Sequence record: OZ336095.1
Source of the DNA: a phage
Strand: one strand, 5' to 3'
Length of the DNA stretch: 64,000 nucleotides
The notes under the pieces were generated by a model, which saw nothing but the letters and a program-made list of their open reading frames with translations, had not been told where the DNA came from and ran no database searches. This document shows positions 1 to 64,000 of the stretch, in pieces. Made by a program: the position numbers and the translations under genes. Numbering within the stretch: position 1 is the stretch's first letter; the number at the start of each line of letters is the position of its first letter.

Positions 1-1602
1 ATGGACTTAAATGCTGTTAAGCAGAAGCGAGTGGAAGATGTTAGGAAAGTCCTAGCTGGAGAGTTGGGGCTTTCTGATGAAGTAAAAGAAATTATTAAAT
101 CATTCGGTAAAGACCCCTCTAAATTCCTTCCAACTCAAATTCTGACTTTATTAAGATACACACCAGACCAAGTTCGCCTTATCTTTAAATTGATGACTGA
201 TAAGAACTATGTAGCCCCTCAGCCGGGTTCTCAAGAGGTCTTTTTAAATACTAATGCTGACTTGGTACTCTATGGTGGTGCTGCTGGTGCTGGTAAGACT
301 GCTGCATTGTTAATGGACTCTTTAAGATTTATTGAAGACCCTAACTATAATGCTGTGTATTTCCGTCGAAACACAACACAGTTACAAGGTGGTTTATGGC
401 CTGCTGCAAAGAAACTATTTGGTAAGTTTGGTGGGATTCCTCACGAGCAGAAAATGACTATCACATTCCCTTCTGGGGCAACTATCAAGTTTACCTACCT
501 AGAACTTGAAAAGCACGCTGAAGGTCATCAGGGTATTGAATACTCAGCTATTTACTTTGACGAAGGTACACACTTCTCTGCTTCACAGATTTCATACCTA
601 CAAACCCGTCTACGTTCTGGTGCTGAAGGCGATTCATACATGAAGATTTCCATGAACCCAGACAGAGACCACTTTATTTACGATTGGGTAGAGCCATTCT
701 TAGATGAAGAAGGCTACCCAGACCCTGAAAAATGTGGTCGTATTCGTTGGTATGTAATGAACGATGGTGTGATGGTTTCTGATTGGGAGAGAGACAAGAT
801 TCTTGAAATGTTCCCCCTTGAGATTCCTCAAACATACACCTTTATTTCTGGTACGATTGATGATAACCCAATCCTTGACTTCTTAGAGCCTAAGTACCGT
901 GGTAAGTTGGAAAACAACACTCCTGTAAACGTTGCAAGACTTCGTTTCGGTAACTGGAAGGCTCGTGCAGAAGGTTCAAACTATTGGCAAAGACAATGGT
1001 GTGAAATTGTTGATTCACTCCCAGAAGATGTATTTGATGTTAGAGCATGGGACTTAGCAGCAACTTTACCATCTGAGATTAACCCTAATCCAGACTGGAC
1101 AGCAGGTGTTAAGATGGGTAAATCTAAAAAAGACGGTTGCTATTATATCATTGATGTAGTAAGATTTAGAGATAGACCCTCTGGAGTCGAAACACAAATT
1201 AATTTGACTGCTGAAAGTGACGGTAAGCGAACTGGTATTTTTATCCCTCAAGACCCAGGCGCTGCTGGTAAATCCTACGCAACATCCCTCATCAGGAAAC
1301 TTGCCGAGAAAGGTTATCGAGCAAGAGCCAAACCAACAAATAAAGATAAAGTTACCCGCTTTGCGGGATTTTCTGCTGCTTCTGAAGCTGGACTTGTAAA
1401 AGTCTTGAGAGGTAGTTGGAATGAAGCTTACTTTCAAGAACTTGAAGGCTTTTGTGGTGACGGTAAAACTAAAGATGACCAAGTGGATGCTACCAGTGAT
1501 GCTTTCAACAGTCTTAACGAAGTTAAATTATTCAAGCCACCATCAATGGGTGCTCACACAGATTTAGTGAGAGGAAACCCATATGAGGGGCTTAGACGTT
1601 GA
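1..1602 (+). CDS. terminase large subunit (ORF begins at window edge; 5' end may be incomplete)
   Basis: 533-aa ORF with Walker A-like 'LYGGAAGAGKTAAL' near N-terminus; lies directly upstream of portal-sized ORF and head genes. Confidence 0.8.
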   Translation: MDLNAVKQKRVEDVRKVLAGELGLSDEVKEIIKSFGKDPSKFLPTQILTLLRYTPDQVRLIFKLMTDKNYVAPQPGSQEVFLNTNADLVLYGGAAGAGKTAALLMDSLRFIEDPNYNAVYFRRNTTQLQGGLWPAAKKLFGKFGGIPHEQKMTITFPSGATIKFTYLELEKHAEGHQGIEYSAIYFDEGTHFSASQISYLQTRLRSGAEGDSYMKISMNPDRDHFIYDWVEPFLDEEGYPDPEKCGRIRWYVMNDGVMVSDWERDKILEMFPLEIPQTYTFISGTIDDNPILDFLEPKYRGKLENNTPVNVARLRFGNWKARAEGSNYWQRQWCEIVDSLPEDVFDVRAWDLAATLPSEINPNPDWTAGVKMGKSKKDGCYYIIDVVRFRDRPSGVETQINLTAESDGKRTGIFIPQDPGAAGKSYATSLIRKLAEKGYRARAKPTNKDKVTRFAGFSAASEAGLVKVLRGSWNEAYFQELEGFCGDGKTKDDQVDATSDAFNSLNEVKLFKPPSMGAHTDLVRGNPYEGLRR

Positions 1603-1618
1603 TAGCTAGGTGAGAAGA

Positions 1619-3085
1619 ATGGCAGATATTACAGAAACACAAGAAAGCTTACCACCATTTAGAATGGGTGAAGTAGGTTCTTTGGGTCTGAAGGTTAAGA
1701 ATGGAAGAATCTATGAAGAACCTCGTCAGGCACTAAGGTTCCCTGAAAGTATTAAAACTTTCCAATTAATGATGCGTGACCCTGCTGTAGCAGCATCTGT
1801 AAATATTATTAAGATGTTTGTCAGAAAAGTCAACTGGAGATTCGTACCTCCAAAGGGAAAAGAGCAAGACCCTAAAATGCTTGAAAGAGCAGACTTCTTT
1901 AATTCTTTAATGGATGACATGGAGCATGATTGGGCAGATTTTATTAATTCTGTAATGTCATTCTGCACTTATGGGTTCTGTGTTAACGAGAAAGTTTATA
2001 AGAAGCGACAGGGTAAAAAAGGAAAGTACCAGTCAAAATTTGATGATGGTCTAATTGGATGGGCTAAATTACCAATCAGAAACCAATCAACACTTGATAA
2101 GTGGTATTTTGACGAAGACTTTAGAAAAGTTACTGGTGTTAGACAGAATCTGAGAAATGTTTCACATATTGCTGGAGCAATTAATCTCGGAGAAAGGCCA
2201 CTAACAAGAAAACTTCCACGAGCTAAATTCATGCTGTTTAAGTATGATGATGAATATGGAAACCCAGAAGGTCGTTCACCATTACTTAATGCCTATGTAC
2301 CGTGGAAGTATAAAGTTCAGATTGAAGAGTACGAAGCCGTTGGTGTTTCAAGAGACTTGGTAGGTATGCCAAAGATTGGTTTACCACCAGATTATCTGGA
2401 TGAAAATGCAGAACCTGAAAAGAAAGCTTTCGTACAATACTGCAAAACTGTTGTTAACGATATGATTGCTAATGATAGAGCAGGTTTAATCTGGCCTAGA
2501 TATATCGACCCAGATACTAAAGAGGATATTTTCGAGTTCTCATTAGTTTCTAGACAGGGTGCTAAAGCATACGATACAGGTTCTATTATTGACAGATATT
2601 CCAAGCAGATTATGATGGCATTTATGTCAGATGTTCTTGCTATGGGTCAGTCAAAATATGGTTCATTCTCTCTTGCAGATTCTAAGACAAGCTTACTAGC
2701 AATGTCGGTAGATATCCTGCTGAAGCAAATTAAGAACGTAATTAACCGTGATTTAGTTGCACAGACTTATGCTCTTAATATGTGGGACGATGAAGAACAT
2801 GTACAAATCACATATGATGATATCGAAACTCCAGACCTTGAAGCAATTGGTTCTTATATCCAGAAGACTGTTGCAGTAGGTGCTTTGGAAGTTGACAAAG
2901 AGCTATCTAACAAGCTTAGAGAGCATATTGGTCTTCCTCCTGCTGATGAGTCTCAACCAGTATCTGAAAAGCTTTCTCCAAATAGCCAAAGCCGCTCAGG
3001 AGATGGTTATAAGACCGCTGGAGAAGGTACTGCAAAGACACCTTCAGCGAAAGACCCAAGCACAGCAAATAAGGCAAATAAATAA
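1619..3085 (+). CDS. portal protein (putative)
   Basis: 489 aa from ATG 1619 (track start 1610 is GTG; ATG 1619 is preceded by GGTGAG); position between terminase and protease/scaffold; synteny call, no motif recognised. Confidence 0.55.
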   Translation: MADITETQESLPPFRMGEVGSLGLKVKNGRIYEEPRQALRFPESIKTFQLMMRDPAVAASVNIIKMFVRKVNWRFVPPKGKEQDPKMLERADFFNSLMDDMEHDWADFINSVMSFCTYGFCVNEKVYKKRQGKKGKYQSKFDDGLIGWAKLPIRNQSTLDKWYFDEDFRKVTGVRQNLRNVSHIAGAINLGERPLTRKLPRAKFMLFKYDDEYGNPEGRSPLLNAYVPWKYKVQIEEYEAVGVSRDLVGMPKIGLPPDYLDENAEPEKKAFVQYCKTVVNDMIANDRAGLIWPRYIDPDTKEDIFEFSLVSRQGAKAYDTGSIIDRYSKQIMMAFMSDVLAMGQSKYGSFSLADSKTSLLAMSVDILLKQIKNVINRDLVAQTYALNMWDDEEHVQITYDDIETPDLEAIGSYIQKTVAVGALEVDKELSNKLREHIGLPPADESQPVSEKLSPNSQSRSGDGYKTAGEGTAKTPSAKDPSTANKANK

Positions 3086-3585
3086 TGGCTGAAGTTATCT
3101 CTATTTCAAATGCTACACGAGTGCATTCGTATAGAGGTGTTCTTATTATCACTGACAAATTATCTGTAGAGGCTGGCTCAAGGGTCAGCCTTTCAGGTTA
3201 TGTAAGTGATGGTGGAACCTCTGACGTTTTCACTATTTGCAGGTTACTTGATGCACCAATGAGTGGAAAACCGTTTATTTTAGGAAATTGTAGTGAAATT
3301 GTTAAAATTCCATTTGACAGTTCATGCCTTTTGGGTGTAAAGTTATATAACTGCGAGAATAAACGTATCAATGTTAATAGCATTGAAGCCGCTTTCATTA
3401 CCCTCGACACTGCATTTCAATCTCCAATGACAGTTAATAAAGAAACAAACAGACTTGAATACATTTTTTCACAAAATGATTACAAAGTACTTGTCAAAGG
3501 CAAAGTATATGATATGATTGTAAATGTGGTAGATGAATCTGGTAACCATTCAACAGTCCTTAAACAAAAAGTAAGGTTTAATTAA
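3085..3585 (+). CDS. hypothetical head-module protein
   Basis: 166-aa ORF, ATG overlaps portal stop (TAATG coupling); no recognisable motif. Confidence 0.4.
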   Translation: MAEVISISNATRVHSYRGVLIITDKLSVEAGSRVSLSGYVSDGGTSDVFTICRLLDAPMSGKPFILGNCSEIVKIPFDSSCLLGVKLYNCENKRINVNSIEAAFITLDTAFQSPMTVNKETNRLEYIFSQNDYKVLVKGKVYDMIVNVVDESGNHSTVLKQKVRFN

Positions 3586-3917
3586 TGGGAACATTAACTA
3601 TTGATGGTAAGAATAAAATCCTCGCCACGCTAACCCCAACGACTATTATTTTACACAATGTAGACCCAACGGCAGACCCTACAGCAAATAAGGTTACTCA
3701 GCCAGTGGCTATTTATTTTTCTGAACCGGATAATGGCTTAATTGCCTCAGAAGATACAGTTAATATTACTGTTCCAGCTTCTGCAACGGTCTCACACTAT
3801 AGCTTGTGGGATGCTAACGATAAATGCGTGGCAACTGGTGCTCTTAGCAAACCTCAATTCTTTGCTGAAGAAGGTATCTATGTTATCTCTTCAGTCTCTG
3901 TAGATTTAAACAAATAG
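3585..3917 (+). CDS. hypothetical head-module protein
   Basis: 110-aa ORF translationally coupled to upstream ORF (TAATG). Confidence 0.4.
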   Translation: MGTLTIDGKNKILATLTPTTIILHNVDPTADPTANKVTQPVAIYFSEPDNGLIASEDTVNITVPASATVSHYSLWDANDKCVATGALSKPQFFAEEGIYVISSVSVDLNK

Positions 3918-3928
3918 GGTGAGTAAAA

Positions 3929-5275
3929 ATGAGTTCGAATATCTTCAGACTTGCTGATAGATTATTCAACCAACCTTTACTAGCCACTGAATCATTAGCT
4001 CACTCAGCAGCAACTTATGTGAATAACAGATTGCTGGGTGATGTCCAAGCAGCAGTAAACTTTGATAAACCCAAAGGTGAAGCAAGAAGTCTTTTAAAAG
4101 TAAAAGATGACATTGCTATTATCCCTATTATGGGTGGTTTAACCCATCGTATGACATTCATTGATGCAATGTGTACAGGTGGACTAAGCTCTTATGAAGG
4201 TTTGCGTAGAGGCTTTGACGAAGCTTTAGCAGATGAGTCAATTAAGACTATTGTTCTGCACATTGATTCTGGTGGTGGTGAAGCTTCAGGTTGCTTTGAA
4301 TTAGCACGTCACATTATGGCTTCAAGAGGCCAAAAGAAAATTATTGCTTATGTAGATGAGTTCGCTTGTTCCGCTGCATACGCTCTTGCATCTTCTGCTG
4401 AAGAAATTATTGCATCACCAGATGCAGATGTTGGTTCTATTGGTGTGATTATGGTTCATCAGGAATTAACTAAGGCATTTGAAAAGAATGGCGTAACAAT
4501 TAACGTCATCAAAGCTGGTGAGTTTAAAGGTATGGGTTCACCATTCCAAGCACTTTCAGAAGAAAGCAAAGAAAGACTTCAAAAGAGAATTAATGATACC
4601 TACGCAACCTTTACAGGTTTTGTAGCTGAATCTCGTAATCTCTCTGAAGAAGCTGTAAAGAATACTGAGGCGAATGTTTATTCTGCTCAGGAAGCTCTTG
4701 AACTTGGTTTAATTAACTCAATCATGTCTCAAGATGATTTCTTAAATTACTTACAAGGTTCTGAAGAGGCTCCTGTAAGTTTAAACGTTAACAATTCAGG
4801 TGAAGAAATGACTGAACAAGAAAAGCAAGAACTAGAAGCTTTGCGTCTTCAGGTTGCTCAAATGAAAGCTAAAGAACAGGAAGCTGCTTTGTCAGATTTG
4901 ACTAATAAGATTTCTGCTTCTGCTGAAGCTTTTGGGTTTGATGCAAAAGAAGCTGCAACGACTATTTTAGGTGCTGGTCTTGATAACCCTCTGAGCGTTC
5001 TGTTTATGAATGCTATGGAAGGTGCTAACCAGAAACTTAATGAAACTATCGCGTCCCATGCTTCTGCAATGGAAGAAAAAGAATCAGAAATTACCAAGCT
5101 GAAAGAAACTGCTGGTGCTGTTCTTGAACATTCTAATGCTATGGAAGAAATGGGTAATGACGGCGAAGCTGATTTGGTTGAAGAAGAAAAAGAACCAGCT
5201 AAGAATGCTTCCGAAGACACCGCTGAACAACGCAAACTGGCTCTCCAGAATGCTCTAAAATCTCTTATCAAATAA
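3929..5275 (+). CDS. prohead protease (S49/ClpP-like) fused to scaffold-like coiled-coil C-terminus
   Basis: N-terminal part has S49-peptidase-like motifs ('HIDSGGGEASG', 'DEFACSAAYALAS', 'IGVIMVHQE'); C-terminal ~170 aa is E/A/K-rich low complexity typical of scaffold; RBS AGGGTGAG. Confidence 0.7.
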   Translation: MSSNIFRLADRLFNQPLLATESLAHSAATYVNNRLLGDVQAAVNFDKPKGEARSLLKVKDDIAIIPIMGGLTHRMTFIDAMCTGGLSSYEGLRRGFDEALADESIKTIVLHIDSGGGEASGCFELARHIMASRGQKKIIAYVDEFACSAAYALASSAEEIIASPDADVGSIGVIMVHQELTKAFEKNGVTINVIKAGEFKGMGSPFQALSEESKERLQKRINDTYATFTGFVAESRNLSEEAVKNTEANVYSAQEALELGLINSIMSQDDFLNYLQGSEEAPVSLNVNNSGEEMTEQEKQELEALRLQVAQMKAKEQEAALSDLTNKISASAEAFGFDAKEAATTILGAGLDNPLSVLFMNAMEGANQKLNETIASHASAMEEKESEITKLKETAGAVLEHSNAMEEMGNDGEADLVEEEKEPAKNASEDTAEQRKLALQNALKSLIK

Positions 5276-5286
5276 GGAACACAATA

Positions 5287-5664
5287 ATGGCATATCAAGG
5301 TTTTACTAAGTTAGGTAACAGAGAACCTCTGAATGATATCATTCTTTGGGAACAGATTACCCCAACAGGCCACTCTCGTAAAGAGTACACTCCACAGGCA
5401 TCTACAGAGTATCGTGTAGGTGAAGTTCTGAAAGCAGATGGTACTAAGGTACAAGCTGGAGAAGAAGCCCAAGCAGACTCTGTATGTATCGTTAATTTCT
5501 ACGCAGACCTGCAACTGTCTTATCATGGTCAGTTGAAAGTAGTAGGTATCCACCGTGATGCAGAACTGAAAGACCTGCTAACTCTTGAATCAAGCGTTGA
5601 TGCTACTGAAGTCAAGAAAGCTCTGGCTGCTAAAGGTATTGATTTCGTACCAACTGGCCTGTAA
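5287..5664 (+). CDS. small capsid-associated protein (decoration/auxiliary, putative)
   Basis: 125 aa immediately upstream of capsid gene; codon usage switches to CTG/CGT-rich 'highly expressed' style. Confidence 0.35.
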   Translation: MAYQGFTKLGNREPLNDIILWEQITPTGHSRKEYTPQASTEYRVGEVLKADGTKVQAGEEAQADSVCIVNFYADLQLSYHGQLKVVGIHRDAELKDLLTLESSVDATEVKKALAAKGIDFVPTGL

Positions 5665-5697
5665 TAACAATAATAAGACATTCTGGAGAATTTTACA

Positions 5698-6807
5698 ATG
5701 TTGACTAATTCTGAAAAAAGCAGATTTTTCCTTGCTGACCTGACTGGTGAAGTCCAGTCTATCCCAAATACTTATGGGTATATTTCCAACTTAGGTCTGT
5801 TCCGTTCAGCACCAATCACCCAAACTACTTTCCTTATGGACTTGACTGATTGGGATGTTAGCTTGCTTGATGCGGTAGACCGTGATAGCCGTAAAGCAGA
5901 GACTAGCGCACCTGAGCGTGTTCGTCAAATCAGCTTCCCAATGATGTACTTCAAAGAAGTTGAAAGCATTACTCCTGATGAGATTCAGGGTGTACGTCAG
6001 CCAGGCACTGCAAACGAACTGACTACTGAAGCTGTAGTACGTGCTAAGAAGCTGATGAAGATTCGTACCAAGTTCGATATTACTCGTGAGTTCTTGTTTA
6101 TGCAAGCTCTGAAGGGTAAAGTTGTTGATGCTCGTGGTACTCTGTATGCTGACCTGTACAAGCAGTTCGACGTTGAGAAGAAGACTGTTTACTTCGACCT
6201 TGACAACCCTAATGCTGACATTGACGCTTCTATTGAAGAACTGCGTATGCACATGGAAGACGAAGCTAAGACTGGCACTGTAATCAACGGTGAAGAAATT
6301 CACGTAGTTGTTGACCGTGTATTCTTCAGCAAACTGGTTAAGCATCCTAAGATTCGTGACGCTTATCTTGCACAGCAGACTCCACTGGCTTGGCAACAGA
6401 TTACTGGTTCTCTGAGAACTGGTGGTACTGACGGCGTTCAGGCTCATATGAACACCTTCTACTACGGTGGTGTTAAGTTTGTCCAGTACAACGGTAAGTT
6501 CAAAGACAAGCGTGGTAAAGTTCACACTCTGGTTAGCATTGATGGTGTTACTCAGGATGGAACTGTAGGTGTAGGACATGCTTTCCCTAACGTTTCTATG
6601 CTGGGTGAAGCAAACAACATCTTCGAAGTGGCATATGGCCCATGTCCTAAGATGGGTTATGCGAATACACTTGGTCAGGAACTATACGTATTCGAATACG
6701 AAAAAGACCGTGACGAAGGTATCGACTTTGAAGCTCACTCTTACATGCTGCCATACTGTACTCGTCCTCAGTTGCTGGTAGATGTTCGTTCTGACGCTAA
6801 AGACTAA
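5698..6807 (+). CDS. major capsid protein (putative)
   Basis: 369 aa; downstream of protease/scaffold; strong codon bias (CTG, CGT, GAC) unlike neighbours; synteny. Confidence 0.6.
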   Translation: MLTNSEKSRFFLADLTGEVQSIPNTYGYISNLGLFRSAPITQTTFLMDLTDWDVSLLDAVDRDSRKAETSAPERVRQISFPMMYFKEVESITPDEIQGVRQPGTANELTTEAVVRAKKLMKIRTKFDITREFLFMQALKGKVVDARGTLYADLYKQFDVEKKTVYFDLDNPNADIDASIEELRMHMEDEAKTGTVINGEEIHVVVDRVFFSKLVKHPKIRDAYLAQQTPLAWQQITGSLRTGGTDGVQAHMNTFYYGGVKFVQYNGKFKDKRGKVHTLVSIDGVTQDGTVGVGHAFPNVSMLGEANNIFEVAYGPCPKMGYANTLGQELYVFEYEKDRDEGIDFEAHSYMLPYCTRPQLLVDVRSDAKD

Positions 6808-6828
6808 TATTCTTAAGGAGGGTTATGA

Positions 6829-7278
6829 ATGTGTTATACAGGCGACCCAGCCAATAACCCTCTTGATAGAGTAAGAATCCTCTGCACAGACACCAATAAT
6901 GACGAAATTCTTATTGAACAGTCTGTGCTAGAGTGGTTCTATCTAGAATCTGGAAAGGATGAAAAGAAAGCAGCCATCAAAGCTCTTAAATATTTACTCT
7001 TTCAAGTAGCCAAGATGGGAGATGAGAAGGTTGGTGGTGTTTATTTACGTAACTCTTCCAGATTCAAATCTCTGAAAGCTGTTTATGATGACCTTGTTAA
7101 AAGCTCTGTTTCAGGACTACCCTATGCAGGTGGTATTAATCAGTGTGATATTGACATGCGTCGTCAGAATCCTTGCTCTGTCAAGAAATACACAGAATAT
7201 GGTGATGCTGCCAGATACGAAGGCAGAGATTACTGCAACCGTGTTAATGGCGTATTTATTATCGAGCGAGATGAATAA
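6829..7278 (+). CDS. head completion / head-tail connector protein (putative)
   Basis: 149-aa ORF with strong RBS AAGGAGG; position between capsid and tail genes. Confidence 0.35.
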   Translation: MCYTGDPANNPLDRVRILCTDTNNDEILIEQSVLEWFYLESGKDEKKAAIKALKYLLFQVAKMGDEKVGGVYLRNSSRFKSLKAVYDDLVKSSVSGLPYAGGINQCDIDMRRQNPCSVKKYTEYGDAARYEGRDYCNRVNGVFIIERDE

Positions 7279-7760
7279 TGGTTAAAAGGGTTATTCACCC
7301 CGCTAGAGCAAAATTAGTCGGGGCTATGAAGAACTTGCAAACGGCTAATGCTCAAGTTGGGTATTTTCAAGAACAAGGTCAACATAGCTCTGGTTTTTCT
7401 TACCCTGCTTTAATGTATTTACAAGAAGTTATTGGGGTTCCTTCAGCTTCTGGTAAAGTATATCGTAGGTTGTTTGAAATCACTATGATGCTAAACAGAC
7501 AGACCTTGTTAGAGCAGACTAAGAAGAATCTATATAAGCAACTTAGCAGTCTCAACGTAGACCCTTCAGATACCTTAGAAGCATTTGCAAAGAATGCTCA
7601 AAAGGCAATTAAAAGAGGTTTTGGTAATTCTGCTATCCTCCCTCCTAACGCACCTTCCACAGTCAAGAAAAAAGGCTTTAATGCACCTCTTGTTGAGACA
7701 GGTGACTTAAGGGATAACCTTGCTTATAAAATTTCTACTAAGAAGGGTATTAAAAAATGA
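7278..7760 (+). CDS. head-tail joining protein (putative)
   Basis: 160-aa ORF, ATG overlaps upstream stop; synteny only. Confidence 0.35.
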   Translation: MVKRVIHPARAKLVGAMKNLQTANAQVGYFQEQGQHSSGFSYPALMYLQEVIGVPSASGKVYRRLFEITMMLNRQTLLEQTKKNLYKQLSSLNVDPSDTLEAFAKNAQKAIKRGFGNSAILPPNAPSTVKKKGFNAPLVETGDLRDNLAYKISTKKGIKK

Positions 7761-8158
7761 GGCTCTTAAACAGACACAGCTTTGTAGTAAAGCGTAAAGT
7801 CTCTGAAGACGGTTATTATAATGATGATGGTGATTGGGTAGCTTCACAAGATATTGTAGAGGTTAACTGTAAAGGTAATATCCAGCCATATATCAAAGGT
7901 TCTGTAAAGAATGGTACACAGATTGCTTTACCGGAAGGTATTAGACTAACCGATACAAGAATCCTGTATACTACATATAAACTTAGAACTTCAGATGATG
8001 TAGAGTGGAATGAGTCTGATATTGTTATGATTGATGGTCATGAGTATGAAGTATTTATGACTATGGATTGGTCACAGCAATTAGCCCATACGTCCCATTA
8101 TGAATATATCATTATTAGAAGGGATAAAATGAATGCAGTTAGAAACAGCGGAACTTGA
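7757..8158 (+). CDS. head-tail joining protein (putative)
   Basis: 133-aa ORF, ATGA overlap with upstream gene; synteny only. Confidence 0.35.
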   Translation: MRLLNRHSFVVKRKVSEDGYYNDDGDWVASQDIVEVNCKGNIQPYIKGSVKNGTQIALPEGIRLTDTRILYTTYKLRTSDDVEWNESDIVMIDGHEYEVFMTMDWSQQLAHTSHYEYIIIRRDKMNAVRNSGT

Positions 8159-8732
8159 AAAAGGTCTAGTTAGAACCTTAGTGGATGTTATTGGTCACAG
8201 ATTAGCTCGTGATAAAAATAATAGACCAAACGTAATTAGAGCTTACCCTTCTGATAACTCAAATGACAAAGGTTTAAAACCTGACCAGCCATTTATTACC
8301 GTATATTGTCAAGATGCTGCAACACCTTATGGTTGGGTTCTTGATAAATTTGTTGAAGATGATGTAGTTTGTTACAGAATTGCTTTTCAGATTCCTGTAT
8401 TGATTACGGTAAATGGTAAAGGTGCTCACAGTATTATGCTTGAGCTTAAACAAAGATTAGAGATGAGTTCAGTCAGAGATTTAATCCTTGAAGAGACAGG
8501 AGCTACAGTATTAGACACTGGAGCAATCCCTAATGACTACACTTATCTCAATACAGATTTCGAAAATTCTGCGCCTCTTGTTGTAACTCTTGTAAAAAAC
8601 TCAGTCCTGAAAGATGAACGTGGAAGTATTATTGAGCGTGTCATTGTTGATGGTGAGTTGGTTTATGAAGAAGGGCAAGAGCCACCAGAATATACTATCC
8701 ATCTAGATGTAGACTCCAAAGGGGTAAAATAA
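8133..8732 (+). CDS. tail completion / neck protein (putative)
   Basis: 199-aa ORF overlapping upstream gene by 26 nt; synteny only. Confidence 0.35.
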   Translation: MQLETAELEKGLVRTLVDVIGHRLARDKNNRPNVIRAYPSDNSNDKGLKPDQPFITVYCQDAATPYGWVLDKFVEDDVVCYRIAFQIPVLITVNGKGAHSIMLELKQRLEMSSVRDLILEETGATVLDTGAIPNDYTYLNTDFENSAPLVVTLVKNSVLKDERGSIIERVIVDGELVYEEGQEPPEYTIHLDVDSKGVK

Positions 8733-10085
8733 ATGTGGAATCCAATTGTTAATGTAGATATTACATTGAACACCGCAGGAACTACAAGAGAAGGTTTTGG
8801 TTTGCCACTATTCTTAGCTTCAACAGATAACTTTGAAGAAAGAGTGCGTGGTTACACTTCCTTAACTGAAGTTGCTGAAGATTTCGATGAGAATACTGCT
8901 GCATATAAGGCTGCTAAACAACTTTGGAGTCAGACTCCTAAAGTAACTCAGCTTTATATTGGTAGACGCGCTATGCAGTACACTGTATCAATTCCTGATG
9001 AGGTTACTGAGAGTACGGACTACTCAATTACTGTAGCTGTCGGTGGAGGAATGTCACAACCATTCCAGTACACCTCTCAATCTGAAGATACTGCCGAGAA
9101 GGTATTACAACAGTTTAAAACACAGATTGAAGCTGACCAATCAATTAAAGATAAAGTATCAGTCAATGTTACTGGTAGCAACGGTTCTGCCACAATGGTC
9201 ATCTCCAAAGCTGGTGACAATGATTTCGTGAAGGTAACCACTACAGCACAAACTGTATCTGTTGCAAGCACAACTGCTGATACAGCGTCAACTGCTCTGG
9301 CAGCTATTGAAGCTTATTCTACCGACTGGTATTTCATTGCAGCAGAAGACAGAACTCAACAGTTTGTCTTAGCAATGGCTTCTGAGATTCAGGCTCGTAA
9401 GAAAATCTTCTTCACAGCTAACTCTGATGTAGCAGCACTACAAGGTACAGAATTAAACAGTGCAAATGATGTTCCAGCACAGCTTGCTAAGAGTATGTAT
9501 ACTCGCACAGTTTGCTTGTGGCATCACACAGCGGCAGAAGATTATCCAGAGATGGCATATATTGCTTATGGTGCTCCATACGATGCAGGGTCAATTGCTT
9601 GGGGTAATGCTCAGTTGACTGGTGTAGCTGCTTCTTTACAGCCAGCTAATAAGAGACCTCTGACAAGCATTCAGAAGTCAGCTTTAGATGCACGTCACTG
9701 TAACTTTATCGACCTTGATGGTGGTGTTCCAGTGGTTCGTAGAGGGATTACTTCTGGTGGGGAATGGATTGATATCGTCCGTGGTGTTGACTGGTTAGAA
9801 TCAGACCTGAAAACTTCTCTGAGAGACTTGCTAATTAACCAGAAGGGTGGTAAGATTACTTATGATGATACTGGCATTACCCGTATTCGTCAAGTCATTG
9901 AAACCTCTCTGCAAAGAGCAGTCAACAGAAACTTCCTGTCATCTTACACAGTTAATGTTCCTAAAGCCTCTCAAGTTGCTTTGGCAGACAAGAAAGCTCG
10001 TATCCTGAAAGACGTTACCTTCGCAGGTATCTTAGCAGGGGCTATCTTGGATGTTGACTTGAAAGGTACAGTGGCTTACGAATAA
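8733..10085 (+). CDS. tail sheath protein (putative)
   Basis: 450-aa ORF immediately upstream of tube-sized ORF, chaperone pair and tape measure; synteny. Confidence 0.5.
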   Translation: MWNPIVNVDITLNTAGTTREGFGLPLFLASTDNFEERVRGYTSLTEVAEDFDENTAAYKAAKQLWSQTPKVTQLYIGRRAMQYTVSIPDEVTESTDYSITVAVGGGMSQPFQYTSQSEDTAEKVLQQFKTQIEADQSIKDKVSVNVTGSNGSATMVISKAGDNDFVKVTTTAQTVSVASTTADTASTALAAIEAYSTDWYFIAAEDRTQQFVLAMASEIQARKKIFFTANSDVAALQGTELNSANDVPAQLAKSMYTRTVCLWHHTAAEDYPEMAYIAYGAPYDAGSIAWGNAQLTGVAASLQPANKRPLTSIQKSALDARHCNFIDLDGGVPVVRRGITSGGEWIDIVRGVDWLESDLKTSLRDLLINQKGGKITYDDTGITRIRQVIETSLQRAVNRNFLSSYTVNVPKASQVALADKKARILKDVTFAGILAGAILDVDLKGTVAYE

Positions 10086-10100
10086 TAGAGGTAAATTGGA

Positions 10101-10547
10101 ATGGCTATGTATCAGCAATATTCCCCTAAAGACGTTGTATGTAGCTGGAATGGTATTGCCATTGAAGGCTTTGCCCCAGACTCATTTTTACGTCTACAGA
10201 GAACATCACCACTTATCACACCAGTTGTAGGTGCAGGTGGTCAGGTTGCTCTGACAAGAAATGCAGACAAGACAGGTACTATTGAGATTGAGCTAATGCA
10301 GACTTCTCTCTCTAATCAGATGCTTTCTGCAATTCAAGCTAAACAAGACAATATGGAACTTGAAGAAGATATCTCTTCTAACTTCGTAATCTACGACCCA
10401 TCAGGCTCTGTTCTGGCAACTGGTATTAATGCTTGGTTGCAGGAACTACCACAGATTGAACTTGGTCGTGACCAGAACTCTAAAACTTGGATTTTTGGTT
10501 GTGAGAAGCTAGACTACACTTCAACAATTCCAGCGTCAAGTGTTTAA
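10101..10547 (+). CDS. tail tube protein (putative)
   Basis: 148 aa; followed by strong terminator and G/T chaperone pair. Confidence 0.5.
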   Translation: MAMYQQYSPKDVVCSWNGIAIEGFAPDSFLRLQRTSPLITPVVGAGGQVALTRNADKTGTIEIELMQTSLSNQMLSAIQAKQDNMELEEDISSNFVIYDPSGSVLATGINAWLQELPQIELGRDQNSKTWIFGCEKLDYTSTIPASSV

Positions 10548-10560
10548 TAAATCCTATAAG

Positions 10561-10592
10561 GGGGAGACTTTAAAAGGTCTTCCCCTTTTTTG
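10561..10592 (+). terminator. intrinsic terminator after tail tube gene
   Basis: GC-rich hairpin GGGGAGAC...GTCTTCCCC followed by TTTTTTG. Confidence 0.6.
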
Positions 10593-10619
10593 TTTCTTTT
10601 AAAGTATTAAGGAATCACA

Positions 10620-11018
10620 ATGAAAACAGAATCTAGAGTAATTAATGGTAAGAAAGTAAATATCGTTCTGCTTGGGGCAAGAGATGGTATTAAGATGTCT
10701 ATGAAGTTGGGTAAAATTGTTGTTCCAACCTTTGCACAGATGCTATCAAGTCTGACTGATAAAGATAAGAAAGAGGCTCCAATGGTTCCATTTAAAGAAC
10801 TTGTTGAAGCTTGTTTTGACAGAATTGAAGAAATTAACCTTGAAGAAATGGCTACCCTGTTATTTCAAGGGGCAACTGTTGACGACTTCCCACTTAATAT
10901 TGATACGTACTTCCAAGCAAACTACGGTGAGTTTATTGATTACTTAGCATTTGCGCTGGAGGCAAACTTCGGAAGTTTTTTCGAAGCAAGCATTTTCAAA
11001 AGCCTAACTTCTCAGTAA
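10620..11018 (+). CDS. tail assembly chaperone (G-like)
   Basis: 132 aa between tube and tape measure; contains slippery heptamer near 3' end. Confidence 0.5.
   Translation: MKTESRVINGKKVNIVLLGARDGIKMSMKLGKIVVPTFAQMLSSLTDKDKKEAPMVPFKELVEACFDRIEEINLEEMATLLFQGATVDDFPLNIDTYFQANYGEFIDYLAFALEANFGSFFEASIFKSLTSQ
10976..10982 (+). other. candidate -1 programmed ribosomal frameshift site (T TTT TTC)
   Basis: X XXY YYZ heptamer in frame of 10620 ORF; -1 frame is open from here into the 11021 ORF (read codon by codon, no stop). Confidence 0.45.
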
Positions 11019-11020
11019 AC

Positions 11021-11259
11021 ATGGGTAACACTCTACAGACACCACTAACTGATGCTGCTGTAGAGGCAACCTATGAAGAAGCAGACGAGATGAAATTTGT
11101 GCTTGCTATTTATGGTATGGAAGGGTGTAAAGAAACACTTGACCAACTCTTTGCTATGACATTCTCTGATTTATTATCATTGAGACAATTTCTTGAGATT
11201 CAGAGGTCGTATAAAGAGGAAATTGCTTACAACGAACTTAGAAGAGCAGGAAAAATGTA

Positions 11260-11260
<1 letters not shown>
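11021..11260 (+). CDS. tail assembly chaperone T-portion (likely expressed as G-T fusion)
   Basis: 79-aa ORF in the -1 frame relative to upstream chaperone; ends at ATG of tape measure gene. Confidence 0.45.
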
Positions 11261-19276
<8,016 letters not shown>

Positions 19277-19278
19277 TA

Positions 19279-20451
19279 ATGGCAGTAGGTGAAATTCAAA
19301 TTAGTGCCTTGCCTCAAGCAGCTTTACCAATTGACCTTAGTGATATCTTCCATCTTAAGCAGGGTATTGAGGATAAGAGGTGTACTCTTGAGCAATTACT
19401 TGCTCCACACGCAAGCCTAAGAAATAACCCTCATGGTGTTACTAAAACACAAATTGGTTTAGATAATGTTATTAATGCTCTTCAGTTAGTCGCTGCAAAT
19501 AACTTATCAGATATTGTTAATGTAGCTGAGGCAAGAGCAAATCTACAGATTATGTCTTCAGAAGAGGTTAATAACCTTGTCCAGCAACATATCAAGGACA
19601 AGAGTAACCCACACAATACAACTAAGGCACAGGTTGGTTTAAGTAATGTTCAGAACTGGACAACATCTAATCTGTATAACGAAGATGCAGATAAGTATGC
19701 TACAGCAAGAGCAGTAAATAACTTGTACAAGGCTGTTCAGGCTTCTTATCCAGTAGGTACTATCCATCTTTCTATGAACTCTGCAAACCCTTCTACATAC
19801 TTAATTTGTGGAGGTACTTGGGAGTTAGTTTCAAAAGGCAGGGCATTGGTTGGCTATGACTCTGATACAAGACCAGCAGGTTCTGTATTTGGCGCTTCAA
19901 CTGTCACTTTGTCAGTTAATAACATGCCTCAACACTCCCACTCTGTGTCTCTTAGCGGTGGTGGTCACACTCATAATGCAACTGTGTCAATCTCAGCTTT
20001 TGATTATGGGGCTAAGACTACAAACTCTTTTGACTATGGGACAAAAGCTACTAACACAACTGGTAACCATACACACAGTGTGTCAGGTAACACAAGCACC
20101 AATGGTACTCACAACCATGATGTGTATCCTAGAGAAAATGATGGTACTGGTAATGCTGTAGCTGACTCTAATGGTGGTGGTGCAAGAAGGACATCAAGGA
20201 CTTCTAGTGACGGTGCGCACTCACACAGCTTTAACGTCACATCTGGTGCATCAGGTGACCACAGCCACACGGTTGGTATTGGTGCTCACAGCCATACAGT
20301 TGGTATTGGTTCACACACGCACAGTGGCACTGTAACAGTTTCTTCTTCTGAACATACACATAGTGGTAATACAAATAGTGTTGGTGGAGGTCAGGCGGTT
20401 AATATTGAGCAGCCATCCTTCGTACTGTATGTATGGCAGAGAACAGCTTAA
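19279..20451 (+). CDS. tail fibre protein with His-x-His repeat C-terminal domain
   Basis: 390 aa; N-terminal repeated 'NPH..TK.Q.GL.NV' motifs; C-terminal 'HSHSVS', 'GNHTHSVSG', 'DHSHTVGIGAHSHTVGIGSHTHSG' repeats typical of fibre tips. Confidence 0.65.
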   Translation: MAVGEIQISALPQAALPIDLSDIFHLKQGIEDKRCTLEQLLAPHASLRNNPHGVTKTQIGLDNVINALQLVAANNLSDIVNVAEARANLQIMSSEEVNNLVQQHIKDKSNPHNTTKAQVGLSNVQNWTTSNLYNEDADKYATARAVNNLYKAVQASYPVGTIHLSMNSANPSTYLICGGTWELVSKGRALVGYDSDTRPAGSVFGASTVTLSVNNMPQHSHSVSLSGGGHTHNATVSISAFDYGAKTTNSFDYGTKATNTTGNHTHSVSGNTSTNGTHNHDVYPRENDGTGNAVADSNGGGARRTSRTSSDGAHSHSFNVTSGASGDHSHTVGIGAHSHTVGIGSHTHSGTVTVSSSEHTHSGNTNSVGGGQAVNIEQPSFVLYVWQRTA

Positions 20452-20461
20452 TTTCTTTACA

Positions 20462-20481
20462 GGGGCTATAAAGCCCCTTTT
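20462..20481 (+). terminator. hairpin terminator between the two fibre genes
   Basis: GGGGCT ataa AGCCCC followed by TTTT. Confidence 0.5.
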
Positions 20482-20497
20482 AAGAGGAAAATATATA

Positions 20498-22852
20498 ATG
20501 GCAGATTACAAGTTGAGTGAATTAAACTCAATCGATACAATCCGTTCAGATGACCTTCTTCATGTCAGGGTTAAAAAGAGACCTGAAATGTTGGGTGATG
20601 AAGACCGTCGAATGACCTATCAAGATTTCTTAGCATCTTTTAAACTTGAAAGATTTGTTCAGATTGCTGGTAGCACTATGACGGGTGACTTAGGAATTGT
20701 TAAGCTACTTTACGGTGGCAAGGCTGTATTCGACCCTACAGGCTCTTCTGAGATTACTGTTGGGGATGTTTTAAAGACTTTTAAAATCAACGCAAACGGC
20801 CTTAAACTAACTATTGCAGACGCTTCAAGGTCGGCAACTGTTTATCATACTTTGAATAAGCCAAGCCCTAATGAACTTGGGATGAGAACTAATGAAGAGA
20901 ATGACGCAAGGTATGCAAGACTAGCCGTGAATAATACCTTTAGAGGTACTCAAGCTATCCTCTCTGACAATGAAGCGCTCATTATTAAAAATATCACTCA
21001 AGGTGCTCCACTCTATCTTCGTGGTCAAGATGCAGATGGTACTAACAGATGGTATCTAGGTAATGATAATAGGGGTACAAATAATCTTGTATTGAAGAAT
21101 GTAAAGTCTGACGTTTCAATTGCTATTTTAGAGAATTTGGTGACAGTCAACAGAACTCTTCAAATTGCTGGCCAAGTTCAGCCTTCAAGTTTTGCTAACT
21201 TAGATGCTAGGTATTTTACCCAGACAGCAGCTAATCAGAGATTTGCGCAGTTAGCTGGTAATAACACTTTTACTGGTACTAACACTTTCTCTAATTTTGT
21301 TGCTAAGAAGAATGCTGAAGCCATCACTCTGCAAAATGTGGACACTGCTCCCTCTTTATATATCCGAGCAAGAAAGTCAGATGGGAATTATAAGTGGTAC
21401 ATTGGTAATGACGGTGATGAGAACATTTTAAAAATCTATAACTATCTAACAAAAACACAAGTCTCACTAGGTAACACTATTGCCATGAGCAAAACAGTTC
21501 AAATTGATGGTCAAGTACAACCTTCTGATTGGACTAACATTGATTCTAGATATATTCCGGCAGCCACTTTGAGTAATCTCCCTAAACTTAATGTGTCTAA
21601 TACTTTCACAAATGTGCAAACTATTGTATCTAACAACGAGGGTTTGGTATTAAGGAACTTGACACAGGGGCAGCCACTATATATCCGTGGTGTTGATACT
21701 GAGAATGTTTCTAGATGGTGGTTAGGTGTAGGTGGTCCAAACTCTAATGTGGTAACACTTAACAACAACTATTCTGACACTAAAATCTCACTTGGTGGCT
21801 CATCAGTAATGACTAATAAGAGCTTAGCTATTACTGGTCAAGTACAACCTTCTGACTTCTCTAACTTAGATGCTAGATACTATACCCAAGCTGCCGCAAA
21901 CGCAAGATATATGCTTGCAAGCATCACTGGTTCGGCTTCTGAAGCAGATGGTGGTGATGGTGTTGCATGGGATGCAAAAACAGGTCTTTATAAGGTTACT
22001 AACACCACTGGACAGTCTTCTTCACTTGTATATCACATGTTTTTAGGGACTAGTTCTACACCATCTGCACAATTAAAGTTTTCGTTTAAAAATGGTGGGA
22101 TGTGGTATAGAACATCAAGAGATGCCTATGGCTTCGAAGTTAATTGGTCTAAAGTTTACACGGAAGCACAAAAACCAACCCCTTCAGAGATTGGTGCATA
22201 CACTAAAGCTGAAACTGACCAGAAAATTGCAACAGCAATTAGTGACTCTACAGACCTTAACAAAATCTATCCAGTTGGTATTGTAACGTGGTTTAACAGT
22301 AATGTTAACCCTAATACAGCACTCCCTGGTCTAACTTGGACGTACCTGAATAATGGTGTTGGTAGAACTATCAGAATCGCAGCAGCAAACGGTTCAGATG
22401 TTGCTACAACTGGTGGTTCAGATTCTGTGACATTAGCTGTTGGTAACTTACCATCACACACTCACAGTTTCTCTGCTACCACTTCATCTTTTGATTATGG
22501 TACGAAGAACACTAACAGTACTGGTGCACATACCCATTCAGTTAGTGGTACTGCTGCATCTGCTGGGCAACACGCACACAGAATTTCACAGGGTGACAAC
22601 GCTAACGTTTCATCAGGTAGAGTCGCATCTTCAAACTCTGCTCAGACCCATGTTGGTTGGACTGAAAATGATGGTGTTCACACCCACTCAGTTAGTGGTA
22701 CTGCTGCATCTGCTGGTGGACATGCTCACACGGTTGGTATTGGTGCTCACAGCCACACAGTTAGTGGTAACACTGGTGGTACAGGTTCTGGTTCAGCATT
22801 TAGTGTTACTAACCAGTTCTACAAGTTAATGGCTTGGGTAAGAACTGCTTAA
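20498..22852 (+). CDS. long tail fibre protein with three internal ~100-aa repeats and His-x-His C-terminal domain
   Basis: ATG 20498 with RBS AAGAGGA (track ORF extends upstream through the terminator); three repeats each ending '..GQVQPS.F.NLDARY.TQ.AAN'; C-terminal 'PSHTHSFS', 'GAHTHSVSG', 'GGHAHTVGIGAHSHTVSG'. Confidence 0.65.
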   Translation: MADYKLSELNSIDTIRSDDLLHVRVKKRPEMLGDEDRRMTYQDFLASFKLERFVQIAGSTMTGDLGIVKLLYGGKAVFDPTGSSEITVGDVLKTFKINANGLKLTIADASRSATVYHTLNKPSPNELGMRTNEENDARYARLAVNNTFRGTQAILSDNEALIIKNITQGAPLYLRGQDADGTNRWYLGNDNRGTNNLVLKNVKSDVSIAILENLVTVNRTLQIAGQVQPSSFANLDARYFTQTAANQRFAQLAGNNTFTGTNTFSNFVAKKNAEAITLQNVDTAPSLYIRARKSDGNYKWYIGNDGDENILKIYNYLTKTQVSLGNTIAMSKTVQIDGQVQPSDWTNIDSRYIPAATLSNLPKLNVSNTFTNVQTIVSNNEGLVLRNLTQGQPLYIRGVDTENVSRWWLGVGGPNSNVVTLNNNYSDTKISLGGSSVMTNKSLAITGQVQPSDFSNLDARYYTQAAANARYMLASITGSASEADGGDGVAWDAKTGLYKVTNTTGQSSSLVYHMFLGTSSTPSAQLKFSFKNGGMWYRTSRDAYGFEVNWSKVYTEAQKPTPSEIGAYTKAETDQKIATAISDSTDLNKIYPVGIVTWFNSNVNPNTALPGLTWTYLNNGVGRTIRIAAANGSDVATTGGSDSVTLAVGNLPSHTHSFSATTSSFDYGTKNTNSTGAHTHSVSGTAASAGQHAHRISQGDNANVSSGRVASSNSAQTHVGWTENDGVHTHSVSGTAASAGGHAHTVGIGAHSHTVSGNTGGTGSGSAFSVTNQFYKLMAWVRTA

Positions 22853-22859
22853 TCCCTTG

Positions 22860-22888
22860 TTGACTGATTGTTAAGATGGTGTTAATAT
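22860..22888 (+). promoter_or_regulatory. sigma70-like promoter (TTGACT-N17-TAATAT)
   Basis: hexamers read directly, 17-nt spacer; lies 45 nt upstream of ORF 22932. Confidence 0.4.
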
Positions 22889-22931
22889 TCTTTATGGGTA
22901 TTCTCACCATCTTGGCTGATGAGGTGATTAA

Positions 22932-23129
22932 ATGCCTACAATCCTAGCAATTCTTCTAAAAAATCTAGGTAGCTTCTTCTGGAAACTCATTTTATCCCTT
23001 CTGAGTGAATACATGATTGAGAAAGTGTTCTTTAAGCTTGCAAGATATCTTGCGAGTAAAACAGACACACCTATTGATGATGAGTTCGTAGATAACTTAG
23101 AAAAAGCTTTTAAGGGGGAGAATAAATGA
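22932..23129 (+). CDS. small hydrophobic protein (membrane, function unknown)
   Basis: 65-aa ORF with hydrophobic N-terminus; RBS GAGGTG. Confidence 0.3.
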   Translation: MPTILAILLKNLGSFFWKLILSLLSEYMIEKVFFKLARYLASKTDTPIDDEFVDNLEKAFKGENK

Positions 23130-23497
23130 AGTGGCTAGAGGATGCTTTTAAAAATAATATTGGTGCAATTGTAGTTGGTATTTTTAGTGTTATTGGGATG
23201 TATACCACGATGCAAGTTTCAAGTGGTAAGCAAGAAGTGTCTGTCACAACGAAGTTACAGCAGCTAGATAATTACACCAAAAGTAACTATTCAGCTATTC
23301 GTGATTTACAGTCTGACATGAGACTTATTCAGTTAGGGATGGAGAATCAGAAAGTTCAGTTAGAGAATGTTAAGGGTGAGAATGCAAAACTTACCAAAAC
23401 TCTTGATAAGTTCTCTGACAGTGTAAATAATCTGGCTCAATCAGTATCAGCCCTCCAAGCTATTACTGAGAAGAACACAAAAAGTACTGAAAAATAA
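23126..23497 (+). CDS. membrane-anchored coiled-coil protein (function unknown)
   Basis: 123 aa; N-terminal hydrophobic segment 'IGAIVVGIFSVIGMY' followed by Q/L/N-rich coiled-coil-like region. Confidence 0.35.
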   Translation: MKWLEDAFKNNIGAIVVGIFSVIGMYTTMQVSSGKQEVSVTTKLQQLDNYTKSNYSAIRDLQSDMRLIQLGMENQKVQLENVKGENAKLTKTLDKFSDSVNNLAQSVSALQAITEKNTKSTEK

Positions 23498-23503
23498 AGT
23501 TTA

Positions 23504-23531
23504 AGGCTCCCGTAAAAAGGAGCCTTTTTTG
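23504..23531. terminator. hairpin terminator between convergent gene blocks
   Basis: GGCTCC cgtaaaaa GGAGCC followed by TTTTTTG on + strand; sits between + strand stop 23497 and - strand stop 23535. Confidence 0.6.
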
Positions 23532-23534
23532 TTT

Positions 23535-24434
23535 CTACTTACCTACTGACAAAGGTGCTTCAATCTTTCCTGCATGTTGGTAGTTGTAAATGCCACCAAT
23601 AAAATCACTTGCAGTAAGGTGTTTTAGGTCACTTAGTGTGTTAAGTGGTACACCAATCTCAAAAGTAGGTGCATGGAACTCTTCATTGTTCATCAGTTCA
23701 TAAACCTGTTTCATATGGTTCTGATAAATCTGGGTATCCCCAAAGACACCTATCAAGTACCGTGGAGTGTATCCAGTCATCTTGCAAAGAACTTCTAAGA
23801 TGAAGCCATAAGACGCAATGTTAAATGGAAGACCTAAAAAGGTGTCTACAGAACGTTGATACCATTGCAAGTCAACTTCACCTTCGTTAGTGATATAAAT
23901 CTGAAACAGAACATGACAAGGTGCTAAAGCCATTGAGTTTGCTGCGATATCTGCTGCATTCCAAGCATTAACAAGCATGTATCGGTCTGTGATATCACCC
24001 TTCATCTTCGTTACTAAGGTCTCTAGCTGGTCTACAACACAACCGTTATGACCTTCAAAGTTTCTCCACTGAACTCCATAGATTCTCCCACCTGCATCCT
24101 CTAACCAATCTTGTTCAGAAGAATAATTAGAGCTTAACCAACGTTTAAAATCATCTGACCAGATAGTCCAGCGTTCTCCGTCATTTTCATCCCAAGTACG
24201 GTAACGAAGTTCACCAAGCTTATTCTCACCATTCAGGAACCATAAAGCTTCCCCAATAACTTGCCGTGTAAACACCTGTTTAGATGTTAAGAGCGGGAAA
24301 CCAGTCCTCATATCAAAACGAAACTGAGGTGGAGCAAAAGCAGAGATAACATCTCCAGTTCGTGTAGTACGCAGTTCACCAACGGATAAAACATGGTTCA
24401 GGATATTTTTGTAACTTGTATCTGCTTGTGACAT
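23535..24434 (-). CDS. thyA: thymidylate synthase
   Basis: ThyA active-site region 'LAPCHVLFQIY' and 'DTFLGLPFNIASYGFIL' (Asn retained, i.e. dUMP-type); adjacent to DHFR. Confidence 0.85.
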   Translation of the reverse strand: MSQADTSYKNILNHVLSVGELRTTRTGDVISAFAPPQFRFDMRTGFPLLTSKQVFTRQVIGEALWFLNGENKLGELRYRTWDENDGERWTIWSDDFKRWLSSNYSSEQDWLEDAGGRIYGVQWRNFEGHNGCVVDQLETLVTKMKGDITDRYMLVNAWNAADIAANSMALAPCHVLFQIYITNEGEVDLQWYQRSVDTFLGLPFNIASYGFILEVLCKMTGYTPRYLIGVFGDTQIYQNHMKQVYELMNNEEFHAPTFEIGVPLNTLSDLKHLTASDFIGGIYNYQHAGKIEAPLSVGK

Positions 24435-24435
24435 A

Positions 24436-24981
24436 TCAAAAGTGTCCTTTTACTTGTGGAACATAAATTTCAAAAGTTGCTTTACCATCCTCTGATGGTT
24501 TTGACTGTACCTTTGTAAACACACGGTTATCATACAGCTTCTCAAAGAAGTTTTCAAAAGGTAAATGCACAGTGGCCTCTTCAGTAACTTTATGGAAAAC
24601 AGTATGGAACACCACACTAGCATACGGTAAAGCATTGACAAGGATACCTGCACCACCAATTACAAAGACATCTTCATCAATAGAGCTATCAAGATACTTC
24701 AAAAATGCTCCAAATGACTCTTTACTGGCTTTAGCATACATTACATCATCTTTGCCAAAGTCTATGCCTAAGTATGGTACAGAATTTGTTAAGATGAGGT
24801 TTGCACGTTCTGGTAAAGGTTTACTACCCAGAGTCTTAAAAGTCTCATTACCCATGACTACTAAGTTATTTTTAGTGAGTCTCTTAAACTCTTGCATGTC
24901 CTGTTTATGTCGAGGCCACGGCATACCAGTCGGTGTACCAAATTCACCGTTTTCACCACTTGCAAAGATTAATTTAATCAT
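24436..24981 (-). CDS. dihydrofolate reductase
   Basis: DHFR-like N-terminus 'MIKLIFASGENGEFGTPTGMPWP' and 'LVVMGNETF'; 181 aa; next to thyA. Confidence 0.85.
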   Translation of the reverse strand: MIKLIFASGENGEFGTPTGMPWPRHKQDMQEFKRLTKNNLVVMGNETFKTLGSKPLPERANLILTNSVPYLGIDFGKDDVMYAKASKESFGAFLKYLDSSIDEDVFVIGGAGILVNALPYASVVFHTVFHKVTEEATVHLPFENFFEKLYDNRVFTKVQSKPSEDGKATFEIYVPQVKGHF

Positions 24982-25238
24982 TTTGTAAATCCTTTCTTAA
25001 TGAACCAGTTGATAACATTCTTCACAGCTTTATTGCTATGGTAGATTAAGTGTGGTGCAGGTTGGTATGAACCATAAGCCCAGAAAGCAATGATTTCATT
25101 ACACCCTGTACACCTTGTACTCTCTTCAGCGATATGACCGTTGACTATTTCACTTACCTCACCTTGCAAGTCTGTACATCCACAATGTGGACATCGGATA
25201 GGTGTTCCATCAGACTCATAGCAGTGTTCAATTTTCAT
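24978..25238 (-). CDS. small zinc-ribbon protein
   Basis: 86 aa with CPHCGC ... CTGC cysteine pairs. Confidence 0.4.
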   Translation of the reverse strand: MKIEHCYESDGTPIRCPHCGCTDLQGEVSEIVNGHIAEESTRCTGCNEIIAFWAYGSYQPAPHLIYHSNKAVKNVINWFIKKGFTK

Positions 25239-25754
25239 TTATTTAACCTCAAAAACTGGCTCAAGAACCAATATAAAGTCTACACAGTCATCTTCTTCAT
25301 CCAGAATACCATCAAAGTTCTTAGGAACGAAGTCGAAGAGGCTCATAACAAAACAGTCAGAAGTGACCCTGATAGTTCCTCCCATGTTCTCTACAGTTAA
25401 CACTGTGCGACTTTCTTTTACCTCCCTCAGAAGATTACTCACAAAGTCATCTAAGAAGTACTTCATCAATGACTTAAAACCTTTAGGGTAGTCTGTACCA
25501 GAGTATGTTTCAATCTGAGGGACAAGCTTAACATTTATGCTAGTCTTTGTTAAGAACGTACTAGAGAACATACTGTCAGGTAGTTTACAAACAATCTTTC
25601 CAGTACCTTCATGTTCAATCTCAACAAAACCAGCTTCATCGCCACATGTAACTATTTTAAAAGATGCTTCATTCTCACCCTGTGAAGCCATAAACTTTTT
25701 AAGCATCTCTTTAAGGAAATCTGCATGAGCATCTTGTAAGTAGACATCAATCAT
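25239..25754 (-). CDS. hypothetical protein
   Basis: 171-aa ORF in tightly packed - strand early operon. Confidence 0.4.
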   Translation of the reverse strand: MIDVYLQDAHADFLKEMLKKFMASQGENEASFKIVTCGDEAGFVEIEHEGTGKIVCKLPDSMFSSTFLTKTSINVKLVPQIETYSGTDYPKGFKSLMKYFLDDFVSNLLREVKESRTVLTVENMGGTIRVTSDCFVMSLFDFVPKNFDGILDEEDDCVDFILVLEPVFEVK

Positions 25755-25767
25755 AGTTAATCACCTA

Positions 25768-26127
25768 TTATGGGAACAGACACTTAATGTCATCGTTTTT
25801 GAAAACAAAACTTGTGTAGTTGTGACCATCAACATCCAACCAAACAGCCTGAACATCTACACCATCAAGATTCTGGTAAAGCTCTTTGATGAAGTGGTCT
25901 TTCACAATCTGACTGCTAGTTGTTTCCAGCTTAATGTTCGAGATTGCTGAACCTACAGCCATATAGCCCATGACACGTTTCTTCTCAGTATGCTTAATCT
26001 TACCATCTTTGTAAGCCATAATGAGATTGGAGAGAATCTTCACACCATAATACTTTTCAAGGTGAGTGGGTACGCCATAAAAACCTAATGCGAAGTTTTC
26101 AGAGTGGATAATGTTTTCACGTTTCAT
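25768..26127 (-). CDS. hypothetical protein
   Basis: 119-aa ORF, same operon. Confidence 0.4.
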   Translation of the reverse strand: MKRENIIHSENFALGFYGVPTHLEKYYGVKILSNLIMAYKDGKIKHTEKKRVMGYMAVGSAISNIKLETTSSQIVKDHFIKELYQNLDGVDVQAVWLDVDGHNYTSFVFKNDDIKCLFP

Positions 26128-26128
26128 A

Positions 26129-26428
26129 TTAATCTGCCAACCTTAAATTAAAATTAACACCAAATTTTTCACATACTTCCAACATATACTCAAGGGAGAC
26201 ATTACCAGTGAGATGAATTATGTTGGACACACGAGCCTGAGAGATACCACAAATTTTAGCAACTTGCTCTTGAGAAAGACCTCTGGATTTAATCTCTCTC
26301 TTAAAACGATGTGCAACGAAATCTCTCATTTCGTATACATCCATTGGACAAATATAACTCTCCATTTCAGCCTCTCTATCAGCCTCCCAATCATCTTGTG
26401 GGGCATAAGGGTCAAAAACCTCATTCAT
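26129..26428 (-). CDS. XRE-type helix-turn-helix DNA-binding protein (putative regulator)
   Basis: C-terminal 'LSQEQVAKICGISQARVSNI' HTH; start taken at ATG 26428 (overlaps upstream stop). Confidence 0.5.
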   Translation of the reverse strand: MNEVFDPYAPQDDWEADREAEMESYICPMDVYEMRDFVAHRFKREIKSRGLSQEQVAKICGISQARVSNIIHLTGNVSLEYMLEVCEKFGVNFNLRLAD

Positions 26429-26633
26429 CTTTCTTCTTCCGTTTGCGTGAAGTATCAATCAACGAATCTATGTTTGTAGCTCTAACCTTTTCACGTTCAT
26501 CGTTAAGATAATCATCAAGAGCCTTTTCAATCTGTGAATCATCTTGACAGATGACTGTAAAGACTGTAAAGCCGTCTGTATCATCAATTATCTTACCATA
26601 ACCGCTTCTGGGATGTAACTTTTTAAGAGCCAT
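26421..26633 (-). CDS. hypothetical small protein
   Basis: 70-aa ORF with basic C-terminal tail. Confidence 0.35.
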   Translation of the reverse strand: MALKKLHPRSGYGKIIDDTDGFTVFTVICQDDSQIEKALDDYLNDEREKVRATNIDSLIDTSRKRKKKDE

Positions 26634-26634
26634 A

Positions 26635-27018
26635 TCAAATACCTGTGCAGCTTCTGTTTTCTAAGAAATACTCAACACCATACATAGCTTTTTGCATCAA
26701 ATCTTCTTTAAACTGGATACGGTGGTTGAGCATCGCCTGTACATCAATATCATCATGGTGTTTCTCTTTAATGTTTGCAGATTGCAGGAAATACTCTGCA
26801 AGAACACGATATTGATAGTCAGTTACCTTATCAGTCATCTCTGTCAAAGACTCTTCAGAGATTGGTTTAAGTAACTCACCATTAGCTAGAGCAATACCTT
26901 TTACAATCTGGCAAGTGTCTTCTGGAACACCTGATAAGTCCACATTTGGAAGTTCTGTTGCATTGACTGGTAAATTCATTGCCATAACCATTGCAGCAGC
27001 TAATAAAATCTTTTTCAT
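26635..27018 (-). CDS. secreted/periplasmic protein with N-terminal signal peptide
   Basis: 'MKKILLAAAMVMAMNLPVNA' signal-peptide-like N-terminus; RBS TGAGGT. Confidence 0.5.
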   Translation of the reverse strand: MKKILLAAAMVMAMNLPVNATELPNVDLSGVPEDTCQIVKGIALANGELLKPISEESLTEMTDKVTDYQYRVLAEYFLQSANIKEKHHDDIDVQAMLNHRIQFKEDLMQKAMYGVEYFLENRSCTGI

Positions 27019-27140
27019 AATGACCTCAAAGTTATATTAAATTTTGTATTACGTTGAGTATAAAAATAAGCTATAACACCTGACTTGTCAACAGATTTTA
27101 TAGCTTATTTGGCAGATTTTTTATAAGGCTACTGCCATCC

Positions 27141-27210
27141 TTCCATACCATACCACACCAAACCACACCATACCGAACCACACCCTACCAAACCCGACCA
27201 AACCCGACCG
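27141..27210. repeat. C-rich decamer-phased tandem repeat tract (region A, left)
   Basis: seven consecutive 10-nt units ending CCA/CCG (ttccatacca taccacacca aaccacacca ...); + strand nearly G-free. Confidence 0.6.
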
Positions 27211-27212
27211 AG

Positions 27213-27286
27213 CATCACTTAAAAATCCTCTTAGAAGACTCTTAAGTGATGTAATCGAATTTTTATGTAGCTCCGATTAACTACCC
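27213..27286. repeat. conserved dual-hairpin module, copy 1
   Basis: perfect 10-bp inverted repeat CATCACTTAA-N19-TTAAGTGATG followed by TAATCGAA...TCCGATTA hairpin and ACTACCC; near-identical block recurs at 28604-28699. Confidence 0.6.
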
Positions 27287-27350
27287 GCACTTTACCAAAC
27301 CTCACCCTACCCTACCAGACCTTACCTAACCGCGCCGTACCTCATTAAAA
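27287..27350. repeat. C-rich decamer-phased tract (region A, right)
   Basis: 10-nt units with recurring TACC/CACC; same strand asymmetry. Confidence 0.5.
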
Positions 27351-27370
27351 GACCCTCTTAAAGACCTTTT

Positions 27371-27396
27371 AAAAAGGAGCCTCCGAAGAGGCTACC
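27371..27396 (-). terminator. intrinsic terminator for - strand gene 27405-27845
   Basis: on - strand GGTAGCCTC ttcg GAGGCTCC followed by TTTTT. Confidence 0.6.
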
Positions 27397-27404
27397 TAGT
27401 CAAC

Positions 27405-27845
27405 TTAGAAAGGTTTTCTACGTTGCTTGTTAATGTTAGCTTTCATAGCAGCTAAATGGTTTTGCTGTTCAATCAGTCGTGAGCGTTCTTGATGGCTAAG
27501 TGCCATAGTGTTCACATTCTCAATCGCTTGAGTGGCTTGCTTTAAAGCACGACCAATCTTACCAGACATTTTACGTTTTGCAATAGTTGCTTGATGTTTA
27601 GGTTCAACCACACGATAGCCAACACCCATTGAAGCAACCAGATAAATCTTCTCTTCTTTAAGAAGCTTTTCAATAAACTTCTCAAGTCGGTTTAGTCGTG
27701 TAAGTGCATAAGCCTTCATTTCATCTTCGTACTTAACAATGTCACCTTGATAAGTTGGCTTCACAATACCTAAGAAGGTGTCCATCTCAGAATGTGATAC
27801 AGTGTCACCGTAACTGAACTTTGCTGCTAATGCTTTTGTATTCAT
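27405..27845 (-). CDS. hypothetical protein (cassette gene 2)
   Basis: 146-aa ORF with basic C-terminal third; own terminator downstream. Confidence 0.4.
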   Translation of the reverse strand: MNTKALAAKFSYGDTVSHSEMDTFLGIVKPTYQGDIVKYEDEMKAYALTRLNRLEKFIEKLLKEEKIYLVASMGVGYRVVEPKHQATIAKRKMSGKIGRALKQATQAIENVNTMALSHQERSRLIEQQNHLAAMKANINKQRRKPF

Positions 27846-27847
27846 AA

Positions 27848-28453
<606 letters not shown>

Positions 28454-28530
28454 TTAGTTTATTGTTAAGTTGTTTGTAAAGAACCCTCAACAGAAGACTC
28501 TTTAGAAACTTGGTAGATTTTTAACGTGGC

Positions 28531-28600
28531 TACTACCATCCACCCACACTTTACCATACCTCACCGCGCCTTACCCGACCGGGCTGCACCTTGCCTTGCC
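28531..28600. repeat. C-rich decamer-phased tract (region B, left)
   Basis: 10-nt units each ending in CC (tactaccatc cacccacact ttaccatacc ...). Confidence 0.5.
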
Positions 28601-28603
28601 AAA

Positions 28604-28699
28604 CATCACTTAAAAACCCTATGAGATAACCTATCGAGTATAATTTAAAGGCTCTTAAGTGATGCAATCGAATTTTAATGTAGCTCCGATTAACTACCC
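28604..28699. repeat. conserved dual-hairpin module, copy 2 (enlarged loop)
   Basis: same CATCACTTAA / TTAAGTGATG arms but 41-nt loop containing TATAAT, then CAATCGAATTTTAATGTAGCTCCGATTAACTACCC matching copy 1. Confidence 0.6.
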
Positions 28700-28777
28700 A
28701 TACCCTACTTTGCCTTGCCGTACTGTACTTTACCCGACCATACCGGACAATACTTAACCCGACCTCGCCCTACCGGA
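28700..28777. repeat. C-rich decamer-phased tract (region B, right)
   Basis: TACC recurs at the start of most 10-nt units (taccctactt ... tacccgacca taccggacaa ...). Confidence 0.5.
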
Positions 28778-28817
28778 CATCACTTAAAAACCCTCTTAGA
28801 AAGACTCTTAAGTGATG
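28778..28817. repeat. third copy of the CATCACTTAA-N20-TTAAGTGATG palindrome
   Basis: sequence almost identical to 27213-27251 (loop CCTCTTAGAAAGACTC). Confidence 0.6.
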
Positions 28818-28847
28818 CTGGTGAGTACCCGTTGGTTTATGCTGCTC

Positions 28848-28875
28848 AGTATACTCACCAAATTTTCTATGTCAA
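28848..28875 (-). promoter_or_regulatory. sigma70-like promoter on - strand (TTGACA-N16-TATACT)
   Basis: hexamers read on reverse complement; AT-rich upstream; -10 lies inside inverted repeat GGTGAGTA...TACTCACC (28820-28858). Confidence 0.45.
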
Positions 28876-29032
28876 CAACTTTTTATAAAAAAGTTCTGAT
28901 AGCTATATGTGTCACGAAACAAAAGATTGTAAACAAGACACCCATTGCAAAAGATGTGTCCAAAAGCTTACTTGCAACGTATGACAATACAAAGACAACC
29001 AGTATAAACAGAATGACTGTACTGAACATAGT

Positions 29033-30133
29033 TTATTCATAATCCCTAATAACTATCCCTACAGGAAACTGTAAAGAACCCTTACGAGTCATCTTCTGGA
29101 ACTGAACAGTTAAAGGTTTCCCGATAAACTCTTCAGGATGTTCAGCAAGATACTGTTTCTTCTCATGAGTAGTCTTCCATGAGACATCTACAAAGACATT
29201 AGGAAGAGTCTCTACAACGAACTTGCCATGACCACGTTTATCGGTCTTTACACCAGTCACTTTAAACTCTTCAGTGTGCATCTTCTTGTGCTTAATCAAG
29301 AAGTATGAACGGTGACCACACTCGTAGAAAGATTCTTCAGAGATTGAGCGGTACATTGCACCTTCAAACTTAGCTTCAACCCACTTATCATGAGCTTCAT
29401 CAAACTCTTCCCAAGAATTTACACGGATAGTCTGCACAGGAACAACTCTACAGGTATCCCCAAGCTCAACAATGGGTGAGTTATCAATAACTTCACGACG
29501 CTCAGGCCAAGATTTTGAATTGTCACAGATATCATACCAGTAGAATTTAAGAAGGTGACGGTCTGGATTGTCAGCATTCTTAATCATAGATACAATATCT
29601 TCTAAGTCCCAACCATGAGCATAAATCTCTCCATCAAAGTCTTCAACTTGCGGGTGTAATTTAAGCAACAAAAGCAAATCTGGGATTAGTTCTGCTGGAA
29701 CGTTGTAAACAGTATTCTCACGAGAATAAGCCGTGAAACTAACTGAATCATCATCTCTTGAAATTCTACAACGTACACCATCCAGTTTTGGTTGAGCATC
29801 AGCAGGGAACTTCAGATACTTTGCGTGACTAACCTTTGCAGCATCATGAGCAAGCTGTACGCCTACCTTCTCAGTATTCTGTGCAGACTCTTTTGTGTAA
29901 GCATAACCTTTACGGTCAACTTGCTTTTTATACTTAGCAGCAACTTCAAAGAGAGCTTGCTGTTCAGCATTACGCTCATTCTTTTTACCGATGTTCTTAG
30001 GCTCTGCTGTGTACTCTTCAAACATCATCTTGCCATTTTCTTTACCATAGGTTGTGATAACTTTGTCACCTACAGCAACACATGACCAGACGTTGAAGGA
30101 ACCATCTTTATTTTGTTTGTACAGAATTGTCAT
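29033..30133 (-). CDS. ATP-dependent DNA ligase
   Basis: adenylation motif 'KLDGVRC' (KxDGxR); ~366 aa from ATG 30133 with GAGG RBS. Confidence 0.7.
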   Translation of the reverse strand: MTILYKQNKDGSFNVWSCVAVGDKVITTYGKENGKMMFEEYTAEPKNIGKKNERNAEQQALFEVAAKYKKQVDRKGYAYTKESAQNTEKVGVQLAHDAAKVSHAKYLKFPADAQPKLDGVRCRISRDDDSVSFTAYSRENTVYNVPAELIPDLLLLLKLHPQVEDFDGEIYAHGWDLEDIVSMIKNADNPDRHLLKFYWYDICDNSKSWPERREVIDNSPIVELGDTCRVVPVQTIRVNSWEEFDEAHDKWVEAKFEGAMYRSISEESFYECGHRSYFLIKHKKMHTEEFKVTGVKTDKRGHGKFVVETLPNVFVDVSWKTTHEKKQYLAEHPEEFIGKPLTVQFQKMTRKGSLQFPVGIVIRDYE

Positions 30134-30326
30134 TTTTAACCTCTGAGTGATACCAAGTGTTGCAAGCATTACATGCGTAAAGCTCTAAGTCGTTTTTATC
30201 TGGTTTATGGAAACAGTTTGACCCACAACGACACCGGAATAACTTACCATCAACACGAAGAATGAATGTTTCAAGCTCACCATCTTCTGTAAGAACTGCG
30301 TTCTTAAATTTATTATCTTTACCCAT
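30108..30326 (-). CDS. small zinc-finger protein
   Basis: 72 aa with 'CRCGSNC' and 'CNACN' cysteine clusters; RBS GAGAG. Confidence 0.35.
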   Translation of the reverse strand: MGKDNKFKNAVLTEDGELETFILRVDGKLFRCRCGSNCFHKPDKNDLELYACNACNTWYHSEVKNDNSVQTK

Positions 30327-30482
30327 TTGTACTCTCGCCTGTGTCAGATTTTATATAAGACCTCTCACTACGTCTTTTAATGAAATGTACAACGCATTTT
30401 GGTGTATTTTTTACATCTTTAATGTGCAACCTTTCGAAACTGTGTACTGTGAAGATTGCATCTGTCATTGTTTGCTTAGATT

Positions 30483-30788
30483 TCATTTTCTCTTACCACC
30501 AATTTCCACGTCGATAACTTGAACATCACCAGCAACATCAAACTTATGAATGATGCTTTCCACAGTGTAAGTCCAACCATCAATGCGAACAAGCTCACCT
30601 TCTCGTGGAACTATTGGATTGCGTTGAGCTACAGTTGTAGTGGAGTGAACAACATCATAACGATAGATATAGTTTACTAATACTTCCATCGTAAAAACCT
30701 CACTCAATAACCGTGGTATGTGATTGACCATTTTTGCCATAGCTATAAGATGTTGTTGTTTGAGAGTTTGGGCATCTGACAACAACAA
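30483..30788 (-). CDS. hypothetical protein (start uncertain, possibly ATG 30689)
   Basis: track ORF overlaps the upstream lipoprotein gene; internal ATG at 30689 has TGAGGT RBS. Confidence 0.3.
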   Translation of the reverse strand: MLLSDAQTLKQQHLIAMAKMVNHIPRLLSEVFTMEVLVNYIYRYDVVHSTTTVAQRNPIVPREGELVRIDGWTYTVESIIHKFDVAGDVQVIDVEIGGKRK

Positions 30789-30957
30789 TATCTCTGCTTA
30801 TAGCATCACCATTGAGTTTGTAGATTTTGCAGTCTTGCATCTCTGGAGGGAGGCTGTAAGAAGCATCTTTGTTTTCATAAGATGGGTTGCAGCCAGCCAG
30901 AAAAATTACTCCAAGTGCAACCATTGCTTTCACACAACTCTTAACCTTATTGTTCAC
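30700..30957 (-). CDS. small lipoprotein
   Basis: GTG start with GAGAGG RBS; 'KAMVALGVIFLAGC' signal peptide with lipobox; 85 aa. Confidence 0.5.
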   Translation of the reverse strand: MNNKVKSCVKAMVALGVIFLAGCNPSYENKDASYSLPPEMQDCKIYKLNGDAISRDIVVVRCPNSQTTTSYSYGKNGQSHTTVIE

Positions 30958-31089
30958 GATAGTCTACCTCTCTGTATGTTTTTAAATAGTGAGTGATGAG
31001 TTCTGGTAATTCACTACGTTTAACGTTTGAACGAAGAAGTGTCCAGTCAAAACCTTTACCAACCCTTCCCCAGAGACTGTACATCTTCT

Positions 31090-31323
31090 TCATAGCAACT
31101 CCAGAATATCAATACGTTCACCTTTGAGTACTCCAGTACGGTCTTTTGCAATCTTACCGTCAACGATAAGGATGTGTGTAGACCTTAAAGCGTCGTTGTT
31201 AAAGGTTTTTACGAACTTGCTAGGCATGACTACAATGGACATCTCCTGAATTAACTCTGGAGTGTAGCAGTTATCATGAAGTTGCTGAATAACGTCTGCA
31301 AGTGTCATTTTTGATGTCTCCAA
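31090..31323 (-). CDS. hypothetical protein
   Basis: 77-aa ORF in - strand operon. Confidence 0.3.
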   Translation of the reverse strand: METSKMTLADVIQQLHDNCYTPELIQEMSIVVMPSKFVKTFNNDALRSTHILIVDGKIAKDRTGVLKGERIDILELL

Positions 31324-31520
31324 TATTCAATGTCAATAAGCTCTTGTGCAATGCTTTTCAGATTACCTTTCAAGAAAACCTTCTCAGAACCTGAAAGAGA
31401 TGAATTATCAATTAGCCTGTTCATTCTCTCAAACAACTTCTGCTTACGATTCTTGATGGTTTCCTTTGAAGCACCTTTCATCATTGCTGCATGGGTTCTT
31501 CCACGGTGGCTCATAATCAC
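31305..31520 (-). CDS. hypothetical small basic protein
   Basis: 71-aa ORF upstream-adjacent to polymerase gene. Confidence 0.3.
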   Translation of the reverse strand: MIMSHRGRTHAAMMKGASKETIKNRKQKLFERMNRLIDNSSLSGSEKVFLKGNLKSIAQELIDIEYWRHQK

Positions 31521-31575
31521 TCCTATATAAGATATAGTATAAGGTACTCTTCCATGAGCACCTTGTCAATACTAA

Positions 31576-34275
31576 TTAGTGAACCTCAAGCCAGCTTTTA
31601 CCAACCTTACCAGTACCTATAACAAGTGTTTCTTTCTTAAGACCTAAGTTTTTAGAAGCTTGTCCATAATACCAGTCAGTAACTGCTTTCACTTCTGCCG
31701 TCATACTTTCTGGACATTCCCAACTTGTTTCATCGTGATATGCGCAGAGCAAACGAGCACCAATAGCTGGTTGACGACCATTCAACTTCATCAAACCTTC
31801 GTCAATCATACGACGACAAGCAAGGTTAATTGCCTCATTTTGAATCTGAGCCTCTGAACCCATCAAAAGATAGTTCAACAGTTTGTGTGGAGATTTACAC
31901 CACAACCAAGCTCCAGCAACCTTTACAAAACCCCCTTTAGAGATTGCAGCAGTCTTACCAAACACCTCTTCAAGTGCCTTCTTAGTTGCTTTGTAGTCAG
32001 CTTCCAAGTTATCTAGCAACTTCTTAATTTTAGGCAAACGCACAAAGTAAGTCTGTTTAGTTAATGCACCTTCCTGAGTAGTGGCTGCCTTAATAGTTTT
32101 AGCAAACTTTTCATCACCTGCACCGAACAGTAGTGCATAGATACCATTCTTAGCTTTCTTACGACCTTTGCTAATCTCATGAAGAAGATTCTCATCCTGA
32201 GTAGCTCGACAAGTCAAGATATCCTGCTCATCATTCAAGCTAAAGTAAATACTGTTCAGTGTATGTGCATCAGTCCCTGAATAGACAACGTACAGGTCAT
32301 TCTCAGAGTCATAGCGAAGGTACTTATCAATCTCTGGGTTTAGGTACTCATCAAAATGTTTGCAGTAATAGCGTCCATCTTCTTGACGAATAAACTCAAT
32401 CTCTTCTTTACCTTGCGTTACCGCTTTGGTGAAGTCTTTGTCACCCATAAAGTTACAAAGGAGAACTAGCTGAGCTGAGTTCATGTCTACAGAGACAACA
32501 TTAGTACCTTCTTCACAAATCCACACTGCCCTCATTGGTTCCCCATAGACGGCAGCACCAGACGGTACGTTTACAATACCATATTGTGTCATACGTCCAG
32601 TTGAAGTACCAAATACCATTGCACCAGCACTAAGGCGACCATCAGGACGAATCTGGTTCAACCAACCTTTTTCATCATCCTTTGAGTTCTCAATAGTTCT
32701 GCGTCTGTGCATCAAAGTGTAGTACTTAGCAATCTTCTGTCCAAGCTCACCTTCAATCGTATCATAAGATGATTCAGTAAGTTTTGGTGAAGTACGGATT
32801 AAGCAAGGCTCAAGCAAATCTGTGTATTTCTTCACAGACCAGTTATGCTCAATGTACTGTACACCTTCATGCTCAACATAGCTCAAACCACACCGCTCAA
32901 TCATTTCCTGCCACTTAGGATGTTTTGTAATCATCTTTTTATTGTCTTTGAAACGACAAACTTTGACAGGGCGACCATCTGAGTCTTTCTTGTAGTTCCA
33001 GTCATCTGGAATCCAACCAACTGATTTCAAGTAGTCTTTAACAACTGCTACCTGAGTCATACGAGAAACTTCAAACTCAATTGGTGTATATGGTGCATCA
33101 ATCAAACCTGTGTAGCGACTTGACTCAAGTTCAAAGTGGTTAACAACGTGACTGTTATAGTACTTCACAGTTTTGACTGTTTTTACTGGCTTCCAGTCTT
33201 TGCATTTCTTGCCAATCTTTGCATTCAACTCATTGCAAATTGCACGAGCATCCTTCATTGCTACAAAACCTTCCTTGTACTCTTCACCAGTTACAGAGTT
33301 GGTTGGTGTATAGCAATTTCTCTTTTCAATGTTGAAAATCTTTGTAGTTGGCTTACCAAATGGCTTGATTTCATATGTCTGCATCTCACCGTTACGTACC
33401 TGCTGACGATACTTTGTCTTAGGGTACTTGGTAATTCTCTTCAGTCCATCTGCATGACCGAATGTTTCAACATACTCATTCCAAGCTTTTGCAAACTCTT
33501 CTCCAGTGACTTTACCTTTGGTCTTAATAGTTGGAGGTAGATGTGGTTCAACCTCTGAAGCAAGTTCATTAGTCAATTTGTCAAGCTCCTTTACATGGAA
33601 CTCCATAAGCTCCTTATCAGCTTTCCAACCATTGATAGCTTGTTGGCTCATCCAGAAAGATGTCTCTTTAGCTCGCATGTAAGTTTCATAAGTGTCTATA
33701 CCACACTTCTTAAGCTTGAGATACTCGTTATCAAGTGCCCGTTTAGTTTTGGCGTTAATACGGATATCTTCTACAACACGAGTGAAGATTTCTGCATTCC
33801 ATACACCCCAATGCTCAATCTCTGGTTTACGAACACCAACACGAGCACCCCATGCAGCCAAACCATGAGCACCTTTATAACCCTTTGGAGTTGGTCTATC
33901 CATCCACTGAACACGAGACTGAATAAGAGAATCCTGAAAGAAATTACTCCACGGCTTACATTTTGGATTATCAAAGTTCCATAAATCCGGTGCAATGTGA
34001 TTGAAGACCCACCAGTCATAACCGAGGCCGTTATGGATACAAAGTCGTTTTGCCTTTAACGCAAACTCAACACCTTCACGTAAACCACCCTTAATGTACT
34101 TAGTGTACTTGTGACCGAGGATAGGCTCATCTGTAAAGACCCATACAGGTGGCTCTTCATCGTCAGATTTATAGTCTGCAAAGGCCATTACGTGAACTTT
34201 AGTGAACTCAAGGAGTAAACCATCAGTTTCTGTATCACCAACCAAATGTAAGTTTTTAAAATCTACGTTTTCCAT
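31576..34275 (-). CDS. DNA polymerase, family A, with 3'-5' exonuclease domain
   Basis: Exo motif 'VGDTETDGL'; polymerase motifs 'DMNSAQLVLL', 'KNGIYALLFGAGDEK', 'YHDETSWEC'; start taken at ATG 34275 with AGGGAG RBS (track start 34305). Confidence 0.85.
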   Translation of the reverse strand: MENVDFKNLHLVGDTETDGLLLEFTKVHVMAFADYKSDDEEPPVWVFTDEPILGHKYTKYIKGGLREGVEFALKAKRLCIHNGLGYDWWVFNHIAPDLWNFDNPKCKPWSNFFQDSLIQSRVQWMDRPTPKGYKGAHGLAAWGARVGVRKPEIEHWGVWNAEIFTRVVEDIRINAKTKRALDNEYLKLKKCGIDTYETYMRAKETSFWMSQQAINGWKADKELMEFHVKELDKLTNELASEVEPHLPPTIKTKGKVTGEEFAKAWNEYVETFGHADGLKRITKYPKTKYRQQVRNGEMQTYEIKPFGKPTTKIFNIEKRNCYTPTNSVTGEEYKEGFVAMKDARAICNELNAKIGKKCKDWKPVKTVKTVKYYNSHVVNHFELESSRYTGLIDAPYTPIEFEVSRMTQVAVVKDYLKSVGWIPDDWNYKKDSDGRPVKVCRFKDNKKMITKHPKWQEMIERCGLSYVEHEGVQYIEHNWSVKKYTDLLEPCLIRTSPKLTESSYDTIEGELGQKIAKYYTLMHRRRTIENSKDDEKGWLNQIRPDGRLSAGAMVFGTSTGRMTQYGIVNVPSGAAVYGEPMRAVWICEEGTNVVSVDMNSAQLVLLCNFMGDKDFTKAVTQGKEEIEFIRQEDGRYYCKHFDEYLNPEIDKYLRYDSENDLYVVYSGTDAHTLNSIYFSLNDEQDILTCRATQDENLLHEISKGRKKAKNGIYALLFGAGDEKFAKTIKAATTQEGALTKQTYFVRLPKIKKLLDNLEADYKATKKALEEVFGKTAAISKGGFVKVAGAWLWCKSPHKLLNYLLMGSEAQIQNEAINLACRRMIDEGLMKLNGRQPAIGARLLCAYHDETSWECPESMTAEVKAVTDWYYGQASKNLGLKKETLVIGTGKVGKSWLEVH

Positions 34276-34305
34276 TTTTACTCCCTCTAAAATCATTAAC
34301 CCCAT

Positions 34306-34532
34306 ACATTACTGCAAAAAATTATAAAAAGCAAGTTGACAATACACTTGACAAGGTGTTAATCTTTGCGAAGTGGGTTTTTACTTAAAAGGTTACTTAA
34401 CAGTTTAACTATACAGATACTTTAAAACTCTTAAAAGATTATTTAATAGCTTTTAAAAAGCTTTAAAGTATAACGTATAGAATACGTTAAGATAAAAGAT
34501 TAAAACTTAATAGTTACTTAAAAGAGGCTTAC
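34306..34532. promoter_or_regulatory. divergent AT-rich control region between polymerase gene and + strand early block
   Basis: two TTGACA hexamers (TTGACAATACACTTGACAAGG), a TATAAT on the - strand, AT-rich tract with repeated ACTTAA/TTAAAAG. Confidence 0.35.
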
Positions 34533-34955
34533 ATGCAGAAAATGTTTGTTCACCCAGACATAGCTGACTTTGTTAGAGCTTTGCAGAAGTTGGAAGAACT
34601 TGACATTGCTGCTCAACGGGAATATGCTCACCATCACAGGAGAATGGTTGATATACAACATGAAATAGAGTTGTCTGAAAACTATGAAGATGACTTAAAA
34701 TGCTCTGTATTTGAGCATATGAAAGATGTTGCTACAGCGAGACGTAAAGCTAAAGACACAGTTGCTTTACTAGATTCTCTTAAAAAGATGTTGCAAAGTG
34801 GTACAGACCTGTGTAATCTAGCGTCACTGATTAACGATGTTGAAACTTCTTGGGATAGGCACTATTATCCACGTTCTGAAAAGACACTTGACTTTTCTTC
34901 ATCTGAAAACTTAAAATGTTCTAGAAAGAAACTTAACCAACTGAGAGAGAAATAA
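34533..34955 (+). CDS. hypothetical protein
   Basis: 140-aa ORF, first gene of + strand block. Confidence 0.4.
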   Translation: MQKMFVHPDIADFVRALQKLEELDIAAQREYAHHHRRMVDIQHEIELSENYEDDLKCSVFEHMKDVATARRKAKDTVALLDSLKKMLQSGTDLCNLASLINDVETSWDRHYYPRSEKTLDFSSSENLKCSRKKLNQLREK

Positions 34956-34956
34956 T

Positions 34957-35757
34957 ATGAATATCGATGTAGAAAAGATGCTTGAAGAAAAAGGTATTGA
35001 CGAAGCATTTTTAATCAATGCCGTAGAAAGCATGGCTATGATTCTTCGTGGGAACAACTACACAGAACAGTTTATGCCTGCAAGCTATAACTTGCCTGAA
35101 GACAAGTCTGATAACGGTGCTTTTGCAGAACAGGTTAACATGATGCTTTGCGACAAAACACTCGCTCTGGCATCTATTGCGGTTGGTGTTGATGCTCTTG
35201 CAGAGTTTATTTTTTATGAGATGCAGAGAAATGACTATATCAGGATGTCAGACGAAGATAAGGAACTGTTGCTGACTAAGGACACTGATTTCATTATTGA
35301 TACACTTATCTCATCAACAAGTGCTGTTATGGCTGTTCTTGAGAAGCGTATGGAAGAGAAACTTTCACGATATGAAAAACTTGATTGGGGCGTAGAAGAA
35401 TTAAGCCCACGAATCAAAGAGATTATCCAGCAAACTAAAGAGTCTTTGGAAGAAGCTGTTGAAAATGACTCTGTAGCTGATATAGAACCACTTCAGGTGA
35501 AAGTTGCACTGATGATTCCAGCTATCTCTACGATGATGAATATCGTTGCACTAATCCAACTTTCACAGATGATGGGTGTGAGTATTGAGTTCATTGAAGA
35601 GATGACTGGTGGCGTCAGTATGCAAGCAATCAATGATGTTTTGGTGAACATTGGTGCTTCCATCATTGAAGAGAAACTACGCATTAACTTCGGTGATGAT
35701 TTTGTGAAGCAACTCTCAGCTATGGCTGAAAAAGAGTCTGCTGAGCAACTTCACTAA
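34957..35757 (+). CDS. hypothetical acidic protein
   Basis: 266-aa ORF, Glu/Asp-rich; RBS GAGAGAGA. Confidence 0.4.
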   Translation: MNIDVEKMLEEKGIDEAFLINAVESMAMILRGNNYTEQFMPASYNLPEDKSDNGAFAEQVNMMLCDKTLALASIAVGVDALAEFIFYEMQRNDYIRMSDEDKELLLTKDTDFIIDTLISSTSAVMAVLEKRMEEKLSRYEKLDWGVEELSPRIKEIIQQTKESLEEAVENDSVADIEPLQVKVALMIPAISTMMNIVALIQLSQMMGVSIEFIEEMTGGVSMQAINDVLVNIGASIIEEKLRINFGDDFVKQLSAMAEKESAEQLH

Positions 35758-35774
35758 GTCTTTATAAATCTTAC

Positions 35775-35799
35775 AAGCCTCCTTAGTTGGGGGCTTTTT
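35775..35799 (+). terminator. intrinsic terminator
   Basis: AAGCCTCC ttagtt GGGGGCTT followed by TTT. Confidence 0.5.
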
Positions 35800-35818
35800 A
35801 GTAATTAATGGAGATAAA

Positions 35819-36562
35819 ATGAGTAATATTATAGCATTTACTGGAAAGGCACGTTCTGGAAAAGACACCTCATGTTCTATTGTGAAGAACATCTTAGAGG
35901 ATGAGCACGGCTACAATGTTGAAGTAATGGCCTTTGCAGACAACCTTAAACTATCTGCATCAAAGATATTTGACTTGACTTGGAATGACCTGTACGGTGA
36001 AACTAAAGAGACTCCACAGGTTTTTGACTTATCATATCCTGAACTGATGTTCAAAGTTACGGAAGCTATGGAGTTCACCTTCAGAGATGAACGTTACCAT
36101 ATGGACTACAAGCTTATGTCAGAGTTAACCGGACGATTAATCATGGAGCTTAAGAAGGTTGCTAAACCGACTCTATTGACACGTCTGGGGTTTAGCAAAA
36201 AGTATAAATTCTCATCAAGACAAATTCAACAGATTTGGGGTACTGAAGTTATCCGTAAAGTTATGGGCGACAAGTTCTGGTCTAAAGACCTTGAAAAAAG
36301 AATGGTTAGATTCTATGAAATGTGCTCACTTAGAAATCAATATGGTTTTGTCTTAATCAGTGATTTAAGATTTGACTCTGAAGCTGAATGGCTGAGTAGA
36401 TTTGCACACCAAACTATTGAAGTAAAAAGAGACAATGTGGACAAAGTTTCATCACATGTTTCAGAAAATGGGATTTCTACAAAATATGAGCGTGACATTA
36501 TTCATAATAATGGTACTCTTGCAGACCTTGAGAACAAGCTAAGAGCCATCATTAAAGTTTAA
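35819..36562 (+). CDS. deoxynucleoside monophosphate kinase (T4 gp1-like)
   Basis: N-terminal P-loop 'IAFTGKARSGKDT' resembling T4 dNMP kinase; 247 aa. Confidence 0.65.
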   Translation: MSNIIAFTGKARSGKDTSCSIVKNILEDEHGYNVEVMAFADNLKLSASKIFDLTWNDLYGETKETPQVFDLSYPELMFKVTEAMEFTFRDERYHMDYKLMSELTGRLIMELKKVAKPTLLTRLGFSKKYKFSSRQIQQIWGTEVIRKVMGDKFWSKDLEKRMVRFYEMCSLRNQYGFVLISDLRFDSEAEWLSRFAHQTIEVKRDNVDKVSSHVSENGISTKYERDIIHNNGTLADLENKLRAIIKV

Positions 36563-36570
36563 AAGAGAGA

Positions 36571-36771
36571 ATGAAGATGAGAGTAAAAGACAATTTTAAA
36601 GTTATTGACCACCGTTTAGTGGAACTCTCATCTCTTTCCAATGAGGTAATGATTGAACGTCTTAAGAGAGTTGAATCACGAAGGAAAGAGATTGCAGATG
36701 AAATTCATGAACTGGACAAGATTGAAAATGGATTGAAGGCAGAACTACAACGAAGAGGTGCTAATGTCTAA
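36571..36771 (+). CDS. hypothetical small coiled-coil protein
   Basis: 66-aa ORF overlapping primase start. Confidence 0.3.
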   Translation: MKMRVKDNFKVIDHRLVELSSLSNEVMIERLKRVESRRKEIADEIHELDKIENGLKAELQRRGANV

Positions 36772-38749
36772 AGGTCGTAAATTGAAAGAGGCTGGTCAGT
36801 TTGTTGGTCATTGTGCATGTCCACGTTGTGGTTCATCAGATGCTGGTTCAATCTATCATCATGACGATGATTCTTATTCAATGACTTGCTTTAGTTGTAA
36901 CAAAGGTTTCCCAGAGTGGGATTTTGATAAAGGACAAATCGTGAGCACTTATTCTACTGGTTCAGACAATAAAAACCGTACTTTCCGTGGAATGGACTTA
37001 GAAGATGTAAAAGAAAACCTAGAAGCAATGGACTTGAAAGACAGGAAGATTCCTGCAAAAGTCCTTGAACGCTTAGGTATCAAGGTTGACATTGACAGTG
37101 ACGGTGAAATTGATGCGCACTTCTATCCAACTTACAAACGTAATGAAGATGGTAAGCTAGAACACGTTGGTTACCGTGTACGTCACCGTTACCCAGAAGA
37201 CCATCCAAAAGAGCACCTACGTGGTAAGCTAAAAGACTTTTCTGGTGGTGTTGGAGACATTAAAGGTGAACTAGCAATGTTCGGTTCATGGATTGCTCCA
37301 GAAGGTGGTAACCGTCTATTCATCTGGGAAGGTGAGATGGAATGTGCGACAGCAATCTATATGACTTCTCTTGCGATTAAGGACAAATCTCGTCGTAAGA
37401 ATTACTGTCACGTATCTGTTCCGTCAGGTGCAAACATTAAGTCTATCAAAGATAACTATCAGTACATTACATCATTTGATGAGATTTACTTGTGCTTTGA
37501 TAATGATGAAGCAGGTGCTAAAGCTACCAAAGAGGCTGCTGGCATTCTCCCTATCGAGAAGGTTCGTTTATTTCAGTATCCAGAGGGTGTAAAAGACCTT
37601 AACGAATGGTGGACAAAGTTCTATAAAGAGAAAGACACAGTTCTTGAAGGGTTTAAGCAGCGTATCTACAATGCACCCCGTTACTGCCCTGCTGGTATCA
37701 AGAACTTCGCAGATGGTTTTGAGGCAATGAAGAATCGTGGTCAGATTCCATTGATTCCTTTCCCAGAATCTTTCGGAGATTTGAACAGGCTGACTTATGG
37801 CGGTTACGGTTTAGGTGAGATTACAACTCTGGCAGCACCATCTTCAGTGGGTAAATCTGCATACACTCGTGAAATGATTTATACTGCTTGGAAGGATACC
37901 GATTACAATATTGGTGTAATTCCTGTAGAAGATACCTATGAAGAGTTGATGGAGATGCTTTGTGCAATCCACCTCAGCAAGCAGATTTCTGAGATTCCTT
38001 ATGACGAACGTGATTGGGATGAATTGAAGGAAGCACATGCAGAGCTATCTAAAGGTCGTCGTATCCACATCGTAGACCATCAAGGTGCAATTGACCAAGA
38101 TAACCTGCTGGAATTTGTTGACTATCTTGTTAACAGTTTAGACTGTAAGATTATTATTCTTGACCCTATTACGTTGGCTCTGTCACGTTCAGATACGGAT
38201 GAAGAGGAAGTTTTGTCTGAACTATTGCGCCGTTGCAAACGCTACCAGTATGCACAGGTGAACGTCTGTCACGTTCGTAAGAGCGCAGGTGGTCAGAAAG
38301 CTAACTCTGAAGGTGGAGACATCTCTGAAGAGGATATTAAAGGTTCAGGTGCGTATTTCCAGATTTCTATGAACAACATTCTGTTAATGCGTAACAAGGT
38401 TGACCCAGACCCTGTTAAGAAAAACTTGACAAAAATCAAGTTAACTAAATGTCGTCGTCACGGTAAGTCAACAGGTATTGCTGGTCATACTTGGTACAAC
38501 CCAGATACAGGACGCCTCATCAAAGCATCTGGTTGTGGAGTTGACATTGATGGTGCAGCAGAAAATATTCGCCAACAGTTTGGTATTGGTGAAGCTGAAG
38601 ACCATTACGATGACTCTTTGCCACATTATGAGGATGAAGTGTTTGACCGTGAAACTGGTGAAGTTTATACTGAAGAACAACGTCAAAGTTCAACAATTCC
38701 ACCTGTATTAAGTGAGGATGCAGATGACTGCCCATTCGAAACTGAGTGA
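36764..38749 (+). CDS. DNA primase/helicase (T7 gp4-like)
   Basis: N-terminal Zn ribbon 'CPRCGSSD...CFSCNKG', TOPRIM-like 'FDNDEAG', helicase Walker A 'APSSVGKSAYT'; ATG 36764 after GAAGAGGTG. Confidence 0.85.
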   Translation: MSKGRKLKEAGQFVGHCACPRCGSSDAGSIYHHDDDSYSMTCFSCNKGFPEWDFDKGQIVSTYSTGSDNKNRTFRGMDLEDVKENLEAMDLKDRKIPAKVLERLGIKVDIDSDGEIDAHFYPTYKRNEDGKLEHVGYRVRHRYPEDHPKEHLRGKLKDFSGGVGDIKGELAMFGSWIAPEGGNRLFIWEGEMECATAIYMTSLAIKDKSRRKNYCHVSVPSGANIKSIKDNYQYITSFDEIYLCFDNDEAGAKATKEAAGILPIEKVRLFQYPEGVKDLNEWWTKFYKEKDTVLEGFKQRIYNAPRYCPAGIKNFADGFEAMKNRGQIPLIPFPESFGDLNRLTYGGYGLGEITTLAAPSSVGKSAYTREMIYTAWKDTDYNIGVIPVEDTYEELMEMLCAIHLSKQISEIPYDERDWDELKEAHAELSKGRRIHIVDHQGAIDQDNLLEFVDYLVNSLDCKIIILDPITLALSRSDTDEEEVLSELLRRCKRYQYAQVNVCHVRKSAGGQKANSEGGDISEEDIKGSGAYFQISMNNILLMRNKVDPDPVKKNLTKIKLTKCRRHGKSTGIAGHTWYNPDTGRLIKASGCGVDIDGAAENIRQQFGIGEAEDHYDDSLPHYEDEVFDRETGEVYTEEQRQSSTIPPVLSEDADDCPFETE

Positions 38750-38817
38750 TAGTTATAAAAGAGAGGGGTTCACACCCTTCTTTGAAGAAAAAAGTTTAAA
38801 TAAATTTCAGGAAGAGT

Positions 38818-38846
38818 GTTTGACAAAGGTTGATAGGTTCTATAGA
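38818..38846 (+). promoter_or_regulatory. sigma70 consensus-like promoter (TTGACA-N17-TAGAAT)
   Basis: hexamers and 17-nt spacer read directly, just downstream of primase stop. Confidence 0.5.
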
Positions 38847-39001
38847 ATGCTCTACATGAAATGTGATGGAGGTGTTGAGGTAGAAGAAAAGTTCCACCAC
38901 AGTATTATCACAGTCACTATTACTATACCTCAGCATAATATTGGTTGGCTGTTTATAATGAAAGAAAATGTGTTTGAATATCAAGTATATCGGAGAATAT
39001 C

Positions 39002-39151
39002 ATGAAACACTCTAAAGCATTTGAAAAAGTTTTTGGGGATTCCTTAAAAGCCACTGCTGGAAAACCAGCAAAATACTATGAAGAAAAACGTGTAAGAACT
39101 GGAAAAACTGCACGTAAAGCAGCTTCTAAAGATAAGCACAACTTCCAGTAA
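39002..39151 (+). CDS. small basic protein (49 aa; not in ORF track)
   Basis: ATG with GGAG RBS 8 nt upstream; reads MKHSKAFEKVFGDSLKATAGKPAKYYEEKRVRTGKTARKAASKDKHNFQ; lies between two consensus promoters. Confidence 0.3.
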   Translation: MKHSKAFEKVFGDSLKATAGKPAKYYEEKRVRTGKTARKAASKDKHNFQ

Positions 39152-39165
39152 TTAGTAATTAGTAT

Positions 39166-39194
39166 TTGACAATAGAGTATCAACAAACTAGAAT
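39166..39194 (+). promoter_or_regulatory. sigma70 consensus-like promoter (TTGACA-N17-TAGAAT)
   Basis: identical architecture to 38818 promoter; 37 nt upstream of SSB-like gene. Confidence 0.5.
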
Positions 39195-39230
39195 TAGTAC
39201 TCTTCATAAATTGAGATAGAGGTTTAAATA

Positions 39231-40088
39231 ATGTCTAAAGTTGTTAAAATGAAAGCTCCGGTAGAGAAGTACAACGGTACTGAACGCCAAACTCTGCGTT
39301 ACCTGCTGAAAGATGTCTGGTTTTATTACCTGAACACTTCACCACGTCCGGGAAAAGGTAAATCTATTGATAAGAAATTCCCAGGAAAAGACTGTAACTA
39401 CAGCGTATCAATTCTGGCAGAAGACGGTAACAAACTGTTTAAAGAGTTTACTAAGTCTAAGAAAAATCCAGAAGGCTGGGATAAAGTCACTACTGAAGCA
39501 GTTGATGCAGACGACTTCGAAGAGAAGTTTGGTTGTAAACCACCTTTTGAAGCAGACACTTACTACATCTTGAAAGTAAGTCGTGCAGCAGCTTATAAAG
39601 ATGGTGCTGTATGGACAGCTAAACAGTCATTCCCTGTTATGCTTATTGAAGAAGTAAATGGTAAGCGTGTAGCTGTTAAACAGCCGATGAAGAAAATCAA
39701 AGCTCAAGCATCTGATAAACATGAAGATGATAAGAACTATGATGTAATTCATCCAGATATTGCAGTTGGTAACGGTTCTTTTGGTAGTGTGATTCTTTCT
39801 ACTCACTTCTACACTTTTGAGAATAATGTTCTGACAAAACCTATTCAGGAACAGTTTATCATTGATACTCTTGTACCTTACACTGGTGGTAACGGTGCTA
39901 ACGGCGAACCTGAACTGGATGAAGACGAACTGGCTATGCTTGGTCTTGATGGTGTCGAAGATAACGGTGAAATCACTGAAGAAGACGCAACAGACCACAA
40001 ACCTTCGAATGATTCTGATGATGGTGACGATGAAGACTTGCCAGACCCAGATGACGAAGAAGATGAAGACTTCGATACAGAAGACTAA
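39231..40088 (+). CDS. single-stranded DNA-binding protein-like (acidic C-terminal tail)
   Basis: 285 aa ending in Asp/Glu-rich tail with aromatic residue ('DDEEDEDFDTED'), as in T7 gp2.5-type SSBs; high-expression codon usage. Confidence 0.45.
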   Translation: MSKVVKMKAPVEKYNGTERQTLRYLLKDVWFYYLNTSPRPGKGKSIDKKFPGKDCNYSVSILAEDGNKLFKEFTKSKKNPEGWDKVTTEAVDADDFEEKFGCKPPFEADTYYILKVSRAAAYKDGAVWTAKQSFPVMLIEEVNGKRVAVKQPMKKIKAQASDKHEDDKNYDVIHPDIAVGNGSFGSVILSTHFYTFENNVLTKPIQEQFIIDTLVPYTGGNGANGEPELDEDELAMLGLDGVEDNGEITEEDATDHKPSNDSDDGDDEDLPDPDDEEDEDFDTED

Positions 40089-40104
40089 TCTCTAAAAGTT
40101 ACTT

Positions 40105-40134
40105 TAAAGCCCTGTACTTAGTATGGGGCTTTTT
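40105..40134 (+). terminator. intrinsic terminator
   Basis: AAGCCC ...13 nt... GGGCTT followed by TTTT. Confidence 0.45.
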
Positions 40135-40150
40135 CATATGGAGAGTCACA

Positions 40151-41191
40151 ATGGAGAAGTACACATTAAAAAAACTTCCCGATTCAGTTACACATGTCTT
40201 TATTGACTCTGACAGTATTGCCTATAAAGGTGCTTGTGTAGTTGAGAAAGCAAAATATAAATATGTCAATAAACTCACAGCAGAAGAATCTGAATCATTT
40301 GATAATGCAAAAGATGCTGCAAGATGGTTAGCAGACCAGAGAATCCTTGTGGAAGAGCTTGGCCTGACATTTGATGAAGATGAATGGGAAAGACAGACTT
40401 GGAAAGAAGCTAAGAGTGAGAAAGAAGCTATCATGGCTACTCAACAGGTTCTTCAGGAATGGCTTAAGGTGGTTGGTAAAGAGAGAACTTGGGTAGGTTA
40501 TTTAACAGAGAAAGGTGTGCATAAACATAAAGACATTAAAGGTCTTGAGCACCAATATCAAGGGAACCGTAAAGATGCTGTCACACCAACACACTTAGTT
40601 GCTTGTCGTGAGTATCTTCTGTCAAGACCAGAGTTCAAACTCTTAAAGGGAGGATTCGAAGCCGATTCAATCGTAATTGCTAAAGCTGAAAAGATGGGTA
40701 AGAAGGCTGCTCTTATGAGTATTGACAAAGACCTTCGACAAGCTGAAGGAACTTATTGTATTGATATGACTTATGAAAAATCACCACTAATCTTTATTGC
40801 TGATAATAATGTTGGCGATATCTGGGATTGTCCTATCAAATCAAAACCAAAAGCTGCAAAAACAGTTGGTGTAGGTTTTAAGTTCTTGTGCTATCAGGCT
40901 GTTGCTGGAGATAATGCAGACAACTACTTCGGACTTAAAGGTGCTGGTAAAGTAGCTGTGATGAATGCTTTAGATGGTAAAGAGACCTACAAAGAGTGTC
41001 TTGATGCTATCTATGAACTCTATGCTAAAAAAGACTCTTACACCTATGTATCATGGGATGGACAGACTGTTACAAAGACACCGTTAGAGCTAATGGAACA
41101 GCATTTCTGGATAGCTTATCAAGAAAGAAATCCAAAAGATAATTTCTCTTTTAAGAAATATAATTGGGAGCCGTGTATGAATGAAGATTAA
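40151..41191 (+). CDS. 5'-3' exonuclease / flap nuclease (T7 gp6-like)
   Basis: 'MSIDKDLRQ' and 'AVAGDNADNYFGLKGAG' resemble T7 gene 6 exonuclease 'ISCDKDFKT' / 'IKGDITDGYSGIAGWG'. Confidence 0.5.
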   Translation: MEKYTLKKLPDSVTHVFIDSDSIAYKGACVVEKAKYKYVNKLTAEESESFDNAKDAARWLADQRILVEELGLTFDEDEWERQTWKEAKSEKEAIMATQQVLQEWLKVVGKERTWVGYLTEKGVHKHKDIKGLEHQYQGNRKDAVTPTHLVACREYLLSRPEFKLLKGGFEADSIVIAKAEKMGKKAALMSIDKDLRQAEGTYCIDMTYEKSPLIFIADNNVGDIWDCPIKSKPKAAKTVGVGFKFLCYQAVAGDNADNYFGLKGAGKVAVMNALDGKETYKECLDAIYELYAKKDSYTYVSWDGQTVTKTPLELMEQHFWIAYQERNPKDNFSFKKYNWEPCMNED

Positions 41192-41678
41192 AAGATTTGG
41201 CAATTGCCCCACCTATGGTCATTGGGTATCTTTATGTGGGGAAGTTGACCCCACTAAACATTTTGGTTTTGTCTATTTAGTACACTGTAAGAAGACTGGA
41301 CAATATTATATCGGAAAGAAACAGCTTAATAGTGTGACCAAAAGAAAAGTTGCTGGCAAGACTCGGAAGAAGGTAGTCACTAAGGAGAGTGATTGGATGA
41401 CTTACGAGACTTCTTCTGAGTATATTAAAAAAGATATTGAGAGCTTTGGAAAAGAATTTTTTGACTTTTACATTATCCAAACCTACTACACGAAAGGTGG
41501 TCTAGTTTATGGCGAAGCAAACCTTCAACATAAATTCGATGTAATGACAAAAAGGATTGACTCTAAGCTCAGACTCTTCTACAATGCCAATATTGCAGCA
41601 ATTAAGTTTATCACTAAAGAAACTTATGAAGATGCTGAAAAAAGAATCCATAAGGTAATGAAAGCAAATTGTGCTTGA
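41181..41678 (+). CDS. GIY-YIG domain nuclease (free-standing homing endonuclease-like)
   Basis: N-terminal 'GFVYLVHCKKTGQYYIGKK' fits the GIY-x(9-11)-YIG pattern; 165 aa. Confidence 0.5.
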   Translation: MKIKRFGNCPTYGHWVSLCGEVDPTKHFGFVYLVHCKKTGQYYIGKKQLNSVTKRKVAGKTRKKVVTKESDWMTYETSSEYIKKDIESFGKEFFDFYIIQTYYTKGGLVYGEANLQHKFDVMTKRIDSKLRLFYNANIAAIKFITKETYEDAEKRIHKVMKANCA

Positions 41679-41684
41679 TAACTA

Positions 41685-41930
41685 TTGAGAGAGAATAAAA
41701 TGTTTAACAAAAGTAAAGCTGTGAGTCATGTAGCAAAGGTTGACAGCAAGATTGAAGAACTTGAGCGCATTCTTGCAAATGCCAGAGAGTCAATAATTAA
41801 AGAAGTTGAAGCTGTTGAATCTCAAATGCAGCACCTAATGCTTAAACGTCAAGAGTTACGTGAGCATCTGGAATATATTGAAACACGAGAGCTAAAAGTT
41901 AACAGATTTTTAAGGAGTCCGAATGTTTAA
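41685..41930 (+). CDS. hypothetical coiled-coil protein
   Basis: 81-aa ORF, heptad-like E/L/R pattern. Confidence 0.3.
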   Translation: MRENKMFNKSKAVSHVAKVDSKIEELERILANARESIIKEVEAVESQMQHLMLKRQELREHLEYIETRELKVNRFLRSPNV

Positions 41931-42678
41931 CTCAAGAGAATCAGTAAAAAACTGGAATCTTCGTTGTGGAAACACCCAAAAGCAACCTTACAGCAATGAG
42001 TATTGGGAATCTTTGAAATCTCAATCTCTGTGTATGCTTGAGGAAGCAAAAGAGCTTGTAAAAGCAATTGAAGAGAAAGACCCCATTGAGACACTGGATG
42101 CTCAGGCAGATTTGCAATATGTTCTTGATGGTTTGATTTACCTGTCACAACATGACCATAACGGTGCTATGAAAGCTGTTTGTCATAATAATGACCTGAA
42201 GTACACAGATGACTATGAAGAAGCTTTAAAACGTCTTGCAGATATTGAGAAGCGTACTGGTCAAGAGTGTATCATCAGAATGTCAGTAGTTGATGGTAAA
42301 GAGTGGTATGCGATTGTTCGTGCAGCCGATGGTAAGATTATGAAGCAGTCTAATCTTCCTAAAGTGCAGCTTGGTGAATACATTGTAGAACTTGAAAGCC
42401 AAGAACTTTTTGTGGTAGTATCTGAGACATGCGTTATCTGCAAAAGTATTGTAGGTAGCTTAAAGGATTTGGGTGTAGATGGTTTTGTAGAAGTTAATCC
42501 AATTACCTCTAAAGCAGATAAAGATTTCTGTAAAGAGAACGGACTATGGATTGCAGATATTGTCTACTATGATGGTGAGCAGTTCCATGTAACCTCATAC
42601 CCGAAACTGAATTATGATGCTAATAACCTGAAGTGCTGGTTAAAAGGGGTTGGTTATAATGGATTCACAGAACATTAA
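41923..42678 (+). CDS. MazG-like nucleotide pyrophosphohydrolase domain protein
   Basis: N-terminal 'EEAKELVKAIEEKD...DAQADLQYVLDGL' resembles the MazG EExxE...D motif; C-terminal half unknown. Confidence 0.45.
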   Translation: MFNSRESVKNWNLRCGNTQKQPYSNEYWESLKSQSLCMLEEAKELVKAIEEKDPIETLDAQADLQYVLDGLIYLSQHDHNGAMKAVCHNNDLKYTDDYEEALKRLADIEKRTGQECIIRMSVVDGKEWYAIVRAADGKIMKQSNLPKVQLGEYIVELESQELFVVVSETCVICKSIVGSLKDLGVDGFVEVNPITSKADKDFCKENGLWIADIVYYDGEQFHVTSYPKLNYDANNLKCWLKGVGYNGFTEH

Positions 42679-42982
42679 TAAAGAGGGTGTGGCTCAGAAG
42701 AGCCACTTCTCAAACTACAATATTTCTATGACGGTGTTTATGAATGACCCGTTACTAGAAAAATATGGTGAGACTCCAGATACACTTCTGGACAATGAAC
42801 AAGTTTTAAAAGCAGTCCTGTACAAATACGGGATTGATATTGAGAAAGAATATTCTTTTGAAATCTGCCAACACAGAAATACTTTTGGTAAAGTTGTGAT
42901 GGCTCCGCTCTTTATGGGTGTAGAAAGAACTGACTATGGTTGGTTGTATCTAAAAAGAAACTTGGAGAAATACCGTGTCTAA
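42650..42982 (+). CDS. hypothetical protein (start uncertain)
   Basis: 110-aa ORF overlapping upstream gene; alternative ATG at ~42728. Confidence 0.3.
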   Translation: MVIMDSQNINKEGVAQKSHFSNYNISMTVFMNDPLLEKYGETPDTLLDNEQVLKAVLYKYGIDIEKEYSFEICQHRNTFGKVVMAPLFMGVERTDYGWLYLKRNLEKYRV

Positions 42983-43307
42983 AACAAAAAAGCTATCTTA
43001 TGATGACATTATCTCAGGTGCTAAGTTAGGTGTTGATAGTATAGGACAAGACGTTAAGCACGGAGACACAGTTATGTACTGTGATGACCGAAAAGGCAGA
43101 AGTGCAATCTTGTTTGGAAGAGTTGTTTGCAAGATACGAGGTAATTATGTTGTTGAAGACATGAATGTTGATGTCACAAAACAGCTTGAAATTATTATGA
43201 GTAATAATATATCATGGTTCATCAATTGTATGCACACTTCTTCAGTCACAAAAGTAAGTGATAAGTTTTACGACATGTGGCAGAATGAGCAAATTTTCAA
43301 GATTTAA
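42975..43307 (+). CDS. hypothetical protein
   Basis: 110-aa ORF followed by terminator. Confidence 0.3.
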   Translation: MSKTKKLSYDDIISGAKLGVDSIGQDVKHGDTVMYCDDRKGRSAILFGRVVCKIRGNYVVEDMNVDVTKQLEIIMSNNISWFINCMHTSSVTKVSDKFYDMWQNEQIFKI

Positions 43308-43312
43308 ACTAG

Positions 43313-43336
43313 GGAGCCTCTTCGGAGGCTCTTTTC
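43313..43336 (+). terminator. intrinsic terminator (UUCG tetraloop type)
   Basis: GGAGCCTC ttcg GAGGCTC followed by TTTTC. Confidence 0.6.
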
Positions 43337-43352
43337 ATCTGTAGGATTCAAA

Positions 43353-45587
43353 ATGATTAAGACAATTAAAAAATCAAACGGTACAGTAGTAAGCTTTGAC
43401 CCAGAAAGACTGAATAAATGGGCATCATGGGCAGATAAGCGTGGAATTATCTGGTCAGAAGTCACTATGGAAGCCATGAAACGTGTCTATGAAGGCTGCA
43501 CTACAAAAGAGATGCACCAAGCCATGATTGATGTTTGTGTTGATAAACAAACTCAAGAGTACTCAGACATGGCTGGACGGCTACTTCTGGGTATTATCTA
43601 CAAAGAAGCCTTTGGAGGCTTTACTAAGGTTCCTACTCTGGTTACCTTCGTTAAAAATATGGAGAGAGCAGGACTTTGGGAGAAGATGGATTATTCACAG
43701 GAAGAGCTTGAATACCTGCAAGGTTACATCGTGCACTCAAAAGATATCTCTTACGGCTATGCAGTCTTGAAACAGTTCAGAGACAAGTATGGTATCCGTG
43801 ATATTAAAACTGGAAGACTTTTTGAGTCACCTCAATTTATGTTTATGGGTATGGCTATGAAAGCCTTTGAGAAGCAACCAAAGCACCGTAGACTGCAAGA
43901 TGTTATCAAGCTGTACACTTACCTATCTGACCTGAAGATTAACGCTCCTACTCCTTATTTAAACGGTTTAAGAGCAACTAAATCAGGCTATGCGTCATGC
44001 TGTTTGATTAAGGCAAATGATACTGCTGAATCACTTGGTATTGCTGCAAAGGTTGCTTATGATATGACTACAAAGCAAGCTGGTATCGGTATGCTGATGG
44101 AGACTCGCACTATTGGTGATGGTATCCGTCAAAACACCATTGAGCACATGGGTAAGCTACCTTATTATAAGCTTGTACGTTCATCTGTAGAGGCAAATAA
44201 ACAGAAGAGTCGTGGTGGCTCAGCTAATAACTTCTACACTGCTCTAGACCCGCAGATTGAAGATTTACTGCGTTTGAAGCACCCTACAACGGTTCCTTCT
44301 AAACGTATTAATGAGATGGACTACTCATTCGGCACAAACGATTATTTCTGGCAGTGTGTTCAGTATGATACAGATTGGTTGCTATTCTCTTACAAAGATG
44401 CACCAAAACTCTATGACATGTTCTACACAGCATCTGCTGATGAGTTTGCTATGGCAGTTGGTCATGCAGTACATTCAGGTGTTAAGCACAGACGGGTAAA
44501 GGCTCGTGAAATTGCTAAGCTGTTTATCCAGCAGCGTTATGCAACAGGTCGTGTGTATCCTTTCTTCACCAACAATGCAAACACACACACGCCATTTAAA
44601 GAACCATTGAAGATGTCAAATCTTTGTATGGAAATTGTGTTGCCAGTGTACGGATTTGAGAAAGAGACAGACCTTTACAGAGATGATGCTGTGAAAGAGG
44701 ATGGTGAGGTGGCTCTTTGCTTCCTAGCTAGTTTGGTTGCAGGGAGAATTTCAGAAGATGAATACGCTGACGTTGCTTATTATGCTCTTGCAATGGTTGA
44801 CTCCGTTATTGACCTTATGGATTATCCGTATCCGTCGATGCGTAACCATGTTCAGAAGCGTCGTTCTGTTGGGATTGGCCTTACAAATGTGGCTCATTAC
44901 CTTGCGAAGAACTACGTGAACTACTCTTCACGAGCAGGTAAAACGAAACTCCATGAACTGGCAGAGATGCACTCTTACTATCTGCATGAAGCCTCTCTGA
45001 GACTTGCTAAAGAGCGTGGCGTTCCAGAGTACATGAAGTTCACTAAGTATCCTGAAGGTTGGGTTCCTCCAAAGACAGCTAACAAGAAGATTGATGAAAA
45101 GCATGATGCAAAACTACGATATGATTGGGATGACTTAGCACAACGTATCAAAGAAAATGGTGGAATCCGAAACTCTGTATTAGAAGCTTACATGCCTAAT
45201 GAGAGTTCTTCACTAGCAACTAATACGACAAATGGCTTGTACCCAATTCGTGACTTTATTTTAACTAAAAAGTCTGCAACTGGTAACGTGCTGTTTATTG
45301 TTCCAGATTATGAAGAGTTAAAGTATGTATATGAAATTGCTTGGGGTATTGACACCTTTGACCTGATTGATTGTTATGCAATTGTTCAAAAGTTCACTGG
45401 TCAAGCTATCTCTTCAGATTTCTATGTTGACTACGCAAAAGCTAAGAAGGTATCATTGGCTCAAGCTTTGAAGTACATGATTTATGCCAACTCGGTAGGT
45501 ATGAAAACCATGTACTACCTTAACAGTCGCATTGGTGTAGGTAAATCTGCACTGCAAGATGCTTATTGCGAGGGTTGTGGTGTTTAG
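43353..45587 (+). CDS. nrdA: ribonucleotide reductase class Ia large subunit
   Basis: ATP-cone-like N-terminus 'IKKSNGTVVSFDPERLNKW'; active-site 'NLCMEIVLP'; 744 aa. Confidence 0.9.
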   Translation: MIKTIKKSNGTVVSFDPERLNKWASWADKRGIIWSEVTMEAMKRVYEGCTTKEMHQAMIDVCVDKQTQEYSDMAGRLLLGIIYKEAFGGFTKVPTLVTFVKNMERAGLWEKMDYSQEELEYLQGYIVHSKDISYGYAVLKQFRDKYGIRDIKTGRLFESPQFMFMGMAMKAFEKQPKHRRLQDVIKLYTYLSDLKINAPTPYLNGLRATKSGYASCCLIKANDTAESLGIAAKVAYDMTTKQAGIGMLMETRTIGDGIRQNTIEHMGKLPYYKLVRSSVEANKQKSRGGSANNFYTALDPQIEDLLRLKHPTTVPSKRINEMDYSFGTNDYFWQCVQYDTDWLLFSYKDAPKLYDMFYTASADEFAMAVGHAVHSGVKHRRVKAREIAKLFIQQRYATGRVYPFFTNNANTHTPFKEPLKMSNLCMEIVLPVYGFEKETDLYRDDAVKEDGEVALCFLASLVAGRISEDEYADVAYYALAMVDSVIDLMDYPYPSMRNHVQKRRSVGIGLTNVAHYLAKNYVNYSSRAGKTKLHELAEMHSYYLHEASLRLAKERGVPEYMKFTKYPEGWVPPKTANKKIDEKHDAKLRYDWDDLAQRIKENGGIRNSVLEAYMPNESSSLATNTTNGLYPIRDFILTKKSATGNVLFIVPDYEELKYVYEIAWGIDTFDLIDCYAIVQKFTGQAISSDFYVDYAKAKKVSLAQALKYMIYANSVGMKTMYYLNSRIGVGKSALQDAYCEGCGV

Positions 45588-45642
45588 TTTTAACAACTAT
45601 GAGGGTCGTAAAAGACCCTCTAAAAATAACTTTGGAGAGACC

Positions 45643-45900
45643 ATGAAAGATTTAATAGAAAAACATGAGCGGCCTATATACTTGCTCCACAAGCCTCGGA
45701 AAACGATGTACTATGTGAGTAGCACAGATATGATGATAAAACAAAAGGATGACTCATGGGTTGCTGGTATCTCTTACATCTCTATAGCAGATGGTAAAAT
45801 CTACGCAAGACCTTATGAGATGTTTAACAAAGAAAATTGGGAAGTTTTAGACAGAAAACAAGCCTTAGAAATGATAAAGAAAGGAGAAATCACGCTATGA
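45643..45900 (+). CDS. hypothetical small protein between nrdA and nrdB
   Basis: ATG 45643 with GGAGAG RBS (track ORF starts upstream); stop overlaps nrdB ATG (ATGA). Confidence 0.3.
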   Translation: MKDLIEKHERPIYLLHKPRKTMYYVSSTDMMIKQKDDSWVAGISYISIADGKIYARPYEMFNKENWEVLDRKQALEMIKKGEITL

Positions 45901-46970
45901 TTAACCAGCACCCAATCTTTTTAGGTGGTGAGAGAAAAACTTTTGACTCACTTAATAAACACTACCCAAAAATCTTTGAACTTTATAAACAACAAAAAGC
46001 ACAAGATTGGTCAGAAGATGAGTTCCCTTTTGAACAATCACGTCTTGATTTTGAGAGTGTACCAGCATCAATGTCAGGTGTAATGCTTGAGATTCTTAAG
46101 TGGCAGTGGGAAGCAGATACTCAAGTTGCTAAGAGCTTGGCATTTGCCTTTGCACCATTTATCTCTGATGACATCTATGCAACTGCAATTATGAAGCAGT
46201 CTGAGATTGAAAACCTACATGCTCTTACTTACTCAGAGATTGTAAGGCAATGTATTAAAAACCCTGAAACAATCTTAGATGAGATTAACCAGAATGTTGC
46301 TGTACAAGACCGATTAAAAACTGTGAATCGTGTTCTTGAAGAATTACTGGATGAAGGTATAAACTATCGTCTGAGTTATGTGCGTGATTCACTTCTGGAC
46401 AAAGACCCTTTACACTTCCATAAAGTGATTCTGAAAGGGCTATTTGCAGTGACTGCACTTGAAGGTATATCTTTTATGGCATCCTTTGCATGTACCTTTG
46501 CACTTGATGCTCAAGATAAATTTCAGGGTATTGCTCAAGCTGTCCAGAAAATTATGCTTGATGAAATCCTTCACACTAAAATTGATATTGAAGTTTTAAA
46601 AGAAACTTTAAGAGATGATGAGTGGCAGAAAGCTTTTCAACAAATTCTTCCAGAGATTAAAGTAATCTTAGATGAAGTAGTTGAAAGTGAAGAGAAATGG
46701 TCGTATTATATCTTCTCCGAAGGACGTGCTGTAGTTGGCTTAAATACAAAGCTTCTTCATGAGTGGGTTTACTATAATGCTGCCCCACTGTATGATATGT
46801 TTGGCATTCCCAGAGATTTTGTAGCTCCTAAAGAACCACCTTTGAAGTACATGATTAAGAAGATGGAAATTGATAAAGAGCAGAATGCTAATCAGGAGCA
46901 ACAGAATGGTGCGTACCTATTGAATACTGTTGTAGATGATTTGAATAGTGGATTTTTAGAGGTTCCTTAA
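45897..46970 (+). CDS. nrdB: ribonucleotide reductase class Ia small subunit
   Basis: ATG 45897 with AAAGGAG RBS; ferritin-like R2 features ('FAVTALEGISFMASFA', 'DEILHTK'). Confidence 0.85.
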   Translation: MINQHPIFLGGERKTFDSLNKHYPKIFELYKQQKAQDWSEDEFPFEQSRLDFESVPASMSGVMLEILKWQWEADTQVAKSLAFAFAPFISDDIYATAIMKQSEIENLHALTYSEIVRQCIKNPETILDEINQNVAVQDRLKTVNRVLEELLDEGINYRLSYVRDSLLDKDPLHFHKVILKGLFAVTALEGISFMASFACTFALDAQDKFQGIAQAVQKIMLDEILHTKIDIEVLKETLRDDEWQKAFQQILPEIKVILDEVVESEEKWSYYIFSEGRAVVGLNTKLLHEWVYYNAAPLYDMFGIPRDFVAPKEPPLKYMIKKMEIDKEQNANQEQQNGAYLLNTVVDDLNSGFLEVP

Positions 46971-47212
46971 TGACTTATGTAATTTACTCCAAAACTGGAT
47001 GCCCTCAATGTGAGACTGCAAAGAATTTTGCAAAAGCTCGTGGTATTGAACATGTTGTGAGAATGTTAGGGCAGGATTATGAGCTATCAGACCTGATGGA
47101 TATTGCACAGATGCCAGTTCGTCAGATGCCATTCATCATGAAAACTGATGGGCAAAACCTAAAGCCTGTTGGAACGCTACAGAATTTTATGGCAGAGGTG
47201 AATAATGCTTAA
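46970..47212 (+). CDS. glutaredoxin/thioredoxin-like protein
   Basis: 80 aa with 'YSKTGCPQCETAK' CxxC active site; immediately after nrdB. Confidence 0.6.
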   Translation: MTYVIYSKTGCPQCETAKNFAKARGIEHVVRMLGQDYELSDLMDIAQMPVRQMPFIMKTDGQNLKPVGTLQNFMAEVNNA

Positions 47213-47411
47213 ACGCCTTTGGGAAGGTTTGGTTGTTGATGCACCAGCTATTGTGATTGGTATGCTTATTGTTAACCTATTTACTGACTTTGAACAAGGT
47301 TCATTGTTTGGAGCTATGTTACTATGGGTTATCTTCGAAATATTAGAGATACAGTTAGGTATCACTGAAAAACTAAGAGAACTCTTTTCGAAGTTTTCTA
47401 AAAAGATTTAA
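47205..47411 (+). CDS. small membrane protein
   Basis: 68 aa with two hydrophobic segments. Confidence 0.3.
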   Translation: MLKRLWEGLVVDAPAIVIGMLIVNLFTDFEQGSLFGAMLLWVIFEILEIQLGITEKLRELFSKFSKKI

Positions 47412-47416
47412 AATGA

Positions 47417-47440
47417 AAGGGTCTCTTCGGAGACCTTTTT
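47417..47440 (+). terminator. intrinsic terminator (UUCG tetraloop type)
   Basis: GGTCTC ttcg GAGACC followed by TTTTT. Confidence 0.6.
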
Positions 47441-47459
47441 AGCATGTAAAGGGGCAATA

Positions 47460-49604
47460 ATGAACAAAGTACAGATTATTAAAAAGAACGGCTCACTTGA
47501 AGAACCTGATATCAAAAAAGTTTTAGCAGCAGTCACAAAGTCAGCTAACAGAGTTGGTTATAAAGAGCTTCCACCAGATGTTACTCAAGCTCTTGAGTCA
47601 GCATTTATGAGGATTCTGGTAAAGTCCACTAAGCAGAATAATTTGCTAATTTCTGTAAATGATATTCACAGTATTGTTGAGGGTGCTTTGGCAGAAGTCA
47701 ATCACGAGATTTATGAGTCTTACTCAACATATAGAAATTACCGTAAAGAAGTTGCTCAAAATTGGGATGAGCTTTACCAGAAGACCAAAGATACACTCTT
47801 CTTAGGTGACCGAGAAAACGCTAATTTTGACAGCAGTTTAATTTCTACAAAAGGTTCAATTATTCGTGGTTATCTGACTAAAGAAATCTTTAAACAGTAC
47901 CACTTAACACCAGAGGAACTTGAAGCCATTGAAAAAGGGTTTATCTATATCCATGATTTAAGAGACCTAATTTTTGGTGGTATCAACTGTTGCCTGTTTG
48001 ACATTGGTAAAGTCCTGAAAGGTGGCTTTGAAATGTCTGGCATCGAATATTGTGAACCGAAGTCTGTACTGTCAGCCTTACAGGTTATTGGTGATGTAGT
48101 TCTTTCAGCAACTGCACAGCAATTTGGTGGTTTTACTTTAGCAGAGATTGATAAGGTACTTGTACCGTATGCTAAGAAGTCTCTACGCTATCATGCTGAG
48201 AAAGCATCATCTTATGGTATTCCTAAAGAGCATTACCACAATTATGTAATGGAGCAGTTACAAATTGAACTGACTCAAGGTTTTCAGTCACTTGAGATGA
48301 AACTAAATACCGTGCCTTGTAGCCGTGGTGATTTTGCATTCACAACTTTGACATTCGGGTTACTTGAATCAGATATGTCCAATGAAGATAACCGACTGCA
48401 ATATATGATTGCAAGTACTCTCCTAGATGTTCGTATGAATGGTCAAGGTAAGAGCAAGAAACCTGTTGTATTCCCTAAACTGGTTTATATTTATGACCAG
48501 AAGAGACATAATGAGAATATCTGCCAAGGCCACCTGTACAGTAAAGCTATAGAGTGTTGCTCTAAAGCGATGTATCCAGATTTCTTAAGTGTGTCTGGTC
48601 ATGGTGCTGTAGCAGAAGCTTTTGAGCGTTCTGGCAAGGTAATTTCGCCGATGGGTTGTAGAGCCTTCTTATCTCCATATCTTAATGAGGATGGGGAAGA
48701 GTTCTACGTTGGTCGTGCTAACATTGGTGCTGTATCTTTGAACTTACCGATGATTTATCAGTACGCCAAAGAGAATGGTTTAGATTTCTGGAAAGAGCTT
48801 GATAAGTACCTAGAGATGATTCGCAGCTTCCACAAGAAACGCTACGAAATGATTGCTAATATGCCAGCAAGTTCTAACCCTCTCGCATTCACACAGGGTG
48901 GTCTATACAAAGGGAATAAGAAACCTACTGATAAGGTTGGCTGGGATATCGTGAAGTCCTTCACAGCTTCTTTTGGGGTTACTGCGCTTGATGAATTATC
49001 TGTTCTTGCTGAAGGTAAACGACTTCATGAAGTTGGAAGTTGCAGTTTTGCATACGATGTTCTGGAATACATCAACATGAAAACTGAAGAGTTTAAAAAT
49101 GAAGATGGTTTCTTATATGCAGTCTATGGCACTCCAGCAGAATCACTTTGTGGAACTCAGCTAAAACAGTTCAGAGATATGTTTGGAGTTATCAAAGGTG
49201 TTTCTGATAAGGAATACTTTACAAACAGCTTCCATATGAATGTTGCAGCAGACATCACACCATTTGAGAAGCAGGACTTAGAAGAACCTTTCTTCCATAT
49301 CTGTAGAGGTGGCAGAATCCAGTATGTAAGGGTAGCTAATCCAGAAAACTTATCAGCACTTAAGAGTTGTATTACAAGAGGGATGTTGAAAGGTTTCTAT
49401 CAGGGACTTAACTTTGACTTAGCAATCTGTGAACATTGTGGTAACAGACCAAAGGCTGATGTTGAAGAGTGTGAGGTTTGCCATTCACATGATATCTCTG
49501 TGATTAACAGGGTGTGTGGGTATCTTGGATGGACTAAGATTAAAGGTGAATCCCGAATGAACGATGCAAAAATCGCTGAGATTCGTGATAGAGTCTCTAT
49601 GTAA
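47460..49604 (+). CDS. nrdD: anaerobic ribonucleoside-triphosphate reductase (class III)
   Basis: 714 aa; C-terminal Zn-ribbon 'CEHCGNRPKADVEECEVC' and glycyl-radical-like 'RVCGYLG'. Confidence 0.85.
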   Translation: MNKVQIIKKNGSLEEPDIKKVLAAVTKSANRVGYKELPPDVTQALESAFMRILVKSTKQNNLLISVNDIHSIVEGALAEVNHEIYESYSTYRNYRKEVAQNWDELYQKTKDTLFLGDRENANFDSSLISTKGSIIRGYLTKEIFKQYHLTPEELEAIEKGFIYIHDLRDLIFGGINCCLFDIGKVLKGGFEMSGIEYCEPKSVLSALQVIGDVVLSATAQQFGGFTLAEIDKVLVPYAKKSLRYHAEKASSYGIPKEHYHNYVMEQLQIELTQGFQSLEMKLNTVPCSRGDFAFTTLTFGLLESDMSNEDNRLQYMIASTLLDVRMNGQGKSKKPVVFPKLVYIYDQKRHNENICQGHLYSKAIECCSKAMYPDFLSVSGHGAVAEAFERSGKVISPMGCRAFLSPYLNEDGEEFYVGRANIGAVSLNLPMIYQYAKENGLDFWKELDKYLEMIRSFHKKRYEMIANMPASSNPLAFTQGGLYKGNKKPTDKVGWDIVKSFTASFGVTALDELSVLAEGKRLHEVGSCSFAYDVLEYINMKTEEFKNEDGFLYAVYGTPAESLCGTQLKQFRDMFGVIKGVSDKEYFTNSFHMNVAADITPFEKQDLEEPFFHICRGGRIQYVRVANPENLSALKSCITRGMLKGFYQGLNFDLAICEHCGNRPKADVEECEVCHSHDISVINRVCGYLGWTKIKGESRMNDAKIAEIRDRVSM

Positions 49605-49613
49605 AAACTTGAC

Positions 49614-49653
49614 AAGGTGATGTAGGTCTTGATAGGCTTACATCACCTTTTTT
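49614..49653 (+). terminator. intrinsic terminator after nrdD
   Basis: 11-bp stem AAGGTGATGTA / TACATCACCTT followed by TTTTTT. Confidence 0.6.
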
Positions 49654-49759
49654 ATTGGATGTTAGATATGGCAGAGAGTATTATTGGGTTGTTCATAGGT
49701 TCTGTCTTACTAGGGTTCTTTTTAGGACTTTCTTATTGTGAATTGAAAGGTAAGTTAAA

Positions 49760-49960
49760 ATGTTTAAGATATCAAAAGCGTTGATATACATACTCCATAT
49801 TCTAGTCTTCTTCTTTGGGGTTAGTGTTATGGTATGGGGTTTTTCAGACCCACAATGGAGTTTCTCATATCATGGTCAGATGGATTTATGGTCATGCTTC
49901 AAACCATTTTTAGGGTTAGTCATAGCATTCAGTGCATTACCAACTAAGGTGAAATTATGA
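49760..49960 (+). CDS. small membrane protein
   Basis: 66 aa, strongly hydrophobic ('ILHILVFFFGVSVMVWGF'). Confidence 0.3.
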   Translation: MFKISKALIYILHILVFFFGVSVMVWGFSDPQWSFSYHGQMDLWSCFKPFLGLVIAFSALPTKVKL

Positions 49961-50352
49961 TTAAGTTGAACAAAAAACAGTTTGAGTGGATTAAAGATTA
50001 TGCCTCAGAGTGTGGCTCTTGTGAAAAGAATCACGTAAGGTACTCAACATTCCATACAGCCTTTACATTATATCTCAGCGAAAACGTTCTAGCTGATTCT
50101 GTAGAAGATGGTGTGTCATTACCTAATGAGTTACTTGATAAATTAGCTGTAGTTACTGGAACTTGGTCTGAAGAAGATGGTCATGAGTTATCTGATGATG
50201 TTGTCTTCTACAGTCTTGAAAACATTATGAATCCAGAGTATATTGCACTAATGACCTGTGCACAAGACTGTGTAATCTTGCAGGATTTCATCAAGAAACA
50301 CTGCGAAGAGTTTATTACTAAACAGGTTCCTTGTCAGGTGGTGTTTGAATGA
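49957..50352 (+). CDS. hypothetical protein
   Basis: 131-aa ORF, ATGA-coupled to upstream ORF. Confidence 0.35.
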   Translation: MIKLNKKQFEWIKDYASECGSCEKNHVRYSTFHTAFTLYLSENVLADSVEDGVSLPNELLDKLAVVTGTWSEEDGHELSDDVVFYSLENIMNPEYIALMTCAQDCVILQDFIKKHCEEFITKQVPCQVVFE

Positions 50353-50648
50353 GTAAAACAATTCGAAGAAAAGGTTTAAAGAACGTTCATGGACTCTACG
50401 AGTGGAGAAATGAGGTACGTAACAGAGAAAATGCTTCAGATGTCTACTTCCATTCTGATATGATGTCCAGAAAAGGTGGCTCTTACGACTTCACAAGCCA
50501 GCCTTGTAGAGAGATTAAGAAGGCCACTAAACGTCTTACAAGAACACAAATAAGGCAGCTTTCTAAGACATCCTTCTTAGATGAAGATTTTGATATTGAT
50601 AGCAAGTCTCCAAAGAAAGCCGCTAAGAACACTTATATGTATTGGTGA
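50349..50648 (+). CDS. hypothetical protein
   Basis: 99-aa ORF, ATGA-coupled. Confidence 0.35.
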   Translation: MSKTIRRKGLKNVHGLYEWRNEVRNRENASDVYFHSDMMSRKGGSYDFTSQPCREIKKATKRLTRTQIRQLSKTSFLDEDFDIDSKSPKKAAKNTYMYW

Positions 50649-50657
50649 GGTAACTAG

Positions 50658-51143
50658 ATGAATTACATGGAGATTCGACCATTTGACACAGCTAATGGTG
50701 AAGGGGTTCGTGTAAGCCTCTTCGTAGCTGGTTGTAAGCACCACTGTGAAGGTTGCTTTAATAAGGAATCTTGGAAGTTTAATGCTGGTAAAGAGTTCAC
50801 TTATGCAAACCTTTATGGCATCATTAAGTTAATGGATGATAATGCCATCAGTGGGCTGTCAATACTTGGTGGAGAACCTCTGGATGATAGAAACATTCAA
50901 GAGGTTACCAACATATGCAAACGTATTAAAACCGTTTACCCAGAAAAATCTATCTGGCTCTGGACAGGTTTTCAGTTACATGAAAAAATTCACCTTGATG
51001 TGATGAAATATGTTGACGTGGTGATTGATGGTAAGTATGATTCATCTAAACCAACAGTTAAACCATATCGTGGTTCTGATAACCAAAACCTCTGGAGAAA
51101 AGAGTATGGGTGGCAAGGTGATTGTCAGTGGAGAGCAGAGTGA
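50658..51143 (+). CDS. nrdG: anaerobic RNR activating enzyme (radical SAM)
   Basis: 'CKHHCEGC' CxxxCxxC cluster near N-terminus; 161 aa; downstream of nrdD. Confidence 0.75.
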   Translation: MNYMEIRPFDTANGEGVRVSLFVAGCKHHCEGCFNKESWKFNAGKEFTYANLYGIIKLMDDNAISGLSILGGEPLDDRNIQEVTNICKRIKTVYPEKSIWLWTGFQLHEKIHLDVMKYVDVVIDGKYDSSKPTVKPYRGSDNQNLWRKEYGWQGDCQWRAE

Positions 51144-51225
51144 TTATTCTGGCAAATGGACTAAGGTATAACTCCAATTGGTATCACTGAAGAAGAACTT
51201 CATAAGTTCTGTATTAAACTTTAAT

Positions 51226-51249
51226 GAGAGAGAGAGAGAGAGAGAGAGA
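51226..51249. repeat. (GA)12 dinucleotide microsatellite
   Basis: 24 nt of uninterrupted GAGAGA... ending 6 nt before ATG 51256. Confidence 0.9.
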
Positions 51250-51255
51250 CTAAAA

Positions 51256-51522
51256 ATGGGAATTTTAGGTAATATGAAAGCTGGATTCTTGAAGGCACTG
51301 GCAAAAGCAGCAGCAATTGTTTCTATGACTGGAAAGCAGGTCGGTGTAGATGCTTCAGCGGTTGCACAGGTTCTTACAAGCCAAATTGAACAGCAGCCTT
51401 ACATCTATGTAGGTCGTGGCAAAGGTGGTAAGAAACAAGCCCACCGTCCGTCTGGTGCAGCAGCTATTAAACGAGCAGCTAAGAAAGCTCGTAACCGTAA
51501 ACGTAATAAGAAGGCTAAATAA
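51256..51522 (+). CDS. small basic protein (Lys/Arg-rich C-terminus)
   Basis: ATG 51256 just after the GA tract (track ORF 51178 reads through the repeat as ERERERER); C-terminus 'KRAAKKARNRKRNKKAK'. Confidence 0.4.
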   Translation: MGILGNMKAGFLKALAKAAAIVSMTGKQVGVDASAVAQVLTSQIEQQPYIYVGRGKGGKKQAHRPSGAAAIKRAAKKARNRKRNKKAK

Positions 51523-51524
51523 TC

Positions 51525-51845
51525 ATGAGCAAAGTTTATAACACTCGTAAATTACAGATTTTCTTACTGTGCCAGTTTATGGCTAGAGAGCATAACTCCT
51601 ACTATTGTGGTACAGGATTCATTAGTGATAATGATGGCTCATATCTCCCATTCAAAGAGGCTGTAAAACTCTTCAATGAAGAGAAAAGCTCTGAGAAAGA
51701 TATTGAAAAGGTTAAATTAACCTATAGTAAGAAAGATAAGAAGATTATCTGCCTAGATAACTTTGTGAAAGTTACCAAAGAAACTAAAGAGTTAATGGAA
51801 GAAAGTGAAATTCCATTCACAAGAATCTTGAAAGTAGCTCAGTAA
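51525..51845 (+). CDS. hypothetical protein
   Basis: 106-aa ORF followed by terminator. Confidence 0.35.
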   Translation: MSKVYNTRKLQIFLLCQFMAREHNSYYCGTGFISDNDGSYLPFKEAVKLFNEEKSSEKDIEKVKLTYSKKDKKIICLDNFVKVTKETKELMEESEIPFTRILKVAQ

Positions 51846-51856
51846 GCAGATACTAT

Positions 51857-51887
51857 AAGGGAACTGTAAAGGTTCCCTTTTTATTTT
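51857..51887 (+). terminator. intrinsic terminator
   Basis: AAGGGAAC tgtaaag GTTCCCTT followed by TTTATTTTGG. Confidence 0.5.
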
Positions 51888-51896
51888 GGAGATAAT

Positions 51897-52412
51897 ATGT
51901 ATCTGTCAAATCTGAAACGTTCTGCTGCAATGTCAGTGTTAAGACTCAGTTTTGAGGAACGTCAAGAGTTCATTGACTCCCACCAATACGACCCTTCCAA
52001 CTCCAATCACATGATTCTCTGGAATCGTGAGAGTACTCGTGAAAGAGCATTATTTCGATATTACCCACACTATACCATAGACAACCTATATGAATGCTTT
52101 GTTGTGAAGAACACCATTACAGTACTCAATAAACTTTGCAGATACACAGGCAGTCAATCCTTCACATTAGGTCACCACAAACCTGTTACAAAAGGTGGTG
52201 AACATCACTGTGCAAACTGGTTTATCCAGACTAAACTTGATAACCAGAAGCAAGGGGATAGTCTTTTAAGTACCCCTAAGATGACCTACGAAGAGCAAGA
52301 GAAATATATCAAAAACAATATGCCAGATGTGCTTGACAACAACTATACAGATTTGGCAATATCTCTCCTGTTGAAGTTCGAGACAGTTTATAGGGCAACT
52401 TATAATGGCTAA
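51897..52412 (+). CDS. HNH-like endonuclease (putative)
   Basis: 'LGHHKPVTKGGEHHCANWFIQTKLDNQKQGD' resembles HNH core (His-His ... Asn ... Gln/His). Confidence 0.4.
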   Translation: MYLSNLKRSAAMSVLRLSFEERQEFIDSHQYDPSNSNHMILWNRESTRERALFRYYPHYTIDNLYECFVVKNTITVLNKLCRYTGSQSFTLGHHKPVTKGGEHHCANWFIQTKLDNQKQGDSLLSTPKMTYEEQEKYIKNNMPDVLDNNYTDLAISLLLKFETVYRATYNG

Positions 52413-52683
52413 AGAGAAGTGGGAGATTTTACCATTAGTCAGTGAAGGTGGTAATGGTTGTGAGATGTACATGATACGTGGTCATGTTCCAGAACCAATT
52501 GCACTTGAGATGGTAAACAACTTTACAGATGGCTCTTACAAAGACTTAGGAGAGCCAACTATAAAGCAGCAATGGGTAAAGCCTGTACCAGACAGCACAG
52601 GTAACTGTAGTGTACTTTATCACGTTGTAGACCCTGCAAAATGCAAATCTGCAATGGCAGTAACAAACGTAACTTTTGATTGA
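52405..52683 (+). CDS. hypothetical protein
   Basis: 92-aa ORF overlapping flanking genes. Confidence 0.3.
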   Translation: MAKEKWEILPLVSEGGNGCEMYMIRGHVPEPIALEMVNNFTDGSYKDLGEPTIKQQWVKPVPDSTGNCSVLYHVVDPAKCKSAMAVTNVTFD

Positions 52684-52694
52684 GAGAGAAAACT

Positions 52695-53576
52695 ATGAAA
52701 ACATCTATCCGTGTTACAGTTCATTCACCAACTAAAGGGACTCATGAAGAAGAGTTTAACATCGTCCAATTCCCTTCTGGTGAGATTGGTGGACACTTTT
52801 CGCCAGAGTTTGTTGATTTTACTGCTTATGCAGCATCATCTATCAACAATGTGATTATGATTGTAAAAGGTTATGATAAGGACACATTGTTTGCTGTGGC
52901 ACTTGCTAAAGAAGCAATTGATGATTTAGTACCTCATAAGTTTGCTATGAAGACTGCTATCTTTTACTATTTGCCAAATGCACGTTACGACCGTCACATG
53001 TTTAAAGGTGATGCAGCAGCTTTGAAAGTGTTTGCACAACAGGTTAATGCAATGGGTTTTGATGCAGTCTGTGCAGTTGACCCTCACAGCTATGTACCAG
53101 ATAACCTGTTTAACTGCTTCCAGAGTATTCCTCAAAAGGAAATTGCAGTCCACTATGCAAATGACCCACTGATTGATTACTTAGTAGCCCCAGATGCAGG
53201 TGCTGCTAAGAAGATTGCAGAGACTGCTAAAGAGGTGGATAAACCATACATCACAATGTCTAAAGTGCGTAACCTTAAGACTGGTGAAATTACTGGTATG
53301 CGAATCCTTGATGATGTTGATTTGACAGATAAAACCGTCATGATTCTGGATGATATCTGTGATGGTGGTCGAACCTTCATAGAAGCAGCGAAGCATCTTC
53401 GTGAAGCAGGTGCAAAACGTGTGGAACTTTATGTAACACATGGTATCTTCTCTAAAGATGTTGAAAACCTTCTTGACAATGGTATCGACCATATTTACAC
53501 TACAAACTCTTTAGGCGAAGCTAAAGACCGTGGCTTAACACATTACAGTCAAGTTACTGTAGCAAACCTTGATTGA
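52695..53576 (+). CDS. ribose-phosphate pyrophosphokinase-like (PRPP synthetase family)
   Basis: PRPP-binding-type motif 'VMILDDICDGGRTF'; ATG 52695 after GAGAGAGAA (track start 52680 is TTG); ~293 aa. Confidence 0.7.
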   Translation: MKTSIRVTVHSPTKGTHEEEFNIVQFPSGEIGGHFSPEFVDFTAYAASSINNVIMIVKGYDKDTLFAVALAKEAIDDLVPHKFAMKTAIFYYLPNARYDRHMFKGDAAALKVFAQQVNAMGFDAVCAVDPHSYVPDNLFNCFQSIPQKEIAVHYANDPLIDYLVAPDAGAAKKIAETAKEVDKPYITMSKVRNLKTGEITGMRILDDVDLTDKTVMILDDICDGGRTFIEAAKHLREAGAKRVELYVTHGIFSKDVENLLDNGIDHIYTTNSLGEAKDRGLTHYSQVTVANLD

Positions 53577-53585
53577 AAGTTTATA

Positions 53586-53606
53586 GGGGCTTAAAAGCCC
53601 CATTTT
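53586..53606 (+). terminator. weak hairpin terminator
   Basis: GGGGC ttaaaa GCCCC followed by ATTTTG. Confidence 0.35.
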
Positions 53607-53621
53607 GAGAGAGATTAAAAG

Positions 53622-55403
53622 ATGACTAAATCACTTTATGCAGTACCAGCAGGTTTAAACGCAGATGCTTACAAATCTGGTCATGTTTACCAGTACCCTA
53701 GTGCAACAGAATACTTGATGTTCAACCTGACACCACGTAGTGACAAATGGTTTAACAGCCCATTAGCAATTGATGGTGTAGTAGCTTTTGGTATTCAACG
53801 TTTCGTTAAAGATTACTTGATAGACCACTGGAACGCCACTTTCTTTGAACGTGATAAAAAAGAAGCCATTGATGAAATATTAGAAGTCATGAATGGTGTT
53901 CTGGGTAAAGATGCTATCGGTCGAGAGCATTGGGAAGCACTTCACGACTTAGGTTATCTACCAGTTGAAGTATACGCTGTAGAAGAAGGTACAGTTGTCC
54001 CTATGCGTGTCCCAATGATTGTCTTCCAGAACACTGTTTCAGGTTTCCATTGGGTAGCGGGGTATCTGGAAGATGCTTTCTCTGCTGAGATTTGGAAGGC
54101 TTGTACCATTGCAACTATTGCATTGCATTATAAACGCATCTGTAAGAAGTGGGCTGACCTTACTTGCGACAACGACTTACATTTACCTTATCAGTGCCAT
54201 GACTTTGCTATGCGTGGTATGTCCGGCTTTACTGATGACGCATTTAACGCTGTAGGCCACTTAACCAGCTTTAAAGGAACTGATAGCTTCCCTGCTGTGT
54301 ATACGGCTAAACGAATCTATGGACAGTCTTACCCAATCTCTGATATTGGTAGCTCTGTACCAGCCACTGAGCACTCTGTAATGTGTGCAAACATTGCTTG
54401 GGAAGGTGGTAATGAGTTGATTGAAGAAGAAAGACGCTTTAAAGGTGAGTTACAAACCTTCCGTCGTTTCTTAACAGAAACTTACCCAACTGGTATTGCA
54501 AGTATTGTTTCAGATACTTATAACTTCTGGAGAACTGTGTCAGAAATCTTACCAGCACTCCGTAAAGAAATTATGGAACGTGATGGTAAACTGGTAATTC
54601 GCCCTGACTCTGGAGACCCTGTACATATTGTCACAGGTTATAAAGCAATCCACTTAGAGTGTGCTAAAAAGGCTTATTACGAGCACCTAAGCAAGCTTGA
54701 AGCCAGCGACACAATGTTGAATGCTGTTCTGAACATGAAGCTTGAAAACATCAACTATGGTATTGCTGGATGGCTACTGTCAGAAGGCTACGAAATGGTT
54801 GTTGACAGAGAAGACTTTGAAGTTGCTGATACAGTGCTGTTGAAAAACGCTTATATGGTTGGTTCTGCAAACGTTGTAACACGTCCTGTAGCGGAGATTG
54901 ATGGAGCTATCAAGACACTGTATAACATCTTTGGGGGAACTATTAACTCTAAAGGGTTTAAGGTACTGGATGAGCACATCGGCCTTATCTATGGTGACTC
55001 TATCACGCTGGAACGTGCAAACGAAATCATGAAGCGTCTGTATGAAATGGGTTTTGCAAGCTCTAACGTAGTATTTGGTGTAGGCTCTTACACTTACCAG
55101 TACATGACTCGTGACACCTTTGCATTTGCTGTCAAAGCAACTCTTGCAAGCATTGGTGGTAAAGAGATTATGCTTGCAAAAGACCCTAAAACAGATAGTG
55201 GTGTTAAGAAATCTGCCTTTGGTGGTGTAGCACCTATGTGGGATGGTGAAAATCTGAAAGCTGTAGATGGCTATGGGTTCCAGAGCTTTGCAGATGCACT
55301 TGAACACCCAGCTTGTGCTTTACGTCTAGTCTTTAGTGACTCTGAGCAGTTCGGCTACACAACTCTTGGTGATATTCGAAATAATATTGACAAGCAGCTT
55401 TAA
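53622..55403 (+). CDS. nicotinamide phosphoribosyltransferase-like (NAMPT/NadV family)
   Basis: 593 aa; N-terminal 'NADAYKSGHVYQYP' matches the NAMPT 'D.YK..H..QYP' signature. Confidence 0.8.
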   Translation: MTKSLYAVPAGLNADAYKSGHVYQYPSATEYLMFNLTPRSDKWFNSPLAIDGVVAFGIQRFVKDYLIDHWNATFFERDKKEAIDEILEVMNGVLGKDAIGREHWEALHDLGYLPVEVYAVEEGTVVPMRVPMIVFQNTVSGFHWVAGYLEDAFSAEIWKACTIATIALHYKRICKKWADLTCDNDLHLPYQCHDFAMRGMSGFTDDAFNAVGHLTSFKGTDSFPAVYTAKRIYGQSYPISDIGSSVPATEHSVMCANIAWEGGNELIEEERRFKGELQTFRRFLTETYPTGIASIVSDTYNFWRTVSEILPALRKEIMERDGKLVIRPDSGDPVHIVTGYKAIHLECAKKAYYEHLSKLEASDTMLNAVLNMKLENINYGIAGWLLSEGYEMVVDREDFEVADTVLLKNAYMVGSANVVTRPVAEIDGAIKTLYNIFGGTINSKGFKVLDEHIGLIYGDSITLERANEIMKRLYEMGFASSNVVFGVGSYTYQYMTRDTFAFAVKATLASIGGKEIMLAKDPKTDSGVKKSAFGGVAPMWDGENLKAVDGYGFQSFADALEHPACALRLVFSDSEQFGYTTLGDIRNNIDKQL

Positions 55404-55417
55404 AAGTATATGATAAG

Positions 55418-55440
55418 AGGCTCCTACGGGAGCCTTTTTA
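55418..55440 (+). terminator. intrinsic terminator (tetraloop type)
   Basis: AGGCTCC tacg GGAGCCT followed by TTTTT. Confidence 0.6.
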
Positions 55441-55453
55441 ATTTCTGGAGAAG

Positions 55454-55801
55454 ATGATGGATAGCCTTTCTATATGGTTTAACAAGAAACCTGTGCAACC
55501 AAAATACTTACAAGTTGCCTATACAGACATCCTTGAAGTTCTCGGTAAAGAAAAGTTTGAAAAGTTTTGTGAAGGTATCTACAATCACCACTGCCAATTT
55601 GCTACAAAAGAAGGTATGTTTGTCATAGAACAATTCTTTGGCAGAGACCCAGATGACTACGAAGAGATTAGCTTTGTAATGAAATACATGATAGAGTATA
55701 TTGAAAATCGTGGATTCGAAGTTAATCCTGAATTTTATGAACATGAGGGTGTACCTTTAGCAAAAGGTTTCGATGGCATACTCGTTAACTGGACTTGGTG
55801 A
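55454..55801 (+). CDS. hypothetical protein
   Basis: 115-aa ORF with RBS GGAGAAG. Confidence 0.35.
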   Translation: MMDSLSIWFNKKPVQPKYLQVAYTDILEVLGKEKFEKFCEGIYNHHCQFATKEGMFVIEQFFGRDPDDYEEISFVMKYMIEYIENRGFEVNPEFYEHEGVPLAKGFDGILVNWTW

Positions 55802-56172
55802 AAACTATGAAAATCAAAGAGATGAACATCAACATTGTCTTAGAAGAACGTTGGGAGAACATCAATAAGCCTGAAGATGGCCATAAGTTTCTTAACAAAA
55901 TTTTAGTAGCAGCTAAAGAAGAACTGACTGGCAAGGTCGCAGCAGCAATTACAATAAAGGTCTGCGTAAAAGGTCTTCCAGACAATCACCAATTTGCACT
56001 TGACGAGTTTAAAGGAAGCTTCTACAATCCAAACAAACAGATGCTTGAAAGTAACTTTGCAGTGTCTACAAGTATCGTTCATGACAGAAGCTTTATCCTT
56101 TACAAGAATATGAGAGGTGAGTCATGCAAGCATGCAAGCATATTGGATAGAAATTTTACTGTCACTCGGTAG
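55795..56172 (+). CDS. hypothetical protein
   Basis: 125-aa ORF. Confidence 0.35.
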   Translation: MVKTMKIKEMNINIVLEERWENINKPEDGHKFLNKILVAAKEELTGKVAAAITIKVCVKGLPDNHQFALDEFKGSFYNPNKQMLESNFAVSTSIVHDRSFILYKNMRGESCKHASILDRNFTVTR

Positions 56173-56308
56173 TGTAGCAGTCCTTGTTTATCTTCTTTGT
56201 AAGTACTTTGCAGAACATAAGAAGTGTGACTACTGTAACGGAGAAGGGTATACAAGAGCAGGTTGTTGCCCTATGTGTGGTGGTTCTGGTAAAATGTTTA
56301 ATAAGTAA
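56117..56308 (+). CDS. small membrane-anchored zinc-finger protein
   Basis: hydrophobic 'WIEILLSLGSVAVLVYLL' followed by 'CDYCNGEGYTRAGCCPMCGGSG' (DnaJ-type CxxCxGxG repeats). Confidence 0.3.
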   Translation: MSHASMQAYWIEILLSLGSVAVLVYLLCKYFAEHKKCDYCNGEGYTRAGCCPMCGGSGKMFNK

Positions 56309-56336
56309 TTTAACAGTAAACTAAGAGGAAAGTATT

Positions 56337-58703
56337 ATGCGCATGGTAAATGACCACGCAGAAGTGATTAAGAGTTCAACTTCTTTAGAGACGTCTCAAG
56401 CACAGATTACAATGACACCTGAGATGTTCAGCCTTTTGAGTTCTGGTGTATATACCTTTAAAGAAAGGGCAGTGATTCGTGAACTGTCATGTAACGCAGT
56501 AGATGCTCAGAAAGAAGCTGGAAAAGAGAACATCCCATTCCATGTGCATTTACCTACTCGTTTTGAGCCTTACTTCGAAGTTCGTGATTTTGGAACTGGA
56601 TTGACTCATGATAAAGTTATGAGTTTGTACCTAAACTATGGAGCTTCTACGAAGAATGACTCTAATGACTACATTGGTGCAATGGGTATCGGCTCAAAGT
56701 CACCATTTGCAATTGCTCAGTCATTCACAGTATCTAGTTATGTTGACGGTGTTGTTAATAAGTACTCTGTTTATCTTGAGAATGGTATCCCTCAAGTAAC
56801 TAAGCTGACAACTAACCAAACAAAAGAACCTAATGGTTTAGCTGTACGTGTGGCAGTTGCTGACCACCGTATCTCAAAGTTCTTTGAAGAAGCTGGGAAT
56901 GTGTACTCATACTTCACTGTAAAACCAGAAAGTAATATTGAGTACGACGATGTATTAGCAGATATGAACGTAATTGCCCGTGAAGAAGGTGTTTATGATG
57001 CCATGATTCATAAGCACAGCTGGCGTTCTAGTGATAACAGGACAGAGTTTAATGTGGTGATGGGTAACATTGCCTACCCTGTTAATATGGAAGCATTACT
57101 TGGCGATGATTTCTTCAAAGTATTGCCAGAATTTTTCCGTAGGAGCGTAGACCTTGTAAACATCTACATGCCTATTGGTTCAGTTGCTATTGCAGCTTCT
57201 CGTGAAGCATTGCAGATGAATGACACGACAAAAAATGTTATCATTGAGGCTACTAAAAAGATAACTGAAGCCATTACAAAGGATGTTATCAAAAAGATTA
57301 ACAATCAGCCCACACTCATGGATGCTGCACAGGCTTATGCTGAGTTGCGTTTGAACTCACGAGAAATGTTTAATGCTGTGTGTCCAAAGCTAGAGTGGGG
57401 AGGCGTTAAGCTTGATTCTCTGGAAGAAGAGTTGCTAAACATTCGTCGCGGGATTATCTACGCAGAAGACGGCTCAGTCATTTATGAACGTGACGGTAAA
57501 GGTAATATTAAGGTTGATAGGAACGGGAACAATATCCCTAAAGTAGATTATCTTTATAACCCAGTTGCTTATGTCAAGTTCAACTCTTTAGAGAGTAAGA
57601 TTCGTGCAACAGCACTTTCCTACACTCAAGAGGCAAGTATGTTCAATATCTTTGGTGCAATGCGTAAAAGCCAAATTGAACAGTTTTTGTTCGTGATTAA
57701 TGACCGTCGCAATAAAAATGGTACTGAGAAGACTGTAGGCCGCAATCAGATTCTGCGTGGTGCATGTCGAGACTACGCCAGTGAGTCAAGTCTGTTTCAC
57801 AGATACAATGGTATTGTGTTTGTATTCTCGACTGAAAAAGAGTTAGACGACCTAATCAATCTACACAAACTTGATAAAAGCTTGTTAAAGATTGTGAAGA
57901 TGTCTGATAAGGAGCACCATTATCAGCGTAAAGAAGCTGTAAGAGGTGTTGTAAAACTCTGGAAAGCTGTTCCAGCAGAAGGTGTAGCTTCCTATAAAGA
58001 GGTTTCAGAGGACTTTGATACAATTGAAGAACCTCAGCTTTACATTAAGGCAATTGGTGACACAGTTGATGGCGAATGTTTTTGCTCATCTCCAGAAGAT
58101 GTAGCCAAGTCAGTTGCTAATGTTACAGGGAAGACAGTCTATGTTTTCCGAAAAGCAAATTGGAAAAAGATACCAGAAGACTGGATTGAAGTAGATGAGA
58201 AACTCTTGAACGACAGCTTAACTGATGTTCATTGGATTAATCATAACAGGTATATGACACGTATCTATATGAATGGTGTCCTTGACCTTACAAGCAGTTG
58301 GATTATTGCCAGAAACTTTACGTTCAATAACAGGAAGATTTCTCGTGGCTATTGCTATTCACGGGATACAAACAAAACTATCTTCCTAGAAGGAAATGAA
58401 GATGCTGTAGAGGCAATGTTCGGTAAAATCCAATACGTTGCTGCACCATTTGCATACACTTATACTATTAGTGTATTGAAAACTTTGAAAGACTGTCTTG
58501 ACAATGATACAAAGCTTTACAAGAAAATTAAGAAAGCTGGTGACCGTATGGTCATTAAGGTGACAAACTACCTTTCAAAAAGAAAACAAGAAAACTTCTT
58601 GCTTTCTCATTTAGATTGGAATAAAGTGTCACCCATCGAAGTGAGTAAGTTCTTAGGCTTTGATGTAAAATGTGTTCCAGAAGGGACTACAATTTATGAT
58701 TAA
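56337..58703 (+). CDS. rIIA: rIIA-like protein (GHKL-type ATPase fold N-terminus)
   Basis: N-terminus parallels T4 rIIA: 'VIRELSCNAVDAQ', 'VRDFGTGL', 'DYIGAMGIGSKSPF'; 788 aa; RBS AAGAGGA. Confidence 0.75.
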   Translation: MRMVNDHAEVIKSSTSLETSQAQITMTPEMFSLLSSGVYTFKERAVIRELSCNAVDAQKEAGKENIPFHVHLPTRFEPYFEVRDFGTGLTHDKVMSLYLNYGASTKNDSNDYIGAMGIGSKSPFAIAQSFTVSSYVDGVVNKYSVYLENGIPQVTKLTTNQTKEPNGLAVRVAVADHRISKFFEEAGNVYSYFTVKPESNIEYDDVLADMNVIAREEGVYDAMIHKHSWRSSDNRTEFNVVMGNIAYPVNMEALLGDDFFKVLPEFFRRSVDLVNIYMPIGSVAIAASREALQMNDTTKNVIIEATKKITEAITKDVIKKINNQPTLMDAAQAYAELRLNSREMFNAVCPKLEWGGVKLDSLEEELLNIRRGIIYAEDGSVIYERDGKGNIKVDRNGNNIPKVDYLYNPVAYVKFNSLESKIRATALSYTQEASMFNIFGAMRKSQIEQFLFVINDRRNKNGTEKTVGRNQILRGACRDYASESSLFHRYNGIVFVFSTEKELDDLINLHKLDKSLLKIVKMSDKEHHYQRKEAVRGVVKLWKAVPAEGVASYKEVSEDFDTIEEPQLYIKAIGDTVDGECFCSSPEDVAKSVANVTGKTVYVFRKANWKKIPEDWIEVDEKLLNDSLTDVHWINHNRYMTRIYMNGVLDLTSSWIIARNFTFNNRKISRGYCYSRDTNKTIFLEGNEDAVEAMFGKIQYVAAPFAYTYTISVLKTLKDCLDNDTKLYKKIKKAGDRMVIKVTNYLSKRKQENFLLSHLDWNKVSPIEVSKFLGFDVKCVPEGTTIYD

Positions 58704-58708
58704 AGTGT

Positions 58709-58738
58709 TTGACAAGGGGCTTCAAAGCCCCTTAAAAT
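58709..58738 (+). promoter_or_regulatory. sigma70-like promoter (TTGACA-N18-TAAAAT) with hairpin in spacer
   Basis: TTGACAAGG -35 (motif recurs at 34349 and 49608); upstream of rIIB. Confidence 0.35.
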
Positions 58739-58782
58739 AGCATCACAAAATGATTTATTAACTAACAAGAGAGAGTAATAAG

Positions 58783-59892
58783 ATGACTACTAAAACTAAA
58801 GCACAGATTGACGCAGAAATTTACAAACTGGTTAAAGAGGGCAAGCTGACTAAAACCGCTATTGCACAGAAATTTAACACCTCAACCCGTTCAGTCGGTC
58901 GTGCTGTAGAGCGTCATGAAGCAACCTTAAAAGGGAATAAGAAGGTGACTTCTACACCAGCTACGAAGACTTTGAAGCAAGTTGCTAAGACCTTTAAAAA
59001 GAAAGCTGACAAACCAGTTGAAAAGGTTGTTAAAGAGTCTGTACAGAAAGCTCCAGTAAATAAACTACATGAAGCTATGCAGAAAGATGACAAGATTGAG
59101 TACATGATTACTGGTGACTCTGTAATTATGACTTATGGTTCAGAGTCTGAAATTGTTGAGTCTACTCATCCGAACTATCAAGAGATTGTAGTTCATGTTG
59201 TGAAAGGTGAGTTTAAGAAAGCCTTTGAACTGATGAACATTCGTAAGTCTATCGAAAACTTCACTCAGGGTGCTATCACAATCAAAGGTGATAAGTTATT
59301 CTACGGTGCTGTTGAGATGCGTTCTACTCTGGTTGACCGTATTCTTCACATGATGAAGACTGGAGATAAAGGCTTTGAACGCCTTGTGATGTTCTTCGAA
59401 AAACTGATGGAAAACCCATCTAAAGATTCCGTAGAACAACTTTGGGGCTTCGTATCTCACCTTGATGTTGAAATTGATGAAGAAGGCTACATCATTGGTT
59501 GGAAGAAAGTCTCTACTCGTGAAGGCAAGCTGGTTGACTCCCACACCTACAGAGTACCTAATGATTTGGGTAACATTGTAGAAATGCCACGTTGGATGGT
59601 TGATAATAACCGTAACGTGACTTGCTCTCAAGGTCTTCACGTTGGTGCTTGGGATTATGTTCGCTGCTTCTCAGGTGATACAATTCTTAAGGTTCGTGTT
59701 CATCCACGAGACGTTGTATCCGTACCAACTGATTACAACGATATGAAGATGCGTTCATCACGTTATGAAGTTGCAGCAATCGTTGATAATCAACGTAAAG
59801 TACTGAAAGCATGGGATGGTAAGACTGAAGCTTTACATGTCATCGTTGGTACTGCTGGTGAACTTATCTCTCAGCGTAAACGTGAAAGCTAA
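58783..59892 (+). CDS. rIIB: rIIB-like protein
   Basis: follows rIIA; N-terminus 'AEIYKLVKEGKLTKTAIAQKFNTSTRSVGRAV' resembles remembered T4 rIIB N-terminus; 369 aa. Confidence 0.55.
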   Translation: MTTKTKAQIDAEIYKLVKEGKLTKTAIAQKFNTSTRSVGRAVERHEATLKGNKKVTSTPATKTLKQVAKTFKKKADKPVEKVVKESVQKAPVNKLHEAMQKDDKIEYMITGDSVIMTYGSESEIVESTHPNYQEIVVHVVKGEFKKAFELMNIRKSIENFTQGAITIKGDKLFYGAVEMRSTLVDRILHMMKTGDKGFERLVMFFEKLMENPSKDSVEQLWGFVSHLDVEIDEEGYIIGWKKVSTREGKLVDSHTYRVPNDLGNIVEMPRWMVDNNRNVTCSQGLHVGAWDYVRCFSGDTILKVRVHPRDVVSVPTDYNDMKMRSSRYEVAAIVDNQRKVLKAWDGKTEALHVIVGTAGELISQRKRES

Positions 59893-59907
59893 TAAGTAAT
59901 TTCTTAA

Positions 59908-59931
59908 AAGGCTGCTTCGGCGGCCTTTTTT
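59908..59931 (+). terminator. intrinsic terminator (UUCG tetraloop type)
   Basis: AAGGCTGC ttcg GCGGCCTT followed by TTTTT. Confidence 0.6.
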
Positions 59932-59992
59932 ATTTGTATTTTGTGCAGAGTGCTGTATAATTGTTGTCACGATAAACTAAACAGGAGAACCA

Positions 59993-60541
59993 ATGAAGAA
60001 ATTGATTCTAGGTTTGTGCTTAATGTTTACAGCACACTTATCTTATGCAGTTGACTGCCCAGAGCTATCAATTAGCCAAAAAGTAAACATGTTAAAAGCT
60101 TACCAGTATGGTGAGAATAACATGGGTAAAGGTTGGGGTATAACTCTAGCTGCTATAGCCTTACAAGAGTCAGAGTTAGGTCTGAAGGTAGAGAATAAAA
60201 AGACACATGATTATGGTATTTTCCAGAATCACTTGAAGACTGTTGTAAAGCGTAACAAAATTAGCCCTAATGTGGCTAAAAAGAAACTCTTAAAAGATTT
60301 TGACTATGCTGCGAAGGAAACGCACAAAGAACTTGAGTTTTGGACAAAGGTGCATGGTCAGCCAAAGTCAAAGAAGACTTTACAAAAAGTTTTAGCATCA
60401 TATAATGCTGGGTATTCGTACAGAATCCCTAAAGCTAAGAAGTATTCTCAAGATGTCTATAACAACATGAAAGTTATTGCTCAATGTGAATTTGCAACAA
60501 ACATTTCTAAGGTAAATCATGAAAAAATTAAGAAAGTCTGA
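59993..60541 (+). CDS. lytic transglycosylase (SLT domain) with N-terminal signal peptide
   Basis: 'MKKLILGLCLMFTAHLSYA' signal peptide; SLT motifs 'AIALQESELG', 'DYGIFQ', 'ASYNAGY'. Confidence 0.65.
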   Translation: MKKLILGLCLMFTAHLSYAVDCPELSISQKVNMLKAYQYGENNMGKGWGITLAAIALQESELGLKVENKKTHDYGIFQNHLKTVVKRNKISPNVAKKKLLKDFDYAAKETHKELEFWTKVHGQPKSKKTLQKVLASYNAGYSYRIPKAKKYSQDVYNNMKVIAQCEFATNISKVNHEKIKKV

Positions 60542-61214
60542 TGAAGTACTGTGTCATGCTTATGACTTACATCCTCATGAGTTAGGTCTTGATTCCTGTG
60601 TATGGACTCCAGAACAGTGTAGGGATTTTGAAGACACCGCAAGAGAGGTTGTATGTTCACTCGAAGAGTTCCACACATCAGAGCCAATTGTTAATGTTGT
60701 AGATAAAGAGACTGGACAAGCTATAGGTGTAAGTCGTGATAGTTTAGTCATAGTCAATAAAGACCTTGTAGAAAAAGGGAATCTCATCTTAGCAGATATT
60801 GATGGTGTTCTTACAAATTTTAATCACGAAGATTGTTCAACGGAATTGACTGACGGTTCATTCTCGCAGTATACCAATCTTCTTGATTCTGTAAGAGCAA
60901 AGCCGACGTATGTTTTCAATATCATTGATGCAATTGCTAATCATGCTGCTGTTGGACTCTTGACAGCGAGAGGTGAATCTCAGAGAATACCTACTGAGAT
61001 GTTTTTAAGGCATAACACAGAGCATGATTACATGCTTTTTATGCGTGGTTTTGGGACTAACTCTATAAGTGCAGAAAGTTTGAAAGTAAGGATGATTCAG
61101 TCTTGCATTCTTCCTTACTTTAATATAGTATGCTTTATAGAAGACACAGAGAAGAATGTTCAGAAGGTAAACAGAATACTTCCACACATCAAAACCATGT
61201 TAGTTAAACATTGA
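60519..61214 (+). CDS. HAD-superfamily phosphatase-like protein
   Basis: HAD motif I 'ILADIDGVL', motif II 'GLLTARG', acidic motif 'FIEDTEKN'. Confidence 0.45.
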   Translation: MKKLRKSDEVLCHAYDLHPHELGLDSCVWTPEQCRDFEDTAREVVCSLEEFHTSEPIVNVVDKETGQAIGVSRDSLVIVNKDLVEKGNLILADIDGVLTNFNHEDCSTELTDGSFSQYTNLLDSVRAKPTYVFNIIDAIANHAAVGLLTARGESQRIPTEMFLRHNTEHDYMLFMRGFGTNSISAESLKVRMIQSCILPYFNIVCFIEDTEKNVQKVNRILPHIKTMLVKH

Positions 61215-61224
61215 GAGAAAACTT

Positions 61225-61689
61225 ATGAACAATATCATTACGGTAGCACTGGACGTTACGGCAAACAAATCTGAAGTAGTTCGTAAAATGATTCAAGGTA
61301 ACTTTGAAGGTAAAATTTTCCGTGCTGTTAATGTAAAAGCTGATGGTAGCATTCGTGAATATCGTGCATTGTTGAACGTTAAGAAGCACGTAAAAGGTGT
61401 TGGTTCAACGACTGCACACAAAGAAAACCTGATGACTATCTATGATATGGGTAAGGCTTCAGAGTTAGGTGCTGAAGGTATCGTTAAAGAAGGTGCTCCG
61501 TATCGCTCTTTCAATCTGGAAACTACTCTTATGCTTTCCTTTACAAGTGGTTCTAAAACAATCACTTATCTCTTTACTGATGCTGCAACGGTATCTGCTA
61601 TTAAGGATAGCACTGTCAAAGCTGGCGTAGTTGCTGCTGCAAAAGCTTCTTCGATGGCTGCGAATATCCTTGCTAAAGTCCTCGGTTAA
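61225..61689 (+). CDS. hypothetical protein
   Basis: 154-aa ORF followed by terminator. Confidence 0.35.
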   Translation: MNNIITVALDVTANKSEVVRKMIQGNFEGKIFRAVNVKADGSIREYRALLNVKKHVKGVGSTTAHKENLMTIYDMGKASELGAEGIVKEGAPYRSFNLETTLMLSFTSGSKTITYLFTDAATVSAIKDSTVKAGVVAAAKASSMAANILAKVLG

Positions 61690-61700
61690 GGTTAAGATAC

Positions 61701-61723
61701 AGGCTCCTTCGGGAGCCTTTTTC
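61701..61723 (+). terminator. intrinsic terminator (UUCG tetraloop type)
   Basis: AGGCTCC ttcg GGAGCCT followed by TTTTC. Confidence 0.6.
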
Positions 61724-61741
61724 ATTTCAGGAGATTGTTAA

Positions 61742-62089
61742 ATGACATTTAAAGAGTTTTGTCAAGCTACTTTCATAATTGTTTTCTTAGTTGGGGCAGG
61801 TGTCTGGGGAGGATACTCTTACAGAGACTACCAAGTTGCTGAAACTGAGCTAAATAATGAGAAACTAATAAGTGTTGCCAAAGATGCTTATCAGGAAGGT
61901 TTAGCCACACTCAGCACCAATTACAAAAATGATTTGAAAGATGTGCTTGCTAAGAATAAGCACACAAAAGAGGTACTAACATATGAAAAAACTAAGCCAG
62001 AGTTTTATAATGTTTGTGTTACTGATAATTATGTCAGGGTGTTCAACGAACAAAGTGAACAGTACATTCAAAAACTCCCAAGTAAGTGA
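61742..62089 (+). CDS. i-spanin-like protein (N-terminal TM + periplasmic coiled coil), tentative
   Basis: 'FIIVFLVGAGVWGGY' TM segment near N-terminus, then charged helical region; overlapped by lipoprotein ORF. Confidence 0.35.
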   Translation: MTFKEFCQATFIIVFLVGAGVWGGYSYRDYQVAETELNNEKLISVAKDAYQEGLATLSTNYKNDLKDVLAKNKHTKEVLTYEKTKPEFYNVCVTDNYVRVFNEQSEQYIQKLPSK

Positions 62090-62252
62090 GAGTGATAAGT
62101 ACACTCAAGAAGATTCAAGATTCACTATCAAAGGTAATACTGGTAGTGATGTGGCAGCAGCCCTTGAGTTCTATCGTGATGGATTTTACCAGTGCACAAT
62201 CAAAGCTAATAACCTTATTGATATGATTTTATTAGGAAATAAACAGCAATGA
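61983..62252 (+). CDS. o-spanin-like lipoprotein, tentative
   Basis: starts inside 61742 ORF in another frame; 'MKKLSQSFIMFVLLIIMSGC' signal peptide with lipobox-like MSGC. Confidence 0.3.
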   Translation: MKKLSQSFIMFVLLIIMSGCSTNKVNSTFKNSQVSESDKYTQEDSRFTIKGNTGSDVAAALEFYRDGFYQCTIKANNLIDMILLGNKQQ

Positions 62253-62518
62253 CAGAGAATGAAGATACTTTTTACGTAGAAGGGTACTTACTGTTACCGC
62301 GACCAAAAGAAACTTATATGCGAATTGACTTCATACCAACCATTATGGATAATGTGATGTGTCATATCTTTATGCAGGGTGTCACAGCACAGCTTAAGCA
62401 TGTTGGTAAAGACTGCAAAATAAAGGTTGACACTCATCCAGAAATCAAAGAGAATCACTACACATGGTTCTTACCAGACTCTAAAGAAATCTTAGCAGTT
62501 CTCAAAACGAGGAAGTAA
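62249..62518 (+). CDS. hypothetical protein
   Basis: 89-aa ORF, ATGA-coupled. Confidence 0.3.
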   Translation: MTENEDTFYVEGYLLLPRPKETYMRIDFIPTIMDNVMCHIFMQGVTAQLKHVGKDCKIKVDTHPEIKENHYTWFLPDSKEILAVLKTRK

Positions 62519-62520
62519 CT

Positions 62521-62847
62521 ATGCAGATTAATGGAAGAGACTTTGTAGCCGTTTACTACGAGAAAGGTAAAGAGGTTGGTGTAGCACAAGTATCTTATGG
62601 CAATGGTAAGTGGCTATATGGGACAATCGCAGTAGTAGGAACAAGAAGTGATACAAAAACTTTTAAAGATTGTGTTGACCTTCTTGAAGAATCCATACAC
62701 AATCATTGGTGTCTGATATGGATGACTGACAACGAAGTGATAGAACGCTTCAAAAAGATTGGTATCAACATTGATAGCATTGAACATGTTGATTTATATG
62801 AGCTAACTGAGAAGGTAAACTATGAAAGTAATACTAGCCAGAGATAA
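62521..62847 (+). CDS. hypothetical protein
   Basis: 108-aa ORF. Confidence 0.3.
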   Translation: MQINGRDFVAVYYEKGKEVGVAQVSYGNGKWLYGTIAVVGTRSDTKTFKDCVDLLEESIHNHWCLIWMTDNEVIERFKKIGINIDSIEHVDLYELTEKVNYESNTSQR

Positions 62848-63049
62848 AAAGACACGGAAACTTATCAGGTCAGCGGTGTTCATTGGACGAAATAAGGTCA
62901 TACCATTTGCAGCAAATGATGTGATAGCTTACCGGAAGAACTTAGTATTCACTGACTGTTTACGTGGCTTCATCTCTGAACCATTAGAACACTTTAAAAG
63001 TCGTTGTGGTAAAGGCATCATCATTCAAGAGGTAATTATTCATGGCTGA
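62822..63049 (+). CDS. hypothetical protein
   Basis: 75-aa ORF. Confidence 0.3.
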   Translation: MKVILARDKKTRKLIRSAVFIGRNKVIPFAANDVIAYRKNLVFTDCLRGFISEPLEHFKSRCGKGIIIQEVIIHG

Positions 63050-63242
63050 TTTCTGCAAAGACTGTGCTATCGAAATGTTTGGACGTGATACAGGTGATTT
63101 AAAAGGTCTTATCACTGAAGATGACTTTAAAGCTGGCTATGCAATGCCAGTAATCTGTGAAGGTTGTGGGTGCATCTGGGTAGACCACGAAGGGCAACGT
63201 GTAAAACCTTCAGAAGATAAAGAATCTTGGGAGAGATGTTAA
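63042..63242 (+). CDS. small zinc-binding protein
   Basis: 66 aa with 'CKDC' and 'CEGCGC' cysteine clusters. Confidence 0.3.
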   Translation: MADFCKDCAIEMFGRDTGDLKGLITEDDFKAGYAMPVICEGCGCIWVDHEGQRVKPSEDKESWERC

Positions 63243-64000
63243 ATGGGTATTGTAAAAATCATCAAAGGTGATATCTTTGACGCATTTGATAAAGGTAAGT
63301 TTGACATCATTGGTCACGGTTGCAACTGTATGAACTTCATGGGTGCAGGTATTGCAGCAACTATTTCCAAGCGTTATCCAAAAGTGTATGATACTGACAC
63401 AGAAGTTTACCTGTTTGCAGGTGGCATTCGTCACAAACCCTGTGAAAATTTACTAGGTAATTTCTCTGTAGCACGTTTAAAACAAGGCCGTATAGCTAAC
63501 CTTTACACCCAACTTCATACTGGTAAAGATGCCCGATACAGTGCTTTAGAGTCATCTTTGAAACAGCTTAACAGATACTGTGAAGTTAACCAGTTGAAGA
63601 AAGTTGGTCTACCTATGATTGGTGCAGGTATCGGTGGGCTTGACCCTCAAGCTGTCACAGTTATCATTAATCAGGTGATGAAGAGTGTAGATGTTTATCT
63701 GTATGTCTATGAAGCAAAAATGTATAATGAGTTACACTCAGGTTGGAAAAACTACTGTGAACCAGAATACTTTGCAGGTGTAGTTGTGTTCACAGATAAC
63801 GAAGTTACCCTCTTCAGACGAAGAAAAGGTAAGATACATCAAAGTAACCCTCCGGTTGAAAAGATGTCTCTGAGTAACGCTCTAGTTACCCACCTGTCGA
63901 AGAGCAATCACAGGATTGCAGTAACATTTGGCAGTGATGCAGATACTTATATCTATGCAAGAACTGATGAGGATATCGAGACAGTTTTCTCTTCACCAGA
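63243..64000 (+). CDS. macrodomain protein (TARG1-like ADP-ribose hydrolase family), 3' end truncated by window
   Basis: ATG 63243 right after upstream stop; 'KGDIFDAF..DIIGHGCNCMNFMGAGIA' and 'LPMIGAGIGGLD' parallel the TARG1/OARD1-type macrodomain; reading frame open to window end. Confidence 0.55.
   Translation, partial: MGIVKIIKGDIFDAFDKGKFDIIGHGCNCMNFMGAGIAATISKRYPKVYDTDTEVYLFAGGIRHKPCENLLGNFSVARLKQGRIANLYTQLHTGKDARYSALESSLKQLNRYCEVNQLKKVGLPMIGAGIGGLDPQAVTVIINQVMKSVDVYLYVYEAKMYNELHSGWKNYCEPEYFAGVVVFTDNEVTLFRRRKGKIHQSNPPVEKMSLSNALVTHLSKSNHRIAVTFGSDADTYIYARTDEDIETVFSSP

What the first reader, a model, noticed from the sequence alone, without database searches (positions are those of the whole stretch)
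10976..11260. Candidate -1 programmed frameshift fusing the two tail-chaperone ORFs
The chaperone ORF 10620-11018 contains the canonical slippery heptamer T TTT TTC at 10976-10982 in the zero frame. Reading codon by codon, the -1 frame from that point is open through the first ORF's stop and into ORF 11021-11260. This is the conserved G/GT arrangement found between tail tube and tape measure genes. The ORF track shows the T part as an independent ATG-initiated gene, which is probably not how it is made.
Basis: partly seen in the sequence, partly recalled or inferred. Interest (0 to 1): 0.5.

Follow-up and report, generated by a model that had tools for sequence, protein, structure and literature searches.

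The report
Tail chaperone frameshift, already annotated
This Felix O1-like phage makes a longer version of its tail-assembly chaperone when a few ribosomes slip back one base on the sequence TTTTTTC.

Summary
T TTT TTC lies at 10976-10982 in the zero frame of ORF 10620-11018 (AGT TTT TTC = S F F). The -1 frame is open from 10940 to 11260, which gives a 213-aa fusion with the junction ...GSFF|RSKHFQKPNF.... The window is a Felixounavirus, and its gene order is sheath, tube, G, T, tape measure.

All 81 related loci that carry the protein motif, forming 24 clusters at 60% amino-acid identity, have T TTT TTY at the nucleotide level. All 81 also have a -1 frame open for 76-124 codons. The window's ATG at 11021 has no Shine-Dalgarno sequence, is ATA in one close relative, and is absent in Erwinia, Hafnia and Pectobacterium relatives. 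In those relatives, conserved T residues lie upstream of any start codon.

It is not new. GenBank and RefSeq already hold this exact fusion for Salmonella phage Mushroom (AJF40599.1), which differs from the window's product by one residue. They also hold it for Moogle, Mijalis and Michonne, and three genome announcements describe it.

One small addition: a GAGG or GGAGG element 13 nt upstream of the heptamer (10958-10962 in the window) is present in 21 of 24 clusters. This looks like a dnaX-style Shine-Dalgarno stimulator. No 3' RNA structure is predicted in this lineage. I found no direct experimental demonstration of the frameshift in this phage group.

The parts
10101..10547 (+). Tail tube gene, the upstream neighbour that defines the G/GT position
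   Evidence: PF11681 E 3.6e-7 and phrog_280 E 9e-48. The 16.3-kDa homologue gp64 was detected in Felix O1 virions (PMC3185647).
10558..10597 (+). Intrinsic terminator (13-bp stem plus T run) between the tube gene and G. It probably lowers transcription of G, GT and the tape measure relative to sheath and tube.
   Evidence: Terminator scan. A terminator is annotated at the same place in Citrobacter phage Mijalis. The function is inferred.
10609..10613 (+). Shine-Dalgarno sequence (AAGGA) of G, 6 nt before ATG 10620
   Evidence: Read from the sequence. An RBS is annotated at the equivalent place in Mushroom and Mijalis.
10620..11018 (+). G: tail assembly (tape measure) chaperone, 132 aa, the zero-frame product
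   Evidence: PF21822 Phage_TAC_15 E 1.2e-19; phrog_1613 E 8e-49. The exact protein occurs on 664 public contigs.
10958..10962 (+). GGAGG, a candidate Shine-Dalgarno-like 5' stimulator, 13 nt upstream of the heptamer (codons CTG GAG GCA)
   Evidence: GAGG sits at this fixed distance in 21 of 24 protein clusters. The Glu codon is GAG although GAG before a G is used for only 18% of such Glu codons in the window. Expected 7.8-9.5 clusters, P about 5e-7 to 2e-9 if independent. The spacing falls in the 9-14 nt range reported for -1 stimulation (PMC5009743). The function is inferred.
10940..11018 (+). Overlap zone: both the zero frame (G) and the -1 frame (T) are open
10976..10982 (+). Slippery heptamer T TTT TTC (X XXY YYZ) in the G zero frame; the shift site
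   Evidence: It is invariant as T TTT TTC (73 loci) or T TTT TTT (8 loci) in 81 of 81 related loci. The codon before it is AGT, TGT or TCT, always ending in T. U_UU.Y is the second most shift-prone A-site motif in E. coli (PMC4066793).
10982..11260 (+). T segment: 92 codons read in the -1 frame after the shift (RSKHFQKPNFSVNMGNT...AGKM), then the stop TAA at 11258-11260. Together with 10620-10982 it makes GT, 213 aa.
   Evidence: The T-frame peptide is conserved across lineages. It is identical in Mushroom's deposited GT.
11021..11023 (+). Nominal ATG of the separately annotated T ORF; probably not a real start, or at most a minor one
   Evidence: No SD in the 20 nt upstream (AGCCTAACTTCTCAGTAAAC). 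It is ATA in L027 and not conserved in other genera. It lies in the stem of a predicted hairpin.
11260..13488 (+). Tape measure protein gene, the downstream neighbour and presumed client of G and GT
   Evidence: PF20155 TMP_3 E 2e-17; phrog_4036. The 80.3-kDa gp67 was detected in Felix O1 virions.

Best explanation
This is a -1 programmed ribosomal frameshift in the tail assembly chaperone gene of a Felix O1-like myophage, the lambda G/GT arrangement. Most ribosomes translate 10620-11018 and release G (132 aa). A minority slip while tRNA-Phe occupies both the P site (UUU, 10977-79) and the A site (UUC, 10980-82). Both tRNAs move back one base onto UUU UUU (10976-81). Reading then resumes at CGA (10982) and runs to the TAA at 11258-60, which yields GT (213 aa, ...ANFGSFF-RSKHFQKP...).

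By analogy with lambda, the shared G part binds the tape measure protein encoded next (11260-13488). The T part recruits the tube protein. The shift rate would then fix a high G:GT ratio.

The GGAGG at 10958-62, 13 nt upstream, probably pairs with the 16S rRNA of the elongating ribosome and raises the shift rate, as in E. coli dnaX. No 3' RNA structure appears to be used in this lineage.

Shown here: the sequence anatomy, the gene context, the family assignment, and deep conservation of the heptamer, the frame arrangement, the T peptide and the GAGG. Inferred: that slippage actually occurs, its efficiency, the SD-like effect, and the roles of G and GT.
For: - Anatomy.
- Gene order sheath, tube, G, T, tape measure, and TAC family membership.
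- The heptamer T TTT TTY is present in 81 of 81 loci in 24 clusters, down to 23-30% amino-acid identity and from 35% to 65% GC. The wobble base before it is always T, across three different codons (AGT, TGT, TCT). The -1 frame is open for 76-124 codons in every locus (one runs off its contig end), while the +1 frame is usually short.
- The T-frame peptide is conserved. In many relatives it starts upstream of any start codon, or inside the overlap with G, so only a shift from G can make it.
- ATG 11021 lacks an SD and is ATA in L027.
- All 92 database homologues of the fusion (cluster representatives) are G-only proteins of 124-136 aa, so the two-frame layout is universally kept.
- The only nucleotide-level match between this window and Erwinia Kolesnikvirus phages in these genes is 41 nt, 10965-11005, centred on the shift site.
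- GAGG is conserved 13 nt upstream, within the published 9-14 nt range.
- U_UU.Y is a good A-site shift motif in E. coli.
- Independent annotators reached the same junction: Mushroom AJF40599.1, Moogle/Mijalis AIW03804.1/ARB06563.1 and Michonne AKU44019.1. Publications: PMC4319497, PMC4591319, PMC5543628.
- Felix O1 virion proteomics lists sheath, tube and tape measure but neither chaperone ORF, as expected for assembly chaperones.
Against: - I found no experiment in any Ounavirinae phage that shows the GT protein, its junction peptide or its amount. All published statements are annotation by analogy.
- No stable RNA structure follows the heptamer at the usual 5-9 nt (z +0.6 to +0.8), and no structure is conserved across genera. 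Efficiency may therefore be low.
- Virion mass spectrometry of the relative Sf14 reports the T ORF product (gp42) but not the G ORF product (gp41). That is not what a GT-only source of T peptides predicts.
- GAGG is missing in 3 of 24 clusters (Hafnia, Erwinia, L070), so it is not obligatory.
- The statistics treat clusters as independent, which overstates significance.
Confidence: 0.9

Rival explanations
1. Transcriptional slippage instead of ribosomal slippage. RNA polymerase adds one extra U on the T6 run (10976-10981), and ordinary translation of that mRNA gives the same GT protein.
For: One extra U yields exactly the same amino-acid sequence; the CL1 record, which has T7, shows this fused ORF. 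A weak hairpin (CUGGAG/CUUCGG, 10956-10972) precedes the T run and was picked up as terminator-like. A low level of slippage might be enough for a product needed at a few percent.
Against: The run is only 6 T in 73 of 81 loci, and 7-8 in the few distinct sequence contexts that carry T TTT TTT. Productive slippage in bacteria is described for runs of about 9 A or T (PMC5009743). The upstream hairpin is not conserved and is not more stable than shuffled sequence in most lineages; only the GAGG is kept. Distant lineages carry hairpins 5-10 nt downstream of the heptamer, the position of a ribosomal stimulator (L075, L080, L097).
Confidence: 0.04
2. There is no recoding. G and T are two separate proteins, and T starts at ATG 11021, as most GenBank records annotate it.
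For: An in-frame ATG lies 2 nt after the G stop, so termination-reinitiation is conceivable. Most records, including Felix O1 itself and RefSeq TP1, list two CDS. Sf14 virion mass spectrometry detected the T ORF product but not the G ORF product.
Against: ATG 11021 has no SD. It is ATA in L027. There is no start codon upstream of conserved T residues in Erwinia, Hafnia, Pectobacterium and many metagenomic relatives. In L056, L067 and L075 the conserved T motif lies inside the overlap with G. This reading leaves the invariance of the heptamer at synonymous positions unexplained. ATG 11021 sits in a predicted stem.
Confidence: 0.03
3. Both routes operate: GT by frameshift, plus some free T from ATG 11021 (or from processing of GT) in Felixounavirus and Mooglevirus.
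For: The ATG is present in nearly all Felixounavirus genomes. Mooglevirus has AGGAAGG upstream of its own ATG, though 12 nt away. Sf14 virion mass spectrometry lists T but not G.
Against: The ATG is dispensable (L027) and is not conserved outside close genera. Felix O1 virion proteomics did not list either ORF. The Sf14 preparation was purified only by differential centrifugation.
Confidence: 0.15

Closest known systems
Annotated GT products of Salmonella phage Mushroom (KP143762, AJF40599.1 / YP_009600435.1) and of Citrobacter phages Moogle, Mijalis and Michonne
   Same: Same subfamily (Mushroom is in the same genus). The shift-site region and T-frame product are identical in Mushroom, and the heptamer and junction are the same in all four. 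Mushroom's GT differs from the window's by one residue, S5F. A -1 frameshift is stated in PMC4591319, and a translational frameshift in PMC4319497 and PMC5543628.
   Different: Nothing of substance differs. Those annotations are by analogy, with no experiment. They do not mention the upstream GGAGG.
Phage lambda G/GT (Levin 1993; Xu, Hendrix and Duda 2004, 2013, 2014, as summarised in PMC5009743)
   Same: Two overlapping ORFs lie just upstream of the tape measure gene. A -1 shift near the end of G gives a low-abundance GT. The chaperones are not in virions; the Felix O1 proteomics agrees with this.
   Different: Lambda is a siphovirus and uses G GGA AAG (from my own knowledge). I detected no sequence similarity to lambda G: this G belongs to Pfam PF21822, and the T part has no Pfam family. 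The upstream neighbour here is a myovirus tube gene preceded by a sheath gene. A conserved SD-like element is present.
Phage P2 E / E+E' (a myovirus example of the same frameshift; from my own knowledge, Christie et al. 2002)
   Same: A contractile-tail phage with the chaperone pair between tube and tape measure genes, and a U-rich heptamer (T TTT TTG, as I recall it).
   Different: A different protein family. I did not test similarity here.
E. coli dnaX and IS3-family -1 frameshift cassettes
   Same: An internal Shine-Dalgarno-like element lies 9-14 nt 5' of an X XXY YYZ heptamer (13 nt here).
   Different: dnaX and most IS elements use A AAA AAG and also have a 3' stem-loop. The window has T TTT TTC and no predicted 3' structure. 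dnaX shifts at about 50%, whereas a few percent is expected here.

Membership tests
Tail assembly chaperone G/GT -1 programmed frameshift (Xu-Hendrix-Duda class) | Two overlapping ORFs lie directly between the major tail/tube gene and the tape measure gene | tested here: met
   Tube 10101-10547, G 10620-11018, T 11021-11260, tape measure 11260-13488.
Tail assembly chaperone G/GT -1 programmed frameshift (Xu-Hendrix-Duda class) | The upstream ORF is a tail assembly chaperone | tested here: met
   [not shown]
Tail assembly chaperone G/GT -1 programmed frameshift (Xu-Hendrix-Duda class) | A slippery X XXY YYZ heptamer lies in the zero frame inside the zone where both frames are open | tested here: met
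   T TTT TTC at 10976-10982; the overlap zone is 10940-11018.
Tail assembly chaperone G/GT -1 programmed frameshift (Xu-Hendrix-Duda class) | The shift site and frame arrangement are conserved in relatives despite sequence divergence | tested here: met
   81 of 81 loci in 24 clusters at 60% identity; the -1 frame is open for 76-124 codons. All 92 database homologues (cluster representatives) stop at the G stop.
Tail assembly chaperone G/GT -1 programmed frameshift (Xu-Hendrix-Duda class) | The downstream segment has no translation start of its own | tested here: inconclusive
   The window has an ATG at 11021 but no SD. The ATG is lost in L027 and absent in other genera, where conserved T residues precede any start. 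Use of the ATG in this phage cannot be excluded without an experiment.
Tail assembly chaperone G/GT -1 programmed frameshift (Xu-Hendrix-Duda class) | Both G and GT are made, GT as a minor fixed fraction, and both are needed for tail assembly | not testable with these tools
   I found no experimental report for Ounavirinae.
Tail assembly chaperone G/GT -1 programmed frameshift (Xu-Hendrix-Duda class) | The chaperones are absent from mature virions | tested here: inconclusive
   Literature only. Felix O1 virion proteomics lists gp63, gp64 and gp67 but not gp65 or gp66. Sf14 lists gp42 (T ORF) as detected and gp41 (G) as not detected.
dnaX / IS3-type -1 frameshift cassette | An SD-like sequence 9-14 nt 5' of the heptamer | tested here: met
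   GGAGG at 10958-10962, spacer 13 nt; conserved in 21 of 24 clusters; range from PMC5009743. This is a resemblance in mechanism, not homology.
dnaX / IS3-type -1 frameshift cassette | A stable stem-loop or pseudoknot 5-9 nt 3' of the heptamer | tested here: not met
   MFE -3.2 to -3.4 kcal/mol, z +0.6 to +0.8. No consensus structure in 8 genera-level sequences. Hairpins are present in some distant lineages (L075, L080, L097).
Programmed transcriptional slippage site | A homopolymer run long enough for RNA polymerase realignment (about 9 A/T in bacteria) | tested here: not met
   The run is T6 in the window and in 73 of 81 loci, with a maximum of 8. The length criterion is from PMC5009743.

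The most novel reading that the evidence does not exclude
The frameshift cassette of the PF21822 chaperone relatives examined here (Ounavirinae, Vequintavirinae and many uncultured phages) would have a fixed two-part signal: a Shine-Dalgarno-like GAGG exactly 13 nt upstream of T TTT TTY. That would make it a dnaX/IS-type rRNA-pairing stimulator in a phage tail gene. In Felixounavirus it would act without any 3' RNA structure. As far as I know, such a 5' stimulator has not been described for tail chaperone frameshifts. A second, weaker possibility is that the T part, or free T, stays with particles in this group, as the Sf14 mass spectrometry hints, unlike in lambda.
Probability: 0.45. Interest if true: 0.3.

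Novelty: already known. Interest (0 to 1): 0.15.

Why it matters
The practical value is in annotation. Most public Felixounavirus records, including Felix O1 itself and several RefSeq entries, list G and T as two independent genes or as hypothetical proteins, and some mislabel them "head closure protein". The joined CDS used for Mushroom should be applied to this genome too. These phages are used for Salmonella and E. coli biocontrol and typing, so correct structural-gene annotation has some use.

Biologically this is one more example of the textbook G/GT frameshift. The conserved GAGG at a fixed 13-nt distance, in a lineage with no 3' structure, would be a convenient natural system for studying SD-stimulated -1 frameshifting on a U-rich heptamer. 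That is an incremental point.

Tried and rejected
- **3' stimulatory RNA structure.** Folding 10983-11030 and 10976-11075, and an RNAalifold run on 8 genera-level sequences, gave no stable or conserved structure at the usual spacing. The hairpin at 11020-11075 (z -3.0) starts 38 nt downstream and is not conserved outside close genera. I rejected it as a classical stimulator.
- **Upstream mRNA hairpin as the reason for the conserved GAGG** (and as a slippage or terminator-like element). The pairing partner changes between lineages and the z-scores are unremarkable. Rejected in favour of rRNA pairing, which remains an inference.
- **Pfam scan of T segments** from four lineages: no family.
- **Natural single-ORF fusions.** The only one found is CL1, which has T7, on one contig; I judge it a homopolymer error.
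- **Literature.** A full-text search for the heptamer string was uninformative. The Felix O1 and wV8 genome and proteome papers do not mention a frameshift. The Sf14 supplements held no peptide list.
- **A AAG GGG at 14270.** This other heptamer with a long open -1 frame is just an ATGA gene overlap two codons before a stop, not a candidate.

Full report
**What the window is.** The 1.2 kb around the finding is 98-99% identical to many Felix O1-like myophages of Escherichia and Salmonella (genus Felixounavirus, subfamily Ounavirinae). 295 phage records match, 255 of them over at least 80% of the query. The local gene order is:

- tail sheath, 8733-10085 (phrog_205);
- tail tube, 10101-10547 (PF11681, phrog_280);
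- a strong intrinsic terminator, 10558-10587;
- ORF 10620-11018, 132 aa (Pfam PF21822 Phage_TAC_15, 71.5 bits against a cut-off of 22; phrog_1613, "tail assembly chaperone");
- ORF 11021-11260, 79 aa (phrog_4963, "tail assembly chaperone"; no Pfam family);
- tape measure protein, 11260-13488 (PF20155, phrog_4036).

**Checking the observation.** TTTTTTC occupies 10976-10982. In the frame of ATG 10620 the codons are AGT (10974), TTT (10977) and TTC (10980), so the heptamer is phased T TTT TTC, the X XXY YYZ pattern. The -1 frame has a TGA at 10937 and is then open from 10940 to the TAA at 11258-11260. ATG 11021 is in that frame.

In this one genome the heptamer is only weakly significant. There are 64 in-frame X XXY YYZ heptamers in about 19,850 codons, so one is expected in a 26-codon overlap zone about 8% of the time. 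An open -1 frame past a stop is common here because neighbouring genes often overlap in the ATGA pattern.

**Comparative evidence.** This settles the question.

- Eleven annotated relatives from seven groups all carry T TTT TTC in the zero frame near the end of the G homologue, followed by 75-89 further codons open in the -1 frame beyond the G stop. The groups are Felixounavirus, Mooglevirus, Suspvirus, Kolesnikvirus, unclassified Hafnia, Pectobacterium and Yersinia phages, and the Vequintavirinae phage CR8 at 27% identity.
- A scan of IMG/VR with the protein motif E[AKV]N[FY][GSK][SC]FF, which is blind to codon choice, returned 80 loci. With one further GenBank locus, 81 of 81 have T TTT TTC (73) or T TTT TTT (8). 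Every one has a -1 frame open for 76-124 codons; one of them runs off its contig end.
- The loci fall into 24 clusters at 60% amino-acid identity, from 35% to 65% GC. The residue before the two Phe is Ser or Cys, encoded by AGT, TGT or TCT, so its third base is always T. From local codon usage the chance of T TTT TTY given the amino acids averages 0.2 per cluster. The clusters are related, so the product of about 1e-20 overstates the case, but the direction is clear.
- A search of 5.8 billion proteins with the fusion found 92 homologues. All are G-only proteins of 124-136 aa, so the two-frame layout is always maintained.
- The only blastn-detectable similarity between the window's chaperone genes and the Erwinia Kolesnikvirus phages is 41 nt at 92.7% identity. 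It corresponds to 10965-11005, that is, the shift site and the 23 nt after it.

**Is T made on its own?** Probably not, or only marginally.

- The 20 nt before ATG 11021 (AGCCTAACTTCTCAGTAAAC) contain no SD, unlike G (AAGGA, 6 nt upstream).
- In the Felixounavirus contig L027 the ATG is ATA.
- In Mooglevirus and Suspvirus the first ATG sits at a different codon. In the Hafnia, Erwinia and Pectobacterium phages the first start codon of any kind in the T frame is at codon 28, 56 and 24 after the shift. Even so, the residues before it align with the window's T sequence (for example CPRTEAAVDEGY..FALYLYGNEDCKET against TPLTDAAVEATY..FVLAIYGMEGCKET).
- In several GC-rich lineages the conserved T motif lies inside the overlap with G.
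- ATG 11021 also sits in the stem of a predicted hairpin, 11020-11075.

**Stimulators.** No stable structure follows the heptamer at the usual 5-9 nt (MFE -3.2 to -3.4 kcal/mol, z +0.6 to +0.8), and no structure is conserved across genera. Some distant lineages do have significant hairpins starting 5-10 nt downstream (L075, L080, L097).

Upstream, a GAGG (GGAGG in the window, 10958-10962) lies exactly 13 nt before the heptamer in 21 of 24 clusters. It arises because the invariant Glu is encoded GAG rather than GAA before a codon starting with G. In the window genome GAG is used for only 18% of Glu codons followed by G (90 of 503). The expected number of clusters with GAG is 7.8-9.5, giving P of about 5e-7 to 2e-9 if the clusters were independent.

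The -1 frame is not translated upstream of the shift, so dual coding cannot explain this. The sequence that could pair with GAGG within the mRNA changes between lineages, and the predicted hairpins are no better than shuffled controls. The published range for SD-like stimulation of -1 frameshifting is 9-14 nt (PMC5009743). I therefore read it as a dnaX/IS-like rRNA-pairing stimulator. This is an inference, and it is the only part of the analysis I could not find already stated elsewhere. U_UU.Y is the second most shift-prone A-site motif measured in E. coli (PMC4066793).

**What is already known.** Salmonella phage Mushroom (KP143762, genus Felixounavirus) and Citrobacter phage Mijalis carry a two-piece joined CDS, "tape measure chaperone", over exactly this region. 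I built the fusion at the heptamer for both and looked them up by exact sequence. They equal AJF40599.1 / YP_009600435.1 (Mushroom, 213 aa) and AIW03804.1 / ARB06563.1 / YP_009145710.1 (Moogle and Mijalis, 212 aa). Michonne has an equivalent 212-aa entry. Mushroom's GT differs from the window's by one residue.

[quoted passage not shown] All cite Xu, Hendrix and Duda 2004. Most other records still list two separate genes, including Felix O1 itself, RefSeq TP1, SUSP1 and wV8. The Felix O1 and wV8 genome and proteome papers do not mention a frameshift. I found no experiment that demonstrates GT in this group.

**Loose ends.**

- Felix O1 virion proteomics lists gp63 (48.9 kDa, sheath), gp64 (16.3 kDa, tube) and gp67 (80.3 kDa, tape measure), but not the two ORFs between them. 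That fits chaperones which leave the tail.
- For the Mooglevirus Sf14, a table of particle mass spectrometry lists gp42 (the T ORF) as detected and gp41 (the G ORF) as not detected. This shows the T frame is translated, but it is odd if GT is the only source. The preparation was purified only by differential centrifugation, and no peptide list was available.
- Escherichia phage CL1 has T7 instead of T6 and therefore a single 213-aa ORF, 99% identical to my predicted GT. It is one contig among thousands, so it is most likely a homopolymer sequencing error. It does illustrate that one extra U in the mRNA would give the same protein.

**Rivals.** Transcriptional slippage is unlikely on a run of six; the review cites runs of nine. 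It is not excluded, and I give it 0.04. Pure independent initiation of T contradicts the comparative data (0.03). A mixed model, with GT made by frameshift plus some free T, is possible (0.15, not exclusive of the main explanation). Chance is excluded by the conservation.

**Verdict.** It is a standard member of the G/GT tail chaperone frameshift class, and it is already annotated and published for phages of the same genus with an identical site. Novelty: already known. Interest: low (0.15). The practical value is annotation clean-up. The modest new point is the conserved SD-like GAGG 13 nt upstream of a U-rich heptamer that has no 3' structure.

Noticed in passing
window 10558-10597: A strong intrinsic terminator (13-bp stem, 6 GC pairs, T run) lies between the tail tube gene and the chaperone gene. 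A terminator is annotated at the same spot in Citrobacter phage Mijalis. It probably sets lower expression of G, GT and tape measure than of sheath and tube.
   Followed up: partly
window 11020-11075: A predicted hairpin (100-nt fold -24.1 kcal/mol, z -3.0) has the nominal T start ATG 11021 in its stem. Core stem: CTCTACAG / CTGTAGAG. A similar stem is possible in Mooglevirus and Suspvirus but not in the Hafnia or Erwinia phages. It starts 38 nt after the heptamer, too far for a classical stimulator, but it could suppress initiation at the ATG.
   Followed up: partly
L006 (Escherichia phage CL1, OK040806.1), locus 601-1242: This record has seven T instead of six at the shift site, so G and T are one continuous 213-aa ORF (UCJ01344.1). 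It is the only such case seen, most likely a homopolymer sequencing error. If it were real, the phage would make GT only.
   Followed up: partly
L010 (Citrobacter phage BSwM KMM4, OP902293.1), locus 701-1337: The G homologue is broken into pieces (an 89-aa ORF; tblastn needs three pieces) and the tube gene is truncated. This suggests several indel errors in the record.
   Followed up: no
window 10965-11005: This is an island of nucleotide conservation. It is the only blastn match (41 nt, 92.7% identity) between the window's chaperone genes and the Erwinia Kolesnikvirus phages, whose proteins are only about 43% identical. The 23 nt after the heptamer (CGAAGCAAGCATTTTCAAAA...) are nearly invariant, yet no RNA structure is predicted there. 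The cause could be dual coding (EASIFK / RSKHFQKP) or an unrecognised 3' element.
   Followed up: partly
Literature on relatives: Sf14 (PMC11821841, Table 1) and Felix O1 (PMC3185647, Table 4): Sf14 particle mass spectrometry lists the T ORF product (gp42) as detected but the G ORF product (gp41) as not detected. Felix O1 virion proteomics lists neither. This is unexplained. Re-searching the Sf14 raw data with a GT entry would settle it.
   Followed up: partly
[not shown]
   Followed up: no
Public records matched: Annotation and host oddities. G or T is named 'head closure protein' in SUT_S820, C600M2 and VpaE1_ev records, and G 'tape-measure protein' in BPSELC-1. 'Campylobacter phage A132' (MG065664.1) is about 96% identical to Felixounavirus here. 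A Staphylococcus hyicus assembly holds a G protein of the same 90% cluster (WP_252560994.1). These are probably contamination or mislabelling.
   Followed up: no
window 14270-14276: A AAG GGG is the only other in-frame heptamer in the window followed by a long open -1 frame (116 codons). It lies two codons before the stop of 13488-14285, and the -1 frame is simply the next gene (14285-14626), which overlaps it in the ATGA pattern. It is not a frameshift candidate.
   Followed up: yes
Loci L055, L058, L059, L065, L066, L068, L070, L072, L082, L097, about 10-20 nt after the heptamer: Many distant lineages share GGTATTGG (zero frame G-I-G) shortly after the shift site. Some also have significant hairpins starting 5-10 nt downstream (L097 z -5.4, L080 z -3.3, L075 z -2.7). 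The 3' context therefore differs by lineage, while the heptamer and the upstream GAGG are constant.
   Followed up: partly

Follow-up and report, generated by a model that had tools for sequence, protein, structure and literature searches.

The window analyzed here, a 64,000-nucleotide stretch of phage DNA (record OZ336095.1), matches Escherichia phages ULIM8/ULIM3 (97.8% identity) and VpaE1_ev108 (97.6%) at the DNA level, and its sequence places it in the genus Felixounavirus, as a Felix O1-like myophage. Two adjacent genes on its + strand encode a short (STF) and a long (LTF) tail fiber (Table 1). The program-made ORF listing opens LTF at a GTG at 20363, inside STF, whereas its true start is the ATG at 20498, with a ribosome-binding site (AAGAGG, 20482-20487) ahead of it. 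Upstream of STF, the ORF at 18117-18971 matches gp24 of phage Bas63 in PDB 9NDY (E 9e-181), and positions 18974-19273, in the directly adjoining ORF, match the Bas63 LTF platform protein gp25 in the same entry (E 3e-64). Wedge 1 and the LTF platform precede the fiber pair, two small ORFs and thyA follow it, and FO1a, VpaE1, HY02, JH2, humlepung, SUSP2, and Moogle share this arrangement. The STF orthologs are Bas63 gp26, VpaE1 gp74, and FO1a gp75, and the LTF orthologs are Bas63 gp27, VpaE1 gp75, and FO1a gp76; the Bas63 assignments are drawn from the two genes upstream of STF and their PDB matches, not from the Bas63 fiber sequences. Between the two genes lies a terminator-like hairpin, and a terminator is annotated under the matching stretch in AYO145A, as well as after the STF gene in Moogle (on the opposite strand there). 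Our terminator scan, whose rule asks for a longer U-run, placed this hairpin (20461-20481) below threshold.

Table 1. Features of the fiber locus, in window positions; the tip elements are predicted.
Feature	Position	Strand	Remarks
STF gene (fiber 1)	19279..20451	+	390 aa; ORF; phrog_2097 tail fiber full-length, E 5.5e-137; synteny with annotated tail-fiber genes
STF collar domain, aa 146-215	19714..19923	+	
STF ascending needle strand	19924..20118	+	HxH at aa 219, 230, 264, 278
STF block A FDYGTKATNTTGNHTHSVSG	20029..20088	+	5' flank of swappable head cassette; 17/20 aa identical to LTF block
STF head, aa 281-313	20119..20217	+	predicted distal receptor-contact element; aligns to T4 gp37 tip subdomain
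STF descending needle strand	20218..20373	+	HxH at aa 314, 328, 337, 346, 359
STF block B HTVGIGAHSHTV	20266..20301	+	3' flank of head cassette; 12/12 aa identical to LTF block; holds 29-nt exact match
STF C-terminal strand back to collar	20374..20448	+	ends ...YVWQRTA; 92% conserved; aligns with T4 gp37 C-terminus ...YIVRLA
Intergenic hairpin and U-run, terminator-like	20461..20481	+	RNA fold -16.4 kcal/mol, z -2.6; RBS next
LTF gene (fiber 2)	20498..22852	+	784 aa; phrog_4277 tail fiber full-length, 1330 bits; synteny
LTF shaft, aa 141-474	20918..21919	+	three ∼110-aa repeat domains; Pfam gp37_trimer, three stretches, E 1.8e-60
LTF Mu tail-fiber-S-like domain, aa 480-585	21935..22252	+	PDB 8JU3, E 3.6e-21; Pfam gp37_C, E 8.3e-20
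LTF collar domain, aa 586-650	22253..22447	+	aligns with STF collar; 92-93% conserved
LTF ascending needle strand	22448..22579	+	HxH at aa 654, 678, 692; block A inside, 22490-22549
LTF head, aa 695-727	22580..22678	+	predicted distal receptor-contact element; unrelated to STF head; 27% conserved
LTF descending needle strand	22679..22765	+	HxH at aa 728, 742, 751; block B inside, 22727-22762
LTF C-terminal strand back to collar	22766..22849	+	ends ...MAWVRTA; 94-97% conserved; aligned with T4

The C-termini of the two fibers share a module of ∼200 aa, which BLASTP with compositional adjustment aligns over 190 aa (E 2e-28), and which shows 45% amino acid identity in a global alignment. Within it lie the runs of HxH motifs in which, according to the preliminary description, both fibers end, and every peptide string quoted there was found in the ORFs. 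STF carries nine such motifs and LTF six, so placed that 18 of the 19 and 12 of the 13 tip histidines, respectively, fall inside an HxH. The two blocks that had been named as common to both fibers are indeed shared, FDYGTK.TN.TG.HTHSVSG (block A) at 17 of 20 positions and HTVGIGAHSHTV (block B) at all 12. The region is rich in Gly, Ser, Thr, and His and contains short internal repeats, as it would if the similarity were compositional only, a matter of low-complexity tails without a common fold. However, the local alignment score of 352 lies 24.7 standard deviations above that of composition-preserving shuffles (75 ± 11), the observed HxH counts were reached in 0 of 20,000 such shuffles (means of 1.5 for STF and 0.8 for LTF), and one solved structure is matched by both tips with their motifs in register. 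These results, with the BLASTP match, refute the compositional reading, to which we attach practically no probability, and the pairwise alignment thus establishes a similarity well beyond composition. No comparable HxH cluster was found in any other reading frame of the window. We also considered whether the number of HxH motifs is itself unusual and rejected this idea, as 120 family representatives carry 5-11 per member, with nine being the commonest count.

The structure in question is 2XGF, in which the T4 gp37 tip was solved by crystallography: in phmmer searches of the PDB, STF aa 146-362 matched its residues 18-228 (E 1.4e-28), and LTF aa 648-763 matched its residues 93-218 (E 8.5e-14). 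In the T4 tip, seven irons are held by HxH motifs, with H929/H931 binding iron, and tip residues are required for receptor binding (PMC6957217). We infer that the seven irons are accounted for by the seven HxH positions of the T4 register set (H883, H915, H929, H966, H980, H989, and H998). Six of these seven columns are invariant in an alignment of T4, STF, LTF, FO1a, and VpaE1, and the seventh aligns in STF and is absent from LTF. In STF, HxH 219, 264, and 278 align with T4 H883/885, H915/917, and H929/931, and HxH 314, 328, 337, and 346 align with H966, H980, H989, and H998. The two motifs that STF has in excess of T4 lie one on each strand, on the collar side. HxH 230 falls in a 21-aa insertion relative to LTF (a shorter one relative to T4), and HxH 346 and 359 fall in a 20-aa insertion relative to LTF, with HxH 359 being without a T4 counterpart; the STF insertions thus come as a pair, +21 aa on the ascending strand and +20 aa on the descending one. 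Both C-termini therefore carry the T4-type HxH tip that the preliminary description had suggested, and their binding of metal is predicted.

Two traits of LTF run counter to the explanation that we favor, namely its lack of a counterpart of the seventh T4 motif (H998/H1000) and the score of its collar against Pfam Gp10_C (25.8 bits), which is slightly below the cutoff of 27. A third such point concerns folding, since T4 gp37 requires the chaperones gp38 and gp57A (PMC6957217), yet no Tfa/gp38-like gene adjoins the fibers here: our screen, which covered the ORFs adjoining the two fiber genes, yielded neither Pfam nor PHROGs matches to Tfa/gp38 for the ORFs at 22932-23129 and 23126-23497 (downstream) and 18974-19276 (upstream).

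In both fibers, conservation drops toward the head and rises again beyond it, in a V shape. Among orthologs, aa 1-200 of STF are 88-99% conserved, and its head is its least conserved part (27%; nine orthologs). In LTF, aa 1-140 are 87-97% conserved, and the least conserved segment is the Mu tail-fiber-S-like domain (18-43%); the shaft, where a DNA repeat family (D1) recurs at 21164, 21503, and 21830, has alleles that are mosaic across the genus. An AF2 monomer model of the STF tip built from the two window sequences reached a pLDDT of 32 with no secondary structure, whereas one built with 70 sequences reached a mean pLDDT of 69 (44-45 in the head) and recovered the collar only; a monomer cannot model an intertwined needle. 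A Foldseek search with the AF2 monomer model found nothing in the PDB at E ≤ 0.001, and 2XGF was not recovered. A hairpin topology, in which the chain reverses at the head and a six-stranded needle results, is predicted for these fibers, with indirect support from the V-shaped conservation and the paired insertions.

The preliminary description had taken the common tip for a duplicated or exchanged receptor-binding module. Were this the outcome of a recent duplication or gene conversion within this genome, the same receptor-binding tip would now be present on both fibers. Such an event would fit the identical peptide blocks and a 29-nt exact match (20266/22727, within HTVGIGAHSH), which is the longest between the two genes, and conversion of this kind is seen in the relatives UAB_Phi87, FO1a, and JH2. 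The DNA comparison nevertheless refutes it for this window: aligned codons are 52% identical, the same codon is used in only 49 of 85 identical residues, the heads are unrelated (30% amino acid identity, flanks included), and the STF tip resembles T4 gp37 (39%) and the LTF of its own genome (36%) to about the same degree. Moreover, a distal identity of 45% within one genome belongs to the scaffold-only class of a bimodal distribution. While we thus consider a recent event very improbable, the two tips are, judged by these alignments, homologous paralogs of an old relationship, the duplication not being recent because DNA identity is only 52%. What the fibers of this phage have in common is the scaffold (collar and HxH needle), whereas the heads, the part that touches the receptor in T4, are unrelated; with this refinement, the earlier proposal holds. 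With a single 29-nt exact match, this genome gives no evidence of exchange between STF and LTF.

Across 36 related loci, the head behaves as a swappable cassette of ∼190 nt (HxH, head, and HxH) that is bounded by blocks A and B, exactly the two blocks first noticed. The DNA identity of STF to ECML-1 and ev78 falls from near 100% to ∼50% just after block A and is back near 100% at block B, and in both fibers the breakpoints of such identity switches, which are abrupt and mosaic, fall at these blocks. The head types of the two fibers assort independently; each type has its own phage distribution and varied partners. The STF head type occurs, at an identity of at least 89%, in E. coli Felixounavirus records only; the LTF head type occurs in nine Felixounavirus records at an identity of at least 90%, and at 70-75% in ST32, EcoM1, and TH53, which are phiEcoM-GJ1-like phages. 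Head cassettes of these loci also recur in T4 and in phiEcoM-GJ1-like phages, and the LTF head of VpaE1 is ∼90% identical to the T4 gp37 head, whereas the LTF of the window has another head. In Felix O1a, UAB_Phi87, and JH2, both fibers bear one and the same head, as opposed to the two types found here, and the two heads of UAB_Phi87 are identical in DNA over ∼38 codons. This comparison across related phages upholds the suspicion that the tip module is a recombination hotspot for host range.

The DNA for FDYGTK..HTHSVSG and HTVGIGAHSHTV would provide homology arms on either side of the head, across which the cassette would pass from phage to phage, from one phage family to another, and, in some relatives, from one fiber to the other within a genome. 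That blocks A and B are portable arms that move the HxH-head-HxH cassette along all of these routes, and that a lineage could in this way toggle between a two-head virion, as here, and a same-head virion, as in Felix O1a, UAB_Phi87, and JH2, is a proposition on which we stand evenly divided. Tetart et al. (1996/1998) are said to have described exchange of T-even gp37 at conserved "His boxes" that flank the adhesin, and here, likewise, a specificity segment lies between conserved His-containing motifs that hold the exchange breakpoints. No paper on gp37 recombination at "His boxes" turned up in our literature search. In the accessible portions of the papers on Bas63, VpaE1, and Felix O1, we found neither intragenomic head sharing nor the exact cassette boundaries.

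Taken together, we are highly confident that these genes encode STF and LTF, that the phage is a Felix O1-like myophage, and that both fibers end in a receptor-binding tip of the T4 gp37 type with an exchangeable head cassette. Both fibers would be homotrimers anchored to the baseplate by their N-termini, and each tip would comprise (i) a collar, (ii) a needle, and (iii) a small head at the turn. In the needle, every chain would run to the distal end, turn, and come back, giving six intertwined strands; at each axial site, one HxH from each of the three chains would place six imidazoles on one metal ion (Fe2+ in T4), with nine such sites predicted in STF and six in LTF. The metal ions would rivet the needle together, whereas receptor specificity would reside in the head. 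Marine-phage papers reportedly float a "Ferrojan horse" idea for HxH-bearing fibers, by which the arrays would mainly carry iron, as bait for siderophore receptors or as a metal sensor, instead of acting as structural rivets. Although T4-type tips do hold several iron ions, those of T4 lie buried along the axis of the needle, and alanine in place of iron-binding histidines gives no plaques, an effect read as a role in folding or structure (PMC6957217); furthermore, every receptor reported for the genus is LPS (PMC8594841; PMC4690856), and none is a siderophore transporter. An iron-carrier role is therefore highly improbable here.

These LPS reports also bear on whether the two tips are functionally redundant, i.e. 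whether one and the same LPS structure is bound by both, STF serves only to make binding irreversible, and the head difference is without effect on host range. Several Salmonella Felixounaviruses have the same head on both fibers, and therefore one specificity on both fibers is viable. However, the heads of the present phage are similar at the scaffold level at most, and each head type has its own phage distribution and different partners, and we regard redundancy as unlikely. Under the favored explanation, with two different heads in this phage, the virion therefore probably presents two receptor specificities.

The essentials of this picture are already in print, in the Bas63 cryo-EM (2025), VpaE1 (2015), and Felix O1 (2010) papers, and the finding is thus real but ordinary, because T4 gp37-type tips had been described before for the genus; the current understanding of phage host recognition is unchanged by these fibers. 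In practical terms, annotation should move the start of the second fiber gene to 20498 and label the genes STF and LTF, noting a T4 gp37-type tip on both. For engineering, natural cut points for retargeting lie at ∼20085-20260 (STF) and ∼22530-22730 (LTF), and the conserved blocks around the cassette tolerate heads from T4 and phiEcoM-GJ1-like phages.

Among known systems, the iron-loaded membrane-piercing spikes (P2 gpV and phi92 gp138 type) use the same chemistry, with HxH motifs of three chains on an axial iron, but they are another protein with another fold and another job (membrane puncture versus receptor binding) and show no sequence relationship to the window fibers; in Bas63, the spike tip HxH is at H188/H190 (PMC12609058). 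The collars belong to the gp10/gp11/gp12 fold of T4, but matches to T4 gp10 and gp11 cover the collar only, and therefore no HxH needle is shared with these proteins. The number of metal sites in T4 gp12 is one. Lambda Stf and Enterobacterales prophage tail fibers share the HxH needle module (tblastn, protein search; 46% identity over the needle), and their N-terminal shafts differ from those of the window fibers. In lambda, a Tfa chaperone gene lies downstream of the side tail fiber. For the C-terminus of T4 gp37 itself, a lambda-like origin has been reported (PMC3157838). The T4 gp37 tip and the tips described here have the same order of collar, HxH needle, and head and similar C-termini (..W.RTA here versus ..IVRLA in T4), with six (LTF) or all seven (STF) of the T4 iron-binding HxH motifs in register; the heads of both window fibers are unrelated to that of T4, and no gp38-type chaperone gene adjoins the window fibers. 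VpaE1 gp74/gp75 and Felix O1 gp76/gp77 are direct orthologs, the STF tip being 96% identical to VpaE1 gp74. Both the VpaE1 paper, which names the LPS core as the receptor (PMC4690856), and the Felix O1 paper describe the C-termini of both fibers as resembling T4 gp37. Bas63 (JohannRWettstein; PMC12609058; PDB 9NDY) belongs to the same genus and has the same order of wedge 1, LTF platform, STF, and LTF. According to its cryo-EM study, both fibers have a gp37-like tip made up of collar, HxH needle, and head, with variation located in the tips and in the LTF beta-helix repeats (PMC12609058). Compared by description, its STF is reported there with seven HxH motifs and its LTF with six plus an HHxH, as against the nine of the STF studied here, which is the commoner state among the related loci sampled.

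The window belongs to a Felix O1-like myophage: at the DNA level it shares 97.8% identity with Escherichia phages vB_EcoM_ULIM8 and ULIM3 and 97.6% with VpaE1_ev108, and it matches 241 phage records in all, the majority of which are named as Escherichia or Salmonella phages or as Felixounavirus. Felixounavirus tail-fibre DNA (∼89% identity) was also found in the records of "Staphylococcus phage SA1" (GU169904.1) and of Campylobacter phages, which are most likely contaminated or mislabelled entries, not biology. The two genes directly 5' of the fibre pair match Bas63 cryo-EM chains (PDB 9NDY): one matches gp24, which is wedge protein 1 (E = 9e-181), and the other gp25, the long-tail-fibre platform protein (E = 3e-64). 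By synteny, we assigned fibre 1 as the short tail fibre (STF; Bas63 gp26) and fibre 2 as the long tail fibre (LTF; Bas63 gp27). The order of baseplate genes, STF, LTF, two small ORFs, and thyA (on the opposite strand) is kept in FO1a, VpaE1, HY02, JH2, humlepung, SUSP2, and Moogle. The LTF start in all annotated relatives is the ATG equivalent to that in the table; a GTG at 20363, taken as the start in a mechanical ORF list and giving an 89-nt overlap with STF, is a longest-ORF artefact.

Features of the tail-fibre region of the window
Feature	Position	Strand	Properties
STF gene (fibre 1)	19279-20451	+	390 aa
Intergenic hairpin, STF stop to LTF start	20461-20481	+	AGGGGC-UAUAAA-GCCCCU, then UUUU
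LTF gene (fibre 2)	20498-22852	+	Start ATG behind AAGAGG ribosome-binding site and hairpin
LTF shaft	20918-21919	+	aa 141-474; three ∼110-aa repeats; Pfam gp37_trimer in three stretches
Mu tail-fibre-S-like domain	21935-22252	+	LTF aa 480-585; 8JU3, E = 3.6e-21; Pfam gp37_C
Small ORF 3' of LTF	22932-23129	+	65 aa; phrog_402
Second small ORF 3' of LTF	23126-23497	+	123 aa; phrog_4038; "putative holin" in some records
Terminator-like hairpin	23503-23526	both

The preliminary description had proposed that both fibre proteins end in a shared His-x-His (HxH) module, and the HxH peptides that it quoted are all present. The STF has nine HxH motifs, on the two sides of its head (aa 219, 230, 264, and 278; aa 314, 328, 337, 346, and 359), and the LTF has six (aa 654, 678, and 692; aa 728, 742, and 751); these contain 18 of the 19 tip histidines in the STF and 12 of the 13 in the LTF. 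Such counts were reached in none of 20,000 composition-preserving shuffles, and no comparable HxH cluster was found in other frames of the 64 kb. Among 120 family representatives, HxH motifs number 5 to 11 per protein, most commonly nine (n = 49) or seven (n = 44), and nine in the STF is nothing unusual. Alignment of the two C-termini at the protein and DNA levels showed homology, with (i) a BLASTP E value of 2e-28 over 190 residues, (ii) 45% identity in a global alignment, and (iii) a local score 24.7 standard deviations above shuffles; the first and last of these rule out a purely compositional similarity. The N-terminal parts of the two proteins showed no significant similarity in BLASTP. 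Two peptide blocks said to be near-identical between the fibres are indeed so, with 17 of 20 residues identical in block A (FDYGTK.TN.TG.HTHSVSG) and 12 of 12 in block B (HTVGIGAHSHTV). The aligned codons of the two tips are 52% identical in DNA, and the only long exact match is of 29 nt, within HTVGIGAHSH.

In HMMER, both fibres matched 2XGF, the receptor-binding tip of T4 gp37 solved by crystallography, with E = 1.4e-28 for STF residues 146–362 and E = 8.5e-14 for LTF residues 648–763. When T4 gp37, both window tips, the FO1a STF, and the VpaE1 LTF were aligned, six of T4's seven HxH pairs (H883/885, 915/917, 929/931, 966/968, 980/982, and 989/991) formed invariant columns; the seventh, H998/1000, is matched by STF H346/348 according to HMMER and has no LTF counterpart. 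In the T4 needle, seven iron ions are held by such HxH motifs, and essential roles fall to the iron-binding histidines and to residues on the surface of the tip subdomain (PMC6957217). The 2XGF matches of both fibres, with six HxH pairs in register, argue for the T4-type HxH tip suggested earlier. Both collars match Pfam Gp10_C (cut-off, 27 bits), that of the STF at 64.4 bits and that of the LTF at 25.8 bits.

Across nine orthologues, conservation traces a V: the collar stands at ∼90%, STF residues 281–300 and LTF residues 701–720 at 27%, and the C-terminus at 92–97%. Compared with the LTF, the STF carries 21 extra residues in one insertion on the outgoing strand and 20 in another on the returning strand, with three HxH motifs gained together. 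Paired insertions of this kind are as needed to lengthen a hairpin needle, and they fit, as does the V-shaped conservation, the T4 hairpin, in which the chain extends to the head and then reverses. An AF2 monomer prediction from two sequences gave a pLDDT of 32; from a 70-sequence alignment drawn from a protein search, the mean was 69, with 84–89 in the collar, middling values in the needle, and 44–45 in the head. As far as a monomer model goes, the collar is confirmed; the needle would be an intertwined trimer, outside the reach of such a prediction, and was neither supported nor contradicted. As evidence, the sequence match to 2XGF outranks the prediction.

The segment enclosed by the innermost HxH motifs is NHDVYPRENDGTGNAVADSNGGGARRTSRTSSDGAHSH for the STF and AHRISQGDNANVSSGRVASSNSAQTHVGWTENDGVHTH for the LTF. 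The two heads, with one needle turn per side included, are 30% identical, which is scaffold-level similarity at most. Moreover, the STF tip is about equally close to T4 gp37 (39% identity) and to its own LTF (36%), which makes the module an old paralogue and rules out a recent copy of the tip between the two fibres. The idea of a duplicated or exchanged tip thus holds for a homologous scaffold and not for a common receptor-binding head: the scaffold and the proposed recombination arms are common to both fibres, whereas the head is not.

The tip had also been proposed as a recombination hotspot, and a DNA identity map of the window against nine relatives is sharply mosaic. Mapped base by base, the STF genes of ECML-1 and ev78 are nearly the same as that of the window as far as ∼20070–20085 (block A), ∼50% identical in the head, and near-identical again from ∼20260 (block B). 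In LTF, the same drop runs from ∼22530 to ∼22730 in ECML-1 and VpaE1 and is less sharp for JH2 and humlepung; the ev78 LTF tip is 99–100% identical to that of the window. Identity switches at blocks A and B, and the segment open to exchange is thus a ∼190-nt HxH-head-HxH cassette, whose flanks coincide exactly with the two blocks. For T-even gp37, Tetart and colleagues (1996, 1998) reportedly described conserved His-containing motifs on either side of the specificity segment, through which exchange takes place. At a 70% identity threshold, the heads of 36 Ounavirinae loci sort into 18 clusters, including several singletons, and combine variously between STF and LTF; the window-type STF head pairs with a window-type or a T4-like LTF head, and the window-type LTF head pairs with the STF head of the window or of ECML-1. 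Mosaic cassettes and varied head pairings across related phages bear out the hotspot.

The VpaE1 LTF cassette (locus L002, 4454–5071, against the T4 locus L012, 3177–3902) is ∼90% identical to T4 gp37, its T4-like distal needle and head sitting in a Felixounavirus collar and C-terminus, and it represents a transfer across phage families. The window LTF cassette is 70–75% identical to its counterparts in the 52-kb phiEcoM-GJ1-like phages ST32, EcoM1, and TH53; the window STF cassette was found at an identity of at least 89% in E. coli Felixounavirus records only. The same head (72–87% amino acid identity) occurs on both STF and LTF in FO1a (L001, 3066–6622), UAB_Phi87, JH2, and the genomes of loci L021 and L032, and in four of these five it is of the Felix O1 type; host information exists for two of them, FO1a and UAB_Phi87, both Salmonella phages. 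In UAB_Phi87, STF and LTF agree at every position of ∼38 codons in a row, which points to a recent exchange between its two fibre genes. Heads are shared within genomes, and STF–LTF exchange therefore occurs in the genus, with no recent case in the window genome.

In the LTF shaft, DNA repeats lie at 21164, 21503, and 21830; between phages, the repeat cores are ∼50% identical and the linkers 80–90%, and the same unexpected variability is described in the Bas63 paper (PMC12609058). Across the genus, no part of the LTF is less conserved than the Mu tail-fibre-S-like domain (18–43%). Its alleles are distinct and swap independently of the tip, and it could form a second, lateral binding site.

Neither small ORF 3' of LTF shows likeness to Tfa/gp38 tail-fibre chaperones; the 123-aa product has a hydrophobic N-terminus and weak coiled-coil-like Pfam hits. 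The hairpin between the fibre genes has an RNA fold of −16.4 kcal/mol (z = −2.6); in AYO145A the match overlies an annotated terminator, and in Moogle one is annotated after the STF gene on the opposite strand. This hairpin might lower LTF expression relative to STF; LTF occupancy is partial in Bas63. The second hairpin reads as a terminator on both strands and lies where the plus-strand structural genes give way to minus-strand thyA, DHFR, and further genes, and a change of sign in GC skew coincides with this strand switch.

In summary, the observation made in the preliminary description is real, and its interpretation is essentially right. A gp37-type tip on both fibres is an already described Felixounavirus property: the C-termini of both Felix O1 fibres resemble T4 gp37 (PMC3185647), as do VpaE1 gp74 and gp75, with the LPS core as receptor (PMC4690856), and the Bas63 STF and LTF both have a gp37-like collar, HxH needle, and head in cryo-EM (PMC12609058). 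The word "recombination" is absent from the Bas63 paper, and neither cassette boundaries nor same-genome head sharing was found in its available text; the paper assigns the variability within the genus to the tips and to the beta-helix repeats of the LTF (PMC12609058). It counts seven HxH motifs in the Bas63 STF and six in the LTF (PMC12609058), whereas the window phage has nine in its STF and six in its LTF.

Follow-up and report, generated by a model that had tools for sequence, protein, structure and literature searches.

A very probable type II VIPR guide-RNA array upstream of vipr in a Felix O1-like coliphage

What purpose could be served by the long, G-rich and repeat-laden stretch that separates a near-consensus promoter from the gene that follows it? 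The question is raised by region 28436-28882 of a 64-kb stretch of sequence record OZ336095.1 (hereafter the window, meaning the whole stretch that was analysed), which belongs to a Felix O1-like coliphage (Felixounavirus). The locus sits among replication genes (ligase, polymerase), and Pfam searches on the neighbouring genes were uninformative except for the ligase and an HTH regulator (26129-26458). The first-pass annotation had read the region as a structured, G-rich leader. All of the features that it described are present where it had placed them, but the region does not behave as a cis-regulatory leader and is very likely the upstream guide-RNA (vrRNA) array of a SUSP1-clade VIPR system of type II. 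Short for Viral Interference Programmable Repeat, VIPR is a CRISPR-like, RNA-guided gene silencer encoded by phage and first described in 2026 preprints, which also provide the support used here (bioRxiv 10.64898/2026.04.26.720920; bioRxiv 10.64898/2026.04.26.720927). The feature is real, yet already explained, as it belongs to the characterised SUSP1 VIPR clade.

Promoter and -10 inverted repeat

The array is preceded by two features that overlap at the -10 hexamer:

28848..28875, minus strand: sigma-70-type promoter TTGACA-N16-TATACT, putatively driving the upstream vrRNA array together with vipr-vap (consensus scan, 11/12)
28819..28860, no strand assigned: inverted repeat TGGTGAGTA-N24-TACTCACCA with 9-nt arms, from the -10 hexamer to about +22; possible operator

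The near-consensus promoter proposed earlier is borne out, with 11/12 matches at 28875..28848 and strong conservation of the motif, and A/T-rich DNA directly 5' of the -35 hexamer corresponds to the AT-rich upstream element that had been noted with it. In a consensus scan of 24-35 kb it has the top score of 24 promoter-like sites, a total that is not above chance, as shuffled sequence would give 27. Twelve related phages from three genera (Felixounavirus, Mooglevirus and Suspvirus) carry the block between -35 and about +45 unchanged or with no more than 2 altered bases, the promoter and its -10 inverted repeat being invariant, and the DNA 5' of the -35 hexamer diverges among the same 12 phages. 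From sequence conservation, 28875..28848 is most likely the vrRNA/vipr promoter with a putative start near 28841, which lies 406 nt from the ATG at 28435, the distance implied by the original annotation. It is very probable that region 28436-28882 is transcribed in the same direction as the gene; a literature search for a Felixounavirus transcriptome found none.

The -10 hexamer had also been placed within a separate inverted repeat, and it does lie in the first arm, TGGTGAGTA (28860..28852), which is 100% complementary over 9 nt to TACTCACCA (28827..28819), 24 nt away. With the start predicted here, the transcript would include the 3' arm but not the 5' arm, from which we infer a role at the DNA level, and the repeat may occlude or regulate the promoter as the first-pass annotation suggested; covariation is uninformative here because the arms are invariant in all relatives.

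Guide tracts and flanking RNA structures

Two phased tracts, G-rich as RNA, are present in the region as the first reading had it, with a period of exactly 5 nt (GGTNN on the minus strand). Searching the 64 kb for GGTNN x5 with at most 2 mismatches gave 31 matches compared with 0.05 expected, all of them on the minus strand and confined to four tracts, two in the upstream region and two at 27137-27341. The latter pair, vrRNA-A1 and vrRNA-A2, sits downstream of vipr and vap (27107-27344). The tracts and the structures that accompany them are as follows, in the direction of transcription:

28778..28817, minus strand: hairpin 1 (CAUCACUUAAGAG...UUUUUAAGUGAUG), upstream of the first guide; sense -16.5 kcal/mol (z = -5.3), antisense -9.0
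28698..28777, minus strand: vrRNA-B1 guide tract, 16 YNNGG units, the first G being A or T in 5/16 units
28665..28697, minus strand: vrRNA-B1 3' tail, pseudoknot type GUAG..AAUCG..CUAC..CGAUU (tail alignment)
28604..28664, minus strand: hairpin 2, between both guides (61 nt; the hairpin 1 stem with a longer loop); sense -21.7 kcal/mol (z = -6.1), antisense -12.6
28544..28603, minus strand: vrRNA-B2 guide tract, 12 YNNGG units (repeat parsing)
28509..28543, minus strand: vrRNA-B2 3' tail, pseudoknot type GUGG..GGUAG..CCAC..CUACC; covariation in both stems when set against the other tail types
28478..28503, minus strand: hairpin AAAGAGUCUUCUGUUGAGGGUUCUUU, just 5' of the vipr ribosome-binding site; sense -8.2 kcal/mol, antisense -1.2
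27285..27344, minus strand: vrRNA-A1 guide tract, 12 units (repeat parsing; the first unit may belong to the flanking hairpin)
27252..27284, minus strand: vrRNA-A1 3' tail, pseudoknot (tail alignment)
27143..27212, minus strand: vrRNA-A2 guide tract, 14 units, all strict GGT (repeat parsing)
27107..27142, minus strand: vrRNA-A2 3' tail, pseudoknot type AAGG..GGCAG..CCUU..CUGCC (tail alignment)

Over the 54 units of the four tracts, all on the gene strand, Y1 and G5 are each present in 54/54 and G4 in 46/54, and the NN positions vary. All 16 NN types occur among 31 distinct tracts from 13 phages, and entropy reaches 1.87-1.89 bits at the NN positions compared with 0-0.78 at the GGY positions, a contrast that is partly built in since the parser fixes positions 1, 4 and 5; the tracts themselves have independent borders, set by a hairpin at one end and by the tail at the other. 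The four tracts (16, 12, 12 and 14 units) have the composition of VIPR guides, namely 9-16 tandem YNNGG units with conserved GGY and hypervariable NN. Their predicted mature sizes (tract plus tail) of 113, 95, 93 and 106 nt would fit the published value of ~100 nt, small RNAs of ~100 nt having been detected for the SUSP1 homologues and found to co-purify with Vipr (bioRxiv 10.64898/2026.04.26.720920); the discovery preprint counts 41 vrRNAs of the SUSP1 clade.

An alignment of 13 distinct tails, which fall into four types, revealed two interleaved helices in which 99.1% of cells are paired and 8/9 pairs have changed on both sides, compared with 30-44% paired in slid controls. Covariation thus points to the invariable 3' tail of VIPR guides, folding as a pseudoknot. 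The palindrome reported earlier (CATCACTTAA/TTAAGTGATG) was found at 28778-28817 and again at 28604-28664. The flanking hairpins are 7-9 kcal/mol more stable as gene-sense RNA than as antisense; the stem of hairpin 1 requires G-U pairs and is conserved in relatives, and hairpin AAAGAGUCUUCUGUUGAGGGUUCUUU is conserved in 11 loci. In the guide-flanking hairpins the variants are too conserved for covariation to inform. A relaxed Rfam search of 26800-29200 returned no family, only two chance snoRNA matches (E 2.4 and 4). The description of the leader as structured holds in that the 406-nt RNA beats its shuffles (z = -3.46), with the stability coming from three long hairpins, but not for the G-rich tracts, which are mostly open. 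These tracts are protein-binding repeats with a target code, not structure.

In GenBank records the tracts carry repeat-region labels, DR_4 in the case of wV8. If the ACCNN/GGTNN tracts functioned as DNA, as replication-origin iterons (transcription-primed, the G-rich RNA forming the R-loop) or as a centromere-like protein-binding array, we would expect near-identical double-stranded repeats devoid of strand-specific RNA structure. Here only 3/5 positions are conserved, unlike iterons, every tract lies on one strand, the flanking structures are strand-specific and need G-U pairs, and covariation of the tail pseudoknot implies a folded RNA. Moreover, homologous RNAs have been sequenced and seen bound to Vipr by cryo-EM, according to the SUSP1 preprints, and in the relative UAB_Phi87 the genome ends have been mapped to another place. 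We therefore give almost no credence to a DNA-level role, even though the KhF3 GenBank record labels the site 'possible binding site of StbAB', ligase and polymerase genes surround it, a strong promoter reads into DNA with a G-rich non-template strand, and the DR_4 label in wV8 likewise denotes a DNA repeat. No supporting feature was found for the StbAB site of the KhF3 record. A genome terminus or packaging site was rejected, as UAB_Phi87 has its 608-bp terminal repeats near another block of genes, and so was a Chi-like recombination hotspot, for which a single GCTGGTGG occurs in the 64 kb, elsewhere and at chance level.

The vipr and vap genes, locus borders and relatives

The guide tracts flank a pair of genes whose products and borders define the locus:

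27848..28435, minus strand: vipr, 195 aa, RAMP-like guide-binding filament protein (phmmer against the PDB)
27405..27845, minus strand: vap1-type accessory gene, 146 aa, placed as vap is in the published locus
27370..27393, minus strand: intrinsic terminator after vap (AGCCUCUUCGGAGGCU, then a U run; terminator scan)
27063..27091, minus strand: second promoter, TTGACA-N17-TATTTT, for the gene that follows (26635-27018; consensus scan)

The product of the first gene matches PDB 36pp_D ('SUSP1 Vipr protein') with E = 6e-128 and 191/195 identical residues (98%; phmmer). The contact residues H17, K33, R39, E71, M72, K82, G87, K88, R138, C173, D177, W178 and R179 are kept, all of the contacts named in the structural description being conserved, and the G-loop sequence is present (bioRxiv 10.64898/2026.04.26.720927). 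Judged by this homology, the locus encodes Vipr, a minimal RAMP protein with an RRM core, G-loop and thumb. The adjoining accessory gene vap begins 3 nt past the end of vipr, and its product is identical to SUSP2 gp039 at 145/146 positions (99%); it has no Pfam family and belongs to phrog_5926, of unknown function. Hairpin-tract-tail modules lie downstream, between the terminator (27370..27393) and the second promoter (27091..27063), which is conserved in relatives and marks the end of the VIPR locus. The 5-nt GGT period had prompted several other readings (primase hot spots, an R-loop origin of replication, arrays of two-tetrad G-quadruplexes and a protein sponge of TRAP or CsrA type), which were dropped once the Vipr identity and the NN-code targets described below were established.

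The module also occurs outside this gene context. Hairpin-tract-tail modules persist in relatives that lack vipr, such as ASO1A and UAB_Phi87; these vipr-less phages carry the promoter and 1-2 orphan tracts whose NN code has no target above background. In phage DR094 the vipr gene is annotated as two fragments. An IMG/VR contig (L115) encodes a distant Vipr homologue directly upstream of a six-tract GGTNN array, an independent association of the protein with such repeats.

This distribution bears on whether the region could instead be a long structured 5' untranslated RNA that controls the gene at 27848-28435 in cis, through attenuation, a riboswitch-like fold or titration of an RNA-binding protein in the manner of TRAP. 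The placement of the promoter 406 nt upstream of the ATG, an RNA that folds better than its shuffles (z = -3.46), a hairpin directly before the ribosome-binding site and trinucleotides every 5 nt, which resemble TRAP binding sites, are all consistent with such a leader. An attenuator or riboswitch would, however, be found only upstream of the gene it regulates and be conserved in both sequence and fold. An attenuating leader is not supported since the same hairpin-tract-tail modules recur after the operon terminator, ahead of a different promoter, and persist in phages without the gene, and a cis-regulatory fold does not fit because the NN positions are hypervariable, differing freely between close relatives. 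In addition, Rfam offers no match at E < 2, the NN code finds specific targets elsewhere, and the repeats are bound by the very protein that the downstream gene encodes. Control in cis is highly improbable and, in our assessment, largely refuted. Where the first-pass annotation suggested attenuation, RNase processing or an embedded small RNA, the first element fails, given that the modules recur beyond the operon and persist without the gene; the idea of processed, embedded small RNAs appears essentially correct, the two upstream tracts being two vrRNAs.

Predicted satellite targets, proposed mechanism and comparison with known systems

We applied the published '1-nt skip' code, in which the guide NN bases pair with DNA reading NNxNNx..., to nine loci (L133-L141, of 474) of a satellite-phage family integrated in E. 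coli chromosomes. The satellite is roughly 10 kb and carries tape-measure and baseplate genes related to those of the phage itself; its baseplate gene is 70-93% identical to window positions 13509-14052 and is found in 474/5426 complete E. coli genomes (about 9%). Satellite-bearing strains include 2013C-3492, GN25 and Ecol_517. All four guides match this family at 82-88% of NN positions, not perfectly. The B1 target (L138 6372-6419) matches 28/32 NN bases (0.88), and the A1 target (L136 8614-8649 and L137 8470-8505), 48-83 bp upstream of a satellite gene, matches 21/24 (0.88), with 0/400 shuffled guides as good in both cases. A2 matches the satellite gene for a large serine recombinase at 23/28 (0.82; 0/400 shuffles), in L134 (13179-13220) as well as in L137 and L141. 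The weakest of the four is B2, which matches 20/24 (0.83) inside an HTH gene (L140 6156-6191), with 1/400 shuffled guides as good. From the coordinates, the skip base is the codon wobble position at three in-gene targets. With skips of 0, 2 or 3 nt, guide matches to the satellite loci were only at background, and the best guide match within the phage's own 64-kb window is no higher than 0.71. The NN code therefore matches a competing mobile element under the 1-nt-skip rule, with no self-targets. Among guides from related phages, 18/31 also reach a target match of at least 0.80. As the four guides are directed at a satellite whose tape-measure and baseplate genes are related to phage genes in this window's genome, the VIPR system is most likely, on these sequence matches, a phage weapon against a satellite that would parasitise it.

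The units in B1 that carry A or T for the first G may weaken this guide, since perturbation of GGY motifs is reported, in the VIPR preprint, to abolish silencing; its NN bases are nonetheless the best target match among the four guides. We also considered whether the locus is decaying, such that the upstream array, B1 especially, is a relic that no longer guides and the promoter mainly serves vipr-vap or, in vipr-less relatives, genes further downstream. Such decay could account for the first G missing in 5/16 B1 units, for the promoter and 1-2 orphan tracts kept without a target above background in vipr-less relatives, and for the two-fragment annotation of vipr in DR094. We regard it as unlikely, given that B1 has the best target match (28/32) with its degenerate units included, that Vipr is intact here and 98% identical to the active SUSP1 protein, and that targets reach at least 0.82 for all four guides.

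For a functional VIPR system, a transcript initiated near 28841 at the host-type promoter (28875..28848) would cross vrRNAs B1 and B2 and then vipr and vap. Conserved hairpins precede and separate the guides and would serve as punctuation, as points at which the RNA is cut or ended to give mature vrRNAs of about 95-113 nt, and expression of A1 and A2 would need read-through of the terminator (27370..27393) unless they have a promoter of their own. In SUSP1, as the preprints describe it, each YNNGG unit is bound by one Vipr protomer, which buries the GGY bases and leaves the NN dinucleotides exposed; filament growth starts at the 3' pseudoknot cap, and the NN bases pair with double-stranded DNA reading NNxNNx... 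to form an R-loop triplex that blocks transcription. The SUSP1 experiments comprise small-RNA sequencing, Vipr pull-down, GFP repression and cryo-EM, with repression of transcription by Vipr-vrRNA assayed on GFP and lambda (bioRxiv 10.64898/2026.04.26.720920; bioRxiv 10.64898/2026.04.26.720927). By analogy, from the 98% protein identity to SUSP1 Vipr, repression of the targeted DNA would be expected here.

The native promoter, the -10 inverted repeat and the inter-guide hairpins are not discussed in the accessible part of the VIPR preprints. We tentatively raise the possibility, which we hold to be rather unlikely, that the invariant promoter with its 9-nt inverted repeat and the G-U-rich pre-guide hairpins make up a tier of vrRNA biogenesis and control not described so far, with the promoter gated by a dimeric repressor of phage or host and the hairpins serving as host RNase or termination sites that free single guides. 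Relatedly, vipr-less Felix O1-like phages may have kept orphan guides and the promoter because the RNAs still act, borrowing or soaking up the Vipr of a co-infecting phage. What Felix O1-like genomes had listed as a pair of 'hypothetical proteins' and a pair of 'repeat regions' becomes a defined system with four decoded guides, the published targeting rule is reproduced independently on guides that may have been absent from the original study, and concrete predicted target sites are now available for studies of phage-satellite conflict.

With the SUSP1 type II VIPR locus, as described in the preprints, the present locus shares a 98% identical Vipr, a vap gene after vipr, vrRNAs flanking both genes on both sides, YNNGG guide tracts of 12-16 units with a pseudoknot 3' tail, and 1-nt-skip targets in the same kind of E. 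coli satellite with tape-measure and baseplate genes. They differ in that two guides lie upstream and two downstream here, whereas one and three are reported for SUSP1; in NN content and hence individual target sites; in the AGY or UGY found in 5/16 units of B1 here; and in the carrier, a Felixounavirus here and a Suspvirus in the case of SUSP1. VIPR, which reads DNA by a gapped 2-of-3 code, is proposed to pre-date CRISPR. As in the Cas7 RAMP filaments of class 1 CRISPR-Cas, a small RAMP-fold protein polymerises on a guide RNA and flips bases at a fixed period, and, as in crRNA arrays, a variable guide part is joined to a conserved structured handle and several guides behind one promoter need separating. 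Unlike class 1 systems, VIPR is without Cas1/Cas2 and spacer acquisition, has its conserved repeat within the guide (3 of every 5 nt), reads 2 nt of every 3 in the target and does not require a PAM; type II VIPR silences without a nuclease, and its carrier is a lytic phage.

In the trp leaders of Bacillus, TRAP binds about 11 trinucleotide repeats spaced every 5 nt in 5' untranslated RNA, one subunit per repeat. TRAP, however, forms a ring and controls attenuation in cis, with spacers that carry no information, whereas the spacers here encode a target in trans; the repeat here is GGY rather than the GAG/UAG of TRAP, and no TRAP homologue is present. Iteron and centromere arrays (ParR/parC, StbA/stbDR) are likewise clustered short direct repeats in intergenic DNA beside replication genes, but the repeats here are degenerate at 2/5 positions, strand-specific and flanked by covarying RNA-type structures, and the genes beside them encode no partition or initiator protein.

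Genomic setting and the promoter block

The 801 bases around the promoter and its putative leader match 242 phage records, nearly all of them Felix O1-like myoviruses (Ounavirinae), the closest being Escherichia phage allfine (98.4%). GU169904.1 (Staphylococcus phage SA1) and MG065668.1 (Campylobacter phage A126) show 93-98% identity to the Felix O1-like region despite the unrelated hosts in their names, and are probably mislabelled or contaminated assemblies. The immediate setting is as follows.

29033-30169, - strand: DNA ligase gene, upstream of the intergenic region
48-codon ORF, - strand: upstream of the intergenic region along with the ligase gene
28436-28882: intergenic region holding the promoter and tracts
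27848-28435, - strand: 195-codon gene (vipr), downstream of the intergenic region

The first-pass annotation had read this region as a promoter feeding a structured, G-rich leader of the 195-codon gene, and every element that it listed (promoter, inverted repeat, palindrome, phased tracts and foldable leader) was found in the sequence. TTGACA-16-TATACT (28875..28848, - strand) scores 11/12 and ranks top of the 24 promoter-like sites in a scan of 24-35 kb, a total showing no excess over the shuffle expectation. A 9-nt inverted repeat, TGGTGAGTA/TACTCACCA, takes in its -10 hexamer, and the block that spans -35 to about +45 and contains this repeat differs by 0-2 bases across 12 loci of Felixounavirus, Mooglevirus and Suspvirus, in which the sequence 5′ of the -35 is divergent. 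As judged from sequence, this conservation argues for a function of the block without pointing to any particular type of control. Some 2.4 kb further downstream, likewise on the - strand, 26129-26458 encodes a Cro/CI-type HTH protein (HTH_3, E = 6e-10), a candidate for binding the inverted repeat over the -10 hexamer. In the tail-fibre genes (20253-22757, + strand) we also observed internal direct repeats of 44-71 nt with His-rich GGTGCTCACAGCCACAC-type units; similar repeats in gp76 and gp77 are described in the Felix O1 genome paper.

The VIPR locus and its guides

The 195-aa protein falls in no Pfam family; a single PDB sequence, 36pp ("SUSP1 Vipr protein"), aligns with it from end to end at E = 6e-128, with identity at 191/195 residues. 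VIPR (Viral Interference Programmable Repeat), a CRISPR-like, phage-encoded RNA-guided silencer, is described in two 2026 bioRxiv preprints (10.64898/2026.04.26.720920, discovery; 10.64898/2026.04.26.720927, cryo-EM). According to these preprints, Vipr is a minimal RAMP-fold protein, usually accompanied by one accessory gene, vap, and the ~100-nt guide RNAs (vrRNAs) that flank them consist of 9-16 YNNGG repeats and a conserved 3′ tail, which is a pseudoknot in the SUSP1 clade. Each repeat is bound by one Vipr protomer that sequesters GGY and presents the variable dinucleotide NN, which pairs with DNA reading NNx NNx, skipping one nucleotide each time, and transcription is silenced by the R-loop triplex that results. 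Most guides of the SUSP1 clade are aimed at a satellite phage found in E. coli genomes. The residues to which the cryo-EM preprint assigns contacts are all kept (H17, K33, R39, E71, M72, K82, G87, K88, R138, C173, D177, W178, R179) apart from T175, which is V here and in the deposited SUSP1 chain. The following gene (27405-27845) is identical at 145/146 positions to the gene after vipr in SUSP2.

The phased tracts have a period of exactly 5 nt, reading GGTNN on the - strand. Across the whole window, GGTNN x5 with at most 2 mismatches occurs 31 times against 0.05 expected, every time on the - strand; the occurrences group into four tracts, of which two lie here and two in the neighbouring intergenic region (27019-27404). 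Delimited by independent landmarks, from where the upstream hairpin ends to where the tail begins, the tracts give four guides:

28698-28777: guide B1, 16 units
28544-28603: guide B2, 12 units
27285-27344: guide A1, 12 units
27143-27212: guide A2, 14 units

All 54 units start with a pyrimidine (position 1) and end with a G (position 5), and position 4 is a G in 46/54, five of the exceptions belonging to B1. Each of the 16 NN dinucleotides occurs somewhere in a set of 31 distinct tracts collected from 13 phages, and entropy is 1.87-1.89 bits at NN positions versus 0-0.78 at GGY positions, a contrast that is partly built in because the tract parser constrains GGY. The 13 distinct tails fall into four sequence types sharing two interleaved helices, with 99.1% of alignment cells paired and 8/9 pairs changed on both sides; pairing falls to 30-44% when partner columns are slid.

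The palindrome CATCACTTAA/TTAAGTGATG is present in two copies in the region. The 406-nt putative leader is more stable than its shuffles (z = -3.46) owing to three long hairpins, the tracts remaining mostly open. The hairpins ahead of each guide and before the vipr ribosome-binding site need G-U pairs and are far more stable in gene sense than in antisense (-16.5 vs -9.0, -21.7 vs -12.6 and -8.2 vs -1.2 kcal/mol). The strand-specific hairpins and covarying tails, together with the published RNA data, contradict the reading of the repeats as a DNA-level iteron or partition site, for which the KhF3 record offers the annotation "possible binding site of StbAB". The terminator hairpin after vap (27373-27400) has an inverted copy, 93% complementary, 16 kb away at 43308-43335; a single terminator module seems to serve both genome strands.

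Under the VIPR reading, transcription from the 28875..28848 promoter would start near 28841 and yield, in order, a 64-nt 5′ piece with hairpin 1, B1, hairpin 2, B2, a third hairpin and vipr-vap, with the hairpins as the likely places where guides get separated. A1 and A2 could arise by read-through of the post-vap terminator or from a further start not found.

Predicted guide targets in E. coli satellites

The satellite has tape-measure and baseplate genes related to those of the phage, according to the VIPR preprint. The window gene at 13488-14285 (+ strand), adjoining the tape-measure gene, has "phage baseplate protein" matches, 70-93% identical as DNA, in 474/5426 complete E. coli genomes. 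Nine of these loci were analysed (L133-L141), each holding a ~10-kb element in a chromosomal gene, with a large serine recombinase, a tape-measure gene, a baseplate gene, several small ORFs and often a Dam-type methylase; insertion sites vary (mdtG; a DUF72 gene near yecD; adjoining wrbA; adjoining tonB). Guides recoded as nNNnNN..., following the preprint methods, were scanned against both strands of these loci.

Best satellite targets of the four guides (matching NN bases)
B1: 28/32, L138 6372-6419, within a 185-aa gene
B2: 20/24, L140 6156-6191, in an HTH gene
A1: 21/24, L136 8614-8649 and L137 8470-8505, 48-83 bp upstream of a 236-aa gene
A2: 23/28, L134, L137 and L141, in the recombinase gene

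Of 400 shuffled guides, 0, 1, 0 and 0 equalled the observed match for B1, B2, A1 and A2, respectively, and skips of 0, 2 or 3 nt gave background matches only in the same satellite scan. No self-target exceeded a match of 0.71 in the phage's own 64 kb with guides masked. In all three intragenic targets the coordinates place the skipped base at codon position three, as is likewise reported in the VIPR preprint. A milder alternative, that B1 is a decaying guide, draws on the A or T that replaces the first G in 5/16 of its units, but B1 gives the top target match of the four guides with these degenerate units included. In the nine satellite loci alone, 18/31 distinct guides from the 13 phages have a match of at least 0.80.

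Two of the nine elements carry their own YNNGG tract of 14-15 units (L136 4139-4208 and L138 4693-4767, both - strand), in whose tail (GTGGATTGTCGTAGCCACGTTAAAAATCGAC) the second helix covaries once more. Neither element has an annotated vipr gene, and the tracts are in line with a remark in the preprint that some satellites carry vrRNAs.

Orphan guides, distant arrays and known VIPR systems

In phages ASO1A (L005 2566-2700) and UAB_Phi87 (L006 2566-2830), the counterpart of 27019-28882 lacks vipr and vap, the 195- and 146-codon genes, yet keeps the promoter and inverted repeat as an identical block, with one or two vrRNA-like modules ("orphan guides") behind it; the two genes look to have been deleted by recombination between the flanking arrays. 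The NN codes of the orphan guides have no target over background in the nine satellites (0.70, 0.75). In the window itself, the hairpin, tract and tail modules of 27019-27404 lie between an intrinsic terminator (27378-27393) and another promoter (27091..27063), and are therefore in no gene's 5′ UTR. The proposal of a cis-regulatory leader of gene 27848-28435 is contradicted by module positions outside the 5′ UTR, persistence without the gene, NN variability and targets in trans.

Salmonella phage vB_Si_DR094 has its vipr homologue annotated as two CDS (L128 2645-2983 and 3047-3232, within 2645-3232) rather than one 588-nt gene, which suggests that vipr is disrupted in a phage still carrying four guide tracts. 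An exact IMG/VR scan for (GGTNN)x7+GGT returned >120 stretches, of which 120 were taken as loci; among the matches listed were plain microsatellites and many contigs with degenerate GGTNN tracts of diverse NN, often arrayed. Very large degenerate arrays occur in the metagenomic viral contigs L116 (14.6 kb), L115 (6113-6496), L012, L019, L065 and L107. L116 holds 25 tracts, one of 46 units, exceeding the 9-16 given in the VIPR preprint. In L115 and L012 a fixed 14-mer, GGTAAGGCTAATGG, separates the tracts, and the array starts directly after the stop codon of a distant Vipr homologue (32% identity across thumb and G-loop), whose C-terminus, GIGDFRPSHGRY, resembles that of the window's 195-codon protein. 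These metagenomic arrays probably belong to other VIPR types.

We have shown that the locus, whose parts GenBank still labels "hypothetical protein" and "DR_4", carries intact Vipr and vap, four canonical guides and targets in a satellite family. What is added here are the decoded targets of the four guides, the strand-specific hairpins between guides and the orphan guide modules in vipr-less relatives. The system is remarkable, yet the locus will not surprise specialists aware of the VIPR preprints: it belongs to the SUSP1 VIPR clade and is already known, since that clade was characterised experimentally before. For a 98%-identical protein, studies elsewhere have demonstrated that the filament assembles on the guide starting at the pseudoknot, that pairing is gapped and that the target is silenced.

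Follow-up and report, generated by a model that had tools for sequence, protein, structure and literature searches.

The short minus-strand ORF at 30700..30957 of the phage sequence OZ336095.1 is almost certainly a real gene, an accessory one carried by a virulent myovirus of the Felix O1 type; it lies in the polymerase/ligase cluster and is predicted to encode an exported, tethered lipoprotein of the phrog_902 / DUF4884 family. We refer to it by the name of its Felix O1 counterpart, ORF91, and to the whole stretch of 64,000 nucleotides analyzed here as the window. ORF91 is probably an optional cell-envelope factor with a putative function, optional because it is absent from some sister phages. 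The gene call involves the following features:

30700..30957, minus strand: prolipoprotein ORF of 85 codons plus a TGA stop, equivalent to Felix O1 ORF91 / Felix01p170 (phrog_902 / DUF4884 family)
30955..30957, minus strand: preferred start codon GTG, giving an 85-aa precursor, also annotated in the Felix O1 RefSeq record
30967..30972, minus strand: Shine-Dalgarno-like GAGAGG, located 9 nt ahead of the GTG and inside the ORF92 coding sequence
30931..30933, minus strand: alternative in-frame GTG at codon 9, giving a 77-aa precursor (MKAMVALGVIFLAGC...) and aligning with the ATG of relatives
30947..31093, minus strand: upstream 48-aa ORF, equivalent to Felix O1 ORF92 (phrog_2381, function unknown), whose last 11 nt overlap the lipoprotein start

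Translation from GTG 30957 opens MNNKVKSCVKAMVALGVIFLAGC. Pairing with the 16S 3' end yields a duplex energy of -8.4 kcal/mol at this codon and -4.3 kcal/mol at GTG 30933, against a background mean of -2.8 in the window. An earlier note on this DNA had proposed a GTG start with a GAGAGG ribosome-binding site, and the ORF reading, the Shine-Dalgarno pairing, and the start in the Felix O1 RefSeq record all agree with it. The precursor from GTG 30933 also has a valid signal peptide, with Cys15 and K2, and this codon corresponds in alignments to the ATG (MWK...) from which wV8, Tribble, and Moogle-type relatives start. As read from the sequence, both precursors would yield an identical mature protein once the signal peptide is cleaved. 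The ORF91 protein is 98.8% identical to its Felix O1 counterpart, the sole difference being V/M at the GTG start codon, and the source phage is a Felixounavirus. ORF91 is already annotated as a hypothetical protein in Felix O1, and some GenBank records, for example that of fjerdesal, leave it unannotated.

The export signal was evaluated with PS51257-type criteria, which are a lipobox of the form [LVI]-[ASTVI]-[GAS]-C, an uncharged h-region, a Cys at position 15-35, and Lys or Arg within the first 7 residues. Two features define this part of the precursor:

30892..30957, minus strand: signal peptide, residues 1-22, with n-region MNNKVKSCVK and h-region AMVALGVIFL followed by A-G (PROSITE PS51257 read directly)
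30889..30900, minus strand: lipobox L20-A21-G22-C23, with Cys23 predicted to carry the lipid and to begin the mature protein

Read from GTG 30957, ORF91 has Lys4 and Lys6, uncharged residues 13-18, the sequence VALGVIF directly before the lipobox, and F-L-A-G-C ending in Cys23, and it passes the PROSITE PS51257 rule, in line with the lipoprotein signal peptide that had been claimed for it. The product from the first ATG at 30924, MVALGVIFLAGC, places its Cys at position 12, lacks basic residues, and hence fails both position criteria of the rule; the loss of the n-region predicted for this start is thus real. A lipoprotein-pattern scan from all starts in six frames of the 64-kb window returned three loci, namely ORF91, an o-spanin, and one doubtful ORF. 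The lipobox is present in 115 of 121 phrog_902 family members inspected, with near-lipobox variants in most of the other six. This rarity of pattern loci in the window, the retention of the lipobox in the family, and the low dN/dS given below together indicate that the ORF91 lipobox is more than chance.

In E. coli, Asp at the +2 position leads to inner-membrane retention of a lipoprotein. The ORF91 protein has Asn at +2, which predicts Lol-dependent sorting to the outer membrane. Among Enterobacterales phages the +2 residue is Asn here and Asp in fEgEco12, LTH01, and Serratia BF (CDAS, CDQK, and CDGS, respectively), so by the E. coli rule different membranes are predicted for different family members. 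Such mixed sorting, predicted from these residues, would fit a periplasmic target better than a single outer-membrane protein.

The mature protein and its two conserved cysteines beyond the lipidation site are encoded as follows:

30703..30891, minus strand: mature 63-aa domain, Cys23-Glu85, modeled by AlphaFold2 as all-beta with five strands (mean pLDDT 71)
30829..30831, minus strand: Cys43 codon, invariant across the family in alignments; presumed disulfide partner of Cys62
30772..30774, minus strand: Cys62 codon within VVRCPNS, invariant across the family in alignments

A mature protein of about 60 aa with paired cysteines had been anticipated, and this description holds: Cys43 and Cys62 are the only further cysteines of the mature part, and alignments comprising 84 and 147 family members show them, like Cys23, to be invariant. 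A Cys43-Cys62 disulfide probably stabilizes the predicted beta-rich domain. The conserved mature motifs are Y-x-L-P-x-E-M/L-x-D-C and V-V-R-C-P-N-S-x-T-x-T ... G-K. A fold search with the ORF91 model found nothing similar among solved structures and retrieved neither Rtp45 (9RPS) nor Llp. Searched by sequence, the PDB returned only a signal-peptide match to PqiC, whether the query was the ORF91 protein alone or the family profile, and again no Llp or Rtp45. Pfam and NCBIfam scans of the ORF91 protein and six relatives returned nothing meaningful; an InsA zinc-ribbon assignment was rejected, as its weak matches lay around the CPNS motif only and below the cut-offs.

The ORF91 protein matches phrog_902 over residues 2-83 (E=2.9e-18). 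Precomputed tables assign PF16225 (DUF4884), unmarked (E<=1e-5), to P0001, which is 96% identical, and to all listed relatives, while an hmmscan of the ORF91 protein against a Pfam-A copy gave no PF16225 match at E<=10. Members of phrog_902 / DUF4884 are lipoproteins of ~75-90 residues with a Y-x-L-P...D-C...V-V-R-C-P-N-S...G-K signature, and ORF91 is the same in these respects. By sequence the ORF91 protein belongs to phrog_902 and carries the precomputed DUF4884 label, and since both entries are described as "function unknown" this membership is silent on mechanism. Literature searches for the function of any phrog_902 / DUF4884 member found no paper.

A family profile built here collected 1,214 clusters at 50% identity (E<=1e-3); at 90% identity the family counts 451 clusters. 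Members are carried by virulent phages that infect Enterobacterales, Aeromonas, Vibrio, and Acinetobacter, and the member-bearing groups include Ounavirinae, Vibrio Demerecviridae, Acinetobacter and Aeromonas Straboviridae, Vequintavirinae, and jumbo phages. Across these phage families and hosts members are 30-50% identical and have identical invariant motifs, which speaks for a role that is not receptor-specific. Two "bacterial" database entries that were checked proved to be lytic-phage contigs. In every context inspected the gene belonged to a virulent phage and lay in its early, replication, or nucleotide-metabolism region, and no conserved neighboring gene was found across eight phage contexts. 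A phage-only distribution without fixed neighbors is the behavior of a mobile accessory gene. The mature region has a dN/dS of 0.05-0.11 in comparison with wV8 and Tribble, which implies strong purifying selection on ORF91; in comparison with Mordin, synonymous sites are saturated and pN is 0.055.

In the window ORF91 sits among small ORFs between DNA polymerase (31576..34305) and DNA ligase (29033..30169), away from the tail-fiber genes. It is probably cotranscribed with the same-strand cluster that holds these two genes, and we infer early expression solely from its position in this replication-gene cluster. A promoter/terminator scan around ORF91 gave results at chance level that say nothing about timing, and a literature search found no Felixounavirus transcriptome. 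ORF92 and ORF91 are gained or lost jointly, as one cassette. In VpaE1 and BPS17L1, both viable isolates, the ORF93 and ORF90 homologs are adjacent and the ORF92-ORF91 cassette is missing, which means that ORF91 is dispensable.

How such a protein might act can be sketched from these features. The ORF91 precursor would be exported by Sec, Cys23 would be diacylglyceryl-modified by Lgt, and cleavage by LspA (signal peptidase II) and N-acylation by Lnt would follow, leaving the 63-residue beta-rich domain tethered in the periplasm. We tentatively suggest, from sequence features, that the lipoprotein may there serve as a receptor-independent exclusion or protection factor in the infected cell. Its target would be a component that is shared by many Gram-negative envelopes or one that is brought into the periplasm by incoming phages. 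The effect would be closer to that of T4 Spackle than to that of T5 Llp, with the phage's own receptor left unmasked. Since ORF91 is optional, it would count in phage competition or progeny survival and not in plaque formation. By analogy with known phage lipoproteins, a role in superinfection exclusion in the broader sense is possible.

Two alternative explanations can be set aside on the evidence of conservation and gene content. That ORF91 is a chance ORF or a nonfunctional remnant might be thought from its missing annotation in records such as that of fjerdesal and from Pfam/NCBIfam scans without a curated family match, but this is vanishingly improbable given the dN/dS values, the hundreds of homologs that keep lipobox and cysteines, and the good Shine-Dalgarno site; conservation refutes it. 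An Rz1-like o-spanin of the lysis system would likewise be a small outer-membrane lipoprotein with cysteines, and in T4 the spanin genes show that a location in the early region, far from other lysis genes, is possible. The window, however, contains a real spanin pair elsewhere, at 61742..62252:

61742..62089: i-spanin with an N-terminal transmembrane segment (phrog_1152 "Rz-like spanin", E=8e-42)
61983..62252: o-spanin, an overlapping lipoprotein (phrog_456, E=8e-5)

Both of these genes are annotated as spanins in Shigella phage JK55, and this genuine pair rules out, for practical purposes, an o-spanin identity for ORF91. The neighbors ORF92 and ORF90 also lack a transmembrane segment, whereas Rz1 and other o-spanins are paired or embedded with an i-spanin gene, and viable relatives do without ORF91 altogether. 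In addition, o-spanins are proline-rich extended chains, while the ORF91 protein is predicted to form a folded beta domain. Taken together, there is next to no chance that ORF91 is a spanin.

The lipoprotein could modulate envelope homeostasis or lysis timing by binding or inhibiting a peptidoglycan-active enzyme or another conserved envelope machine, so that the cell is kept intact until programmed lysis; candidate targets could be a lytic transglycosylase or amidase activator of the host, or else the Vs.1-like SLT protein that the phage itself exports (59993..60541). A target found throughout the Gammaproteobacteria would explain both the strong conservation across phage families and the mixture of sorting signals for the outer and inner membranes. 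A muralytic-like protein with a signal peptide is indeed among the exported products of the phage, and dispensability suits a fine-tuning role. We nevertheless consider this unlikely, as the protein resembles neither known lysozyme inhibitors nor any characterized fold and ORF91 lies outside the lysis region. The Vs.1-like SLT protein occurs in ~2,100 phage records versus ~590 for the lipoprotein, with different taxon profiles, and these differing distributions rule out a tight coupling of the two. A role in counter-defense or envelope manipulation, in which the protein would neutralize a membrane or periplasmic defense of the host or a prophage, or alter LPS or outer-membrane vesicle production, has the typical profile of anti-defense and host-takeover genes in its favor: an accessory gene of an early region, horizontally spread in virulent phages and patchy among close relatives. 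It is nonetheless very unlikely, since most known defenses are cytoplasmic and beyond the reach of a periplasmic lipoprotein, and specific evidence for it is lacking.

A mask of the Llp/Cor/Rtp45 type would bind the periplasmic face of the phage's own outer-membrane receptor and alter its loops allosterically, thereby blocking adsorption of sister phages and sparing progeny from debris. The size of the lipoprotein (63 versus 61 mature residues), its disulfide-capable Cys pair, the outer-membrane sorting predicted from Asn at +2, and the likely early transcription unit are all compatible with this, and the known examples work in this way. The receptor-masking lipoproteins so far known bind a protein receptor, with Rtp45 acting on LptD, but phages of the Felix O1 type are described as LPS-targeting and as using no protein receptor (PMC8594841). 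The gene also lies away from tail-fiber and receptor-binding genes, the mature domain lacks homology to Llp/Cor, with Llp and Rtp45 missing from the PDB sequence and fold search results, and this domain is highly conserved across phages of differing hosts and receptors. The T1-like phage Henu8 reportedly has a DUF4884 protein plus a separate Cor, as listed in the table of its paper, which again speaks against a mask; the genome of the T1-like phage pSf-1 was examined for a DUF4884 member and has none. This pattern makes masking of the phage's own receptor improbable for ORF91.

The receptor-independent exclusion or protection proposed above could be extended to the family as a whole. In this speculative and rather improbable extension, which draws on analogy, DUF4884/phrog_902 proteins would be widespread receptor-independent periplasmic guard lipoproteins and a lipid-anchored functional analog of T4 Spackle. 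Such a protein would neutralize a component that every incoming phage has to deploy in the periplasm, be it the tail-tip lysozyme, the ejection proteins, or the conduit for DNA, or would lock a conserved envelope machine. If true, this would lead to broad cross-phage exclusion and would explain why the same 60-residue domain is found in unrelated Enterobacterales, Vibrio, Aeromonas, and Acinetobacter phages.

Few genes of the phage "dark matter" reveal their cellular address by sequence, but those for small nonspanin lipoproteins do, and the three characterized examples, Llp, Cor, and Rtp45, are all exclusion factors with instructive structures. The phrog_902 / DUF4884 family is much larger and taxonomically broader than these three, and its carriers include the Felix O1 relatives employed in diagnostics and biocontrol. 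Near-identical Felixounaviruses differ naturally in the cassette, which VpaE1 and BPS17L1 lack and which Felix O1 and the OZ336095.1 phage carry. Should broad exclusion or an envelope change prove true, it would bear on the design of phage cocktails and could reveal a new conserved vulnerability of the envelope; if there is no measurable effect, ORF91 would be one further conserved accessory ORF.

T5 Llp and Rtp45 are the characterized nonspanin small lipoproteins of virulent coliphages, and both are exclusion factors (PMC12685063; PMC9586334). Llp and the ORF91 protein have several traits in common: both are small lipoproteins encoded by virulent phages, with ~60 mature residues and two nonlipid cysteines, and both are nonessential and have a predicted outer-membrane location. 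In contrast, the Llp cysteines are spaced 47 residues apart versus 19 in the ORF91 protein, its mature part has 61 residues versus 63, and Llp blocks the protein receptor FhuA, whereas ORF91 lies among the replication genes of an LPS-using phage. By BLASTP, the ORF91 protein resembles T5 Llp only within the signal peptide and in the residues immediately beyond it. An hhalign comparison gave a probability of 89% with signal peptides and 1.6% for the mature parts alone, so that the apparent homology to Llp came from the signal peptide and was rejected. The ORF91 protein has no match at E<=1 to phrog_1119, the Llp/Cor PHROG, which T5 Llp itself matches at 1e-19. Of the analogy with Llp and Cor drawn in the earlier note, the small-lipoprotein reading therefore stands, homology does not, and a shared mechanism is weakly supported. 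One family member, fEgEco12 g526, is labeled "lytic conversion lipoprotein" in GenBank, a label supported here solely by a weak phrog_1119 match (E=9e-4, residues 1-49) covering the signal peptide and about 30 residues after it.

Cor, known from phages of the phi80/N15/T1 type, and Rtp45, encoded by phage Rtp, confer superinfection exclusion; both are lipoproteins on the periplasmic side of the outer membrane and act on specific receptor proteins, which in the case of Cor is FhuA. In the one genome table that was checked, that of Henu8, the Cor-labeled gene adjoins tail-fiber and tail-region genes; ORF91 differs in having no tail-fiber or receptor-binding gene adjacent to it.

A different comparison is offered by Spackle (Sp, gene 61.3) of T4. 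Acj61, a phage of Acinetobacter, has a family member, p058, whose gene directly precedes that of a spackle homolog, p057 (phrog_1586, E=9e-17), before 61.1 and 61; this adjacency, seen in this single genome, would link the family to exclusion. The presence of both genes in Acj61 argues against simple redundancy with Sp and is no proof of a related role. Positional equivalence of the lipoprotein gene to T4 sp in Acj61 was ruled out because this phage has its own sp homolog, p057; the T4 gene in the slot of the Acj61 lipoprotein, 61.4, does not encode a lipoprotein. The ORF91 protein itself has no match to the Spackle profile phrog_1586. Sp is soluble, has an ordinary signal peptide, and is described as helical, whereas the ORF91 protein is predicted to be lipid-anchored and all-beta, and the two have no sequence similarity. 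Sp is what the ORF91 protein is predicted to be, a small, exported, nonessential, early periplasmic protein of a virulent myovirus, and its mechanism is the receptor-independent inhibition of incoming tail lysozyme.

The window comes from a myovirus of the Felix O1 type (Ounavirinae, Felixounavirus). Around the lipoprotein ORF, 6 kb share 96-98% identity with Escherichia phages MET-P1-301 and fjerdesal. This ORF corresponds to Felix O1 ORF91 (Felix01p170, NP_944949.1), which RefSeq lists with the same GTG start and length (258 nt) and labels 'hypothetical protein'. It is already annotated in Felix O1 and is ordinary for Felix O1-type genomes. It lies in a tightly packed, same-strand gene cluster, its start overlapping the final 11 nt of ORF92 (48 aa).

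30957 to 30700, minus strand: lipoprotein ORF of 85 codons, from GTG 30957 to the TGA stop at 30702-30700 (ORF reading of the window)
30972-30967, minus strand: GAGAGG, 9 nt 5' of the GTG
31576..34305, same strand as ORF91: DNA polymerase, one side of the cluster
29033..30169, same strand as ORF91: DNA ligase, other side of the cluster
30700..31093: ORF92-ORF91 cassette, ~400 bp, a presence/absence polymorphism within Felixounavirus

A scan for consensus promoters and terminators gave hits at chance level only, and the 'early' expression proposed in the earlier note is thus suggested only by gene position. Some GenBank records lack the lipoprotein gene in their annotation, and fjerdesal (3173..3475 of its locus) carries a longer ORF90 instead. 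In the window this longer ORF90 (30483..30788, minus strand, 101 aa, TTG-initiated) overlaps the 3' end of the lipoprotein gene, and its annotation in place of that gene is probably a mis-call. In Felix O1 (1889..2392 of its locus) and several relatives, a gene for an HNH homing endonuclease sits at the 3' end of DNA polymerase. The window has no such gene at 31520..31576, a difference that resembles the usual polymorphism of homing endonucleases.

The ORF91 product begins MNNKVKSCVKAMVALGVIFLAGC in the window translation and satisfies the PROSITE lipoprotein rule, with Lys among residues 1-7, an uncharged h-region and an L-A-G-C lipobox with Cys at position 23. The mature product, Cys23-Glu85, has 63 aa and two further cysteines, Cys43 and Cys62. 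The lipobox is canonical in 115 of the 121 family members inspected, with near-lipobox variants in most others, and the family alignments show no variation at the lipid Cys, at Cys43 or at Cys62. These results bear out the earlier reading of a lipoprotein signal peptide followed by a mature protein of ~60 aa with paired cysteines, and we conclude with high confidence that ORF91 genuinely encodes a prolipoprotein of the Sec/Lgt/LspA type and belongs to the DUF4884/phrog_902 family.

A pattern scan of the window (all starts, six frames) found three lipoprotein-like loci: ORF91, an o-spanin gene, and a doubtful 64-aa ORF at 1726..1920 (minus strand) whose weak lipobox-like pattern, ILGSC, is probably due to chance. 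The o-spanin gene is the sole other convincing lipoprotein gene.

61742..62089, plus strand: i-spanin, 115 aa, N-terminal transmembrane segment (phrog_1152, E=8e-42)
61983..62252, plus strand: o-spanin, 89-aa lipoprotein, lipobox MSGC (phrog_456, E=8e-5), overlapping the i-spanin gene
59993..60541, plus strand: exported muralytic-like protein (putative), 182 aa, cleavable-looking signal peptide MKKLILGLCLMFTAHLSYA

Both spanins are annotated as such in Shigella phage JK55, and given this overlapping pair we rejected ORF91 as an o-spanin. The 182-aa protein appears to be exported and muralytic-like, with an SLT transglycosylase match of 19.2 bits, below the threshold of 21.3. Its gene adjoins a polynucleotide-kinase gene, and the protein is homologous to vs.1-labelled genes of T4-like Aeromonas phages (~2,100 phage records).

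Phages wV8, Tribble, Moogle and Mordin start the lipoprotein with an ATG giving MWK or MLK plus the h-region. Indels of 3 nt and 1 nt (window 30922..30957 aligned with wV8 and Tribble) destroy this ATG in the Felix O1 subgroup and put an upstream GTG in frame; the equivalent GTG of wV8 is not in the reading frame of the lipoprotein start and falls within the last part of the gene upstream. By this alignment the ATG start (MWK...) is the ancestral state, lost in the Felix O1 subgroup. Because of these changes ORF91 has three conceivable starts, whose anti-Shine-Dalgarno duplex energies compare with a window background of -2.8 +/- 2.3.

30957, minus strand: candidate GTG start, 85 aa, duplex -8.4 kcal/mol
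30933, minus strand: candidate GTG start, 77 aa (MKAMVALG...), aligned with the relatives' start, duplex -4.3 kcal/mol
30924, minus strand: candidate ATG start, 74 aa, duplex -6.0 kcal/mol

The ATG at 30924 has an SD-like site ~13 nt away, and reading of the 74-aa form confirms that it would delete the n-region, as the earlier note stated. We favour GTG 30957, the start chosen both there, with its GAGAGG ribosome-binding site, and in RefSeq; GTG 30957 and GTG 30933 yield an identical mature lipoprotein. In some metagenome gene calls (P0002, P0003, P0006) the lipoprotein is extended by fused sequence from upstream.

In two Felixounaviruses, homologues of ORF93 and ORF90 lie next to each other, their annotated CDSs 9 nt apart, and there is no trace of ORF92 or ORF91.

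VpaE1 locus, 1518..1952: cassette-less
BPS17L1 locus, 1501..1935: cassette-less

In an even sampling of Felix-type records, about one-sixth have this same pattern, a gap of roughly 400 bp, and the cassette is therefore accessory and dispensable. Comparison of the mature region with wV8 and with Tribble gives dN/dS values of 0.05 and 0.11, respectively; in the comparison with Mordin, pN is 0.055 although synonymous sites have reached saturation (pS 0.8). ORF91 is a real, strongly constrained yet optional gene.

The product matches phrog_902, of unknown function (E=3e-18). Precomputed tables label P0001, a database protein 96% identical to it, and every listed relative as PF16225 (DUF4884). The supplied Pfam-A gave no PF16225 match by hmmscan even at E<=10, and the supplied NCBIfam library gave no match; the scanned Pfam-A copy may lack the PF16225 model or contain an altered version of it. 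A 12-member profile retrieved 451 clusters at 90% identity, and an 84-member profile 1,214 clusters at 50% identity (E<=1e-3), 688 of them with E<=1e-10. Pro37, Asp42, Val60, Pro63, Gly74 and Lys75 are nearly invariant. Family members occur in ~590 cultured-phage records, including Ounavirinae, Vequintavirinae, Obolenskvirus and Plateaulakevirus, Straboviridae of Acinetobacter and Aeromonas (Acj61, Aeh1, phiAS5), jumbo phages (fEgEco12, UB, Serratia BF, Yersinia fHe-Yen9) and roughly 290-300 Vibrio phage records, of which the one sampled, 70E37.1, is a 113-kb Demerecviridae phage. Two bacteria-named database entries are phage contigs. All inspected contexts are early, replication or nucleotide-metabolism regions of virulent phages, and a comparison of eight phage contexts revealed no conserved neighbouring gene. 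Searches of the literature gave no study of the family's function; taken as a whole, the family is well suited to experimental work.

PDB sequence searches found no relative of the product. AlphaFold2 modelled the full precursor poorly (pLDDT 59) and the mature domain, with 147 sequences, as five beta-strands (pLDDT 71, pTM 0.48). Foldseek with the latter model found nothing in the PDB below E=0.6, and a BFVD fold search returned family members only, several named 'Lipoprotein' by UniProt. Llp and Rtp45 were not among the fold-search matches, which at this model quality does not prove a difference.

In E. coli, Asp at the +2 position predicts inner-membrane retention. The ORF91 product has Asn at +2, which predicts an outer-membrane location, while members from enterobacterial jumbo phages, rV5-like phages and Serratia BF have Asp (CDAS, CDQK, CDGS) and are predicted to be retained in the inner membrane. 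Since these sorting signals differ and the linker is only ~10 residues, a periplasmic target would suit the family better than one outer-membrane protein. Spackle is a known periplasmic exclusion gene, and in the T4-like Acinetobacter phage Acj61 the family member p058 (2501..2752 of its locus) lies directly upstream of a spackle homologue, p057 (2780..3091), followed by 61.1 and 61; this adjacency is a single instance. The p057 product matches phrog_1586 (E=9e-17) and is unannotated as a spackle homologue; with a signal peptide that starts at Met13, its annotated start seems to be placed too far upstream. LPS, with no protein receptor, is described as the target of Felix O1 (PMC8594841), ORF91 is far from the tail genes, and the mature domain is conserved among phages of quite different hosts; on this basis we consider its function not receptor-linked. 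We propose, with low confidence, that the product might be a periplasmic factor for exclusion or protection that works independently of the receptor. A modulator of envelope or peptidoglycan homeostasis or of lysis timing is unlikely, and counter-defence or another manipulation of the envelope is less likely still.

A true Llp-like receptor mask appears as improbable as counter-defence, and these four readings together leave part of the probability unassigned. T1-like phage Henu8 is reported to encode Cor alongside a distinct DUF4884 protein; the genome of the related pSf-1 lacks a DUF4884 gene. The fEgEco12 homologue is labelled 'lytic conversion lipoprotein', and its weak phrog_1119 match covers the signal peptide and ~30 next residues only. 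Two genes downstream lies an unrelated cysteine-rich lipoprotein, g528 (phrog_31263; 3120..3395 of the fEgEco12 locus), for whose identical label we found no support. T5 Llp itself matches phrog_1119 at 1e-19, whereas the ORF91 product has no match to it at E<=1, and BLASTP similarity between the two extends no further than the signal peptide and the residues just after it. Profile-profile comparison of the ORF91 family with T5 Llp gives a probability of 89% with signal peptides but 1.6% with both alignments trimmed at the lipid Cys. We therefore reject homology to T5 Llp or Cor, and the superinfection-exclusion parallel drawn in the earlier note holds only as a loose analogy with these lipoproteins.
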